DNA of 64,000 bases from Lepidodermella squamata (Eukaryota; Animalia; Gastrotricha). The translations under genes were made by a program, and so were the position numbers. Below the pieces are notes generated by a model. That model was not told the origin of the DNA. It worked only from the letters and a program-made list of their open reading frames with translations, and searched no databases. The stretch covers positions 3,844,001 to 3,908,000 of the forward strand of contig JBLDXI010000015.1 of assembly GCA_047495785.1 (NCBI GenBank), in the 5' to 3' direction. Below are positions 1 through 64,000 of the stretch, piece by piece (within the stretch, counting starts at the first letter, position 1; each line of letters begins with the position of its first letter).

Positions 1-5431
<5,431 letters not shown>

Positions 5432-8400
5432 ATTTTAATCGATTATCGACCGTTTAGCACCACGGCAAATCAAATTTTTTACGATTATTTAATAATGATG
5501 ATCAGTTGATGAACCTATAGGTAATATGGAAACATAAGAGTATAGGTGTCATCAGGGTCATTTGAGGTGTACTCGTGGCGCCAGCTGTGGGTGTCGCTGA
5601 CGCCATTTGGCCGCTTCGACGATTTCGCTTCCTGCTGATAAGCAGGCAGCGGATAACACGAGGGCATGACCAGCGGGAGATGGATGATACGTAAGAATTA
5701 GGCATGTCAAGTAGAGGCACGCGCGAATGCGATACGGCACGATGCGCACTGGTCGGCGAATGTTTGCTTAGGCGACTAAAATTGTTGTTCGCTGACTTCC
5801 GAGAATTACATGATAAATAGGCAGTAGTCGCGCCGGCGTGGAGGAAGCGAGCCTAGCTTATCTCCCGGCGTGAGACAACGAACCCGGCGGACAGGGAACA
5901 TCAAAAGGTGAATCTCGATGGTGCCATCGTGGCGCGAGAGACAGATAAAAAAAAACACACGCAAATTATGCAAGATGCGGGGATGTGATTCAGAGAGGTA
6001 ACAAGACATGGCCACGTGCATAGGAAAAAAGGTCCAACTAAGGACGCACTTGCTATGGACAGACACGACAAGATCGAGCAAATAACGACAGGGTAATAAA
6101 ATAGGCGTGTGCGATGACAAGTGTGGAGGGTCTTCAAAAAAGCTAATTATTACAGCAAAAAGCTGTCTCTCTCGCTCTCTATCACTAGCGCCTCGATGTG
6201 TTGCACGCAGTGAAAAATGAGGGTTATTATAACAATAATAATTTTCGCAAACAGCAAATTGTGCCTAAAAACACCTCGAAAACCGCCGACCTCGCGAATA
6301 AAAATGAGAAGCGCGAAGATCAGCAAGTGAGTCGTTAATAATTACACCGCTCGGCTTCTATTTATTACTGGTCTTGCCGACTCGCCATGTGATGAGTGAG
6401 GCGCGGCTCAAAAAGAAAGGCGGTGATGGCATTGTGAGATACGACGACGGGGGCGGGGCGATCAAAACCGAGCTGAGCACCAGCCTCGCGAAAATTACCC
6501 CTACACTAATGAAACGAACGACTGACTACATATAGCTCCCGAACATTAATGATGCGGCTGATGATGGGTGTTTCGGGGATAGTCGACAAGATGAAGAAAA
6601 TAAATGGGTGCGCGCGTCAGCCGCCGCACATGGCGTTAATGTTCCGGAAAATCTTGCGCCCGAATATTACGGGGCTATAAAAACTCGCACGTGATTTTCG
6701 GGCGCAACGAGACACAACTCGGCGATCATTATCGCAAAGGCATGACGCGCCGCTCGGGTTGTTTATTACCTGCCTACTAACTACTTCTAAGCGATAGTTA
6801 ATAAAACTGACTGATGGCCTATCATATAGTACTGCTGACGAATATAATGAACTAAGTATCGAAGCGATGAGAATTTGGCCGTGCGGCCTATTTCGGTTCA
6901 AGTAGCGAGGTGATGCGAAATGGCCACGAGTTGGCGATTATCTCGTTAAATGATGTGGCAAAACGCGCATCGGGCGTGGGGCCCCACTTGTCGCACTCGA
7001 GCCGATGCGAACGGGCGCTGCCCAGGTGCGCCGGAGGAGCCAACGAGGCTCCATCTCGAGAATTAACGCGCTTCGAGTGTGCAATTACGCTGCCTGTCTT
7101 GGCGTTTTTAATACGCCTGCCTGATGCTCAGTCGCGCGTCAAAAATAGAGGCCTACTGGCAGTTTTAACACCGGGGACGCCCCCCTGCGATTAAGAACGT
7201 GTCGATAGCCCAAAATCACAACAGCTGTTTGCGTTGCACATTGTCTTGGCGCGATCTATCGGAAAGTTTCAACAAGACGCCTAGCAAAATAAGTGGCCAT
7301 CCCTGATCGCGCAATGTAGCAATTAGTCGTGAAGACACGCTAGGTTGTCATTAGTTGACTTGAACATTCATACGAGTGTCAAGGGCGTGCGCGTTTGTCG
7401 GCAAATAGCTCGCGCGGCGCCAATTAGTAGTTGCGGAACAAGGAAATCCTCGGAAGAATTCAGGCCTAGTAATGAACTCTCGTGAGTGCCGTGCCGAAAC
7501 GCGCCCAGCAGGTAGGGAAAGTTATCTACAAAGGCAGGTATAACAACAAAATAAACAGCGATTATACCTGAGAGGAGGCGGGGAGGGTAAGATATAACGC
7601 GAATCAAGCGAGCCACCTGGGTGATCTCATGGCCACGGTTAGCCAACTATTAGAAATATTTTTATCTTCGACGCGACAGTGGCGACGCTTCGAGATATCA
7701 TACTCGCAGTCTAGCAATGACGAAAGTGCACACAATAACCGCGTCCTTATCGCATCTTCGGCCGGTTCGGAGGGCCAAGTTCTCGGATAAGTTTTGTATC
7801 AAATCTACAGCTGGGAGTTTCGTGTCTGTGAACCGGTGTCGCGAGGTAATTAATCCTAAGCGTGACTAATGATAAAATAAGAATATCCGCAGTAAAATGC
7901 CTAGAATTTGACTCGGACGGCTGTTGTTGTTGTTGACGACGGCGGCGTAATGTGTGGGAAGCGGTGTAATAGAAACTGGCGAGGTGGTTCCTATCTTCGG
8001 CGGCGATAAGGCCCCGTCGCCTGTTTGCCGTTATATTATAGACAACGACGCACAGGGGTCGGTTGACGCACGGAAGAGGCGCGCAGGCCACAGAGACAAG
8101 TGAGGTGGGTGGGTATAGATTACAAATATAAACAAAAACATCTCGTGAGCTGGCGATTATTACTGCCAGAGATTCCGGCTACATCTGGCATAGCTCGACA
8201 CTGTTTTGGTGCTCTTCGTAATGTAATAAGTGTCATTAAGGGCTAAGAGACACTGCGCGTCCAAGGCAAACACCTATGAGGGGTGATGAGGGGTGATGCA
8301 ACCACCTCGTCGAGAAGTCACAGGCGATAGCAAGATGAGTAATAGAATAACGAAAAAAATCGACAGTAAATAATTTCAAACGACAAATTTCACCGACCGC

Positions 8401-11400
8401 TCACATCATATTTCAATCATCTTTAAAACAAACACCTCCATGTCTTAATGATATTTGGCGTCACAAAGATGATGCTACATCCGAGTTTAAGGAACATCTG
8501 TTTCAGGTATCAGGTTAAACTATGTCTCCACGTGTGCTTTTTTCACAGCCATCGCGGACCAAATTTGTACAACCAAAATGAACAAAGTTTTGTTCCTGTC
8601 CCTCATAAGAAGCATACATTATTAGAGAGGATTAAACTGAGAAATTCAGATTTTAAAATTGAACCATGGTATCGAAAAGCAAGTGCGAGAGAAAATTTGA
8701 GCGGAATCAGTCGACGATCGGGCACGGTTAGGTGCGTAGTCGGAGTTGTTTATAGCTGGCGGCAATTGTGTGACGAACGAGATCTATGGCGAAAAGAGAT
8801 GCGAGGGGAGGAGAGGGAAGAAGAAGAGGAGGAAGCTCACTCAGGGGAGCCATCGGCGATTTGATGCGCCAACCTGTGCCGAGGTGTAATAAAACGACGC
8901 CGGCGCTGAGGAACGTGCGTGCGCGGTGATAGGCCGTCGAGGATTGTTGGTGATCATTAAAAATTAACCAACCCGGCCCGGACTAGTTGCAGGTAGTAAT
9001 AATATTCTTAATATAATAATCACGCGCCCGAGCAGCGCACGACGGTATCCTCATAGTCTCATCCGACGCCGTCTTCTTTTTGCGCGCGCTTTATTGCGCC
9101 GTTGAATTATTTCGCATCGGGAGAAGAGAGCGAGCGCAGAAATCGTCATCGTCATCACGCGGCCGCGATGAAAGACAGCGCGTCGAATATTTATTAAGCA
9201 TGCCTTCACTTATTAGGTAGCAATAGATTAGGTATGCGTGTCCTGACATTTTCGCTACTATTACTGCTACTACTACGCTATGGCTGATGATGAGCGGGAT
9301 GGGACGGCGATGAAGATTTGATGCCAAGGTGCAATATAACAATTCAGCAATAACAACAATAATGATGCCAAAACATTTCCTCGCATAACACAGCGCGCCC
9401 GAAAGACACAAATAATAATCGCAAGCAGGTAGCTGCTGCTAGTCCTCTTAGCAATAAATTGCCTGATTTTCCCTTCGCCAAGCAAGTAATGATAATTAAA
9501 AAATTCTCAATAATGTTTTGATATTTTTTTTGAAAAATTAGCGCGTGGGCGAATAATGATAATTAGTTACGCACGTGGTATATGATAGTACACCGCTTGA
9601 TGCTACCGATAGTTAATTAGGAAAAAGGTCAAGGTCACCTCGTAATTATCGAATGTTGATTGTGCGAAGTGACACAAGCGCACGAGTTTACAATTTTATC
9701 TGAGTGTTCAGCCGTTATTTTCTAAATTTAGTAGCACATTCATTTGGGAGCATCAGACACGCTCGCATGGCGCCACGCATCTCGCGTGTTCATCATTTTC
9801 CAACCTGAAAAGATGAGCAGTTAGACCAAGTAATTGAAAGAGGACAAGGAGATATCCAATTCGCATAAAAATTCCGAAGGTTAAAACAATTAGTTCAGCC
9901 GATTTGAAAAGAAATTTCAAAAGTGAAACGCAATTCAAGTTGACAAAGCGGAAAGAGAAGAAGGGTTAGTGGCAGCGAGTGAGTGTCCGAGTGGCAGCGG
10001 CACATCATCATGAGCGCTGCCGAGCCTCTCTCGTGAGTAAAACACCGAGCCACTCAGTGAAAAATTAACGCCAACGGCGCCAACAGCAGAGCGCGCGCGC
10101 CGCTCTATTATGTCGAGCTCTGAGCGCATGTGAGAAAAAAAATTGTTCTTTCACGCAGCAGGGATCCCACTCCGCATCGACGTCATCTTAAAACACATAC
10201 CTAATATACCTGGAGGCTCGACGCAGAACATCTCAATTTCGCCAGACACCCGCTTATTATTGACAACAGAGTGTTTAATCCCCATTTTTCAGCGCTTTTC
10301 TTCTTCTTCACTATTATTACTACGGCAGTATTCCGCAGCCAGTGAGCGGCGAGCCTCTGTGTGTTCTTCGTCTTCTGCGCGTTTTTAAAAAGAATAATTT
10401 TCTGCGCCTGAGACTAAAGGCTAAGTGTTATTACAGAGTTTGGCAAGTAAGTAACTAATAGTTAAGTATATTGTAAAAAGCTCAAACAAATAAATAAATA
10501 GACTATTATCATCATCATCAGTTTAGCCGTATTTTACTCTTTCAATACCATCTCGCCGCTCGCTCCGTGTCCACGCACCTTAAAGAAACACACCACGCCG
10601 CTGCCGACGTTCACAGCAGCAGCGGCAGCAGAAAACATGTGTCACGCGCGCGCCGAGCGGGTGAGCGCGCAAAAATTTGCAGTCGAGGCCACCTTTTTGT
10701 TCGGCAGCCTCTGTGTGCGTCCTCCTACGTATAATATACGCAGTCGTCTCCTCTCCGTGATGTTCTTGTCGTCAAAATAAAGAGAGAAAAGAGCCAGCGA
10801 CGATGTAGAAGCAGCAGCAGTAATAATAATAATAATAATCGGCGAGTGAACAAAACACATGACAAAAATTAAGCGCAGCTCCGCAGCCTCGTCACACGCT
10901 CCGAGGCCAAGGTGTATGTTACAGCACGATCTGGTGCGAGAAAGATTGTTCGCGCGCTGCTCCCGCAACACACAAAAACGACGGCCGAGTAGTACCAGGC
11001 CTTATTATAGCCGTGAGTAATAATAATAATGTACCTAGATAATAGCCGTCGATGTTTTTCGCCGACGAAAAATGAGAGTTGCGTCAAAACAATGAGAGGA
11101 AGCATAGTTGCAGGCAATAAGTTTCGGGTTTGAAACGTGTCTACGAAAATGAAGTCGATGAAGAAGAAGACAAGGATAAGCTGACGAGACGTAGTGGCTC
11201 GCAAAGGGTGAAATAACAAAAACAAACGGGGCGAAGGTGCTATCTACGACCAGTTTTAATAATAATAATAATAAGACTTGCTCGGCAGATGCGTCTCACT
11301 AATGCTATATAGTAGAAGCGGATGATGATGATGACGATTCGTAAAACTGGTTGACGGGGCGCAAAAACACAGCCAAATTGTTGCTGCCACCTCACTTTCG

Positions 11401-14375
11401 TATCTACAACAGGGCATCTCTCGCGGCCTTGCGCGCATAATTTATCAATAATTCAAGCTCAAAATGACGCGAGGCAGCAACGTTAGGGATGAGACACCTT
11501 GTGTATAAGAAACGCGGTCGCGTGTAATTCTTTTTTTCTCTCTCGAAGAGCCCTGTAAGTATTGTCAGTCGAGCTTAGATACTACAAGCGGGGGGAAACA
11601 AAAGACGACGCATCTTTTGCGCGTGAAAATTGGGTCGCCAAAAAAATGGGTTGATTCGCCGCGAAAATATTCGATATTTGATGTCTTAAGGCGGGGTTGC
11701 ATCCTTGGCGACACGGCGCGTGATAAGATAAGAAGCGCATAAAAAAATTGACAGAATGTGCGCACATTCGAATAAAAATACATCGAATACCTGGGCTGTA
11801 GTACCAAGCTTGGAATAACGAAGCAGCCTTTGATGAGAAATTTTCTGTAATTTTTTGTAACAAAAGAGACATCTATGTGATACAGAAAAAAAAATCTGGA
11901 AAAAGGAAAAATAGCAAAAAACATCGAATATTGGGAGCACTCAATTTCGCTTAAAAATGCTTCCGAATTGTAATCAATGTGATATGATTGATGTTGATTG
12001 CCATTCGAATCATTCGACTTGGAAAATGGGGGCTTATTTGTATATAAAATCCGCCTCAAGTGATTTTTCTGAAAAAGCGTTTTCATCAAAGTTGAACTGA
12101 AAATGTTTGTCCGCGTTGACAATAAGCGGTAAAGCCTAATTTTATAGAACATTTTTGTGGGTTATGGAACTTTTTTCAAGGTGCGCCAGTTCCAAGAGTG
12201 GCAGCCATGCTGGCGCCATCTTACAACACTCCAATTAAGATGTTAATCACCGTGATATTTGTTACAATTACGGCTCAGATAATGAGACAAGGAGGGCTAG
12301 GGCGAAAAAAATTCTGACAACGAGATGATGATGATGATGAATGCCGTGGTTTTTTTTACATTTTGTTGAACCTGAGGCGAAAGAGATAACTATCTAGCGC
12401 AAACGGCCCAACGACTACGCAGACAGCTCGTCAAAAGCTGCGCGGGGAGATGAGCGAGACAGATTAGCCATACACGTGTGTTGGTTTTCCTAAGGAAAAT
12501 ATATGGCTAAGCGCGATTTTTTGAATACAATAAAGCGTTGAACGAAGCTCATGCGCTAAGCAGATTTTACGCCTCATCATAATCATCCTCGCATCATCAT
12601 AATCATAATCGCCGAGATTTTTGTGTTTCACCTGTACACAAACGCCTGATTTAGTAATAACATGTATCAGCAGAAAAGAACCATCGTCATCTGTGCATAC
12701 ATTATACTACATACGCTCATTTCAAACACGCCGCCGTCATCAAAGTTTGCGTTCTGCTACTATTGCCACTGATAATTCTTGGCGCGGCAAAGTGGCTGCT
12801 AGATTTCGCCCGCGGTGACAATGAAACGTCGCCGTTACGTTGAAACGGCGGTTCCATGATGTCTTGCGCGCGCTTCGTGTTTATTTTGACGCCAAGTTTG
12901 CATTTCTCACAGGTTTGCGCGAGCCCTCGACGCGCCCAACCTAAACACACCGGAGGCTAATAAAACACTTGAACGCTCGTGATGCCGGTAATATCAATAG
13001 CGCGCGTATTACACAGGTAAAAATCGCCGCGCAGTTGAATTTTAAACGGCGTTTTTATTCAGCACGACATAGCTGTAGTAAAGCGGAGAAAACAAACACA
13101 AATGATAATAATACCTTGAAGAAAATCACAAGTTGACACATATTAAATGGTATAGAGGCTCATCACCCCATCATTATTACTCAAATTTTTTCTTGTCCGA
13201 GTTGCTATCGCCATTGAGAGCTTTTTTTAGTACAAAGCGGCGGATGCGTTCTCGCCATTGCAACGCGTGTTATCTCTTTTCGAAGCATCAAGTGTTGTTT
13301 TCCTTCTGTCTTATTGCTCATCAACAGCTTCGACGAGCTCTGTCGCGTGCTGAGCTGCATCTATTTTAAACTGTGAATAACTGTAGCAAATCGTCGACAC
13401 AAGTCATAAAAAATTGTCCGAATCGTCAAAACACCGATTTTTTCCCCGCGTTGTGACATTTCTCGAGAGAGCTGCATCTTCTAATTGATATAATTTATAT
13501 CTATATTTCTTATAGCTTCGAATTCCGCTGTAGTGGCCGACGGGCTGTAGTCGCCTTGGCTTATTTTATTATCGTATTTGTGTCTGTGTGTGAAAAATAG
13601 GTCATTGTTATCGCGTCCAAAATTAGCAACATTTAGAGACAAAATCGTGCCATTCAAATGTTCAATAAAATTTTTCATCATAAAAGCTCTTGCGCCTTAA
13701 ACAAAACAATATTTGGCGCCGTGGTGTTTGTGTATCTCGAGAAATGTCGGGTTACTCCACTGAAGCTTGAAGTAACTTGATTCAATGGTCATTTCGATCG
13801 AATCAAGCGGAACTAAGAATCGCTGATGGGCACCTATGCCAGCTGCCAGCTGGAAGGGCGTTGATTAATGTTCCCTACCGAATTTCCTAAGCTTGATATC
13901 GCGAATTGCTGTTGAAACTGATGTTTTGAAATATTCGCGAAAACCGATTGAAGCTAACCTGAGCCGACCGAAGTTAGGCTACAAAAATCATGAAACTTAC
14001 ACACCAAAATGTTTCTTACAAATTACAAATTAAGCCGGACTCAGACCCCGAAAATCGGTCCGGGTTAGACAATAAAGTTAACATGGTCCAATTTAGACAA
14101 AATTACTAAATACTCGTTTTGTCGGATATGGTTTGAAAACGGACGAACTGACGCCGAAACGGACCGAAATGACATGACTACCGGGGACATGCGACGTAGA
14201 TGTTGCAGGACGCAGGACCACCCAGATGTTTTGCCAGAGCAACAAAACACGAATATTCAGAAAATCGCCCCGGCCGCTGCATCAAAACAATGATGAATCG
14301 AACAAGATGTTTCGCGATGTTTTCAGGCAAAAAATCGGGGTAGTCCTGCGTCTGTGTCAACATCTATGTCACATG

Positions 14376-15279
14376 ACCGGAGGTACAATTTTGACAGGTA
14401 CAAGCTTGGCAACTTTTTTTCTACCTAATTGCCTACCTGCGGTTGACTTCCTAAAATTCTTGAAAAATATCTAAAAAATCCCATGGCTCCTGTAGAATAA
14501 GGGTATCGATTCTGTTTTCCCGAATTCGATTCCATTATTGACTGCTGATTTTTGGAATCGAACCCTCGAAAACCCTAAAATCAACTTTCTGGATCTCTTC
14601 ACCTGGGCGGTTTTAGATAATTATTTATACCAAAATGAAGCTGGCGTTTAGCTGGTAATTATTGAGGTGAGAGCAGTAAATTTTGTAAAGCCAGTTTCAG
14701 GTAAATTACCAGCAAAGTAGCGATTTTGGAGGAGCAATTTTGACAACTCGTCAGTACTGTTTTTACAGCAGGTACAATTTTGGCAACTAAAAAACTACGT
14801 TGAAAGACTCGATATATTTTCAAATGGTACTTCGATGAGGCCTGTCTCATGTTGAGAATTGTAGAACTTTTTCCCAGATTCTAACACCGTTCGTTTATCT
14901 TTGGTAAAGTTTCGGAGCAATATCTTGAAAACATCGTTTAATACAAAAAATCCAGAATCAAATAAAAATCTCAATTTTCACCACGAGCACGATGAATCAC
15001 TGCTGACGCTAGAGGATCAAGTTGAAAAAGGGGCATTACCATAGAGTTGTCAAAGTTGTACTAGCTTCTCAAAATTGTACCTTTCTTCCGAGCCTTTTTT
15101 CTCAGATGAATTACCTGGATCAGGCCGTGGACAAAATACAAAAACTATATGCCCAGGACAAGGGAATTCTAACGGTGTAAACATTTGCAAATTTGAAAAT
15201 CAATTCACCTGCATTAATTTTCTGGATTTTTTTTTACAAAGTTGTACCTTTTTGTTGTCAAAATTGTACCGTCACCCGG
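14376..15279. mobile_element. Degenerate foldback/MITE-like DNA element with inverted motif arrays
   Basis: GGTACAATTTTG(A/G)CA-type motifs occur at ~14382, ~14731 and ~14771. The reverse-complement motif (G)TCAAA(A/G)TTGTAC(C) occurs at ~15049, ~15069 and ~15257. No transposase ORF was seen and the boundaries are approximate. Confidence 0.5.
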
Positions 15280-15408
15280 TATCTGCTACTAATTTATTAC
15301 TTTGAGAAAACTTTTATTTACTGAGCTCTCAACTTTGGGATTTGCGCTCTTAAATAAATGAATTCCGGTTTAGACGACTTTCGCCGTATACGGCGTTCGC
15401 GTTCGGCG

Positions 15409-15512
15409 TTCGCGTAATAATACTCTTCTAAAAATAGCTTTGCTACTTTTTGCATGCATTCTAGCTTTTTTGTAGCTATTTTTAGCTATCACTCAGAGTA
15501 TTATTACGCGAA
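15409..15512. repeat. ~104-bp hairpin with a perfect 18-bp inverted repeat
   Basis: TTCGCGTAATAATACTCT (15409-15426) pairs with AGAGTATTATTACGCGAA (15495-15512). The inner AAAAATAGCT/AGCTATTTTT also pairs. Confidence 0.8.
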
Positions 15513-17606
15513 TAGGGTGACCGATGCATGCCGAAATAGTGTGACCTATCAAGTCCTATCAATAATCGGGAAGGTGTTATTAAGGTGAATCTCCAATGAG
15601 TGTGTTGCCGTTGGATAGCTTACGGCCAATCTTAAATTTGCATATGATTGGGTGGCTTCTGTTGTGCTATCTAATGTAACCTACTCAGGGTTCTGTAACT
15701 TTTCCACCTTTTCAATTTTTATCGGCCCAAGTCGCCCCAATTTGACGGTGCGATGAATGTTATTATTGCTCCGCTGACTAGATTTCAGGTCAAACTATGC
15801 CGTTCCGCCTCATGCATCATGGTCAGAAAGCTAATCATTGGTCTTAGTTTCGCCCGGTATTTCTATCGTTCGTGTTATTATGAGCAGCTGCATAACATTT
15901 TTAACTTTGATCTGAACTTCGGCACATTTATTGAGTACTCGAGGTAAAAAGTAGCAACCGGCAGTTATGGTGCTTCATCGTTTCAAATTCAAGCTGTGTG
16001 CCAGGCCTGAGTTAAATCTTAGAAATACTTGCGTCCAGCAACACTACTATTCCGCTTTCCGATGATGGCTATAGAAAAAAATTAATCAGCTGCAAATTGA
16101 TTGAAAAAGGCAAGCAATTCTCGTTTCACCGTATTTATTTTGTTCTGGCAATTCATCAAATATTAGGATTTCCATCACAAATGAGACGAAGAGGAGCGTG
16201 CGAGTAGAAAGCGAGACTCAGAAGCGAGACAGGCGACGAGCAGTGTGGTCAGAACGCGGCCGCACTCACCCGAAACTGGCCTTCATAACCGAGAAGAAAA
16301 ATCACCAACATAGTTTTGCTTTCATTTATTATTGAAATAAAGACTGGGCGCCCGGTAAAAACAACCGCAGCTAGGAGAGTCATTCGACCGGGAGACGAGC
16401 TGGTGGCGTCTCCCAAGCCCGCTTTTCGACGAAGCCACAAAAAACACACCCGGCCGCTCGCGCTTTGGAATGAAAGAAAGAGTGAGGTCGCCACTTCCAA
16501 CATCAACGGTAAAAGCGAGTCGAGTTCTCAGTCTATTAACAGGCACTAAAAGCAGCGAGCAGATTTCGTGCAATCATCTTTGCAAATCATGTTCAGGCAA
16601 AGCTCGCGCCCGGCCAGGTGTGCGGTTCGAAACGAAAAAACATCATCTCCAAAAAGCCGCTAGCAAGTAGATACGCAGACGCCCGCTTCACACAACACGC
16701 CAGTTTCGGCTACATGCCACGCCCTTAAAAACGCGCTAGCCGCGAGTCATCAAGCTTCGAGGAGTCCGCGATGAAAAACCTTCGCACGATATAATTTCGC
16801 TTATAACAAGTATAAGAAACCGCGATTTCGTGGACAAAAATTACGCAACTAGAAAATTAGAAATGAAGTGCGTTTTTAACGCGATTGAAAAATTCTACCT
16901 TAAAAATATTTTGTCCATGAAAACGCGGCACGCAAAAATTCAAAAATATTATGTCAGCAGGAGCCGAATCTGCGAGCGCTACCCATGAAATTCAATGCTT
17001 GTGGACGAACGATATAGCAACTTCGTGTGTAGAGAGAAAAGACTTGTTGTAGACAGAAGAAAGCTTTTTGGCAAAAAACGGCACGGATAGCGCTCGACCT
17101 TTCATGATGAAGACGCAACGAGTGAAACGAGAAAAAAAGCGCCTGCAGCCGGCCAATGAATACATCCGACCGGCCAAAGTGGCGCAGTTTTTTTTATAGC
17201 AATCTAAGAGAAGAAATAAACCCGACTAGACTTGTAATAATTGACCCCGGTCTTAACTATTCTTCTCGTGGTTTTTTCTAGAAAAATTATCATTTTCCCG
17301 GCTTCCGAGTCCTTGATTACGAAATTATTTGCCTTAGTTCTACAGCCGGTAGCTGTCTTTCCAGCAGTCAGTTTTGCAGTTGTTTCGCAAAAAACAGAGA
17401 CCACAAAATTCTCCAAATGATGATATGGAAAAGAAGTGTTGTTTGTGATGTGATTGCACAGAAACGATGACGATGAAGTTTGATGAGCGAAGCGCGTGAT
17501 GAGGAAAAAGAAGCGTTCACATCATAGTAATTTCATTTCACTTAATGCTTCATCCATCGTGTTCTGTTGTGACCAGATCAATGTTTCGTTCACGATGAGT
17601 GACGGT

Positions 17607-17630
17607 AGAGAGAGAGAGAGAGAGAGAGAG
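17607..17630. repeat. (AG)n microsatellite
   Basis: A run of about 12 AG units followed by a purine-rich tract. Confidence 0.9.
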
Positions 17631-19182
17631 AAGATAAGATGAAGATAGAGAGGAGAGAAGTTGTTCTTCTAAGGAACGCTCATCGTCGCAGAATTTTCAA
17701 AATTTGTAGTTGGATCGAAAACCTTGCGATGAGCGCAATCTGACGGGAATTCAGAAGCGGTACGGTAGATGGATAGATTTATATAAGATTTTGTGAATAG
17801 ATATATATATACCATCATCGATCGCACAGCCGCCTTTCTTGGTTTCTTTTGAATTGAGCTTCCAGGCGCTGCAATGCACGCTGAATTGGTAATAATAAAC
17901 GCAAGAAGAGAAGTAAAAAGAAGTAAACATTTCGTCGCCGCGACGATCGCCATATTCATTGTGGTTTCGTCGATCGTCGCCGGCGCAGCTCAGAACAAAA
18001 CAAATACACAGCTATAGTAAAGATACTGGACGATTTCAGAGAGAGAGCGCGCGAGAGGGAGAAAAAGAAGAGAGCTGGAACAATAAATAATTGTGTTTTT
18101 GTGTAATTTCGGATCAGCCAGTCGTGTAATTTAGTGACATGGCCCGTGTATCGGACGAAAGTTTCGTTGACTTTTCAGTTTCAATTTCCGTCCGGCTAAG
18201 CGACTTGGTCGTTTCTAAAACGATGTCACATGACATTTCAACTCACAAGAGGACGCGGATTTCAAATTCCTTTTTTCATCGAGTAAAATCTCGATCCTCC
18301 AGAAGCGAACGGAATAACGAACCAGCTTGAACAGATAAATATAGTAGATACATAATAAGTGAATATAGTGTAGGCATAAAGTAGTAGAGGGTGAGTGATA
18401 GCTGGGGCGGTTGAAGAAAGGAGATTGAATGGCGAATTCTCCTTGCACGTGGCTAGTATCATTTTTCATTTCATACCACGTGTTCGCCAAACGCAACAAC
18501 TTTCGAAGATAGAGAGAAAGAGAAAGCATTTCATGGTTTGTATACCAACCGGCTTGGGCTTGTTCCGGTATCGCCACCCCCGCCTCGAATTTTCATTTAG
18601 CATTTCGGCAAGGCGGAAAATGGCGCTATTAAAAACGTGAGGAGATTGATAAGAGTTGAGGAGGAGAGACCGCGAGTTAACTCTCATACTGGAAACAACA
18701 AAATCGCATTTCGTGATGCTAAAAAGGAAAGAGTTTCATCAGGTGTTTTGTTGTCAGACAGTACAAGGTTAGTGGCATCTCAAATAGTATTTTCGACAAG
18801 CGAGTCGCCCCCTCCTATAATTCTGTCGATGAGAAATTTAGTAGTAGCCAATTATGTACACAAAAGAGCGAAGATAGGAAAGTGGAACACAAATACACAG
18901 ATAGACATGAATAGTAGAATTAATTGATGCTGTTGTTGATCATGTAAATTCCAGAATTGTAGTAACAATGAAACTTCAGTTTAGTATATAGAAGAGTTAA
19001 TTTGTGTGATTAATCCAACGAAATAATAACAATAGCGTCACTAGATTTACATCATTTCCCATTATTAAATTCTTTCTCATACAACGCTAAAGTATAACAC
19101 ACTCTATAATTATTTTGCGACAAAATCAGGTCATTTATAGGATTTATTATTGCCGCGACATGGAAGATCGACCTGGGCGAGT

Positions 19183-20731
19183 TTAGGCCGACGGCTTAGA
19201 TTCCATGTCTTCTTGCAGCGACGGAACGTAGAGGCGTGGGTCAATTTCTTTCGGAATTGGCTTGATTTCCGTGTTCAGTTCACGCTCAATTTGATGAAGA
19301 GCAGCACTAAAATTGTCAAAAAGTCAGATTATTGTGATTTGAATACCACCGATTTTCTTACCGATCGTCGATAGTGATGAGGTTGATAGCAAGACCAAGA
19401 TGGCCAAAACGGCCCGAACGACCAATACGATGCAGATAGGTTTCGGCATATTTGGGGAAATCGAAGTTGATAACAACGTTCACGTTCTGCACATCGATAC
19501 CACGAGTGATAAGGTCAGAGCACACGAGATGACGCACAGTGCCATCGCGGAACTCCTGGAAGACTCGGTTGCGGTGCTCTTGCTTCATGCGGGCGTGAAT
19601 GTAGTAGCAAGAATAGTGCAACTCAGTGATCTTTTTGGCCAACAATTCGACACGTTGTGTTGAGTTGCAAAAAATGATGGACTGCACAATTTGAAGCTAA
19701 AATAACAAAGGGCTATATAATTCCGATAACCATACTTCGAGGTTCTTACCTTAGAAAACAAAGTATTTAGACAGTGAACCTTCTGTTTTTCTTGAACAAA
19801 GGCATAATATTGCGAGATGCCTTCAAGTGTAAGTTCGTCCATCAAGTTGATTTTTTCCGCGCTCGGGCAGTAGGTTTCGATGAAATCTTTTACTGAGGAA
19901 GGGAAGGTAGCCGAAAAGAGCAGAAGTTGCACCTTTTTGCGGTCGAACATTCTGACGATCTCCAATGCCATGTTTTCGTAGTCTTGGGACAATAACTTGT
20001 CGGCTTCGTCCAAGACAATGTAACGAATCTTGCTCGTATCAACCAAGGGGGCGTGCTGGTTAGTACCGGGCCGCTTGCCATAGGTTAGAAGGTCAAGCAG
20101 ACGGCCAGGAGTACCAACAAGAATGTGAACTGTTTTACGGAGCTTTTGGATGTCGATAGCCAAGTCCGTGCCTCCAGTCGTGACCATGATTTTGAGTCCA
20201 GCGTGTTTCGAAAGGTCGCAGAAAATCTGTGAGGTTTGCAGGGCCAATTCGCGAGTAGGTACCATGATGACAGCTATAAATATTACAATTAGCTACATGA
20301 TAAACAGTGGATTGAAAAAGCCTCACCTTGCGGTTTGTTTTCGTTGACATCACACCCATTAATAACTGGAATAGCAAACGCGCCAGTCTTACCGGTGCCG
20401 TTTTTAGCACGCGCCAGAACATCTTTGCCAGCCAGGGCGAAGGGAATGGCTGCTTCTTGAATGGGCGAAGGATTTTCCCATCCCATCTCGTAGATGCCCA
20501 TCAGCAATTCCCGACTAAGAGCAAAACTTTCGAAGGTTTGACCACGAGTGGCTGTTACATCCTTAGTTTTGTAGCGCTTATCGGCCTCGGGAATCTTCAA
20601 GTTCTTCTTCCAGTCATCACTTAACAAATCATGTTCAATTCAAAACAACTGAAATCTGATCAAAATGGTACTGACCTGTCACCATTCTTAATTTCAAGAC
20701 CGTTCGAAACCGGCAGAACTTCAGTAGCCAT
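19183..20731 (-). CDS. DDX6: DEAD-box RNA helicase DDX6/Me31B/Dhh1/CGH-1. Exons 20731-20676, 20619-20327, 20273-19750, 19696-19362, 19306-19183
   Basis: Contains the Q motif [68 protein letters not shown] and [22 protein letters not shown], and the C-terminus [14 protein letters not shown]. These match the DDX6 family, and the short introns are in frame. Confidence 0.97.
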
Positions 20732-22129
20732 AGTTATGTTTAATTTCCTTTAGAGAATAATGCTAGAAACAAAAAAAAACACGATTACTTTCCTTTCAGT
20801 AGAGATATGAGATAGTATAGAGTAACCCTGCTGGCAGCTATCAGTTGCAAGAAAGAACTGAAGATGAAAACTGCACAAAAGAAAACTCCTGGCCTCGATG
20901 ACAAACAATGGAAAATGATTGGACCTAAAGTCCAATTCAGGCTCTAATTTTTATAGCATTTTCGTGAAAAAATATTATTTTGTTTTGGAAGGTGTGAAAA
21001 ACATAGCGACGCGTCTTTAGTCACCCCCAGTCGGCACAAGTCTCAGTTGGAGCTGTCCATGTGGTTTTAAGGGGTTTAGCCAATTGTGTTTATGAAACTG
21101 TCATTTGCCGATCGGATACGCTGTTGACGGTTGACGGCTTGGCTCTTGAGTATTGGCTCTTATCAGACGCTATTGATTCTCAAATCTATTGGAGATGCTA
21201 TTGGATTGGAACTGGGATATAGATTACATTGCTATAGATTGCTCATGAAACCTGACAAGGGTCATTTCAAATCTTCGGTAAATGTTAGGCATATATCGCT
21301 GGAATGAATCGTCGATGTTAATATCAAAATTCGTTCATCGTCAATTAGTCAACTCTTGTAATTGGTATCTGATTACCTGCATGAATATTGCATGACGAGC
21401 CCAGATATTTATGGCTGGGAGTTTCGGGAGTTCAAATTTAATAGCCTACACACACGGCGTTTGCGCCAATTCGGTTCTATTTGAGACGCTGACTGGCTCG
21501 TTGGCTGGATTGATTCATAAGCCCAACTCCCTTTCGCCTGACGTCTTAGGTATCACTTTGAAATCCAGAACCCGAATCACCGGGTTTTTTTGTGACGCAA
21601 CATAATCCTCGAGTAACTAAGAAAAATAGATTGCGAATATCGCAAGCTAGTAAGGCTAAACCCGCCTCACAGACCTATAGAACTTTACTAAATACCAGCC
21701 TCATGCAATAAGAGCTTTACTCATAAATCTTCGTACAATTTTACCACCGAGCCTTTCATTAAGAAACAAGTGTAGCAATATACATTTGACTCTGCGGTAT
21801 CACCTTTAATCACGGGCGCTAGAACCTGAGTGAAAATACGTTCAGCAGATCACATTCTATCACACTGCCATATTCTTGATGATTATTTCTGATGGAAATA
21901 CTATGTTACTTCTTAGATGTAGCAACATCAGACAAGACAAGCATACGTATGCATTTTTGTTCTTCTCGGCCTCGCATTTTTCCAACGATGCTAAGAATTT
22001 ATCGATGCCTCTCCAATTTGGAGAGTCGTCCTCCCGCTATGAAGAACATGTTGCTCTATTGGATGCTACTCTATATCGAATGAAATTTTGTTTTAATTCT
22101 CATATTGACCTTAGAGATTTACCAGAAAA

Positions 22130-23747
22130 ATGGCACTGCATTCTATGCCGATAATTTATTTCAACTTGTGTGGTGAGATGATGTATGTTCTTGAGCAACG
22201 ATTGAAAGCCCAAAGTATTCCGATCGAAAAGACACAGAAAGGTTTGTTAGAAAAATTCAATGCACAATGTGATGATGGCTATTTTATCTTATATTGCAAC
22301 AGTTCTCACTGACATTATTGCTACTATGCTTGGAAAAAAATTTGTTGCTGAACTGTTTCAGCCACAGGAGATTTTCACACGAAGTGGGTTCTACACTTTG
22401 TTCAGCAAACTTGCTCACACTTCGATTATGCGGCTCAATACGACTAGCATGGACCGAGTAATTTTGCGCTAACTAACGTTAATAATTAAGACCTTATTTT
22501 CGATTTTAGCTGTTCGACCTCATGATAATGGCTTCTAAACAGCAAATTATGGGCTGTCTTGATCCGACCGAACTTCTCTACATCACGTTCAATCATTTGG
22601 ATGGATTGCGCGCGATGACAGTCACACAGCCGGCGATTGATCTTGTCACTTACGCACATTCCAGCTTTGTCACAGTTTGTTTTAATTACTCCTGAGGTAG
22701 TTCAATGACAACTTTTGTTTATCAGTACTACAGTCCGATGAGCTACGGGGAAATGTGGCAAGTGCGGCAGGCGCTGCTTACATATTTTCAGGATGTCAAC
22801 ATCAAGGTGATAATTTAATTAATAAAATGATGGCCGAAATTAACTGGCCGATCTCATTCAAGGTTGCCCTGTTCTTGCGAGAGGGAGTCCAAACAAACAA
22901 CGGAAAATTTGCTCTGCCGTTCAGCTACGAGTACGCCGAACCATTTGAAGCGCCTGGTTTGATAAGGTATAAACTATTTTCATTCCCGACCATGTTGAAT
23001 AATTACATCGTTATTTTAGACACGTTAAAACCGGTAAAACATCCACCTTTGACGTCCCAAAAGAACTAAAGTTGATCAAACGCAACCGTTCAACCAATAT
23101 TGGCGATCCGCGTGGTACAAAGTTGGGCTTGAACATGTAAGTTGGAACCGATTCAACTGCCTGTTGATTGTTTTATTGACTTCGAAGGTACAACACTGAA
23201 AACAACGTATTTGGGGAGCGGAAGGTCGAAGCTACCCCAGTGAAATGTAATTTCTAACGCTTTTTACAAACAACTTAATTTATTTATTTCGATTCAGCTG
23301 CTGCTCCTGCCGATGAGTTCGCGTTTGCGACAAGATCTGACAGCAATTTGGGCGAAAAATCCGAGAAAGACCTCAGTTTAGATAGCCAGCTGAGCATTAT
23401 GCTGAAACTGCTCGGCACGAAGGACAATGCTGCTGACTCGGTCGATTCGAGCAAATACCTCAAACTCAACTTATTTGATCATAGTCGCGATGAGTAAGAC
23501 GATAAAAATGGCTTGATTTTTGTAAATCAGATATTTTTTCAGCGAATGGATGAAATCTGCTGAATCGCAAGCAGCCTCAGAGCAAGCGAAACGTGAGAAA
23601 ATGATTAACCTGGATGCTTCAAAGCTGAAAAAGCCCCCAGAACTTCAAAGGCTAATTGATGATTTCAGCCGAACCAATACCCGAGGCTCAACCGGTAGCA
23701 AATCAGCTGGAGCCGATTTGCTGGAACTGCTGGATAGCGCAACTTAA
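22130..23747 (+). CDS. OSCP1: OSCP1 (organic solute carrier partner 1/NOR1) homologue, multi-exon
   Basis: The N-terminus MPIIYFNLCGEMMYVLEQRLKAQSIP, the internal KLAHTSIMRLNTTSMDR|LFDLMIMASKQQ, VALFLREGVQTNNGKF and RGTKLGLNMY, and the C-terminal ADLLELLD all match the OSCP1 family. About 9 short GT-AG introns. Confidence 0.9.
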
Positions 23748-24884
23748 CCTCGAAATAACTCTTCAACAAAAGATCTCAAATATTTGCGCATCATTAATTT
23801 TATTCGGATATTTAAAATGAGGCAATTTTATGTAAAATGAACTGCTTGTGGTCAAGTGAGCGCCATGTCCGCTGCTCATCAGTGTTGTAATAATTGGCAA
23901 AAATATGTTGTATCGTGACGATATTTCACCACCTGTGCGCAACTGTTTTTTGCGTTGAAAACCAGTTGTAAAAATAAAAAAGCGAGTGTTTTATTCGGAC
24001 GAACCGGGCCTTTTTTTCCTGTAAAATTAGTACTTTACAACAAGATTCCACTGTCGGTTTTTCACCGTGATACACTGTGCAAGCAACATTTAATTAATAG
24101 GAGTAAATATTTACTGGCGCCTAATTATACCGGCCGAAATCCAAGATCCCGTTTATACCGAAAATTGTTGTTATTTACTGTTTTTTTTTCAAGTATAACG
24201 ACTGGCACGCATATGCTTTCGTCTCGCGCGTGCTACGCGATGAACTCGAATGTAAATAAGCTCTAATTAATTAGGAAAAGTTACCAAAGACGTTACGTGC
24301 TTTAGTCTCTTGAAATGGCTTTAGCGCCTTCGCCTCGTACCTACACTTGGTAATAAAAAAAGCGTGCAATAAACAAACACGTTTAACACACGAGGCCTGT
24401 GCTTTCATCCCGGTCGTTGAGGAGCAAGTGCGGAGAAGTTAAGTGTTCGACCACCGGCTTTTTATTATCTCTTTATTCCTTTTTTATTATACTCGCCCCC
24501 CATAATGATCGGTCATCTCGTCGCCCCCATAGCGCGCGCGCTTTCACCCACCACCTATAACACAGGTCATTAAAAACGCGAGAAAAAACTCGCGATATAA
24601 TTTATACAATTACAGCTGTGACCTTTAATAACACACACATGCAGCTTAAAAGAACACCGGCAGAAATAAGGTGCGCGCGCGGTGATATATCTAACGCGGG
24701 GTGTGATCATGCGTCAAATTGTCTATTAAAAATATTGCTCAAAAACAGGCGCCTACAAAGCGCGTGCACCTGCCGCCAGCCTTGATATTACATTCACTTG
24801 TCACGTTATTATTGTTGTCTTGTTTTGCACAATCTCAATTAGCCATCCTCGATTGAAGCAATTTATCTTTCTTGACATTTCAGA

Positions 24885-27800
24885 ATGGGCCGGGTTATTT
24901 TTTTAAAGTTGGCTGCCCTACTACTACTATCAGCAGCGCTCACGAACGGCCAAGGTCAGATTTTTTAATTAAAAATAATTAATTAAGGCGTAACCGATTG
25001 GATCCCATTTCAGTATGTCAAACTGACGTTCCACCAGATTCTGCTGCTCAATGGCTGCTATGGAAGCTGCCGAGCTCATTCATGCAGATATTTAGGACAC
25101 AAAGAATTACATGCGCTGGCTATGTTAACGTAAGCTTCGATTATCAACGTATTGAGCGGCCTAAAAATTAATGGTTAATTTTGTAGCAATGGCTCTTCAG
25201 GGCTTCAAACGTTAAAAACGGCCGATTTCCTATATTTTCCGTCTGGGAACAAATTCCTGTTGCAAATGGGAAATATGTGTTCAACATTGTGGGAACTTCT
25301 ACTGTGAAGCAGCAATTGTTGGAATCGCAAGGTGCCGATTGGTACCGTTACCGTGTTCCGGTCGAGGAGCAATTTCCCGTCGATCCAACACGTGAACAAT
25401 TCATTGGCGTGCTATTCGATCAAATTTATACCGGAGCTGATTTTGTCTCAATTTACTACATGTCGCCGCCTGTTTCTCTTACAAAGAGTGTTTCGTATGA
25501 TTCATGGCCTAATTCTACCATTGTCGCGTTCATGGGATTGACGGATATCATTGGCAATATGACGTTGAATGGTGGACCACTCCCCTATAACAGCGCTTAT
25601 ATGAGCCACGACTTACGATTCCCATTCCTTCAAGCAACCATTGGTAATTTTTTTAGGTTTTTTTTTAATTTGCAAGCGTAGGATCCCAGTTTTCAGCATG
25701 CATGAATCATAAATTTGTTAAATAATTAAGTTTAATTGGGACATTTTCGGGTTTGTTTTGATGCTATGGATTTGATTTTTTCTTGAAAAAAGTCGGACGA
25801 CGTAAGAAGAAGCGTCGCCCGGGTTCGGAGGAAGCAGCTAATGATACAACGACCACCACCTTAACTACGGAACTTGTACCGATTTCGGCTGCCCCTCGAG
25901 CGAGGCGAAAGAAAGCGTTGGAGGGCGGCACGGAAGTTGACCTTCCCGCGCCTTGGCCTTTACCCGGAACGCCTGTTCGACCGCGAATTCCTTACAGCCG
26001 CTACTTGACCACTATTGAGCCGAACGTGGAAGCCACCTTATTTTTCCCACTACCAGCGACTCCTAGGCGGCCTCGAATTCCTATCAGTCGCGTATTAACA
26101 ACGCCCAGTGCGATTTTTAATAGCGAGAAACCGCTCGAGTGGCCGATCCCGAAAAATCCAGATTTCAATAATGATTACGGGAATTTCAAGATCGAGGGCG
26201 AATATCCTGATCTTCCGCCACCGTGGCCATTACGATCTAGTCAGAAACCTCAGATGTCCACCTATATCAATGAGTTCGACTACGGCGATCGCTATCCGGA
26301 TTTGCCATTGCCGTTTCCGACTCCAAACACGCCGAAGCCGGCTGTTACGTACGTTAACGTATTGGACTATGGCGATATGTACCCGGATGTACCTCCGCCC
26401 TATCCCTTGCCCAATACCCCACGGCTGCTCTCTACAAGCGGCCCGTTTCGCGTGGTTAAAACGACAATCACTCGTCCACCATGGCCGGTTCCGAATGTCC
26501 CGATTACGCTACAGACAGAACCGGCGGCTACAACTACGACAACAACGCCGAAACCACCAAGGCGAACCATGACACGAAGGGTGACTACAACGCCATGGCG
26601 GTATATACCGCAACTCGTGCCGCTGAAATGCGTAAATTCAGCGCGATGCCCGCTATTTCCGGTACTGCGCGAGGCCCTCGAACAACTCATGTGTGGCTTC
26701 CCGTCGCAATGCAAAGGCCGCTATACCGAGTCGCCGCTCGAGTACTATGACGATGATGTTGATAACGGTAGCGTTAAAAAAAGAATGCCGGCTACGATGC
26801 ACTCTACTCACGTGCTCTGTTTCAAATCGCATGGTTTTTTCCTCACACACCATACAAACACTGCTGTGATTTCTATAGGCCAGCATACCTATATCTGTCA
26901 GATTGATTTCTTACTCTGCCTTGACCTATCCTAAATCCTATTTTATGGTTGAAATTCCTTCCTAATTTTACATTTAATTTTCCCAGGCCCATTGCCAACT
27001 ACGACAACTACCTCAACGACAACAACAACAACAACAACAACAACCACCACAACGACCACCACAACCACACCACGTGAGTGTTTAATTCCAATTTATCAAG
27101 TTTTTGCCTGTTAAATGTTTAAAACGTTCCGTTTAAAATTTCATTTCATTTTTCAGCCACAAGTAAGTCTCTTAATGTCTCGAAAGTCTTCATTTGATTG
27201 TCCGGTCATCGCTTAAGCTACCACCACTGCCACTACGACAACAACAACCACGGAACCTCCTACAACGCCAAGGAGGCGTCGAACGACTACGACGACGACG
27301 ACCACACCCGCGCCTACAACACCCGAACCTACGCCAGAAACAACACCTGAAAAAACCAGCGTTAGTTTCCGACCGACCCGAAGGCGGTCAACAACAGCGC
27401 CATGTAATTACGATATTTCCAGTATAATTAATCGATTTTAATGTCATTTTATTGCAGATCTGCCGCCTATAACGTGTAGTGCGAAACTGCCTCTGATCGA
27501 AAATGGAATTCAAAAAACGCCAGCCGGCGGGTATCTGGGCGAGGTAGTGCTCTTCGAGTGCGAGTATGGCTTCACTCTAGTCGATTCCGAGTTCGCCATC
27601 TGTAGTCCTAACGGCTGGGTTGCTCTTCCGAAGTGCAGACCTGGCCCAGTTTGTGAGTTGCTGAACTTCTTAAGAGAATGTTCCGAATAACACTTTTTTT
27701 ACCTGAATTTCAGCGTGTTACATGCCACTTCGCGTCGGCACTTGCTCCCAAGTCAACGCAAGATGGTATTTTGACAAATCAGACAAAACTTGCAAGCCAT

Positions 27801-27961
27801 TCTGGTACTCTGGCTGTGGAGGTAATTTTCAAAAAATCAGTAAAATCTGGTGTAAAATTATCTGTTTAACAGGCAATGCCAATCGTTTCGAAACCGCTCA
27901 AGAATGCTACTACAACTGTGGCTATATTCTCGCCGCTGGGTCCGGTAATCAAAGAAAATGA
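24885..27961 (+). CDS. Secreted mosaic protein A: signal peptide, unidentified ~190-aa domain, Pro/Tyr-rich cassette, Thr-rich mucin, Sushi/CCP, Kunitz. Exons 24885-24954, 25014-25129, 25187-25643, 25793-26767, 26987-27073, 27157-27162, 27218-27403, 27458-27652, 27714-27821, 27873-27961
   Basis: Signal peptide MGRVIFLKLAALLLLSAALTNG. Sushi domain CSAKLPLIENG...FECEYGFTLVDSEFAICSPNGWVALPKC. Kunitz domain CYMPLRVGTC...WYFDKSDKTCKPFWYSGCGGNANRFETAQECYYNC. Splice phases are compatible throughout. Confidence 0.85.
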
Positions 27962-29430
27962 GGGACATTAAAAAAAATCAGCCAAGGTTTTGTGAAATCC
28001 AGTGATAGAGGCGTTTTCGAATCCTTGTATTATTGTGCTGCATATTAAGCAAAAAAAATTTCGTTCGAAATTCCACACGATGATTGTGAATATAAAAAAC
28101 ATTTTTTTATGTTTGTCAGCAATTTGCTATTGTTTTATGTTGTATTTATGCCTGTTGTATCAACATGTAAAGAAAATGGATGAAATCTGATTTTGACAAA
28201 TAAAGATTATGAATTTGGCAAGCTGTAATTTAAATTCAAAGGTTTTTTTCTATAATGGCCATCTATAATCTCAGAAGGCTGCTCTTGTTTACAACGCCGC
28301 ACGAGAAAAGGTAGAAAAAAGAGGGTAATTAATAGGTGTGCATAAGATCCTATATCTTAACTACTAGTTTTGTTCAAGATTCAGCTTTCCTTAGTAAATT
28401 TCATGTTGTTTTTGATTTATCACCGTGATGTTAGTTGACCACATCACGGCACAGCAGGCTTGGTCGCGTGAATAGCCAGTTAATGGCCTGCGCGCGACTG
28501 TGATCATCTTTTTATTAATGGCCACTCATTAAGGCGGACTGGTGGGCGGTGGCCGGCTCCATGTTTTCTTTATCACTGCTGGCAACTAAAATATCATTCA
28601 AATAAAACCCAGCTTAAATAATTAATTTATGCCCTAGAAATGAATTTACGACAATAACCCACACTCTAGGTACAAAAAAATCTCCGCCCTAAATAATTAC
28701 CTGATTTTACGCGCATTTTTTTGTTGGACATAGGAACTTGCGATCGAATATAAGGCTTACGATATAACACTCCTGGCAATTAGTATATAGTTCGGAACAT
28801 AGGCATTAAGGAAACTGGTCATAATGGCTAGGTGCCGGTGTCAACGCAAAAAGAGCCGTTGCTAATTTATCACCATTACTCATCATCGTGGAGGCAACAA
28901 CTTTTTCACATAGGTACATTCATAATGAGATAAGCTCGAGCGCTTGTTGAAAGCATGATGTATTACCGGAGAAGATGAGCAGGAATTAACCGTAGATATC
29001 TCGGCCGCAAAAAATGATAGCATAGAAATAACGCGGCTAATAAATAAAATTACCACTATAACAATGTGTAATCGTGATAGAAAAACCACGGATGGGTAAA
29101 CAACGCGAGCGGCTTGAGTCTTCGGTGATTAACTTTGCACTACACCATTGCGCTGGTCACCACCAAGTTCTTACGTTAAGGCTCTCGCGCACCCTGCTTG
29201 TAAAACGTGTTCCGCGTGCTTCGCGAGCCGCTTCATTTAATACTACGTATATGACTTCTTAATACAATTTTTATTATCCTGCCTATTGTCGAGTGTCATC
29301 TCCATCTCAAGTTCACTCGTGGGCGCTGCTACGCCTGCTTTGTGTGTGTTTTAACCGCCGCAACGTTTTGTAATAGTATTCACACATTGTTATTGTGTCG
29401 TTGCTTAGAAAGTAGAAACGTAGCCCTGAA

Positions 29431-31276
29431 ATGGCGGTGAGTCCTACTTAGGTCTCTTTTTTATCATCAATTAAATCTTTTCTTTTATTTCTCGGCCAGG
29501 CAGTGTCGAGATCGCTAGCTCTGGTCTGTTTAGTCTCGCTGGCGATAACATGCGCCAACGCACAGAGTGAGCAAATTTTAAGCTAGATTTTTTACAAATC
29601 GCCGCTTTTTTTCGACTCATCTAGAGTGTAACAGCGTGCCGCCGCCCGATGTCGCGCCTTCTGGCTGGGTTCTGTCGCGAATCAGCGCTGCTTTTTTGCA
29701 AATTTTCCGCGACGTGCGCATCCCATGCACTGGCTACATAACATCATGGCGCTTCAAGTCAAATACGGTTGACAAGAAAATGAAGCCATTTTTGTCCATT
29801 TGGCAGGTCAGTGGGCGCCTCCTCTCGCCCACTCTCACACTTGTCGGCACCAACGCCATCAATGGGCCGTTGAAGTCTTTAGGCCAGGACTGGTATGAGT
29901 ACCAAGTCCCTCCTCAAGACCAGATCTTCGTCGACTCTTCGAAAGACTTATTTCGAGGTAAGAATTATCATAAATATTTAGATAAAAATTAATTTTGATT
30001 TAATTTAGGAATTTTTTACTCCAACACATCGCAAAGCGACTATCTGGCAATTTACTACTTGGACAAATTGCGAATGACTGAAGTAAATTTCGCAACCGCG
30101 GCAGAATCGACAATCGTGGCGTACATGGGCCTCGAGGAGATCATCGCCAACACCATGGCCAATAACATGTCGATGAACTTCGATGCTGCTAAAATGATTT
30201 TCGACATGCGACAGCCTTATCTGCAGGCCTTCATCGGTTAGGAAATTAAATGATTATACGCATGATTTTTTTTTTTCATTTTTTTTCGTTCTAGATAACA
30301 CTGTTCCTATTTTCCCACTGCCTCAGCAAGCCACCAATGTTTCTGGGTCTGATATTCTGCCGTCACCTATTGACTACGTCGACCAACCCCCCGGTATCCC
30401 CGCCGATTCTAATCCGTTTATCGTTTTGATACCATCTACCACTCAAACTTCGAAATTAGGATTGCCATCAAGTACCACGACAACCGCGCCAACTACAACG
30501 ACCTCGAGGGCAACCAGGACAACCCGGACTACGACTACAACCACAACCACACCTGAGCCTACTACTACTACAACTACAACAACCACCCCCCAGCCTCCAC
30601 CACCCAGTGTAAGGACCACCGGTCGTCGCAGGCAAACCACAGCAGCGCCCACTACAGCAGCACCCACCACAGCAGCGCCTACAACTGCGGCGTATAACAG
30701 CGGAAAAGGTGCGTAAAACTGATCCTGTCCGAGTAATATTCGAAATTTTCGAATTATAGTCGTCTGCTTTGTGCCACCGCTTGTTGAAAATGCGGATTCA
30801 ACGACGGACCCAATCGGTTTTGCCGGCGAAAATGTGACATTCAAATGCGAATACGGTTACAAAATGATCGATTCGCCAGTTTATACTTGCAATCCCGACG
30901 GCTCGTGGTCTGGCTCTGGTAATTGCGGCAAAAGTTCAGCAGGTAAAATTCTGTAAAATTACGGCATTCGGTTGAGTTTTTTTGAAGTTTTTTTTCGAAT
31001 TTCCCTAATTTTAGCCATAAATTTAAAATGTATTCTATCTAAAATGTGAATGTAGCTTGTTACCTACCGGGCCCGGCTGCTGGTAACTGCGATATGGTGA
31101 AGCGGAAATGGTTTTTTAACAAGCGGCTCAAGCGTTGCGACTGGTTCTGGTGGGGCGGTTGCGGGGGAACCGCGAATCGTTTCGATACAGAAGAACAGTG
31201 CATGGAATTTTGTGGATTCTTGGTGTACCCAAGTCCGCTATTCATCTACTATAGCATCTATCAGCCAATTTACTAG
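29431..31276 (+). CDS. Secreted mosaic protein B (paralogue of A). Exons 29431-29436, 29500-29566, 29625-29957, 30009-30236, 30295-30708, 30760-30942, 31056-31276
   Basis: Signal peptide MAAVSRSLALVCLVSLAITCANA. Shared domain SAAFLQIFRD...CTGYITSWRFKS...DMRQPYLQAFI, followed by a Thr-rich stalk with TTAAP repeats. Sushi CFVPPLVENA...FKCEYGYKM...TCNPDGSWSGSGNC. Kunitz CYLPGPAAGNC...GGCGGTANRFDTEEQCMEFC. Confidence 0.87.
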
Positions 31277-32075
31277 CCGATGTAATGACTATTTATTTAT
31301 TTGAAAAATTATGTTTTGTAACTTCATGTGCGCGTGTGTGTTAACGTTTTAATCGCAGTTTTCACGTGAAGAAAATTCTTGTAAAAAAAAACATTTTGAT
31401 GATACTGATAAGACCGAAATCGCGAAAGGTCTTCTTGAAATAATGAGAAAAAGTAAAATGACTGCTACAAATGAGCAGCCAAGCGTTGCGATGATGATAG
31501 AGGTCGATTATCACGTTCGTCTTTCATCAGTTTGTACACCGCATATAACACGTGTAAAAACAACTTTTTCAAAAAATCAAGTGTTTTACAACGTTTTTTG
31601 AACGATAACTTGAGGCTATAAAAAGGTGTTCAGTTTATTACTCATCATCAATAGTCTCGCGCCGCTGGACACTTGTTGTATAATGTATGCACGGGGATGA
31701 GCAATTTTGCTAACAGCCACGAGATGAGAAAAGTGGTGAGTTAACGATCGTCGTGGCGACACTCATTTGCCGTTCCAGCCTGCCGTATACATCAACGAAA
31801 AAAACACAAAATAGACATATACATCATGGTTATATTATTATATAAAACGCCGATGAACGCGCACGTGTGCCGAAACCAGCCCCCTTAACCACTAAATGTT
31901 ATGACAAAAACATAGCGGCAACTAGCCGTTTCATCTCGAATTTTAATGGCTCTCGCTTGTATCCATCTTCATCGTAAAACATGATTTTATCTTGCCGCCA
32001 TTACGCTGACCATGCCCTTTAGCACTTAAGTTATTTCTAAGTATTAAGAAAGAGAATCATCACCGCAGCAGATAA

Positions 32076-33706
32076 ATGATGGTTGGTTTCTGCTTTTAAT
32101 CTCCCTGTAACTTTAAGCCTTTTATTTCATGTTTGGCAGGATAGCGGCCGGTTCATCCGATCTGGCTTTGTTCTGCTCTCTATTTTCGCTTCAGTTTCAT
32201 TGGGTCAGCAATGCTTCACGCCCTTTGCACAGGAGCCGGCGCCTCAGGGCTACATCTTGTCGAAAATGAGCGCCGCTTTCCTCCAGATTTTCAGGGACAA
32301 ATCGGTCAATTGCTCATCGGGAGCTGTCACGGTTTGCTAAAAAAACCGGTGTTTAACCTCGTTTCACTGCTGCATTCTCTCTTTCTTGATAGATGTGGCG
32401 GTTCAAGTCTAATTCGACAATGAGGTCGATGAAGCCTTATTTCTCTGTCTGGGAGCAGACCAGTGATGCGCCGCTGAAGTTTTCGCTGCTGGGTAGCAAC
32501 CCTGTCCCAGTTGACGTGAATTCCGAAGGCATGGAAACCTTTTCTTTCATGGTCCCAGAACAGAGCCGCATCGTTGTCGAAAATTCTGCTTCTCGAAAAA
32601 TCTTCTTAGGTAGAATTTTTCGGAAATTTTGAACCCGATAGGCTCAATTTCTTCTTGCACAGGAATATTTTACGACAGCGTTTCCCAGACTGATTACACG
32701 CAAATTTACTACCTCGATAAGTTGAGGCCGCAAGTTGGCGATCCTGGTTACGCCGCGTTGAAAAACTCGACCATCGTCGGCTATTTAACGTCAGCCGATG
32801 TTAGCCTTGCGATTGCGAATGGTAACTCGTTGCCATTCGACGCTGCTCGCATGGGCTACGACATGCGCGTTCCTTTCCTTCAGGCTGTGATCGGTAATCG
32901 CTAAGAAACATTTCCCAGATTGTTAAGGGGGCTAAATTTTAGAGCCTATCGTGCCGAAACCGCCGCCAACCCGGCCGACAATTAGAACAACCACGACTAC
33001 TACAACAGAAGCCCCTACTACTACTACTGTAAGTGAAGCGATTGCGCCTGAAACTACAACTACACGACAGCGACCAAGGCCTGTTAGAACTACCACCACT
33101 GAAGCGGCAAAAACAACGACGACTCAATCGCGCGGTAATTAAAATTTGTATTCGAGATGATGCCTATATAAGTCAATATATTTATTAGCCATCAAATGCG
33201 GTCCCCCTCCAGAAATCCCGAATGCTAACTACAAAAATTTCCCATACGGTCTGGATGGCGATGTTGCCATGTACAACTGCAACCAGGGTACTAAGATCAA
33301 ATTATCTGATTTTTTTTAAATTATACTCAAAATTTCATCAGGATACACTTGGATTTACCAAGAATCGCAAAACTACATCTGTAACGGACAGACCGGCATG
33401 TGGGAGGGCGATGGCTATTGCTCAGTCGCAACGGCCGCTTGCTACCTACCTTACTCGCCCGGCCCTTGCCTGTTCCCCGTGCAAAAGTGGTACTTTGACC
33501 GTAAAACTCGCACGTGCAAGTGGTTCTGGTTCGGTGGATGTGAAGGCACGGCGAACAGGTTCGACTCTGTCGAGCAGTGCGACCGGATCTGCGCTTCGCT
33601 GAAAAATGCACCGGAGACGAGCAGCAACATCCAGCCGGCGGCGGCTCCAGCGTCAACCGCCCAGGGCACCGATATGGGCGTCCCGGCTGGCTTGGCCCCA
33701 ATGTAA
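32076..33706 (+). CDS. Secreted mosaic protein C (paralogue of A/B). Exons approx. 32076-32081, 32140-32331, 32393-32609, 32663-32893, 32944-33134, 33189-33287, 33342-33706
   Basis: Signal peptide ...FIRSGFVLLSIFASVSLG. Shared domain SAAFLQIFRD...MWRFKS...DMRVPFLQAVI, then a Thr-rich stalk. Sushi CGPPPEIPNA...YNCNQGYTW...ICNGQTGMWEGDGYC. Kunitz CYLPYSPGPC...GGCEGTANRFDSVEQCDRIC. AATAAA at 33831. Confidence 0.87.
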
Positions 33707-34095
33707 ATCATAGGCGACGAGTCCAGCTGATTTTCGCGAAATCTGATGAAAAGTTTAAGTAATACCCTGTTGTATCGCCGCGCTTGTAAAATATTTTGCT
33801 TTAATGACGAACAAAAACCGGTTAGAACAAAATAAAGCCACTATACTTCACACAACCACTTTTATTAACCAAAGTTCACCCGGAAACTGTCGACGAAAAT
33901 TGACTATAGATTGCTTCTTTTTTGGCATGCACAAGGCCCCGAAACCCGAGATACATTACAGTATTATCGTCCATTTCATGGCAATGAAGACTTGAACAGT
34001 TAGTTTTAACATACACAGATATCACTTATAATTAAATTCGGCTAGACAGTTTCGTTCAGCAGAGTAAAGCGATTGGAGCTGTATTTTTCATTCAT

Positions 34096-34384
34096 TCATA
34101 TGTAAATACCAACCCAGTTGCACAGGAACAAGGTGCCGAATCCGAGGAAGGCAGCTGATACCATTGAAATGCTGAGCTCCTTTTTCAGCTGACGGGTGTA
34201 CTTGTTCGAGGTGACTTCGTAGACGAAGAACCAGGTGGCGAAGAACGTGCCGATGGTCAGCAAAGTGATGGCAAGATGAGGGAAAATGGCCGGGTTGACA
34301 GGGCCAGCATAGCGGAACATCTCAACCTATAATATACACATAGGAAATGATTCGAATCAGAACGGTCACGTTGAAACTAACCAT
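34096..34384 (-). CDS. TMEM258: TMEM258/Kuduk (oligosaccharyltransferase small subunit); first coding exon is ATG only (34384-34382), second is 34326-34096
   Basis: [77 protein letters not shown] closely matches the TMEM258 family. Confidence 0.95.
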
Positions 34385-35133
34385 GTTGATGCGAAATAAA
34401 TATTATAATAACCTAAACAAAAACAAAAATACTCATAGATTAGCAAGCCTGAAGATAGTGAGAACTTCCAACAAAATAGTTGAGTCTCATCACTTGTTGT
34501 GCACGCAGTAGGATTGTAAGGTGAGATCAATGAGTATTTCAAAGATTCTGTGATTAATTTTCAACGCTCCAAAAAGGCGAAGTTGGTTGATGCTGCCAAA
34601 TGAAAATATCTACAGCTTAGTAGTTAGCTTTTTGATTTGCACGAACTTTCGTGCAAGGCATTATAATTCCGAGAGACATTGGCAACTAACGAAATGTATA
34701 AGATGATTCGAAAAATTGTAGAAGAATTATTGATCATAATTGTCGGCTTTTTGTTTAGGCAATGAAGATAACCCGATCGAGGAGTCGAACCTCCAACGAC
34801 TTCCGTTGCATCTCGAATTTACGAGATCAAGTTCGCTTAGGTTTGAAGAAGGAATCACAAAGCCAGAAGCCAGCATTAATATAAGAGAAAATGATGTTCC
34901 AAGCAGCGTAATTCCAAAGGAGAATAATCGAATTTATATGAGGGAGTGCAAGTGGCACAACCGGGCAATTGTAGGAAGAAGTCAATGCTTATGTTAGAGG
35001 CAATTTAAAGGCACTCGGCTGAAAGGAGAAGTTACATCCATATCCCAATAGCATATTTGCAGCGATTCGAATCTAACAGAAGGGATGAAAATTTTTTGAA
35101 CTCGCCAATGCTGGTACTCAGAAGTAAGTAAAC

Positions 35134-35354
35134 GCCTCCTCCAATTTCGTTGGTAGAACTGCGCTCTCAGAGGGCATCGCTCTCAGAGGGCTCCCTCTCA
35201 GATGGCTCAGAGGGCACCCCACCCCCAACCTAACCCTAACCCTAACCCCTAACCCTAAACCTAACCTTAGCCTTAATCTTGACCGCCTGATAGCGATCGC
35301 TCTGAGAGCGATGCCCTCTGAGAGCGCACTTCTACCAACGAAATTGGAAACGGC
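35134..35354. mobile_element. 221-bp MITE with ~55-bp terminal inverted repeats, 8-bp target-site duplication and an internal telomere-like (CCCTAA)n tract
   Basis: The left arm GCC...TCCAATTTCGTTGGTAGAACTGCGCTCTCAGAGGGCATCGCTCTCAGAG mirrors the right arm CTCTGAGAGCGATGCCCTCTGAGAGCGCACTTCTACCAACGAAATTGGA...GGC. AAGTAAAC flanks both ends (35126-35133 and 35355-35362). CCTAACCCTAACCCTAAC lies at ~35229-35270. Confidence 0.9.
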
Positions 35355-36732
35355 AAGTAAACGCAGCCAGCTCACAGCTTACAAGCCGCATAATTACTGA
35401 GAAAACCATCATGAAATGCATATGCTTAGATGATAATGATAGACGCAGCAATAAGCAACTTGCAAATTAAAGAAGAATTACCTGCGACCCGGTGTCTTCA
35501 GTAATAGGTTTTTATGGCAACTCACAATCAGCTGTCAATGGTCTATGGTCTGTGAAAACATGCCGATTACTGATTCGCAACCATAAGATCGTCAGCGATC
35601 CGAAGTATGAAGTTTGATTAGTATTATGGAATTTCACCGCATTCGCCGATAGCTAGCAGCTAGCTAACCATAGTTTTGTTTCATTTCGGAACACGGTACA
35701 TGGTGCAAGATGTCATAATGGAGAGGCGAGAAGCAATATTAAAAATAGGTAAAAAATACAGTACCATCCGCATTATTATCAAGAATAAGGGTCAGGGCTA
35801 AACTCTGAAGCGTTCAAAACAATAAGAATGCACTGTAAAGAATTCGGCACTTATGGTAATCGAAAATTCGTGTCGAGGCTCTTCAAACATGACTGCAAAA
35901 GATGCTGCAACTGGCATACCTACACGCAACACCTCAGTATAACGTCACATGTCACATCTGAGGGCTGTGGGCTGTGATTCGAAGCCTTTCCAAGTCCTAG
36001 AGAGACCGCGATTTCCGAAGAGCTACAACTTGCGTTTTGCGTTGCGCGATTTGTGCGATTTGTGCGCTACTTGGAATAGGTGAAGGTCAAATAAATGCCT
36101 TGAAATTTTGGCGGTTTTAATATTAAAACACTAATTTTAACATTTCAGATATATATTTAAAAGTATAACATCCAAATAGTAACTGCAGGAAAATTATTGC
36201 CGCCGAGTTCGCTCCGGCCAAGTTTCCCTCCGCATCTCCGCATCACTGGTCAGAATCCTCACTACTCTTTCATGCCAAAATCTACAGTAGCTTTGTGGGT
36301 CGTCTTTTCTATAATACTGACGTCGTCGCGAACTTAACCGCCTTCAAAAACGCACAAAACCTTGAAGGAAGCCCTCCGGCTGTTCCAGTTGAACTTCAAA
36401 AGATGAACTTTATAAGTTCAAGTTCATTAAAAGTTATTTCACCGCCCTACCGACAAAATAGTCGAAGGGAAAAGTAAGGAGATTTGTTCGAAAATAACAA
36501 GCTTGCAGAAGTATATTTATTGTTGATCCCCAGTAACATTAACACAGCCTGCCGCGTCGCAACGCAAAACACAGAATTACTAGGCCAACTAAAAATAGTT
36601 TATACGCATCGAAGAATGCCAGGAAAGTATAGATCATGGTAATGTTTCATCAAACGTGCTTCTCAATGAAGTATTGACATCCCGTTTACCAGATGAAGAT
36701 TTCGGCGAAAGCGTAGTTCGGCTGGTTCAAGC

Positions 36733-38874
36733 TTACATTTTGGGCGATTTTCGCATCAGGCTACTTTTCGATTTGAAAAAATAGTTGGTGAAACACGTGC
36801 CTGGGCCACTCACAGGAGAAACTGAGAAGCCACGGCTGACAATGTTACAGACATAAAAGTAGCTTTCTTTAGATAAGACATAAGCCAATGAAAATTTACC
36901 TGATCATTCGGCATCGCTGCTCTTCAAGACGGCCTCCAGCATAAGCAAGGTTTGAAACATCTTTATTTGACCATAGTCGCTCAGCAGCAGCACATGCGCG
37001 TGGCCAAGTGATCTGCATTATGTTATGCTCATCAACGTATTCTCCCCACATGCAAGCCTCTCCACCTAACACTTTCGTTTCGTCTGCAACCAAAGTTTCA
37101 TTAAGCAGTTTTACTGGGTCGCATAGATAATGCGCCACCCAGTCTCCATATTCCAATTGATCCAAGTACCAACATGACGAGAAAATGGCTGAATATCCTC
37201 GTTCAGTTACGTTGAGAACAGCCGTTTGGTTATTTGTCCAAACATGAACAACAATACTTCGGTCGGCATTGCCATTCAGCGATATGCCCTCTTCCCAAAG
37301 GTAAATCTGTGGATCTTCTTCAGAAATAGATTTCCTTACACGCTTGAGGATTCTGACCAACCGTCTGTTAAAATATTTAACCAAGTCGTGCATAGATGTC
37401 TCGTTTAACGAGCCTTCTTCAATAATTTCACCCTGTTTCTTCTTCATGTTAACGAGCCATTTACGAATTTTAGGGTTACTCAACCAACAACTCATAGTGA
37501 CTTCATCGCCTCCAGCATGAAACAAGGGCGTATTTTTGAACAAAATAGATGTTTCTGTGAATATTCTCTCGATCACTTGATAAGTCTTCTCGTTTGTGGG
37601 ATCAAGAGGACCTAGGTCACCATTCGGTAGGTTGGTCACGTTGTCGTAGCATCTGGTGAGTATTTCCTCCGGCAAATGCCGCCACGAAAACACGTGGCCT
37701 GGCGTATCAATTTCAGGCATGACAGCTACTCCCCGAATCCGCGCAAATTCAACAATTTCAGCTACATCATTTTTCGTGAACATTTCCAACGGAGAGAAGG
37801 CAGCTTTACGAGCGAATTCTGGAAATGCTTCCAGTTCCAACGGAAAAGAATGGTCATCGCTGATGTGCCAGTGCAAAATATTGTACTTGTTCATAGCCAT
37901 TGCATCAATCATTTTGAATATCGCTGATTTTGGTAGGAAGTGTCGCGATGTGTCGATGAGCAGGCCGCGGTGCTTAAATCGAGGCCAATCTTCAATAACT
38001 GCAGCTCTGACCTTGTAGGAAATAACAGATTTGTCTATTAGATGTTCCTGGGCATAAGCACCATCGGTGAAAATCAGCTGAGAAAGTGTTTCCAGAGCAT
38101 GATTCACGCCCCAAACGTCCTCGGATGCGATGAAGATCCCAGCTTTCTCAACCAGCAATTTGTCTGCAGTTAAAAATGAAATCAGGTGTATACTATATAA
38201 ACAATTAGGGGTATCTGTTACATTTTTCATTTGACGAAGGAAGCGGATATTGCGTACAGTCACCAGTTACAGTAATAATCAATGTACTGAGCGCCTTATG
38301 AGTAAGGTTGATTTCGATGCCACTGACGCGATATTTTGGCTTGCCCATGTATATATCACCCGGGTGCAGCACTGGGTCTTTGATAGCTAAGGGTCTGGCG
38401 GATTTAAATAGAAGCTGCTGTTTGTAAAAGCGATCGACGATCGATTGAATCAGAGAATTACAACTTCCATCTTTTGTTTGGTAACTAAAAGCGAATTTCT
38501 TGGGCGAAATAGCGTAGAAAATATCCATTGGTTCATATTTTTGAGGAAGAGGCCATGGATCACTGATTGGGGCCTGAGAAAAGCGTATAGGGATTTGGAA
38601 ATACTCGTAGCTTGAGAACAAGAAAATGAGTAATGAAATAAATTAATTTGAATAATTAAGACTTGATGCCTTATTATTGAACTTACCCCGCCTTGAAGGC
38701 AGGATGCCATGGCGGTTCCAGTGGCTCCAGAATGGTAACGTTCCCCCACCGCAATTGGGCATCAAGCAGATCAAATTTGGCAGCATGCTGTTGGCTCCAA
38801 AGAGGAACTAACAAGTATAAGGAATTGAAAATAATAGTAAGTAGTAATAGTCCATAAGTCATTTTTCTGTACAT
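36733..38874 (-). CDS. GH20 beta-hexosaminidase, copy 1. Exons approx. 38874-38687, 38610-38221, 38164-36900, 36836-36733
   Basis: Contains EDWPRFKHRGLLIDTSRHF, HWHISDDHSFP, MPEIDTPGH, the catalytic HAGGDE, VLGGEACMWGEYVD, WPRACAAAERLWS and RCRMISRG. The N-terminal hydrophobic segment follows MYRK. Confidence 0.95.
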
Positions 38875-39238
38875 TTTTTAATTTATTGTACTATAATTAC
38901 TAAAGAAATTGACAAAGGAGATAAATGCTGCCATTATATTTATATATGACAGCTGAATCAACCATGGTTTTTCTTGAGGTATACATCTTTTAAGCTGGAA
39001 CTAAAAACCTTTGGAATATATTTTTTTTAAATAATTCAACGCTCTTAATCTGTTACAGCCTTTGTCGATTTAGCATTGGAAATTGGCCTCTGAAATGGTC
39101 CAATCGATGGACGTGGACAAAACGCAAAACTATGTAACACCATTTGCCGAAATGACATTTTATTAAAAATTATCGTTGAAACAAAATTATTATTATAACT
39201 ACTAAATGAATTAATTTCGAAAGAGCCGAGTGCGAGGT

Positions 39239-42200
39239 TCAATGAAAGCTACGTCGGCCTGAGCGAAAAAATTGTCGAGCAATCATACTAGGCAAACGGA
39301 AATAGCACGCTAAAATTATCACTCCCAGCAACAAAATTGCCGCAAACATGACGTTACCATAAGACGGATATCTCGAAATAGCGATAACAGCCTGAGGCGA
39401 GTCGCTCATAAGAGCTTTCGTGTCGTCGCTACTCGTCGAGGCCTGATCTACAGGTGATTCGTTAGGAGGTTCATTAGCCGTTTCCTCAATGTCATACTTG
39501 GGCTCTTTGAATAGCGGAGGCTTCGGCTGCTGAACATTCAACGACCCAACTGTGAACTTTGATTCCACTTTAGCTTCCTTAGCTGCTTCTTGAGGATTCG
39601 GAGACTTCATTTTTGGCATTACTCCTCCAGCTAAATCAGCTTTCGACCGGAAGAAATAATTTGTGTAACACGTGCCTGGACCGTTGGACGGAGATACTGA
39701 AAATCCTCGACTAAATAAAAATGGATTAAATTATAAATTGGGGAGAAATAATTTATTTTCACCTAATCATTCGACAACGATGTTCCTCATATCGACCGCC
39801 AGCGTATTCAATATCGACCAACTCCTTGTTCGACCAAAGCCGTTCAGCAGCCGCGGCGGCTCGAGGCCACGTGATTTGCATAATATTGTGCTCATCAACG
39901 TATTCACCCCACATACAAGCCTCGCCGCCCAAGACTTTCTTCTCATCAATCGGCAGGCTTTCATTGCCGAGCTTCACCGGATCACACAGGTACTGCTCGA
40001 CCCAATCGGCGTATTTGAATCGATCAAGGTACCAACAGGTCGAATAAATGACCGAGTAACCCTGTTCGGTAATATTGAGCACGCCAGATTGGTTATTGTA
40101 CCAGACGTGGGCGATGAGGCTTTTATCAGCATTTCCGTCCAACGTCACGCCTTCTTCCCACATGTAAATTTTCGGGTCTTCGCCAGAAACAGATTTTCGG
40201 ACCCTCTTCAAAATTTGAACCAGACGCTTGTTGAAATGGGTTATGAGTTCGTGCATCGATTTTTCGGTCAACGAGGCTTCGTCAACTTTGACACCCTGCT
40301 TCTGCTTCATATCAACAAACCATTTTCGAATGTATGGATTACTCAACCAACAGCTCATTTTGACTTCGTCACCGCCAGCGTGGAAGAGCGGAGTTTTCTT
40401 GAAAAGCTTGGTGATTTCCGTGAATATTTTCTCGATAACTTGATACGTCTTCTCATTTGTTGGATCGAGTGGGCCTAAATCGCCGTTTGGTAGATTTGTC
40501 ACGTTGTCATAGCAACGCGTGATTATTTCTTCAGGTAAATGGCGCCATGAGAACACGTGGCCAGGTGTATCGATTTCAGGCATAACCTCAACGCCGCGAA
40601 CTCGTGCGAATTCAATAATTTCAGCAACATCTTTATGGGTGAAAGTCTCATAAGGCGAAAAGGCAGCTCTACTCGTGAAATCCGGGTAAGTTTCCAGTAC
40701 CAAAGGAAATGAATTATCGTCGCTTATATGCCAGTGAAGTATGTTGTACTTGTTCATAGCCATTGCATCAATCATTTTGAAAATCGCTGATTTCGGCAGA
40801 AAATGGCGAGATGTGTCGATGAGCAAGCCGCGATGTTTAAACCGAGGCCAATCTTCAATTGTCACAGCTCTGACCTTGTAATTTGGGGACGCCGCTTCAT
40901 CGTAGCCTTGCAAATATTCGCCCTCAGTAAAAATCAATTGGCACAGCGTTTCCAACGCGTGATTCACTCCCCAAACATCTTCGGCGGTTATTGAAATCCC
41001 TTCCGCATCGATCACCAGGTTATCTAAAGGTTAATTTAATCGATTTAATCAATAAAATAATTAATTAAGACGTGAGTGCCATTTTTTAGGTCAAAGTCCG
41101 CTTTTTAGGATATAGGATCCAGATTTTGGATCAAGATTTCAGATCCAGACTTTAGGTCTAAGAATTGGATCCTATTTCTGGATCTGTCTTATTTTTTGCA
41201 ATACTTAATGGAACCAGTGAATCCACAAAATTTTCAAACGATAAAAAAACCCTGAAAGGAAAAGGGGTGCGAATTTTTCCGCCTCAGCTTGGACCTGGAG
41301 TTTTGCAATGCCGGTTCGTTATAAGGGAGACTTTTTGCCAATGGAAGGTGGGGAAAAGGTCTGCGTACCAGTGGCATCAACTGACCTTCGATTGGATCAA
41401 TCACACTCTCGAGCAACAACATCTTCGAGTCAAGAAGCGGGGTCTGCTTCGTCAAGCGCCACTCGAGCGACGGAAATCGGCTCTGAGGACGCCCCAGTTT
41501 CGATTAGCTCTTCGCTCGAACTTGAACGTGATGTAGCTCATCGTGATGTCAAACCTAGCCGCCGAGTTGGCTATATAATGAGGCGCAATCTACGAATATT
41601 ACGGCCACACAATAACTGTTCAAGACGAAAAGATGACACTTCAACGAATAATATAGATTACGCCCGGCGGATGTATATGCATCTGCACAAACATCGGTAA
41701 ATATTTAGTTTTCGAAATGCCTTCGCGCAAAACATCGAACTTCCTTTCAGAACTCGCACCAAGTTCACAACAGTGGCGGCAAGTATGCGGAAATCGGTGG
41801 CTTGGGCAGTTCTACGCCGGTACCGCAATGACGACTCGAACATTGAATTTATCGATAACGCTTTGCAAGAAAAGCTCGACAGCCATACGGTTTAGAAGAC
41901 TACAACCTCAAACGCTCACGTAAATATCGAGGACGATTTTGAGTGGGACTGATCTTTTCCATGCTATTTATCTAATTGTGGACTTCGGAAGGATTCGATG
42001 TTCATTGCTTGTGAATATGCTGGAACATTTGCTATTGTATTTCATGTTGATTGGCAGTCGAAAACGATTTAAATAGAGTACAATCTATAATCTGGATCCA
42101 ATTCTTGGAGCCAGTTTCTGGATCTAGAATCTGGATCTAATAATTGGTTCTAATTCCTAGATCCATAATCTGGATCCATTATTTGGATCTAAATATCGGA

Positions 42201-43050
42201 CTCGAAGTCTTAAAGGGTCCCGGGTCCCCTATTTTTTGTACATAATTATGTGGCACTTTTTCCACATTGGTAGACAAGTTTTTCAAAACTAACCCTAACC
42301 CTACCCTAACCTGAACCCTAACCAGGAAAACCCACAAATTCGTGGGTTCATTTTTAAAAATGATTTACAAATAGGCACTTCGCTAATGAAAATAATTTTA
42401 ATAATTTTTATTAATTTAATTAAATAATTAAATAATTTTTGCTTACATTTTTCCGATGATGATTGGGACGGATAGTCGGTACATTTCCCCGTGATGGCGA
42501 TGCTAACAGTGCTAATCACGACTTCGCCTTTGTTATTTTCTGAAGCTTTGTTGCCGTGTTTCTTTGCTCCAGAGTATAGGTCTCCAGGGTCCAAAACCGG
42601 GTCACAAACAGCTAAAGGTCTGGCAGTTTTAAATAGAAATTCATCTTTCTTGAACCGGTCAACAATCGACTGAAGCACAGCGCCGCAGTTCTCGCCTTTC
42701 ACCTGCGAGTTGAAGACCAACTGTGCCGGCGAAATGGTGTAAAACGTATCCTTAGCCTTGTACTTCTGAGGTAAAGGCCATGGGTCGCTTATCGGAGCAG
42801 GTGAAAGCCGCATTGGCATCATTTGAGCAAGAGCATAACTGAAAATATAGCAGAACAAAATGAAAAAATTGCTGTTGAATCCATTTATTTACCTTGGCAT
42901 AAAGAAATCGTGCCACGTGGGCTTGGTACCATTGTAAACTTCTACGGTTCCAAGTCGGAACTGAGCCCTCAAAAGATCCGGTATCGTACCATTATCGGCC
43001 AAACACGCCGCATATAATATGAAAAGAACTGATACTACTAAAATTCTCAT
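39239..43050 (-). CDS. GH20 beta-hexosaminidase, copy 2, with signal peptide and C-terminal transmembrane extension. Exons approx. 43050-42893, 42838-42447, 41023-39763, 39711-39239
   Basis: Signal peptide MRILVVSVLFILYAACLA. Same GH20 motifs as copy 1, including HAGGDE. The last exon continues through a low-complexity stalk to VMFAAILLLGVIILACYF and a basic tail. Confidence 0.93.
41088..42212. mobile_element. Foldback-like insertion in intron 2 of hexosaminidase copy 2, with arms made of ~13-bp GGATCC-centred tandem repeats and degenerate internal ORFs
   Basis: The left arm (41113-41185, ggatccagattttggatcaagatttcagatccagac...) and right arm (42085-42195, tggatccaattcttgg...gatccataatctggatcc) are inverted relative to each other, with AGTCCG/CGGACT near the ends. 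This intron is ~1.4 kb, against ~55 nt at the same position in copy 1. Confidence 0.7.
42288..42349. repeat. Degenerate (CCCTAA)n tract followed by a short hairpin
   Basis: AACCCTAACCCTACCCTAACCTGAACCCTAACC, then AACCCAC-AAATTC-GTGGGTT. Confidence 0.7.
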
Positions 43051-43484
43051 GGAGGGGCTTTGGTTATTAATATGGAAAGACTTTATTTCATTTTAGATTC
43101 ATTATTAATTCTGCGTGTTGGTTGTCATATAAAACTCAAGCTGCTGCGTTTTTCATTCACATGTTGCCGAGTGCTTGCCAAACTGCACGAGTGAAGGGGC
43201 AACAGATGAATTTATGAGGCGCACTTTAAGCTGGAATTTTATGAATGAAAAAATTGAAAAATTGCCAATAACCTTAATTGAAATGTGAACTTCGATAATA
43301 ATGATTATTCAGCTAACCTAAAATTGCGATCCCTAAAAATTTGTTGACTGAGAAATAAAAATACTTGACGCGATAAATAAACGATATGTAAACAAGTTCA
43401 GCGGAGTGCGAACCAGGTTATTAAATTCCTAATGTGGCCGGAGACTCACAGGTACTTACATTGAGTTCAAAACCTCAGTTCAAA

Positions 43485-46400
43485 ATGAGCCACTTTCACG
43501 GCTCCGCAGCCCTTGCGGCGTCGATGCGCCCACTCATGCGGCATCAAATGAACGAATTCGGCAAGTACGCATTAGCTATCGGCGGCGCTGATTTAGTCCT
43601 ACGTTGGCAACCGCCCGCAGTGGTTAACAACGAAGAAGAGGAAGATCTCGAGGCGCCTCAGTCAATCATCGGCCGGGCTTTATCCGAAGTTCGCCGAAAG
43701 CGGTGGTACAGGCGTCTTCGCGCCTTCATCGCCATCGCAGTGAATTCTGCGTAAGTGGAATCGAAATGTCCCAAATTTGTCTTTAATGACCCTTTTAATT
43801 AAGGTGGCTTGAACGCGTGAGCATATTGATAGTTTTCGTTAATTGTGTCACGCTGACGTTTCACCGACCTTGCGCCGAGCGAGTGTCCTGCGACGCGCTG
43901 TGCATTACTTGGAAAGTCGTCGACAAGTTCTCCCTGCTGTTTTTCCTGCTCGAAATGGCGGCGCATATCATTCACAGCGGTTTTAGGGTGTACATCCGTG
44001 ATCGATGGCGCTACCTCGACATCATGATCGTTGTTTTTGGCCTGCTCGAAGAAATAATGCTGTACTTTCAGGTCAACCTAACCTCAATACGGGCTATACG
44101 AGTTTTGCGGCCAGTTAAAACTATCGAATGGATTCCAAGTTTGTATCTTCAAATTATAAACTTCGAATAATTATCTCAATATTTTTCAGGTGTTCGATTA
44201 TTGGTAGCTTTACTTTGGGACACCCTGCCGATGTTAGCTAATGTGTTTTTGTTGAGGTTGAATATTCAGAATTTTGAAGATTTGAAATGACAATATTTTA
44301 TATTTTACAGCATATTTTTCTTTGTCGTGTTCGGAATAATGGCTGTTCAACTATGGGCAGGAGTTTTGCGTCAAAGGTGCTATCACCCGTTCAATGTTTC
44401 GATGTTACCTCGCGATCTCCCTGGGTCTGCATAATTTTTCCACCTGAATGACCAACATAATTTATTATTAATTTTTAGCGTTGAAATGCTGTTGAAAAAT
44501 GCGTTCTATGTTCAACCTATTGGAGATTTTATTTGCTCGCTCGACTCAGGCCTACACAAGTGCTCGAACCTACCTGTCACCCGGTCGACCGTAACCGGGA
44601 AACTTTGCTCGTTATCTGCTGCCGATGCTATAGCTGATTGGAACATGAAACATCAGTTGATTGCTAATTCATCCCTTCTGTCTTACTACGTCAACCAAAC
44701 TTACATCCCAGCATCCTCTATTGCCATGGTTTTGACGGGGTCCTCGCCCACCCTGTCAGGGTGCATAAATTGGAACGGCGCCTACAACACATGCCGCGGC
44801 GATGAAAACTCGCCGAACCCATTTGACGGCGCGATTTCATTCGACAACGTCCTAATGGCTTGGATTTCAATCTTTCAAGTCATTACCTTAGAAGGCTGGT
44901 CGGACATAATGTACTACCTAATGGTAAAAAAAAATTAAATCCACCTTAAAACTTTGCAGAATTTTGAAATTTCTTAGGATGCGCACACAGTTTGGGTATT
45001 TCTGTACTTTGTTCCTTTAATTTTGGTAGGTTAGTTGGTAATGAAGAAAAATTGATGAGCTAGCATGATTTTTGTAGTTTGGATCTTACTTCCTGGTTAA
45101 TCTTTGCTTGGCTTGTATCACAATTCAACTCGCTCGAAGTCAGTATTTGTACTACACCCAAGCGCCTCCCCGATCGACCGATGGAGTTTCAGTATCTCGA
45201 GTTTCTTTGAAATCCTCCTTAATAAATTGGTGGTCAGCGGCTGGATTCCGGTTGTATTTCTTCGATATATACAACCGATCACGAAATTGGTTGAATCGGA
45301 ACTTTGGTCGGCGCGGTTTCAAGCTTCGAACAAGCGATGATGCTACGTCAAACGAAATACCAAGCTCGCCGGAACCTTCGCAGCTCAAACTTCGAGCCGA
45401 TTTGAAAAGTCCGGATCTAGTCAGCTACTTGAAACAGACAAAAAAGCAGGCGGTTAATCTAAACAGCCGAAGTTATTCCTTCGCTACCCTCCACGAGACG
45501 CAGCATCACAGAAATATGGCGTCATTTCGAACAGCTCGGCAGCATTTGATATCAATGTCGTCGTATTCATTCGACGCGGCGGCTCTGGTTGATTTTCAGG
45601 AGACGTCTTTGGATTCCTGTGCGAGCTTGGCCGATAGTGCTGTTCAAATTAACAACGAGCAGGAGGCTGAGGATGGAGACGCTTTCTTAGATGCTGAAAC
45701 TTCAAACACTTCCAACTTCACCGAGGCCGATGTGACGGTTCATAGAGATGCTATGGGATCCCAAAATGAAGATTCAAGGTGAGAATTTTTCCAAAAATTT
45801 CAATTTTTTATGCTAATCTATTTTAGCCGTCCCAATTTAAATCGCCAATATTCGGTAAATTATGACGATGACGTCTTTGACAGTGTTGTTTCTTCGAACG
45901 ATCAACACCGGCGTCGATTGCCGATAATACCTGGCGATGACGAAATCGAGTCTATCGATGACGATTTCAATTCAGCCGTCGACCATTTCGAGTACAACGC
46001 ACCCGATGCGGATGAGCAGCTGCCGGTGCCAAAAAATTCGCCTAGTTCCGTCCGCTCTATCAATATTTGCACGGGCTTGTGCCTGGAAGACGCGTGGGTC
46101 TTCACGTGCCGTTGTATGGCCAAGTGCCGTAATTGGATGGGCCGGCAGCTGCGCGACCCTATGAGCGACTACTTTTTTATGTACTGCATAGGCATAAATA
46201 CGCTGAGCCTGGCTATCGAACATCACGATCAGCCGAGGGCGTTGGCTATAATTATCAACGCGGTCAATGCGTTGTTTACACTCATTTTCGCACTTGAGCT
46301 GCTCGTCAAAGTCATTTGCTTTGGGCCGTCTTACTACACTAGCAATTTGTTCAACGCAACCGATGCTATCGTCGTATTTTTCACGTAAAATTTGAATTCG

Positions 46401-49400
46401 AAAATTGATTGAAATTGATTGAAAATGTAAAAAATTTGAGTCTTTGAATGACCAAATGACCAAATGAATCAGTTTTATTTTTCGTCCTCCGTAGGCATGT
46501 GATGTTAAAGAAGAAAGTAGAAAAAAGCCTTACCCGTGAGGGTTTAGGGGACGGCTGAGTCTTTTGAGTCTTTTGAGGATTTTAATTATTTTTTTTCAAA
46601 TTTCAAATTGATTGAAAACCTGGTCAGACTTTTCATCAGTGACACCTTGTCAGTAAAAAATTCATAAAATCGAATTTTAGTATTAATTTAAATAAGTAAT
46701 CCTTGAAGACAAGTGAGCAGTGACATTTCAGCAGCGACAAATGAGCAAGTGGCACTTCATCAATTTTTATTTAATAATCTCGGGCATTGAACTTGCGCTT
46801 TTTGACCTCACGTTTAATGCAACGCATAGTCTGAATACAACTGAAATTCTACTGATGAAATGTCTCCGCTGAAATGTCACTGCGCAAATGTCACGGAAAG
46901 GAAATTAATTAATTTGAAAAATATAGGATAAATGAACGAAAATCCCTGCTGACTGGTCACTGATGATTTGTCACTGCGCAAATGTCGCAGCTCAAATTTG
47001 TCACCGAGGAACGGTCACTGATGATTTGACCCTCATTTGCTGAAATGTCACTGCTGAAACTGCTTATCTTCAAAGTTTTCTCCGTAAAAGAAAGAAAATT
47101 GATTCTTTTTAGAAGGCTGAGATAACTTGGCCTTATCAAATTGCTGGCAGATTATCGAGTCCCTATTTCCTTATACATAGATCGATCTAAGGTTTGGGAC
47201 CTTTTAGGTTTCCCGAGCTTTTCACAATCCCAATTTCCCCATGTGACGTAGATCTACGTCACATGAATTTCCCTAATCCGTGATTTTTACGATATTTGAA
47301 GCCTCAGAGGCAAACATTGAAAATGAATCTGAAAGATTTAGCGATAAGATGCTCAAATTCAGAGCTGAATTAACCTCAATTTTAGTGATACGAATATTTA
47401 CACCCTCTGAATGAAATTTTTCGAACTTTGAATTGAAGCAATATATGTTTTTGTTATTAGAATAATCGACATGTTCAGCGACACAACATTCACAGTTTTC
47501 CGGGCATTTCGATTGGTTCGCCTCTTCAAGCTCATGGTATTCATACCATCACTTCGAACGACCTTGCAATCACTACTACGAGTCGTCGATTCAGCCATAA
47601 CATTCCTCATTTTCCTATTCATCTGCATGTACGTATTTGCCCTATTCGGAATTTTCCTTCTCGGCGGCCGTCTATGTGAAACCGAAACTGGCGAGCCATG
47701 CGTTTGCGGCATCCCTCCACCCGGCGCTATTCGCTGTACCTGCAATCGCAAAAATTTCGACTCATTCTTCCCAGCAATGTTGTCCGTGTTTCAAATTTTC
47801 ACGCAAGAAAGCTGGAACGAACTGTTATACGAATCAATGTCAAAAGTTTCGCCATTTGTTTCCATCTACTACATTTTACTAGTCACCGTGGGAAATTTCG
47901 TCCTACTCAACCTTTTGATTGCCATTTTGGTCTCGGGTTTCCTTGAACGAGCGATGGAACAAAACCCACAGGTCAAAGCTACGATTCTGTCGATGGATAA
48001 GGGCAAATTCACTCCTAAGCCGTTATTTTTCAAGCCGGAGAGGGAGGCAAAGGCCCATTTGTGTAGGCACCGAAAACGTTCGAAGCGACGTGCGTCAAGT
48101 CTCGTCAATTTAAACGCTGAAAAATTGATCGATCTCGGTGTATTAAGGCGGAATCGATCTATGGGTTGTCTCGCTGCATTCGAGCCTGAATTCCCACGCT
48201 TTCTACCCCAAGTTCGACTCTATGATGAAACAGCAACTAATTCCAGCGATTCGAACGCCGAATTTCTATCAGCTGCTGCTGTAAACTCGACAAAATCGTC
48301 TATTCTCACCAGTCAAAGCGATTCGAAGTTCTTGACACCGAACTTCAACTACCACCCGAATATGATTGGGTTCAATGTTGGCGAGGATTTGGCCCGAATT
48401 AGGCGATTGGTCGAGGAGGCCCGGCCGATCACGACTTCCTACCTATGCGAGCAAATATTCATAATTGCTGGGAAGCATTTCCGTCATGAAGTCGCTCGTC
48501 GAGTTGATTGGGCGTTTTTCCTACTATCACCTGATAGCAGCATCCGCCGCGTCATTCGAAATATCGTCGAGCATCGCTATTTCGATCGCGGCCTGTTCGG
48601 TTTGATAGCCGCAAATTGCATAGCAGTAGCAGTCGAGAGTCCGAATATCGATCCGGACTCGATTTTGAGGGTAGTCCTAGACACAATCAATGATTTAATG
48701 ACCATCCTATTCGTATTCGAAATGTTGCTGAAGATGATAGCATTTTGCGCACTTTTCGGCGACAAAAATGCCTACCTTAAAAGCGGCTGGAACATCCTAG
48801 ACTGCGTTCTCGCCGTAGTTTGCGTCGCTGAAATGTTGATTTCGAAGCTATTAAAGGGCACGAATACGCAAATTTTGAGTGCGTTAAGGGTGCTTCGAAT
48901 GTTAAGGGCGCTACGACCTCTCAGGGTGATCAACAGCTCGCGAAGTTTGCGCCTCATTGTCGAGACTGTTTTTTCGTCAATGTCCGAAATTGGCACAGTA
49001 TTCCTAATTTGCTTCTTCTTCTTCCTGATTTACGCTATATTCGGCGTCCAGCAATTCAGTGGATGCCTCGGAAGGTGCCGAGGTGGGAATGTTACCTTCG
49101 TTCGAACTGTAAGTCGATGAATCATTATTAAGGTTGCGTTATTTATTTCTTAATTTTAGAGAATCGAGTGTGTTGTTACTGGGAATAAGTGGTCGAACGA
49201 TTTTTACAACTACGACAACGTTTTATCAGCTCTTCAAACGCTGTTTGTCTTCGCAACTTTCGATAACTGGATGGCGATCATGTTTGCCGGGGTCGATTGT
49301 GTAGGCGTTGATCGTCAGCCGCAAGAAAATTACAATTTATGGCGAATAATTTATTTTATAACTTTCATCATATTTTGCGGATTTTTCCTTCTCAACATTT

Positions 49401-50890
49401 TCGTCGGAGTTGTTGTTTCAAATTTTCAACGAAATTTCGACAACATGCGAGCTCGAGATGCTGCGCTAGCTGCCGAAGCCGCTGCTGCGCTGATGGCCGC
49501 TGGAAAATCGAGGCGAAAATCGTCGTCGGACGCCAAGGCTGATGCAGCTGACCGAAAATTATCGGTCACCCCGAGATCGGGGAAGAATACCTCGTTTTCA
49601 ACGATGATGCAAGCACCGACGCGGAATGACTTCATCCCGGTTGTCGGGGGTGTTGGTCGCAATCCACGGCTCTCAATCAACCCTGTTTCGATTCCTGAAA
49701 TCATAGAACCGACCAGTAACAAAGCCCAAAAGTGCTGTTTTTACCTTCGTCAGCAATTTCACAACGTTTTCACCCACCCTTATTTCGGTTAGCTCAGAAA
49801 ATTTCTGAATAATACTCAAAATTGTCTCTTAAATTAAAGAAAATTCTAAAAAATATTGAATTTTTTGAAAGTAATTTAATTAAATTTTAATTTTTTTTTA
49901 AATTTAATTAAATTTAATTTAAATTTCAATTTTTTTTCCTTTCAAGACTTGGCATCTGGAATATTGATTTTGCTCAACGTTCTACTCATGGCCATTGAGC
50001 ACTACAACATGTCGAATGAATTGGAAAAGTTCGTCGCGGTCACTTCGAATGTATTCACGGCAGTTTTCACCGCTGAAATGTCCCTTCGACTCATAGCCAT
50101 GGGCTGCCGAGGCTATTTCACCGAGTATTGGAACATTTTCGACTTTGTCATCGTTATCAGCTCGCTGGCCAGCACGATTTTCGAGGAAATGAGCCGAAAT
50201 GAATTGCCGTTGAACGCGACTCTGGTCAGAGTCATGAGAATAGCGAAATTCGCGAGGGTCCTCAAAGTGTTACGGGTCGCCAACACCATGCACCGAATCA
50301 TCGATACAGTCGGGAAAAGTTTGCTTCAAGTCGGCCATTTGTCGCTCCTCATCGTTCTAGTTTTCTTCATCTACGCCGCATTGGGCGTCGAGCTGTTCGG
50401 CCGATTGGATTGGAAAAATGCGAACATGGACCGAGATTGCCAACCCGGCCAATACAAGTGCCACGTTTTAGGCGAGCACGCTAATTTCGCGCACATGGGC
50501 ATCGCTATGCTGACGTTGTTCCGCATCCTAACCGGCGACAATTGGTCCGGCATTATGAAGGACATAGTTCAGTTACCGTGCGATGCCTCGGCGAATTGCA
50601 TTCCGAATCAAACTTTTTCGCACAGCTATTTGGCTAATTTAACGGCAAGAAATGACATTGCCCGCGGTGAAAATGGCGAGCCTTTGTTTTGCTGTGTTCC
50701 AGCCTTACTGCCAGCCGCCTACTTCATTTCATTTGTCCTCATCACCACACTGTGCCTGCTTAACTTAGTTGTCGCCGTTATAATGGGCTCGCTCGAAGAT
50801 TCGTACGAGAACACGTCAGACGGCGGCGATTCACACGAGCACAAATCAGCAGTTGAAAAAACAGCAACAGCATTAGCTATACCTAAATGA
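43485..50890 (+). CDS. CACNA1G/cca-1-like: Divergent Cav3/T-type voltage-gated cation channel alpha1 (4x6TM). Exons approx. 43485-43751, 43804-44139, 44190-44256, 44311-44424, 44479-44923, 44978-45024, 45078-45778, 45827-46384, 47461-49108, 49159-49787, 49947-50890
   Basis: Pore loops TLEGW / TQESW / TFDNW / TGDNW give the EEDD filter. T-type signatures include LLLDTLPMLANV, CINWNGAYNTC...NPFDGAISFDN, NRKNFDSF, DCVGVDRQPQENYN and YAALGVELFGRL. Four S4 segments are present. Confidence 0.93.
46701..47075. mobile_element. MITE-like element in a Cav3 intron with TIRs and ~14-bp subterminal repeats
   Basis: The left end CCTTGAAGACAAG...GCAGTGACATTTCAGCA mirrors the right end TGCTGAAATGTCACTGC...CTTATCTTCAAAG. 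Internal ACTG(A/C)(T/G)NAAATGTC units repeat. This explains part of the 1.08-kb intron. Confidence 0.7.
47240..47265. repeat. Perfect 26-bp palindrome
   Basis: CATGTGACGTAGA|TCTACGTCACATG. Confidence 0.9.
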
Positions 50891-53800
50891 AATAATATGA
50901 AAATTCGCTGTCTTTGTTATCATCTATTTGCGATGACTGATTAGTTTATATCAATCAAATGTCTTTGTGCGGTGCATGTAATTCTCGGCGGGTAATTCGA
51001 TTTTCCACCTATAATTTTTGTAGTAATAATCATGCGACAAAATGTAACGAGAACACATTGAGTTCTTCTTATTAAATAATTCCACTTCAAAGATGACTAA
51101 GGTAGCGAAATAAATAAATTTTTCCATCAACGCGTGTGAATTTATTTTTATTTCTTGTTATTGTATAATGCTGAATCGATTTCAAGATTATAGCGGTGGA
51201 CAGCAGCTATATCAGGCTTCCTAAAAATATGTAAGCTTTTAGGCACGCGGCTGTGTAGAATGATTAGGGACGGTGGTAGCGAATTATGGCGGCGGAATTT
51301 GGTGTCGAACCGCTCTCGCTGCACGCTGTAAATAAAAGCCTTAATATCACGATCAATGTGACTCCATTATGACACGTACATTGCGACGCGCAATAATAGC
51401 CGATATAAATTATCTCATCAGCATATATTATTAGGCCTGTCATTTGTCAAAACTGCTGGCAGAAAAAAAATATTATTATCGAATTTTAGTTTCCACATTA
51501 GCCAGCACATCTTTTGCTACTTTATTATTAATAACAAAAATAATAATCATCACTTTTCGCAAAAATATAGGCGAGACATTGTGTGATGATGCCTGCCAGT
51601 TTTCTCGCTCATGTTTTCGAACGGAAACAAAAGCTTATATATAGGCACCTAATGTCAGCATTCGATTTGTGATACCTATTTTCGTTATACCCTGTCCGCA
51701 CTCGTTGTTGTTTAGCTTGACCAGGGCATATTTTTCATAATCGTTTAGCTTTTTTTAATTAGAACAGAACTATACAGGGATTATTTCATCTAACTAATGG
51801 TATTTGCTTAGCAAAGGTGCATTTCTCAAGTGACATGACAAGGCAGCACCGCGGGATTACTCATCGCTAGGCAGGCGCACTTAATTAATATTGCCGATAC
51901 TTTTTGGCAAATGACCTGTGCCTATTACTCATATAATAATATAAGCAGCAGCCCCTACACCGATTTAATAGCGGCTGAGTCAAATGATTTATTGTCTAGA
52001 TATAGCCCTGCGTTTTACAACCCGTTTTCCATCTCCCGCTGTCTGCCAGCACCTGTGGATGCAGATCTTGTTCGTTTTTTGCCTGCCTGCTCACACGGCG
52101 CAGATGATGCGCTACTGCGTTTTTTTGCCACAGCAACTCATCCGTGAGTATCATGATGCATCCCCAACTCGCCTCTCACATCAACAGTCAGATTTTTCGC
52201 CTTTTTCAACAACCATCGATTTCGGTGATATACACAACAAATGGCTATATCGTTATTCCCTGCTTCCCCTCCCTATCCTGCGTGAATAAAACACATAATT
52301 TCTACCTTGATAACCGTGATGAGCTTGCATTTTCACTGCGAAACTTCTCTTACCTTCAATGATTAATTTGGAAAAGTGGCTGTTATCTTTATTAAAACAT
52401 ATATTTTGCCGTGCCGCCCACCTGTTTTGCACCTCTCGAAAATAGCGAATAATGCGATGCGACGCGCATCTTGCTTCGCCCGAAGATTTTTCGCTGCTGC
52501 TTGTTACAAAATTCATCATCATCTCGAGCAATTAATATGGCAGCTACAAATATTTGTTTAGCTTTCTTTTGTACACGGATAGCCTCTATAATTGGCAGAC
52601 CAAAACATGTCCCGTTATCACAATTATTCGGGTACATATATCCATGGCAGCCCGAGTTTTTTTACGATGACATTAGCGCAAAATTATAGGCATAGCATGA
52701 CTTTTATTTGCCATGTTCATTCAGCGAAAATAGGAAAATATGGGCTATGACAAGACCAATGGTCTCAAAGTTCCACATCGATCACCACTTCGCTTTCATT
52801 TACGAGCTATTTCGTCATCAATCTTCTTTTGGGTTAAAAGGTCTTTCCTCTCGTCTAGACTGTAAAGAGTGACCTGGTAGAGACAATTTCTTAGGTTATT
52901 CTCTTCGAAGCTAGGTCGAACTCAAGGCAGGGGCCCTTTGCAATTAAGAAAGGTATTTATCTCAGGCTTAGATCATCCCACACTTGAGAAACCGATCCAT
53001 TCTCGCGATCGAGGCAATGCGCGTTAGTTAGTATCGAATTTGAAGTGCGATTGACGCAGGTCATAAGGTGTTTCCTTCGCAGTTCGCAGCCTTAAAAATC
53101 AGTACTCTTTATCCTATCGTAGCGGAAGTATTATATGCCGCGCCGGATAATGAAAGTTCCGCAGCATCGCAAATCTACTCAGCGCCGTAGATTTGCCCTG
53201 ACTTGCTTACAACGTCAGGGTGACTAGTTTTTTTTACATCAAGTTATGAGGGTGGGTACCTGTAAGGATATTTTTATAATAACCGGCATTGTTAATATAT
53301 CTTGACATTTTTCAAGCATGTCGCTTTCTTAGGCTATTTCTCTCATATCGTCTAGTGGTCATAAATTTTTCAGAGCAATAATAAAAATTACGTCTATTCA
53401 TGAGAATTATTGCGAAGACGGTGGCTTGTATAGCTTGATTGATTTCCCGTGGCCTAAGAAGCGTTTAGGACACATATACAGGTCTTTGTCGTTTCGCGTT
53501 GTGTTGTTATTATTAGCCACCGCGGCCGTCAGCGGTCGCTCGGATGGGACGAGAACATACGCCGTATAATAAAAACAATATTATTAATCTAATGAAAACT
53601 AACTGTATTTTGCATCAGTACCGGAATGGCGCGCCTTCTAAACGATGATGATGTCGCAACTGGCTGCCAGCAGCAGACCAGGTATTGTAGTATTTTTCTT
53701 GCAATAACAACAATTATATTACCGGCAGCTTCTTTGTGCTTCTTCGCTCGCCTTCATATCCGACGCTGGCCATTGAAAACAATGCAATTCAAACGCATTA

Positions 53801-56800
53801 TTATTCATTATACGCGCGCGCTTTCATCCCGCGCCCCATCACCCGCTCGGTCCGTCGACCAGCAGCACCTGACGGCGACGGCGGCGACAAGTTTTCCCCA
53901 TCAAAAAATAATTATTTCATTACGCGTCGATGACGGCGCGGCTCTACCTAATACCAAATATTATTATGTTGTTAAACGCTTCGATTGTACACAGTTTCAC
54001 TTCCTGTCACATCGGCATCCGACGCCCACGATTCATCCTACTTACTTGTGCTTTCATTATTTTAACACGTTTATTTATAAAGGCCCTCCTTAGCAATTCA
54101 CGCCCGGCTGCGGTTATTCATACACATAAGTCAATCGATGATGACTTGGTTCAAGAGGAAATACCAGAAGAATTTCTACAGCAATAATATTGTTATTATT
54201 AATGTTATTGCTACTATTATACTTTGACACGGGCTTGTTGATATTTTCATTATTATTTCATCGAACCGCGACATTATTATAACGAAAATGACACCAGCAG
54301 TCCATCAAAGGCAGCAGCAGCAAATCAAATTTGCGGCTATAATTTTTGAGGCACTATGAAAATCATATTACATCATTATATGCCAGCATCATGTCATTTG
54401 CGGCCGAGAATTTTTTTCTCTCTGAAATTTCTGGTGTATACAAACACATTACACCAAATCAGTAGCGTTGGTGGGATAATGGAATTCGCGGACATTATCG
54501 AATCATTTTTTGCCTCATCAAACCCTACTCCATATATATTTTTACGCACCTGACTTGGATTTTTTTATGTGTCATCTGTCTATATAGCACAGTATATACT
54601 TCATCGTCCCTATCTCAGAAAGTAGTGGCGCAATTTTTTTTTATCAAAATAATACATCGTAGGCTGAGCCGATAGAATAAAATTCTCGCTATCGTTCACT
54701 GCGATTTTTGAAACCATTTAAATATTTGCGCAGCCTATAAGCTTACTTGTTTATAGGTACCCGTAATACATCGATGCATGATCAACATACGGCGCTCGTC
54801 GCGAAAACTTGGCTCCGAAAATGTAATCCATTGACAATTTTTTACAGCGATACGTATAAGTGCTTGCGAACTCATCATCCTGTGCGCATCTCGCGTGACA
54901 TTTTCCGATTAAGAGAGAGACAGAGCAATGACGAATTTACTCGAACCTCGACTAATTTTTGCAAACATTTTATCTCAGCATCCGTTCTCTTTTTATTGAA
55001 AATTTGACTGAATTTTGACCCGGTTAATTTTGCGACAGAAATTTTTAGAAAGTCTTAAAAACATTGATACATTTCGCAGGCTTCGACAAGGCCTCTTATA
55101 TGGCCATTTGTAATAATTACCGGCAATTCGGCGCCTGATCGAAGGCTTTGAATCTGGCGTGAGGTCGGGCCCTAATACCGGCGGCTTACACCTGTGCGGG
55201 GCGCTTTTCGCCACACGCCAACGTGTGCCTTTTTTATACGCCGCCACCAGCGTGTGCCTGCAATCTCCAAGTCGGCCTTATAAAGTGTTTTGAAGTTACT
55301 GCTGCTGCTGTGAAGTTACCATGAAAGACTGGGGTCATGATGCCGGGCATGGTGGCCAGAAAGGCGAGCGGAGTTCCGATGCTCAAAGTGCCCTCATGCA
55401 AGTCATCTGCACTCTACTAGCTGCACAAACGAACGACACCGTATATGAATGGTAAAAAATTATCTATTTTTTTTTCTAAGAAAAAATTACGGCGTTTGAG
55501 AGAGATTTTTGAAGCTTCCTTTTTTCCCCACCTACTCACCTGGCAACAGGTGCGTTTTGCGTAAACAGGGCGTATAGCAGATGTGTGTTTGATTAATTTC
55601 TGCTCGGCAAGCCAAAAAAGTTGCAATAAATCCGGTTTATTAATACGACGGCGAAGAAACAGCAGCCAACAGATGGTTTCAACCCGCAATTTTAATCATC
55701 ACGACTCATGCTGGAGAAAAAAAACCCGGATTACTCCTCGTCTCAAGAAAACGCGTTTAATATCGCCGTCTTTACTTTTAATCAAGCCACTAAAACCTGT
55801 GCGTAACTAATAATCCTTTTGTAGGTAACGTGGTTTCGGGGGTTTTCCGCCGAAAAATTACTGCTGTCTCTCTTTCTCGACCGTTTCACGTTTCTTTTAG
55901 TGCACGCTCGATGACTTTTTTCTGCAGACTATACCATTTTTATACAGCGACCATTTCTAATAATGAGATAGCGTGTTAAGGTGTATTTACCTTCCTTATT
56001 TTTTCGGATAAGAGAGAGATATACCCCGCACCGTCTGATTTGCTAGCGACCAAGCGTGGTGAAGAACTGACCACGTGCGGCAGCAGCGAGCGGCAAACAA
56101 ATTTCATCTGTCGATACCGATAACGCAAACTGCTGGCAGCGGCCATTTGCTTCGAGCGCGTGCGATAATCGCTGCGGCGGCGGGCGGGCGGGCGAAAAAA
56201 AGCGCGGCACAACGCGTGGTGTGTTTACTTGAACTAATTGCGGGCGAAACAAGCGCGGCTTCTGTCCTCGAACACACACTTTTGTAAATATTATTATTAC
56301 CATCATCGCCGGGCCGAAGATACTCGCAGTAATTACTCGCGGTGAAGATAACACTGATAGTAAGTAGGCTGGTATTATATAGATGAGAATAATAGACAGC
56401 AACGCGGCTTGAGAGCTGCCTTAAAAGAACGACGCGGATGTAGAAGAAAAAACCGGCGGCTCTATCAGCGCGGCATAATAATAATTTTTTTCACCTGGTA
56501 TCGCGGCGGAAAAAACGCGCTGCCGCCATAAATGAAAGAACGAGTGTTATTATTTATGAAGGATAGCGGCTCCGGATTGAGGGGGCGTCGTGTACGCGCT
56601 GCCTACCCGGCCGCCCCGTTTTGCTGCTTCTTGTCATATCCATATAGTATAGGTATCTTCGGACAAAAAACTGCCAGACTGTATACATTGCATCTTCGAA
56701 CATCTGCTGCTGCTTATTTTATTCTCGATTTATGTGCGTTATCACTCTATATATAGAGAGGGACTAACGCTGCACCTTATCCGCTGATTGAGCTAAACAG

Positions 56801-59800
56801 ATGCGGAGGGAGGGCGAAACAAGACTAACCGAATCGTCTATTTTGTTTATTCGAAAAAAAGCGAGCGCGGGAGCAGGCGGTGCGCATACAAACGAGGGGG
56901 TAATAAACGAAAAAATCGGATATATTTTTTTGTCAATTTCTTCCGCCTTTTTATTTATGAGTTATAGCTATGTGCGGTCTGTTTTCCACTAGCCTCCACG
57001 CGTAGTGATTTTCAGTTTTGAATACACATAAAAACAATGATGATAATAATAGGGGGCGCGGTGGCCGCGGGCTTTTGCCGGCTGGCGATGCTGATTCGTC
57101 GAACTGTTACGTTCTTATAGCCTCTTCGCGCCGTTCACGATATAATAACTAGGTTATAATATACGATTTTTCACGAGGATGCACTATTTAACGCCATATC
57201 GCGGGCGGCGCTGTGCTATTTAAAGTAGGCCAGCTAGCTGCCGGATTGATCGTGGCCAGAACGCGTGTTTTGCAATGTGGAGCACTCGTTCTTATCTTGT
57301 GTGCTTCTTTTGCACCGTGTAACGTTACCTATATAGTGGGATAGATATATATATCCAGGGGGAGAAGCTTTCGATAGCTAAAAAGCGGGTAGGAAAGCCG
57401 GCTGCTGCATCGTGTATTATCGCGCCGAGTTGGTTGTTATTACCGAGCATATATGTGCTATACGTACGCCCGTCTATCTTCTATCTGTCAGGAGGCGTTG
57501 GTTGGTTGTGCGCTGCTCAGCCTGCGCATCCTACCTACCTAGCCCACTCTTGCCGCCCGCAATTTCGCGCTCGCGATCGAACGGCTTTTCATAGAGCAGT
57601 ACAGCACGGCTCAGCAGCCTCGGCAATTGTATCGTTGTGAACTGCTGCTGCTGCTGCTGCTTCGGCTTTCGGCTTGTTATTGTTGTTGTTATACATATAT
57701 TAATAATATTAATAAATATTATACTATTTTAATAAAACGTCAATACTCGCCTCGTATAATATCACAGACATACACAATTTATTAGGCACTATAACGATAG
57801 GTATTAAGCATAATATCGCGATTGTATTCAGCGATTATTCCCGACGAGGCAGAAGCTTTTCGCTGTTAGATAGCTAAAGATAGCCGCGGCCAACATCTTC
57901 TTCATCTCTCCTGCTCGTTCGCCTCCTTCATCCGCATGCCCGCGATGCATACTCTTCTGCTTCTTCTTCGTCTATTTACGATGTTTAGCGCAGATAAAGT
58001 CGAGATAGTCGTCTAATTAGGCCTCGTTTTGTGCGCGCTCTAATGCCCGAAGCTGCTTCAGGCACCCGGCATCGCGCAAGCTGTTTTGTCTAACGCGCCC
58101 AGATGGACCCAGGCCCCACACCCTCGCATCACCAATTGCGTACCTCCCAGAGGAAACAACAGCCAAAAAATAATGCAATTTTATAGCGATTTAGTAATGA
58201 ATTCATGTTCCACATTTTCGAAAATATAATATTATTTTTCGTCCTTCGTCGAAACACTATACTTACATCGTCAAATCATCATTCATAATAGCAGTACGGT
58301 GCCGCTTTTATTACAATGATTTTTGGCGTGCTGGATGCTGGCTGCGCTGTCGAGGCATGTCACCGCATCCGGGGACGTTTTGGCAGGCCCGCTTGCGTAT
58401 TTATTACACACCACGGCATTGCGCTGTATTGTTTTTCATATTACTATCTGTATTATTTCCAGTTTTTTTTCATTCCAACGTACACTCCCTCTCCGTTCAA
58501 ACATTTGCGGCACGCACGAGTCGATCAATCGACACGCCGTTTGACTTCGCCGCATATTCTCTGTCATCAAGCTATGAGACAACAATATTATATCTTTACG
58601 TTATTATTATTACTATTTATATAATAATGTTAAATAGGTGAAACCTTTTATTATTATTATTAGGGGAAAAATTCTCATTTTTATATTTTGTCGCCAGTAA
58701 TACAATAAGCCGCGCGCGCGTTGCTTCAAAATCGAACAATTTTTGAAAAATCGCATGAATATTACGTGGAACATGGCGAGTGCGCAAGCGCCCTTGTCGC
58801 TTGCGTTTTTGCGTGTGTTCGGCGATGCCGCTGCCGTCATCCGCTGGAAAAACAACGCTGTTGTTTTTGCTTTAACAATATTTTTGTATTATACTGCGCC
58901 ACTCGCTCGCTCACTCAGCCGCAGCGTGTGTGTATGTGTGTGTGCGCGCCTTATATGCGCAATCGAACAAAATTTTCGATTTTTTTTCTCGCTCACTCGC
59001 CTGCTTGGCGGCAATATTTTTGCTTGTCGCCCTTGCCTCTTTCGCTTTCGCTAACTACACACTCAGGCAGTCACTCCCACTCCTCAAGCGCGCTGTATAA
59101 ATTTATACAGTATAATAATACACGTGTGCCAACACCGAACGAGTGTAATCATATATATATTTTTATTATGATAATAATAAGGAAAATACACACTTGGCAC
59201 GGCAGTTTTCCGATCGCAAAAACGCTCGACAACATATCGATCGATGTAGAGACGAATCGAAACAACAAGTGAATGTACCGCGTAGCAGTCACATAGCTGC
59301 CGTTTGCGCCCCTCCTTGTATGTAGTATGTGTGTGTCGGCGCCGTATGATGATGATGATGATAAATCTACGCTGTTGTCGCAGCTTCATTATTATTATTT
59401 TTCATTATTATTAATATTATTATACGCGAGCTAGAGCGCAAATGGCCTATCGCACACGAGTGCGCTGCTGCAACATCAAAAATACAATAATAATAATAAT
59501 GCTGCTGCTGCAATATATTGGCCGATTTTTGCTGCTGCTGCTGCTGCTGCTACTGTCACCGTTGTGTAAAAATTATAGCGCAAAAATATTATAGAATTTG
59601 TCGGATTACAAATTTCGCACGAAAGCTGCAGCGCGCCCCGACAACACATTTGATATTCTTTTGTGGCGTCGCGCTCGGCGGGCGCGTTCGATGCTCTGTT
59701 TTACGATATACACTACTGCGATTACCATGCTGCCACAGAGAGAGAGAGAGAGTGGGGGAGAGAGGGCGCCCTATACTGCCAAATACTTGTTCCGTATTGT

Positions 59801-61481
59801 TACTATTATTATTGCTATTATTATTATTATTGACAATATTGGTGATGGTAGCAGCAGCGCCTGCTATATCTTTCGCCGGGCTGTGTCGCGCTCTTTTCGC
59901 ACACCCGAGATGTGACTAAATACATGTAGTAGGATTTTCGCTATGCAAAAATCGCCGTGTCATGCAAAGCAGCGGCCGAAGCTACAATGATGATAATAAT
60001 AATTCATCATATTTTTATTATTTTTATTACTCCTTATTATTGCAACGCTTGTATGTATGTAGATCTGTATACTATCAACTTCTCTCGCTGAGCCATTTGC
60101 TCGCGCGCCGCTGCGCTGCGGCGGTGTCACACCGGGCAGACGCGCGCGTGCGCTGTTTTGCCCTGCGCCTCCCTCCCGCCCAGCTCCTAAAACGCGAACC
60201 GGCGTCTTTTTACAGCAAAAACTACTAGTATCTATCCATTTACTCAATGTAGCGGCACTACTGCCACCACCACCACCAGTAGCGCGCTGGGAACTCAATA
60301 TTTCAACGCACACAGCGCGACACGGCCAATCAAGCGCGGTCGCTAAATTCAGTTATCGCTCCATAGCGGAAAAAATAGCGTTACGACCGCCGGTTATATG
60401 CGACCCGTTCTAAATTGCGATCGCCTCTATATATACGTTGGCCTAATTCGATTGGACCTACGCACACAAAACTTCGTTATAACCGCAATGTTTGTAAACT
60501 ACCGAAGATTTTTCTCCCTTGTATCCTTACACTATAAGCCGCCCCCTCAAATTATAAGATTTGAGCCACTTTTTTCGTTATTTATTTTTAATTAAGGAGC
60601 TCGGAAAAAATCACCTTCTCGTTATCATTGATAATATAGGAATTTGGTGTATTGTTTTAGCCAACTTGAAAATTAAATCTTCGTCATTTATTTATTAACT
60701 GTTCGAGAGGGCCTGGAGCTGTTTCTTCGTCTGGTTTTTGATTCATCGCGAGAACACTTGAGAGCTGTTAAAAATTAATCATTAAAAAAATATTCGATGT
60801 TGCCGTACAAGGGTGCGTGATTGATTGATTTCCTACGCGTAACCACCATCATCATATCATCATCTCGATCACTGACTCGGACCCGTCGTCGAGCCTCCTC
60901 AACGTGTTAATTTATTAGTGTTGATGCTGCTGTTGCCGCTCCCGACCAGCTTGCCTCACTTATCGCTGCTGCTGTTGTCAACAACTGGATCATCATCATC
61001 ATCATTATCGTCTTCTTCGCTACATCGCCGGTTTATTTGCAGAGGCGACGCCACGACGACTTGAACGCGCATCATCATCGCCATCGACGAGCTTTGATTT
61101 GCGACTGCAGCTAGCCAGCAATTTGTATTGAGCCACCCATCCGCATCGCTGCTACTACTACTACTTCTTTGTGTGCCTTCTTCGCAAAGTCGGCGGCGTT
61201 TTTTAGCGCGCACTAAAGCCACCTGGGCGCCGTGAGGAGCGGCCGCGCGCTGTTGAATTACGACGACGGCGACACGCAAGACTACTTACTACTGCTGCTA
61301 CTACAGGCACAAGAGTAGTCGCGTCGCGATTCGCCGCCGTGTCATTAATTACATTTAACTACTACTACTACACACTGCTCGTTCGATTTTTGTGTGCAAT
61401 TCACCGCGGTGAAGATAACCACAATTTTTGACACGTTGTTAACGTTAACGCCACAAAATTCCGTCCGGAAGCCATTCAAAA

Positions 61482-64000
61482 ATGGGAAAGCAAGATTTGC
61501 TCGAGCAAATCTTAGACATGCTGCAAAAGTAAGCTTCCTTGAAATCTCTCTCAAATGCGTTGATTTTTATTTTCAAATTTATTTAACCCCGAAAATTTAA
61601 CATTTTTTCATGATTAATCAAGAAAAATGCGGAAATGAGTAATCCGTGTTTTTGATGAGACAATAATTTTGTTGAATAATGACTATTTTTTATTTTCTTC
61701 CCATTGCAAACAGTATGCAGCGGAATGGTACAGGTCAGTTGGGGAATTTCAAAAACCCGGCTGATGCGTGTTCAGATCGAAGATGGTACATATTTACGGC
61801 TGCCTCGCTCGTCATCCTATTAACGGGTCTTCTGCTTATCGTGATAACGCGCCTACTGCTTTGGCTCATATTTTCGCCGCGCGACAAGGATAAGAAACGG
61901 CTCGAGAGCTTCTGCGATGCCTTCGTCAAAAGCCGCCAGTTCGACCAGCACTGGTGGGCGGAGACCAAGGCGTGGTCGCAGGGCCTCATCTCCGGCCAGA
62001 CGTCGGTCGGCAAAGTCATGGTTGCTACAACTTTTCTGTTCAGCGTCATTTCTCTCGTTGTCTACATGGTCGACACGTTATTGTACGCCTGATTATTTCG
62101 AAGCCCTGATTTTTTCATCAAACAATTGTTTCCCCCCTCACCTAGGTATCATGTCGAAAGCTGTATGCCCTGGAACGGTGCTTTCACCCGCCAAATAGAT
62201 CTCGTCCTCAACATGTATTTTCTCATCAACTTTTTCCTTCGGGTGAGTATTCCGATGCGTATATATCATGTTATTGATTGCGTTTTTCTTGTGTTTCTTC
62301 TCCGCCGTCGCGCCGCTGCTTGCTAGATTATGAATTACATAAACCTGTAAAAACGCGCGCCGATATTATTTTTAGTAGCGGCACGAGAGACTAGTCTGTA
62401 GAGGAGAAGAAAAAAATCAATTAAAATGAGCCTAATCAGGTGTAACTAATTCATGGTGTTTACATTTCACAGTTTGTTGCGGCTGAGGACAAGCTTATCT
62501 TCTGGACAAACATTTATTCGATTGTCGATTATTTTACCATTCCGCCTGTTATCCTCGAAACCGTCATGAACCGATCTTGGATAGGTAAATTTTCGAAAAA
62601 AAATTGAGATGAAAAATGATTGATGATTTTTCTTATTTTTTTCAGGACTTCGGTTCATGCGTGCCATTTGTTTTATGCAATTTTCGGACATTTTACAATT
62701 TCTTCACATTTTACGCACTGGCAACAGCATACGTTTAGCTCAGCTAGCCTCAATCTTCCTTACCGTTTGGGTTGCTTCAGCAGGAATGTTTTATTTGGTA
62801 AGTTGTGCTTTTTATCGATTATCAGCTCGCTAAAAATAAATTGCGTGTCTACAAAATTGGGACAGTAAAATCAGCCCACCTAGCGCGATACGTTGCTATG
62901 TCCATGGCTATTTGCGTAAAACGCAAACGCAAACGCAAAATGACGTATTTTCCGCTAGAAAATCGACCTAAAAACAATAATGATGAGAGGACTAAAAACT
63001 AGGTCACGCACTAGCCGAATTACGTGGAAAGGTCAAATTTTATAGCTAAAACAATTTGCATGACCTATAGGCAATAAATATGGAAAATGCGTAATTATTT
63101 CAGGAAAGTAATTTTAAGGAGGAATTTTTGAAAAATGATGGTAATTTTTTTATTTTATTTTTTTGCAAATATAGTTGGAGAATACTGGCGATCCGTTTTA
63201 TTCGTACCAAAATTCGCACGACATAGACTATTTCAACTGCATGTATTACCTCCTGGTGACAATGTCGACGGTCGGCTACGGCGATGTAACGCCGACGACC
63301 GTTCTCGGCAAGATTTTCGTTGTGTTGTACATTCTTGGCGCGCTCGCCATGTTCGCCACCTTCATCCCCGAGATGGTCGAGTGCATATCGACCGACAAGT
63401 ACGGCGGCGAGTTTGAAAAAGAGCCGAACAAGCCGCACATCGTGCTGTGCGGCAACATCGACTACCGATCCGTCGACAACTTCTTGAAAGACTTTTTACA
63501 CGAGGACCGAGAGGACATTAACATAACAACGGTGCTGCTAGATAAGCAGACACCGTCGTTGGAGCTACAGGCGTTGATGAAGCGCCACTTTACCAAGGTG
63601 CAGTTTTTTCGCGGCACGGTTATGAACAGCCGCGATTTGTGCCGCGTCAAGGTGAGCGAGGCGGACGCGTGTCTCGTGATCGCGAACAAGAACGCGGACG
63701 ACCCGCACGCCGAGGACATGGCGAACATCATGCGCGTGATAGCCGTGAAAAACTACTGCCAAAACATCCGCATCATCGTGCAGCTGCTGTGCTACTCTAA
63801 CAAAATCTACCTGATGAACATTCCCGGCTGGAACAAGGAGGACTGCATCGTGTGCCTGCCGGAGCTCAAACTCGGCTTCATGGCGCAGTCGTGCCTCGCG
63901 CCGGGCTTCTCCACGCTGCTCGCCAACCTGTTCACGATGCGCTCGGACAACGTCACCGACGACATGCCCGACTGGATGAAGGACTACGTTATCGGTGCTG
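61482..64000 (+). CDS. slo: Divergent Slo1/BK (KCNMA1-family) Ca2+-activated K+ channel, 5' part. Exons 61482-61528, 61714-62082, 62146-62242, 62473-62584, 62646-62797, 63175->64000
   Basis: Contains S0 (RRWYIFTAASLVILL), LISGQTSVGK, VDYFTIPP, LENTGDP and the pore TMSTVGYGD. RCK1 motifs are HIVLCGNI...NFLKDFLHEDR, ADACLVIANK, ANIMRVIAVKNY and ELKLGFMAQSCLAPGFSTLLANLF. The ATG at 61482 splices in frame to the exon at 61714. Confidence 0.95.

Follow-up and report, generated by a model that had tools for sequence, protein, structure and literature searches.

A natural cysteine at the R213-equivalent position of S4 in a divergent Slo1-type channel gene of the gastrotrich Lepidodermella squamata

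The stretch of DNA analysed here, called the window throughout (64,000 nucleotides of Lepidodermella squamata, contig JBLDXI010000015.1 of assembly GCA_047495785.1, positions 3,844,001 to 3,908,000 of the forward strand), contains on its plus strand the 5' half of a gene with introns. We found that the gene is intact and transcribed and that its product is a divergent alpha subunit of the Slo1 (BK) type; its codon TGT at 62669-62671 (plus strand) encodes a cysteine at the R213-equivalent (R4) position of S4. From the canonical S4 gating pair R210 is present, and R213 is replaced by Cys. Judged by sequence comparison, the change from Arg to Cys is an old one in this lineage, and strong purifying selection has since maintained it. 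As to function, we consider it probable, by analogy with characterised mouse channels, that the product is a Ca2+-driven, Mg2+-insensitive BK-type channel with a reduced gating charge, which would be carried by R210.

The S4 codon and the structure of the gene

The exon for S4, its linker to S5 and the beginning of S5 (62646-62797, plus strand) is entered in phase 1 after the acceptor AG at 62644-62645 and encodes G-LRFMRAICFMQFSDILQ, the frame translation of 62646-62797 being G-LRFMRAICFMQFSDILQFLHILRTGNSIRLAQLASIFLTVWVASAGMFYL. It carries R207 (CGG, 62651-53), R210 (CGT, 62660-62), C213 and D219. Because phmmer aligned this exon to residues 206-255 of human Slo1 without a gap (E 2e-12), the cysteine can be assigned to position 213; that the match is not due to chance follows from the adjacent exon, which matched solved BK channels at E 1e-110. 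According to the translation and the human Slo1 alignment, S4 of the window protein contains no new basic residue. A hidden alternative S4 exon in the flanking introns was considered and rejected, as nothing S4-like was seen in their three-frame translations and one transcript form was recovered.

In order to follow the codon in other data, four public runs were compared over window positions 61700-64000. In the DNA run X1 one contig spans 62597-62926 with zero differences and with TGT as the codon, while a nearby intron stretch was, by contrast, resolved into two haplotype contigs; the word depth of this run is about 60-75x, and as it possibly comes from the source sample it is not independent. 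Run X2, which belongs to a separate study (2015), gave a spliced transcript contig of 2,488 nt that carries TGT, has no differences over 62644-62796 and lacks all four introns, each removed at GT..AG sites. Thus, it can be concluded that the gene is transcribed and correctly spliced, and that its mRNA carries TGT. This evidence consists of assembled contigs, from which rare variants are dropped, so that a rare CGT allele could be missed. Pieces of the gene were also present in biofilm and wastewater runs. Two metagenome orthologue proteins, P0001 and P0367, likewise have Cys at 213 and both read GLRFMRAICFMQFSD; P0367 is a second orthologue variant, located on other contigs than the one that bears P0001. 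The first-pass annotation had placed an R213C-equivalent substitution at 62669-62671, and this placement holds in the ungapped human Slo1 alignment and in DNA, RNA and metagenome contigs; the confirmation of the codon in reads or cDNA which it had proposed came out in favour of TGT in both the X1 contig and the spliced X2 contig.

The other exons, all on the plus strand, were defined from the joints of the X2 contig, from translation and from alignment to known Slo1 proteins. The exon at 61714-62082 encodes S0, the S0-S1 linker (with D99 replaced by Ala) and S1 (K113, D133), as indicated by an X2 splice joint, the translation, and alignments to Aplysia and human Slo1; its segment 61955-62080 aligns to human Slo1 96-134. 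The S1-S2 loop and S2, with D153 and R167 kept, lie at 62146-62242 (X2 joints, translation, Aplysia Slo1 alignment), and R167 straddles the exon junction. The S2-S3 loop and S3 are encoded by 62473-62584, of which 62473-62583 aligns ungapped to human Slo1 168-204; here N172E, E180N and S196E are found, and D186 and R201 are kept. After the S4 exon, in which the DNA and RNA contigs show no difference from the window, the last exon runs from 63175 to 64000 and past the window end, and contains the rest of S5, the pore with TVGYGD, S6 and the greater part of RCK1; it is the segment 63175-63999 that gave the match to the pore, S6 and RCK1 of solved BK channels at E 1e-110. GC3 inside the gene ranges from 0.39 in the S4 exon to 0.82 in the pore and RCK1 exon.

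Two loose ends of the X2 contig indicate alternative 5' exons. One, at 61713, was located in the window as the 3' end of a far-upstream exon (55421-55450, plus strand) that is spliced to 61714. The exon ending at 55450 contains an in-frame TGA, the frame having been read by hand from the sequence, and a transcript of this form would therefore start at ATG 61715. The second is a coding mini-exon (61483-61528, plus strand) with ATG at 61483, the product MGKQDLLEQILDMLQ and the donor GT at 61529. This mini-exon and its ATG are conserved in the orthologous contig L001 (487-536), in which the codon that matches ATG 61715 is TTG; ATG 61483 is likely the main start codon. The two 5' exons, which seem to be driven by separate promoters, would give the channel two N-termini.

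The intron 62897-63187, which separates the S4 exon from the pore exon, is represented by two indel-rich haplotype contigs in the DNA run and by a low-depth RNA contig of 132 nt in which the strand is switched twice. An intronic hairpin was considered as the source of this RNA contig and rejected, since no inverted repeat was found when one was looked for; the contig probably stems from unspliced RNA or from a chimeric assembly.

The orthologue, the functional residues and the place of the gene in the family

The orthologous protein P0001 (481 aa, 99% identical to the last exon of the window) is encoded on L001, an ENA metagenome contig of 8,314 bp. With default megablast L001 gave a single match of 99 bp to the window, and with sensitive blastn all exons were found at 70-90% DNA identity. 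The idea that L001 belongs to the same species was rejected on this basis, as the exons are those of a diverged orthologue. Since its GC3 is 0.48, compared to 0.71 in the window, and since it lacks three of the four introns of the window (L001 667-2310 against window 61716-64000), L001 comes most likely from another species.

Synonymous differences between the two genes are saturated (pS 0.81), yet from S1 to RCK1 (residues 91-518) only 3 of 428 residues differ, which gives dN of 0.011. In the N-terminus, S0 and linker, 28 of 90 residues are different. The Cys codon is TGT in both genes, and R210 is encoded by CGT in the window and by AGA in L001. A shared Cys and a dN of 0.011 at saturated synonymous sites rule out an error, a private allele and a pseudogene. 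The downstream ORFs of L001 encode RCK2 and the Ca2+ bowl, QFLDIEDEDTPD, in which both aspartates are kept according to an alignment made by hand. Further down, at 5838-7880 of L001 (minus strand), a gene for a 680-aa protein with an ANF-receptor domain follows the Slo gene of this relative. A protein with canonical S4, P0006, was considered as the canonical Slo1 of the same organism; it belongs to another ENA sample and is therefore uninformative.

The architecture of the product is that of a BK channel. An S0 helix precedes S1-S6 (residues 17-154 of the orthologue align to Aplysia Slo1 10-156), and the same S0 and S1-S6 segments are found in the window protein by translation and human Slo1 alignment. 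The K+ filter reads MSTVGYGDV, aligned at human 287-292, and a Slo-type pore and S6 are present. In the window protein D133, D153, R167, D186, R201, R207 and R210 are kept. The first-pass annotation had listed the equivalents of D153, R167 and D186 as retained, and the motifs QIDL, FLRF (which spans the exon junction) and IVDY are indeed all present. The Ca2+ site of RCK1 is also kept (D362, H365, D367, M513), H365 and the numbering offset of the last exon having been read by hand from the alignment to solved BK channels; E535 falls directly beyond the end of the window, and P0001 keeps it. The Ca2+ bowl (QFLDQDDDDDPD, D895/D897) lies beyond the window end, and both Asp are present in L001 by hand alignment. 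Changes in the sensor region are D99A, R113K, N172E, E180N, S196E and E219D, and those in the RCK1 region are E374T, Q397K and E399Q. Thus all four ligands of the low-affinity Mg2+ site are replaced (D99A, N172E, E374T, E399Q).

We assessed the placement of the gene in a careful IQ-TREE analysis (63 rows, 448 columns), from which the very long rows P0162 and P0173 were left out. The gene falls within a well-supported Slo1-type clade (47 rows, support 100/99), in a basal polytomy that it shares with an Owenia group, a Tubulanus/Helobdella group and a tardigrade-type group. It lies outside the canonical Slo1 and Slo3 group, which is itself weakly supported (80/90), and the nearest sequences by identity are canonical arthropod and nematode Slo1 (57%).

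Compared to Slo1/BK alpha subunits (KCNMA1, Drosophila slowpoke, C. elegans SLO-1, Aplysia Slo1), the window protein shares S0 with S1-S6, TVGYGD and the RCK1 residues D362/H365/D367/M513; in the orthologue E535 and a Ca2+ bowl are present. Solved BK channels are the best match of all exons, and identity from S3 to RCK1 is 53-57%. The window protein differs from these subunits in having C213, replacements of all four Mg2+ ligands, E180N and its own long branch. The same change at the same aligned position has been engineered in mSlo1 R213C; this mutant, like R213E and R213Q, is a single mutation in a mammalian background with intact Mg2+ ligands, whereas C213 of the window is natural, ancient and set amid about 45% sequence divergence. 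Also comparable in S4 are invertebrate Slo proteins named 'alpha-1-like' or 'slowpoke-like' that likewise have a residue other than Arg at 213, usually keep R207, R210 and D186, and have one or both acidic E374/E399 ligands replaced, as in the window protein. They are 34-50% identical to it, belong to separate lineages, and none has Cys213.

The textbook example of a Slo channel that has no gating charges in S4 is Slo2. Membership of Slo2 (Slack/Slick, KCNT1/2) was rejected, as the KCNT1 match is far weaker (E 1e-28 to 1e-29, compared to 1e-105 to 1e-110 for Slo1) and the window protein retains R207 and R210. The named Slo3 (KCNU1) sequences, from Spea and Python, retain R213 and group within the vertebrate Slo1/Slo3 clade.

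Position 213 across the Slo family

A HMMER search with P0001 against 1.84 billion cluster representatives gave 490 matches at E <=1e-30, the nearest of which, besides P0001 itself, were 52-54% identical. Position 213 was mapped in all retrieved proteins. Arg213 was present in 79 of the 80 homologues with an identity of 50% or more along a stretch longer than 250 residues, the exception being a cestode protein with Ile. In the 44-50% identity band it was found in 21/32 (three of the 11 exceptions are faulty gene models), and below 44% identity a minority of the proteins had it. When 71 Slo-family representatives of 50% identity clusters were compared in an alignment of S3 to RCK1, D186 was kept in 67, R210 in 64, R207 in 55 and R213 in only 20. 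Representatives that do not have R213 retain R210 in 43 and D186 in 45 of 48 cases, and on a quick tree the state at 213 (Arg or not) changed at least 9 times. The first-pass annotation had set the cysteine against a canonical arginine and had suggested an alignment of metazoan Slo1/Slo3; the canonical state stands for homologues of at least 50% identity and does not extend to the family representatives. The rarity which that reading implied was overstated, since residues other than Arg are common at 213 among divergent members of the Slo family in many phyla. On these sequences C213 is only mildly unusual, as many divergent relatives in other animals also do without R213.

The residues that replace R213 are diverse. 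Ile is found in Acanthaster planci and Spirometra, Ile and Leu in Owenia fusiformis, Gly in Tubulanus, His in Macrostomum lignano and Colossoma, Gln in Pocillopora damicornis and Tyr in Clupea. Cys213 was otherwise seen only in three distant, poorly aligned representatives. Tyr is also the residue in four Paramacrobiotus proteins (P0110, P0129, P0136, P0144) and one Hypsibius protein (P0122); all retrieved tardigrade Slo-like proteins have Tyr213, and on this sampling a whole phylum may be devoid of the R213 charge in its BK-type channels. The mirror image of C213 was observed in P0362 (Helobdella robusta), P0133 and P0140, in which R210 is naturally Cys and R213 is kept. In mouse R210C the midpoint of the sensor is near -355 mV (PMC2151507), and by this analogy the sensors of the three channels may be permanently activated. 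A literature search found no paper on natural loss of R213 or on gastrotrich Slo channels.

The Mg2+ site was followed as well. The acidic pair E374/E399 is absent from 62 of 63 non-R213 sequences, the exception being a lamprey model whose S4 looks mis-predicted, and it is also absent from 43 of 91 sequences that bear R213. As the site is incomplete in 43/91 R213-bearing homologues, it marks the canonical subclade and not the family. We do not claim co-evolution of R213 and the Mg2+ site, because the pair changes only 3 times on the tree and an independent-pairs test is without power. To say that R213 and the Mg2+ site are both lost is a fair description of the window protein; it is not put forward as co-evolution.

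Predicted gating, alternative readings and meaning

The effect of this substitution is known from mSlo1. In comparison to the wild type, R213C lowers zJ from 0.58 e to 0.28 e, zL from 0.30 e to 0.19 e and zT from 2.62 e to 1.31 e, and moves VHC(J) from +173 mV to +475 mV; single openings only were seen at +180 mV in 0 Ca2+, and macroscopic current in 50 uM Ca2+ (Ma, Lou and Horrigan 2006, PMC2151507). In gating-current measurements the charge was lowered only by R210Q and R213Q, which identifies these two residues as the gating charges; R213Q moved V0 to +394 mV, and about half of the gating charge was assigned to R210 (Carrasquel-Ursulaez et al. 2022, PMC9231616). Both studies bear out the statement of the first-pass annotation that R213 is an S4 gating charge, the charge of R213C being half that of the wild type in the former. 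R213 also interacts electrostatically with bound Mg2+, and activation by Mg2+ is largely gone when R213 is neutralised (PMC2174156, PMC5677106).

The published parameters were entered into the HA model, for which KD of 11 uM and E of 2.4 were assumed. In 100 uM Ca2+, between -40 and +40 mV, Po changed 4-fold for R213C compared to 58-fold for the wild type, and V1/2 was +168 mV compared to +54 mV. For R213C, Ca2+ increased Po about 2,000-fold at 0 mV, and with the mouse R213C parameters Po at 0 mV was about 1% even in 100 uM Ca2+. Such a low Po in the mouse background, taken together with strong selection on the gene, suggests that the channel of this gene probably gates differently from the mutant.

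Given the values of mSlo1 R213C and the retained residues of the Ca2+ sites, weak voltage dependence and Ca2+-dominated gating, as supposed by the first-pass annotation, would be a reasonable expectation for the window protein. Its sensor would have roughly half of the usual gating charge, the charge left in S4 being that of R210, and Mg2+ would not be able to activate the channel through the R213 route. At physiological voltages opening would be governed mainly by Ca2+. The very positive sensor midpoint seen in mouse R213C would probably be offset by other changes in the sensor or the gate; such compensating changes are probable because the gene is so tightly conserved. On the alignment, E180N, N172E, S196E, D99A and R113K are candidates, any of which could retune the sensor. 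The extension of the mouse R213C phenotype to a protein that is about 55-57% identical to characterised Slo1 is uncertain.

The compensation might go further than this. If R210 and the other sensor changes together gave near-normal, BK-like voltage dependence, the Cys would be near-neutral, which we regard as unlikely though as the most serious of the alternatives. R210 and D186 are nearly invariant in the non-R213 representatives, R210 bears about half of the charge (PMC9231616), and single S4 mutations move the midpoint by hundreds of mV either way (PMC2151507), so that it is easily retuned; the window protein also carries E180N, N172E, S196E and D99A. Yet a sensor deprived of one of its only two gating charges should still show a reduced slope, and no basic residue was gained by S4. 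Less probable again is that the gene is a modulatory paralogue in a genome which also contains a canonical Slo1 with R213, its subunit acting alone in special cells or, by putative co-assembly, lowering the voltage sensitivity of mixed tetramers. Slo-like proteins with and without R213 coexist in Macrostomum (R, H) and in Spirometra (I, R), and the gene is not placed inside the canonical Slo1 clade, but the sampled tardigrade Slo-like proteins are all without R213, which indicates that lineages without it may exist.

A regulatory role of the thiol itself seems very unlikely. Here reversible oxidation, S-modification or binding of a soft metal in the inner crevice would switch the charge of the sensor. 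As reported in PMC2151507 for the work of Hu et al. 2003, internal MTSES reaches mSlo1 R213C at -80 mV; moreover, the Cys is conserved in both lineages (window and L001), and residue 172 of the former Mg2+ site, a neighbour, is now Glu. The redox idea, which the first-pass annotation had also raised, starts however from the presence of a cysteine and nothing else, the residues I, Y, G, H, L, Q and W found elsewhere at 213 point to loss of charge and not to a need for a thiol, and the other Cys213 occur in three very distant, poorly aligned representatives. The fullest form of this idea, that the only BK channel of the lineage lost the charge of R213 jointly with the Mg2+ site and that the Cys became a reversible redox or metal switch of voltage sensitivity in an otherwise Ca2+-gated large-conductance channel, is held to be just as improbable. 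Finally, that the codon represents an artefact, a rare allele or a pseudogene is barely credible. CGT to TGT is one CpG transition and the read evidence is all from assembled contigs; TGT was, however, recovered from different studies in DNA contigs, in the 2015 transcriptome and in a separate ENA metagenome assembly, and the open frame, the correct splicing and the low dN at saturated synonymous sites speak against a pseudogene. The Ca2+-driven, Mg2+-insensitive channel with charge remaining on R210 is therefore the reading we prefer.

R213 is central to the debate on voltage sensing in BK channels and is also the partner of bound Mg2+. The near invariance of R210 and D186 across the sequences surveyed, set against the scarcity of R213, fits R210 as the core gating charge. 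A natural R213C channel maintained by selection would be a ready test of the remaining sensor, R210 with D186, and of how evolution offsets the loss of R4. The known architecture of the family is unchanged by these results. The wider survey may outweigh the single gene in importance, as it supplies many natural variants for biophysics, including the natural R210C channels of a leech.

Follow-up and report, generated by a model that had tools for sequence, protein, structure and literature searches.

A Slo1-clade K+ channel gene without the canonical Mg2+-site residues and the S4 arginine R213

BK (Slo1) channels are the textbook example of allosteric gating by voltage, Ca2+ and Mg2+. In the stretch of DNA analysed here (64,000 nucleotides, called the window), the translations of a set of exons match BK channels, while the residues of the low-affinity Mg2+ site and its effector in S4 are all replaced. 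Is this a sequencing error or a copy in decay, a lineage that never possessed the site, or a working channel with a different interface? We argue that the window probably holds the first two-thirds (5') of a K+ channel gene of the Slo1 clade (BK-type) that is functional and in which the metal site at the interface between voltage sensor and RCK1 was rebuilt and then frozen by selection.

The exons were queried one by one against the sequences of solved structures, instead of as one joined full-length model (Table 1). A 2488-nt contig from an independent public run (X2) joins five exons at GT..AG boundaries and confirms the exon model exactly, so that the gene is observed to be transcribed and spliced. 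Four exons show 0 differences to the window, among them the stretches 61714-62082 and 62644-62796, and the last exon shows 2, both at third positions. The codon for Cys213 is intact in the spliced contig. This single spliced contig recovered from the run represents one isoform, and the introns of the window gene show no sign of a second, alternative S4 exon. At the 5' end, an X2 contig over 60704-61528 joins 61528 to 61714 across a GT..AG intron, and from the ATG at 61482 a run of 15 codons and one split codon leads in frame into the next exon. Since the position equivalent to 61715 carries no ATG in a relative (contig L003), the start codon is probably this upstream in-frame ATG. The intron after S2 is present in both the window gene and the orthologue of this relative (L001-L003), whereas the introns at 62083-62145, 62585-62645 and 62798-63174 are absent from the latter, in which the flanking exons form a continuous open reading frame (window 61714-64000 compared with L003 522-2165).

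The surroundings of the gene contain large exons with Ion_trans domains just upstream, and two tandem GH20 beta-hexosaminidase genes with long single exons. The best named relatives of the latter, 38-43% identical, come from molluscs, a nemertean, amphioxus and arthropods, with no rotifer among the best 120 matches. Directly upstream of the 5' exon of the channel gene, the joints in low-depth X2 contigs suggest inverted-repeat or low-complexity sequence.

Table 1. Coordinates of features in the window, with the basis for each assignment.
Feature	Position	Strand	Basis
Two tandem GH20 genes	36896-38263 and 39759-41015	-	
Large exons with Ion_trans domains	45108-50890	+	
Segment upstream of the Slo 5' exon	59950-60629		several 'opposite strands' joints in low-depth X2 contigs
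Slo gene with introns	about 60.7 kb to window end	+	
5' exon: leader and probable start codon (61482)	60704-61528	+	run X2 contig; frame open from 61482
Exon: S0, S0-S1 linker, S1	61714-62082	+	phmmer against Aplysia and human BK
Ala at D99 position (A99 codon)	61970-61972	+	window ETKAWSQ, Aplysia BK EAKDWAG
Exon: S1-S2 loop and S2; D153, R167 kept	62146-62242	+	X2 splice joint 62082 to 62146; residue table
Exon: S2-S3 linker and S3; D186 kept	62473-62584	+	ungapped alignment to human BK 168-204; X2 splice joints
Glu at N172 position (E172 codon)	62485-62487	+	FVAAEDK, human FIAANDK; exon ungapped to 168-204
Exon: S4, S4-S5 linker, S5 start	62646-62797	+	ungapped to human BK 206-255
Cys at R213 position (C213 codon, TGT)	62669-62671	+	LRFMRAIC, human LRFLRALR; exon ungapped to 206-255
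Exon: S5 end, pore (GYGD), S6, C-linker, RCK1 N-lobe	63175-64000, past window end	+	phmmer against PDB, Pfam, codon table
Glu at Aplysia-E328 (aE328) position, kept	63421-63423	+	alignment, codon table
Lys at aK331 (mouse R342) position, kept	63430-63432	+	alignment, codon table
D362 codon	63490-63492	+	codon table
D367 codon	63505-63507	+	codon table
T374 codon	63526-63528	+	last-exon alignment and codon table
K397 codon	63595-63597	+	last-exon alignment and codon table
Q399 codon	63601-63603	+	last-exon alignment and codon table
M513/R514 codons	63937-63942	+	codon table

Where does the encoded protein belong? Among solved structures, phmmer gives the highest score to Aplysia BK (372 bits, E 1e-110, over 275 residues), followed by Drosophila Slo (367) and human BK (353), with Slo3 at 165 and Slo2 at 107, and Pfam matches comprise Ion_trans, Ion_trans_2, Slo-like_RCK and BK_channel_a. 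The architecture of S0 plus an S1-S6 core with a GYGD filter is present: S0, linker and S1 of the Aplysia, Drosophila and human BK channels are matched by the first coding exon, the alignment to BK has no gaps in S2-S6 and the pore, and the last exon aligns to residues 245-521 of Aplysia and 256-531 of human BK. Overall, the protein is 55-57% identical to canonical Slo1 of all phyla. In a search of representatives P0001 is the only close match: this gene call of 481 residues comes from a metagenome contig in ENA and has 99% identity to the window protein in the 275-residue exon common to both, and the next matches are about 50-56% identical. A word search with P0001 among proteins of 265-842 residues yields no named match above 57%, and a scan of JGI metagenomes yields no close relative, with one weak locus (L006, 45%). 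The three metagenome contigs of this protein, L001-L003, stem from three samples, represent one other species and are 98.7-99.9% identical to each other. In a careful maximum-likelihood tree, in which P0001 stands in for the window gene, canonical Slo1, Slo3 and the window-like protein form a clade with a support of 97/96, which places the latter in the bilaterian Slo1 clade and not with Slo2-like channels.

Within this familiar frame six residues are replaced: D99A, N172E, R213C, E374T, Q397K and E399Q in mouse Slo1 numbering, as read from exon-by-exon alignments to human and Aplysia BK that are ungapped at each site. The position of D99 is anchored by the correspondence of Aplysia D86 to mouse D99 (PMC5677106). 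All of these substitutions, which the initial annotation had proposed from the first base of the A99 codon (61970) to the last base of the Q399 codon (63603), stand at those coordinates on the + strand. The canonical set D99/N172/E374/E399 is thus absent, its positions reading A, E, T and Q. The S4 charge R213 is missing too: the window, the RNA contig and L001-L003 all have Cys there. The S4 exon otherwise keeps R207 and R210 and has Asp for E219. One detail of the annotation needs a correction, namely the canonical reference at 172: it is Asn in some channels, but Ser in most protostome Slo1.

The Ca2+ sensors have fared differently. D362, H365, D367, K392, R393, H394, M513 and R514 are kept in the window, and the codon table bears out the annotation's statement that D362/D367 and M513/R514 are retained. 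The RCK1 Ca2+ site (D367, R514, E535; D362, M513) is present, with E535, which lies beyond the window end, read from P0001. Past the window end lies also the Ca2+ bowl, to which the annotation had pointed, and it is known from the relative's contig L003, where it aligns ungapped and keeps Q889, D892, D895 and D897 (QFLDIEDEDTPD). The pore, the remaining voltage-sensor charges and the RCK1 Ca2+ site are intact, and so is the Ca2+ bowl in the relative's contig. Of the positions that are constant in 66 canonical Slo1 proteins, 23/135 (17%) are changed in the window protein, mostly conservatively; R213, E374 and E399 are invariant in this comparison by construction, because the canonical set was chosen for those three. 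Every position of the Mg2+ pathway is changed, as against none of the Ca2+-site residues listed, and this pattern is more than chance.

Is such a channel peculiar to the window? The six positions were read in 269 Slo matches (a human KCNMA1 fragment, P0243, is part of this bulk survey and left out of later counts). Canonical Slo1 channels have D99, N or S at 172, R213, E374 and E399, but many divergent Slo1-like proteins lack those residues, from a sea star, annelids, a nemertean, tardigrades, flatworms, Seison, a ctenophore and a sponge. The variant without the Mg2+ site is not unique to the window gene, and similar relatives are widespread in animal sequence databases, although the full combination A99/E172/C213/T374/K397/Q399 is limited to the window and P0001/P0151. 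This distribution suggests that the Mg2+ site belongs to canonical Slo1 only and that many uncharacterised animal Slo1-like channels are without it. Our literature search found no paper on a natural Slo1 without the Mg2+ site, nor on rotifer Slo channels.

For 68 Slo representatives both R213 and the E374/E399 pair are readable. The two are intact together in 11 and absent together in 30, and in another 27 R213 is kept where the pair is absent; the fourth combination, an intact pair without R213, occurs in 0/68. The loss of R213 is hence always nested in lineages without the pair (30/30), whereas the converse does not hold. R213 thus seems to be lost only where the metal pair is absent; a test for coupled loss with independent pairs has no power on these data.

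A distant clade of Slo-like proteins from metagenomes (P0044, P0045, P0047, P0056, P0068, P0073, P0074) shows the same residue classes at the six positions. The full set, readable in P0044, is A99, E172, W213, H374, R397 and Q399; W213 and the H/R/Q triad recur in the other members of the clade. This clade is placed outside bilaterian Slo1 and may represent convergence on the same metal-free configuration.

Was the Mg2+ site lost, or was it never there? The tree fits both. The window-like protein has no supported position inside the bilaterian Slo1 clade, and an AU test does not reject the protein of the rotifer Seison as its sister (p 0.245). If the lineage never had the site, the gene would go back to an ancient Slo1-like paralogue whose branch parted before E374/E399 arose in canonical Slo1, and its residues would be ancestral. 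What keeps this alternative alive is that early-branching and outgroup Slo proteins lack the pair and frequently combine a basic residue at 397 with Gln399, as illustrated at 374/397/399 by P0041 (T/R/Q), P0108 (T/K/Q), P0017 (T/K/A) and the P0044 clade (H/R/Q). The best tree also groups the canonical channels of ecdysozoans, spiralians and deuterostomes and leaves the divergent site-less sequences, including that of the window, outside. This split between canonical and divergent sequences is, however, weakly supported (33/87 and lower) and is of the kind that long-branch attraction produces, with a window-like branch of 0.71 compared to about 0.1-0.2 for canonical sequences. Moreover, both Ca2+ sites are kept, and the protein is otherwise 55-57% identical to canonical Slo1, whichever phylum is taken. 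Taken together, we consider an original absence of the site unlikely, though with a real share of the probability. In the same tree we looked at the canonical clade of P0005 as a candidate for the canonical Slo1 of the window's taxon and rejected it: these sequences come from other samples and group with a spider Slo1 (92/90) inside a well-supported arthropod Slo1, so they are no evidence for a canonical copy in this taxon.

What would a channel with a rebuilt interface do? In mouse Slo1, any single mutation of the four Mg2+ ligands abolishes Mg2+ sensitivity, D99A completely, a positive charge at 397 mimics Mg2+, and with R213 neutralised neither Mg2+ nor Q397R has an effect any longer (PMC5677106), while Ca2+ sensing is unaffected by this neutralisation (PMC4319557). 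As single mutations of a ligand or of R213 abolish activation by millimolar Mg2+ and spare Ca2+ sensing, the window channel is predicted to be gated by micromolar Ca2+ and to be insensitive to Mg2+ via the classical site. Of the about 0.6 e per sensor, R213 accounts for about 0.3 e (PMC4319557), from which we predict roughly half the usual gating charge and a weakened voltage sensor.

The charges at the interface offer a hint on how the coupling between the two modules might be maintained. E172 and the C-linker Glu are negative, K397 and the R342-equivalent Lys are positive, and A99, T374 and Q399 are neutral, which gives a net charge of 0 without metal in the window protein compared to about -3 in the canonical set before Mg2+ binds. 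At the same time, the change from Asn/Glu to Glu/Gln at 172/399 has the look of an amide/carboxylate swap. Our favoured, if speculative, reading of this balance and this swap is a metal-free network of salt bridges, in which two acidic residues, E172 and the retained C-linker Glu, would bind two basic ones, K397 and the likewise retained R342-equivalent Lys. Such bridges would link the voltage sensor to the RCK1 of the adjacent subunit, a role that Mg2+ plays in canonical channels, and this link could offset the loss of R213. Besides the sequence, the proposal draws on mutants at 172/399, not 172/397, in which V1/2 moves by about -45 to -60 mV when the two positions carry opposite charges (PMC3557308, Table 1).

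A bolder version would have Mg2+ replaced in the course of evolution by a protein cation: Lys397 and the R342-equivalent Lys would be joined to Glu172 and the C-linker Glu in a lasting salt bridge between subunits, which would build the 'Mg2+-bound' coupling permanently into the protein. We regard this version as doubtful at present. If it were true, the fact that R213 is lost only from channels that lack the metal site would count as evidence from nature for a link between Mg2+ and R213, which has been proposed on functional and disputed on structural grounds: mutagenesis indicates that Mg2+ acts by repelling R213, and the Aplysia structures put the two 22-23 A apart (PMC5677106).

Could the site instead be remodelled and still bind a metal? 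In this alternative Glu172, Thr374, Gln399, the C-linker Glu and the T396 carbonyl would hold a divalent ion, Mg2+ or another, with altered affinity, and this ion would act by a route other than R213. A weakened divalent site is conceivable because oxygen donors stand at 172, 374, 399, at the position of Aplysia E328 and in the T396 backbone. Each position of a direct ligand in Aplysia (N161, E363, E388, E328) still has an oxygen-bearing side chain (PMC5677106), the exchange at 172/399 looks compensatory, and the residue equivalent to D99 is no direct ligand in the Aplysia structure. Nevertheless, the bidentate carboxylate of E374 is gone, a Lys has been added two residues from 399, the net local charge has moved from about -3 to 0, and in mouse Slo1 single mutations of E374 or E399 suffice to abolish Mg2+ sensitivity (PMC5677106). 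We therefore view a remodelled metal site as quite improbable.

How does selection act on the gene? Between the window and the second species (L001-L003), the last exon is 80% identical in nucleotides and 99.6% in amino acids (274/275 residues). Over the 275 codons of this pore/RCK1 exon pS is 0.88, and thus saturated, compared to a pN of 0.009; for the N-terminal exon the identity is 77%. The second species carries the same six replacements, with synonymous differences in the codons of A99, E172 and Q399. Other runs, one of them a biofilm metatranscriptome, contain relatives that are 90-99% identical in nucleotides; their differences lie nearly all at third positions, and the A99 codon is unchanged in them where it is covered. 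As to composition, GC at third positions is 0.40 in the S4 exon (62648-62797) and 0.82 in the pore/RCK1 exon (63175-63999), compared to 0.51 in the orthologous exon of L001-L003, and this shift helps to push pS above 0.75.

The contrast between pN and pS argues for a fixed redesign and not for ongoing decay. The annotation had concluded that R213C is real and old rather than an error, and Cys213 in a spliced contig of an independent run and in a second species with saturated synonymous sites agrees with it on both counts. Its further claim that the whole pathway decayed together stands only in part: every pathway position is indeed replaced, but purifying selection is strong now, the replacements are non-random and the pair is often absent where R213 is kept. 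The window channel is a fixed, strongly constrained design, and its branch in the tree, with a long stem and then hardly any change between two species, is compatible with a rapid early phase of change and strong constraint thereafter. A decaying redundant copy, a pseudogene or an error of sequencing or assembly, which nothing but the unusual residues themselves would suggest, is scarcely credible and in effect ruled out, along with relaxed decay, by a frame that is open across all exons, the spliced RNA contig, the recurrence of the six residues in three contigs of another species and the low pN.

The result is a variant inside a well-known family and no new kind of system. Since the whole Mg2+ pathway is changed while both Ca2+ sensors are kept, in a gene that is nearly unchanged under selection, it offers a ready background for testing how BK gating depends on the interface. 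With canonical Slo1/BK (Aplysia 5tj6, Drosophila 7pxe, human 6v22) the window channel has in common S0-S6 and two RCK domains, GYGD, the inner ring of the E321/E324 type, D153, R167, D186, R207 and R210, as well as D367, R514, E535, H365/H394, K392/R393 and the Ca2+ bowl (E535 and bowl from the relative's contig). Canonical channels differ from it by the presence of D99, N172, E374, E399, Q397 and R213 and by their shorter branches.

Vertebrate Slo3 (KCNU1) is a Slo1-derived paralogue with altered ligand sensing and a degenerate Ca2+ bowl. Like the window protein it is a paralogue of the Slo1 clade without E399 (Thr in P0019, P0264 and others), but the Slo3 representatives surveyed keep R213 and E374. 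The window protein itself is not a Slo3: it does not group with P0019, P0264 and P0031, its Ca2+ sites are kept, with an intact bowl in the relative, and its score is more than twice as high for Slo1 as for the Slo3 gating ring.

Other invertebrates have 'alpha-1-like' or 'BK-like' paralogues in the Slo1 clade (Acanthaster XP_022111761, Owenia CAH1784201, Tubulanus XP_074641051, tardigrade paralogues, Seison KAI3384474), in which the E374/E399 pair is absent as in the window. Several of these uncharacterised proteins are also without R213, with I213/N374/K397/R399 in Acanthaster and I213/N374/K399 in Owenia; their best identity to the window protein is about 50%, and no placement with them is supported. 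Finally, the engineered mutants of mouse Slo1 (D99A, E374/E399, N172D/E399R, Q397R/K and R213 neutralisation) concern the very positions by which experiments have defined the Mg2+ pathway and that are naturally combined in the window (PMC5677106, PMC3557308, PMC4319557). Unlike in these mutants, the changes in the window stand together in a native, selected background.
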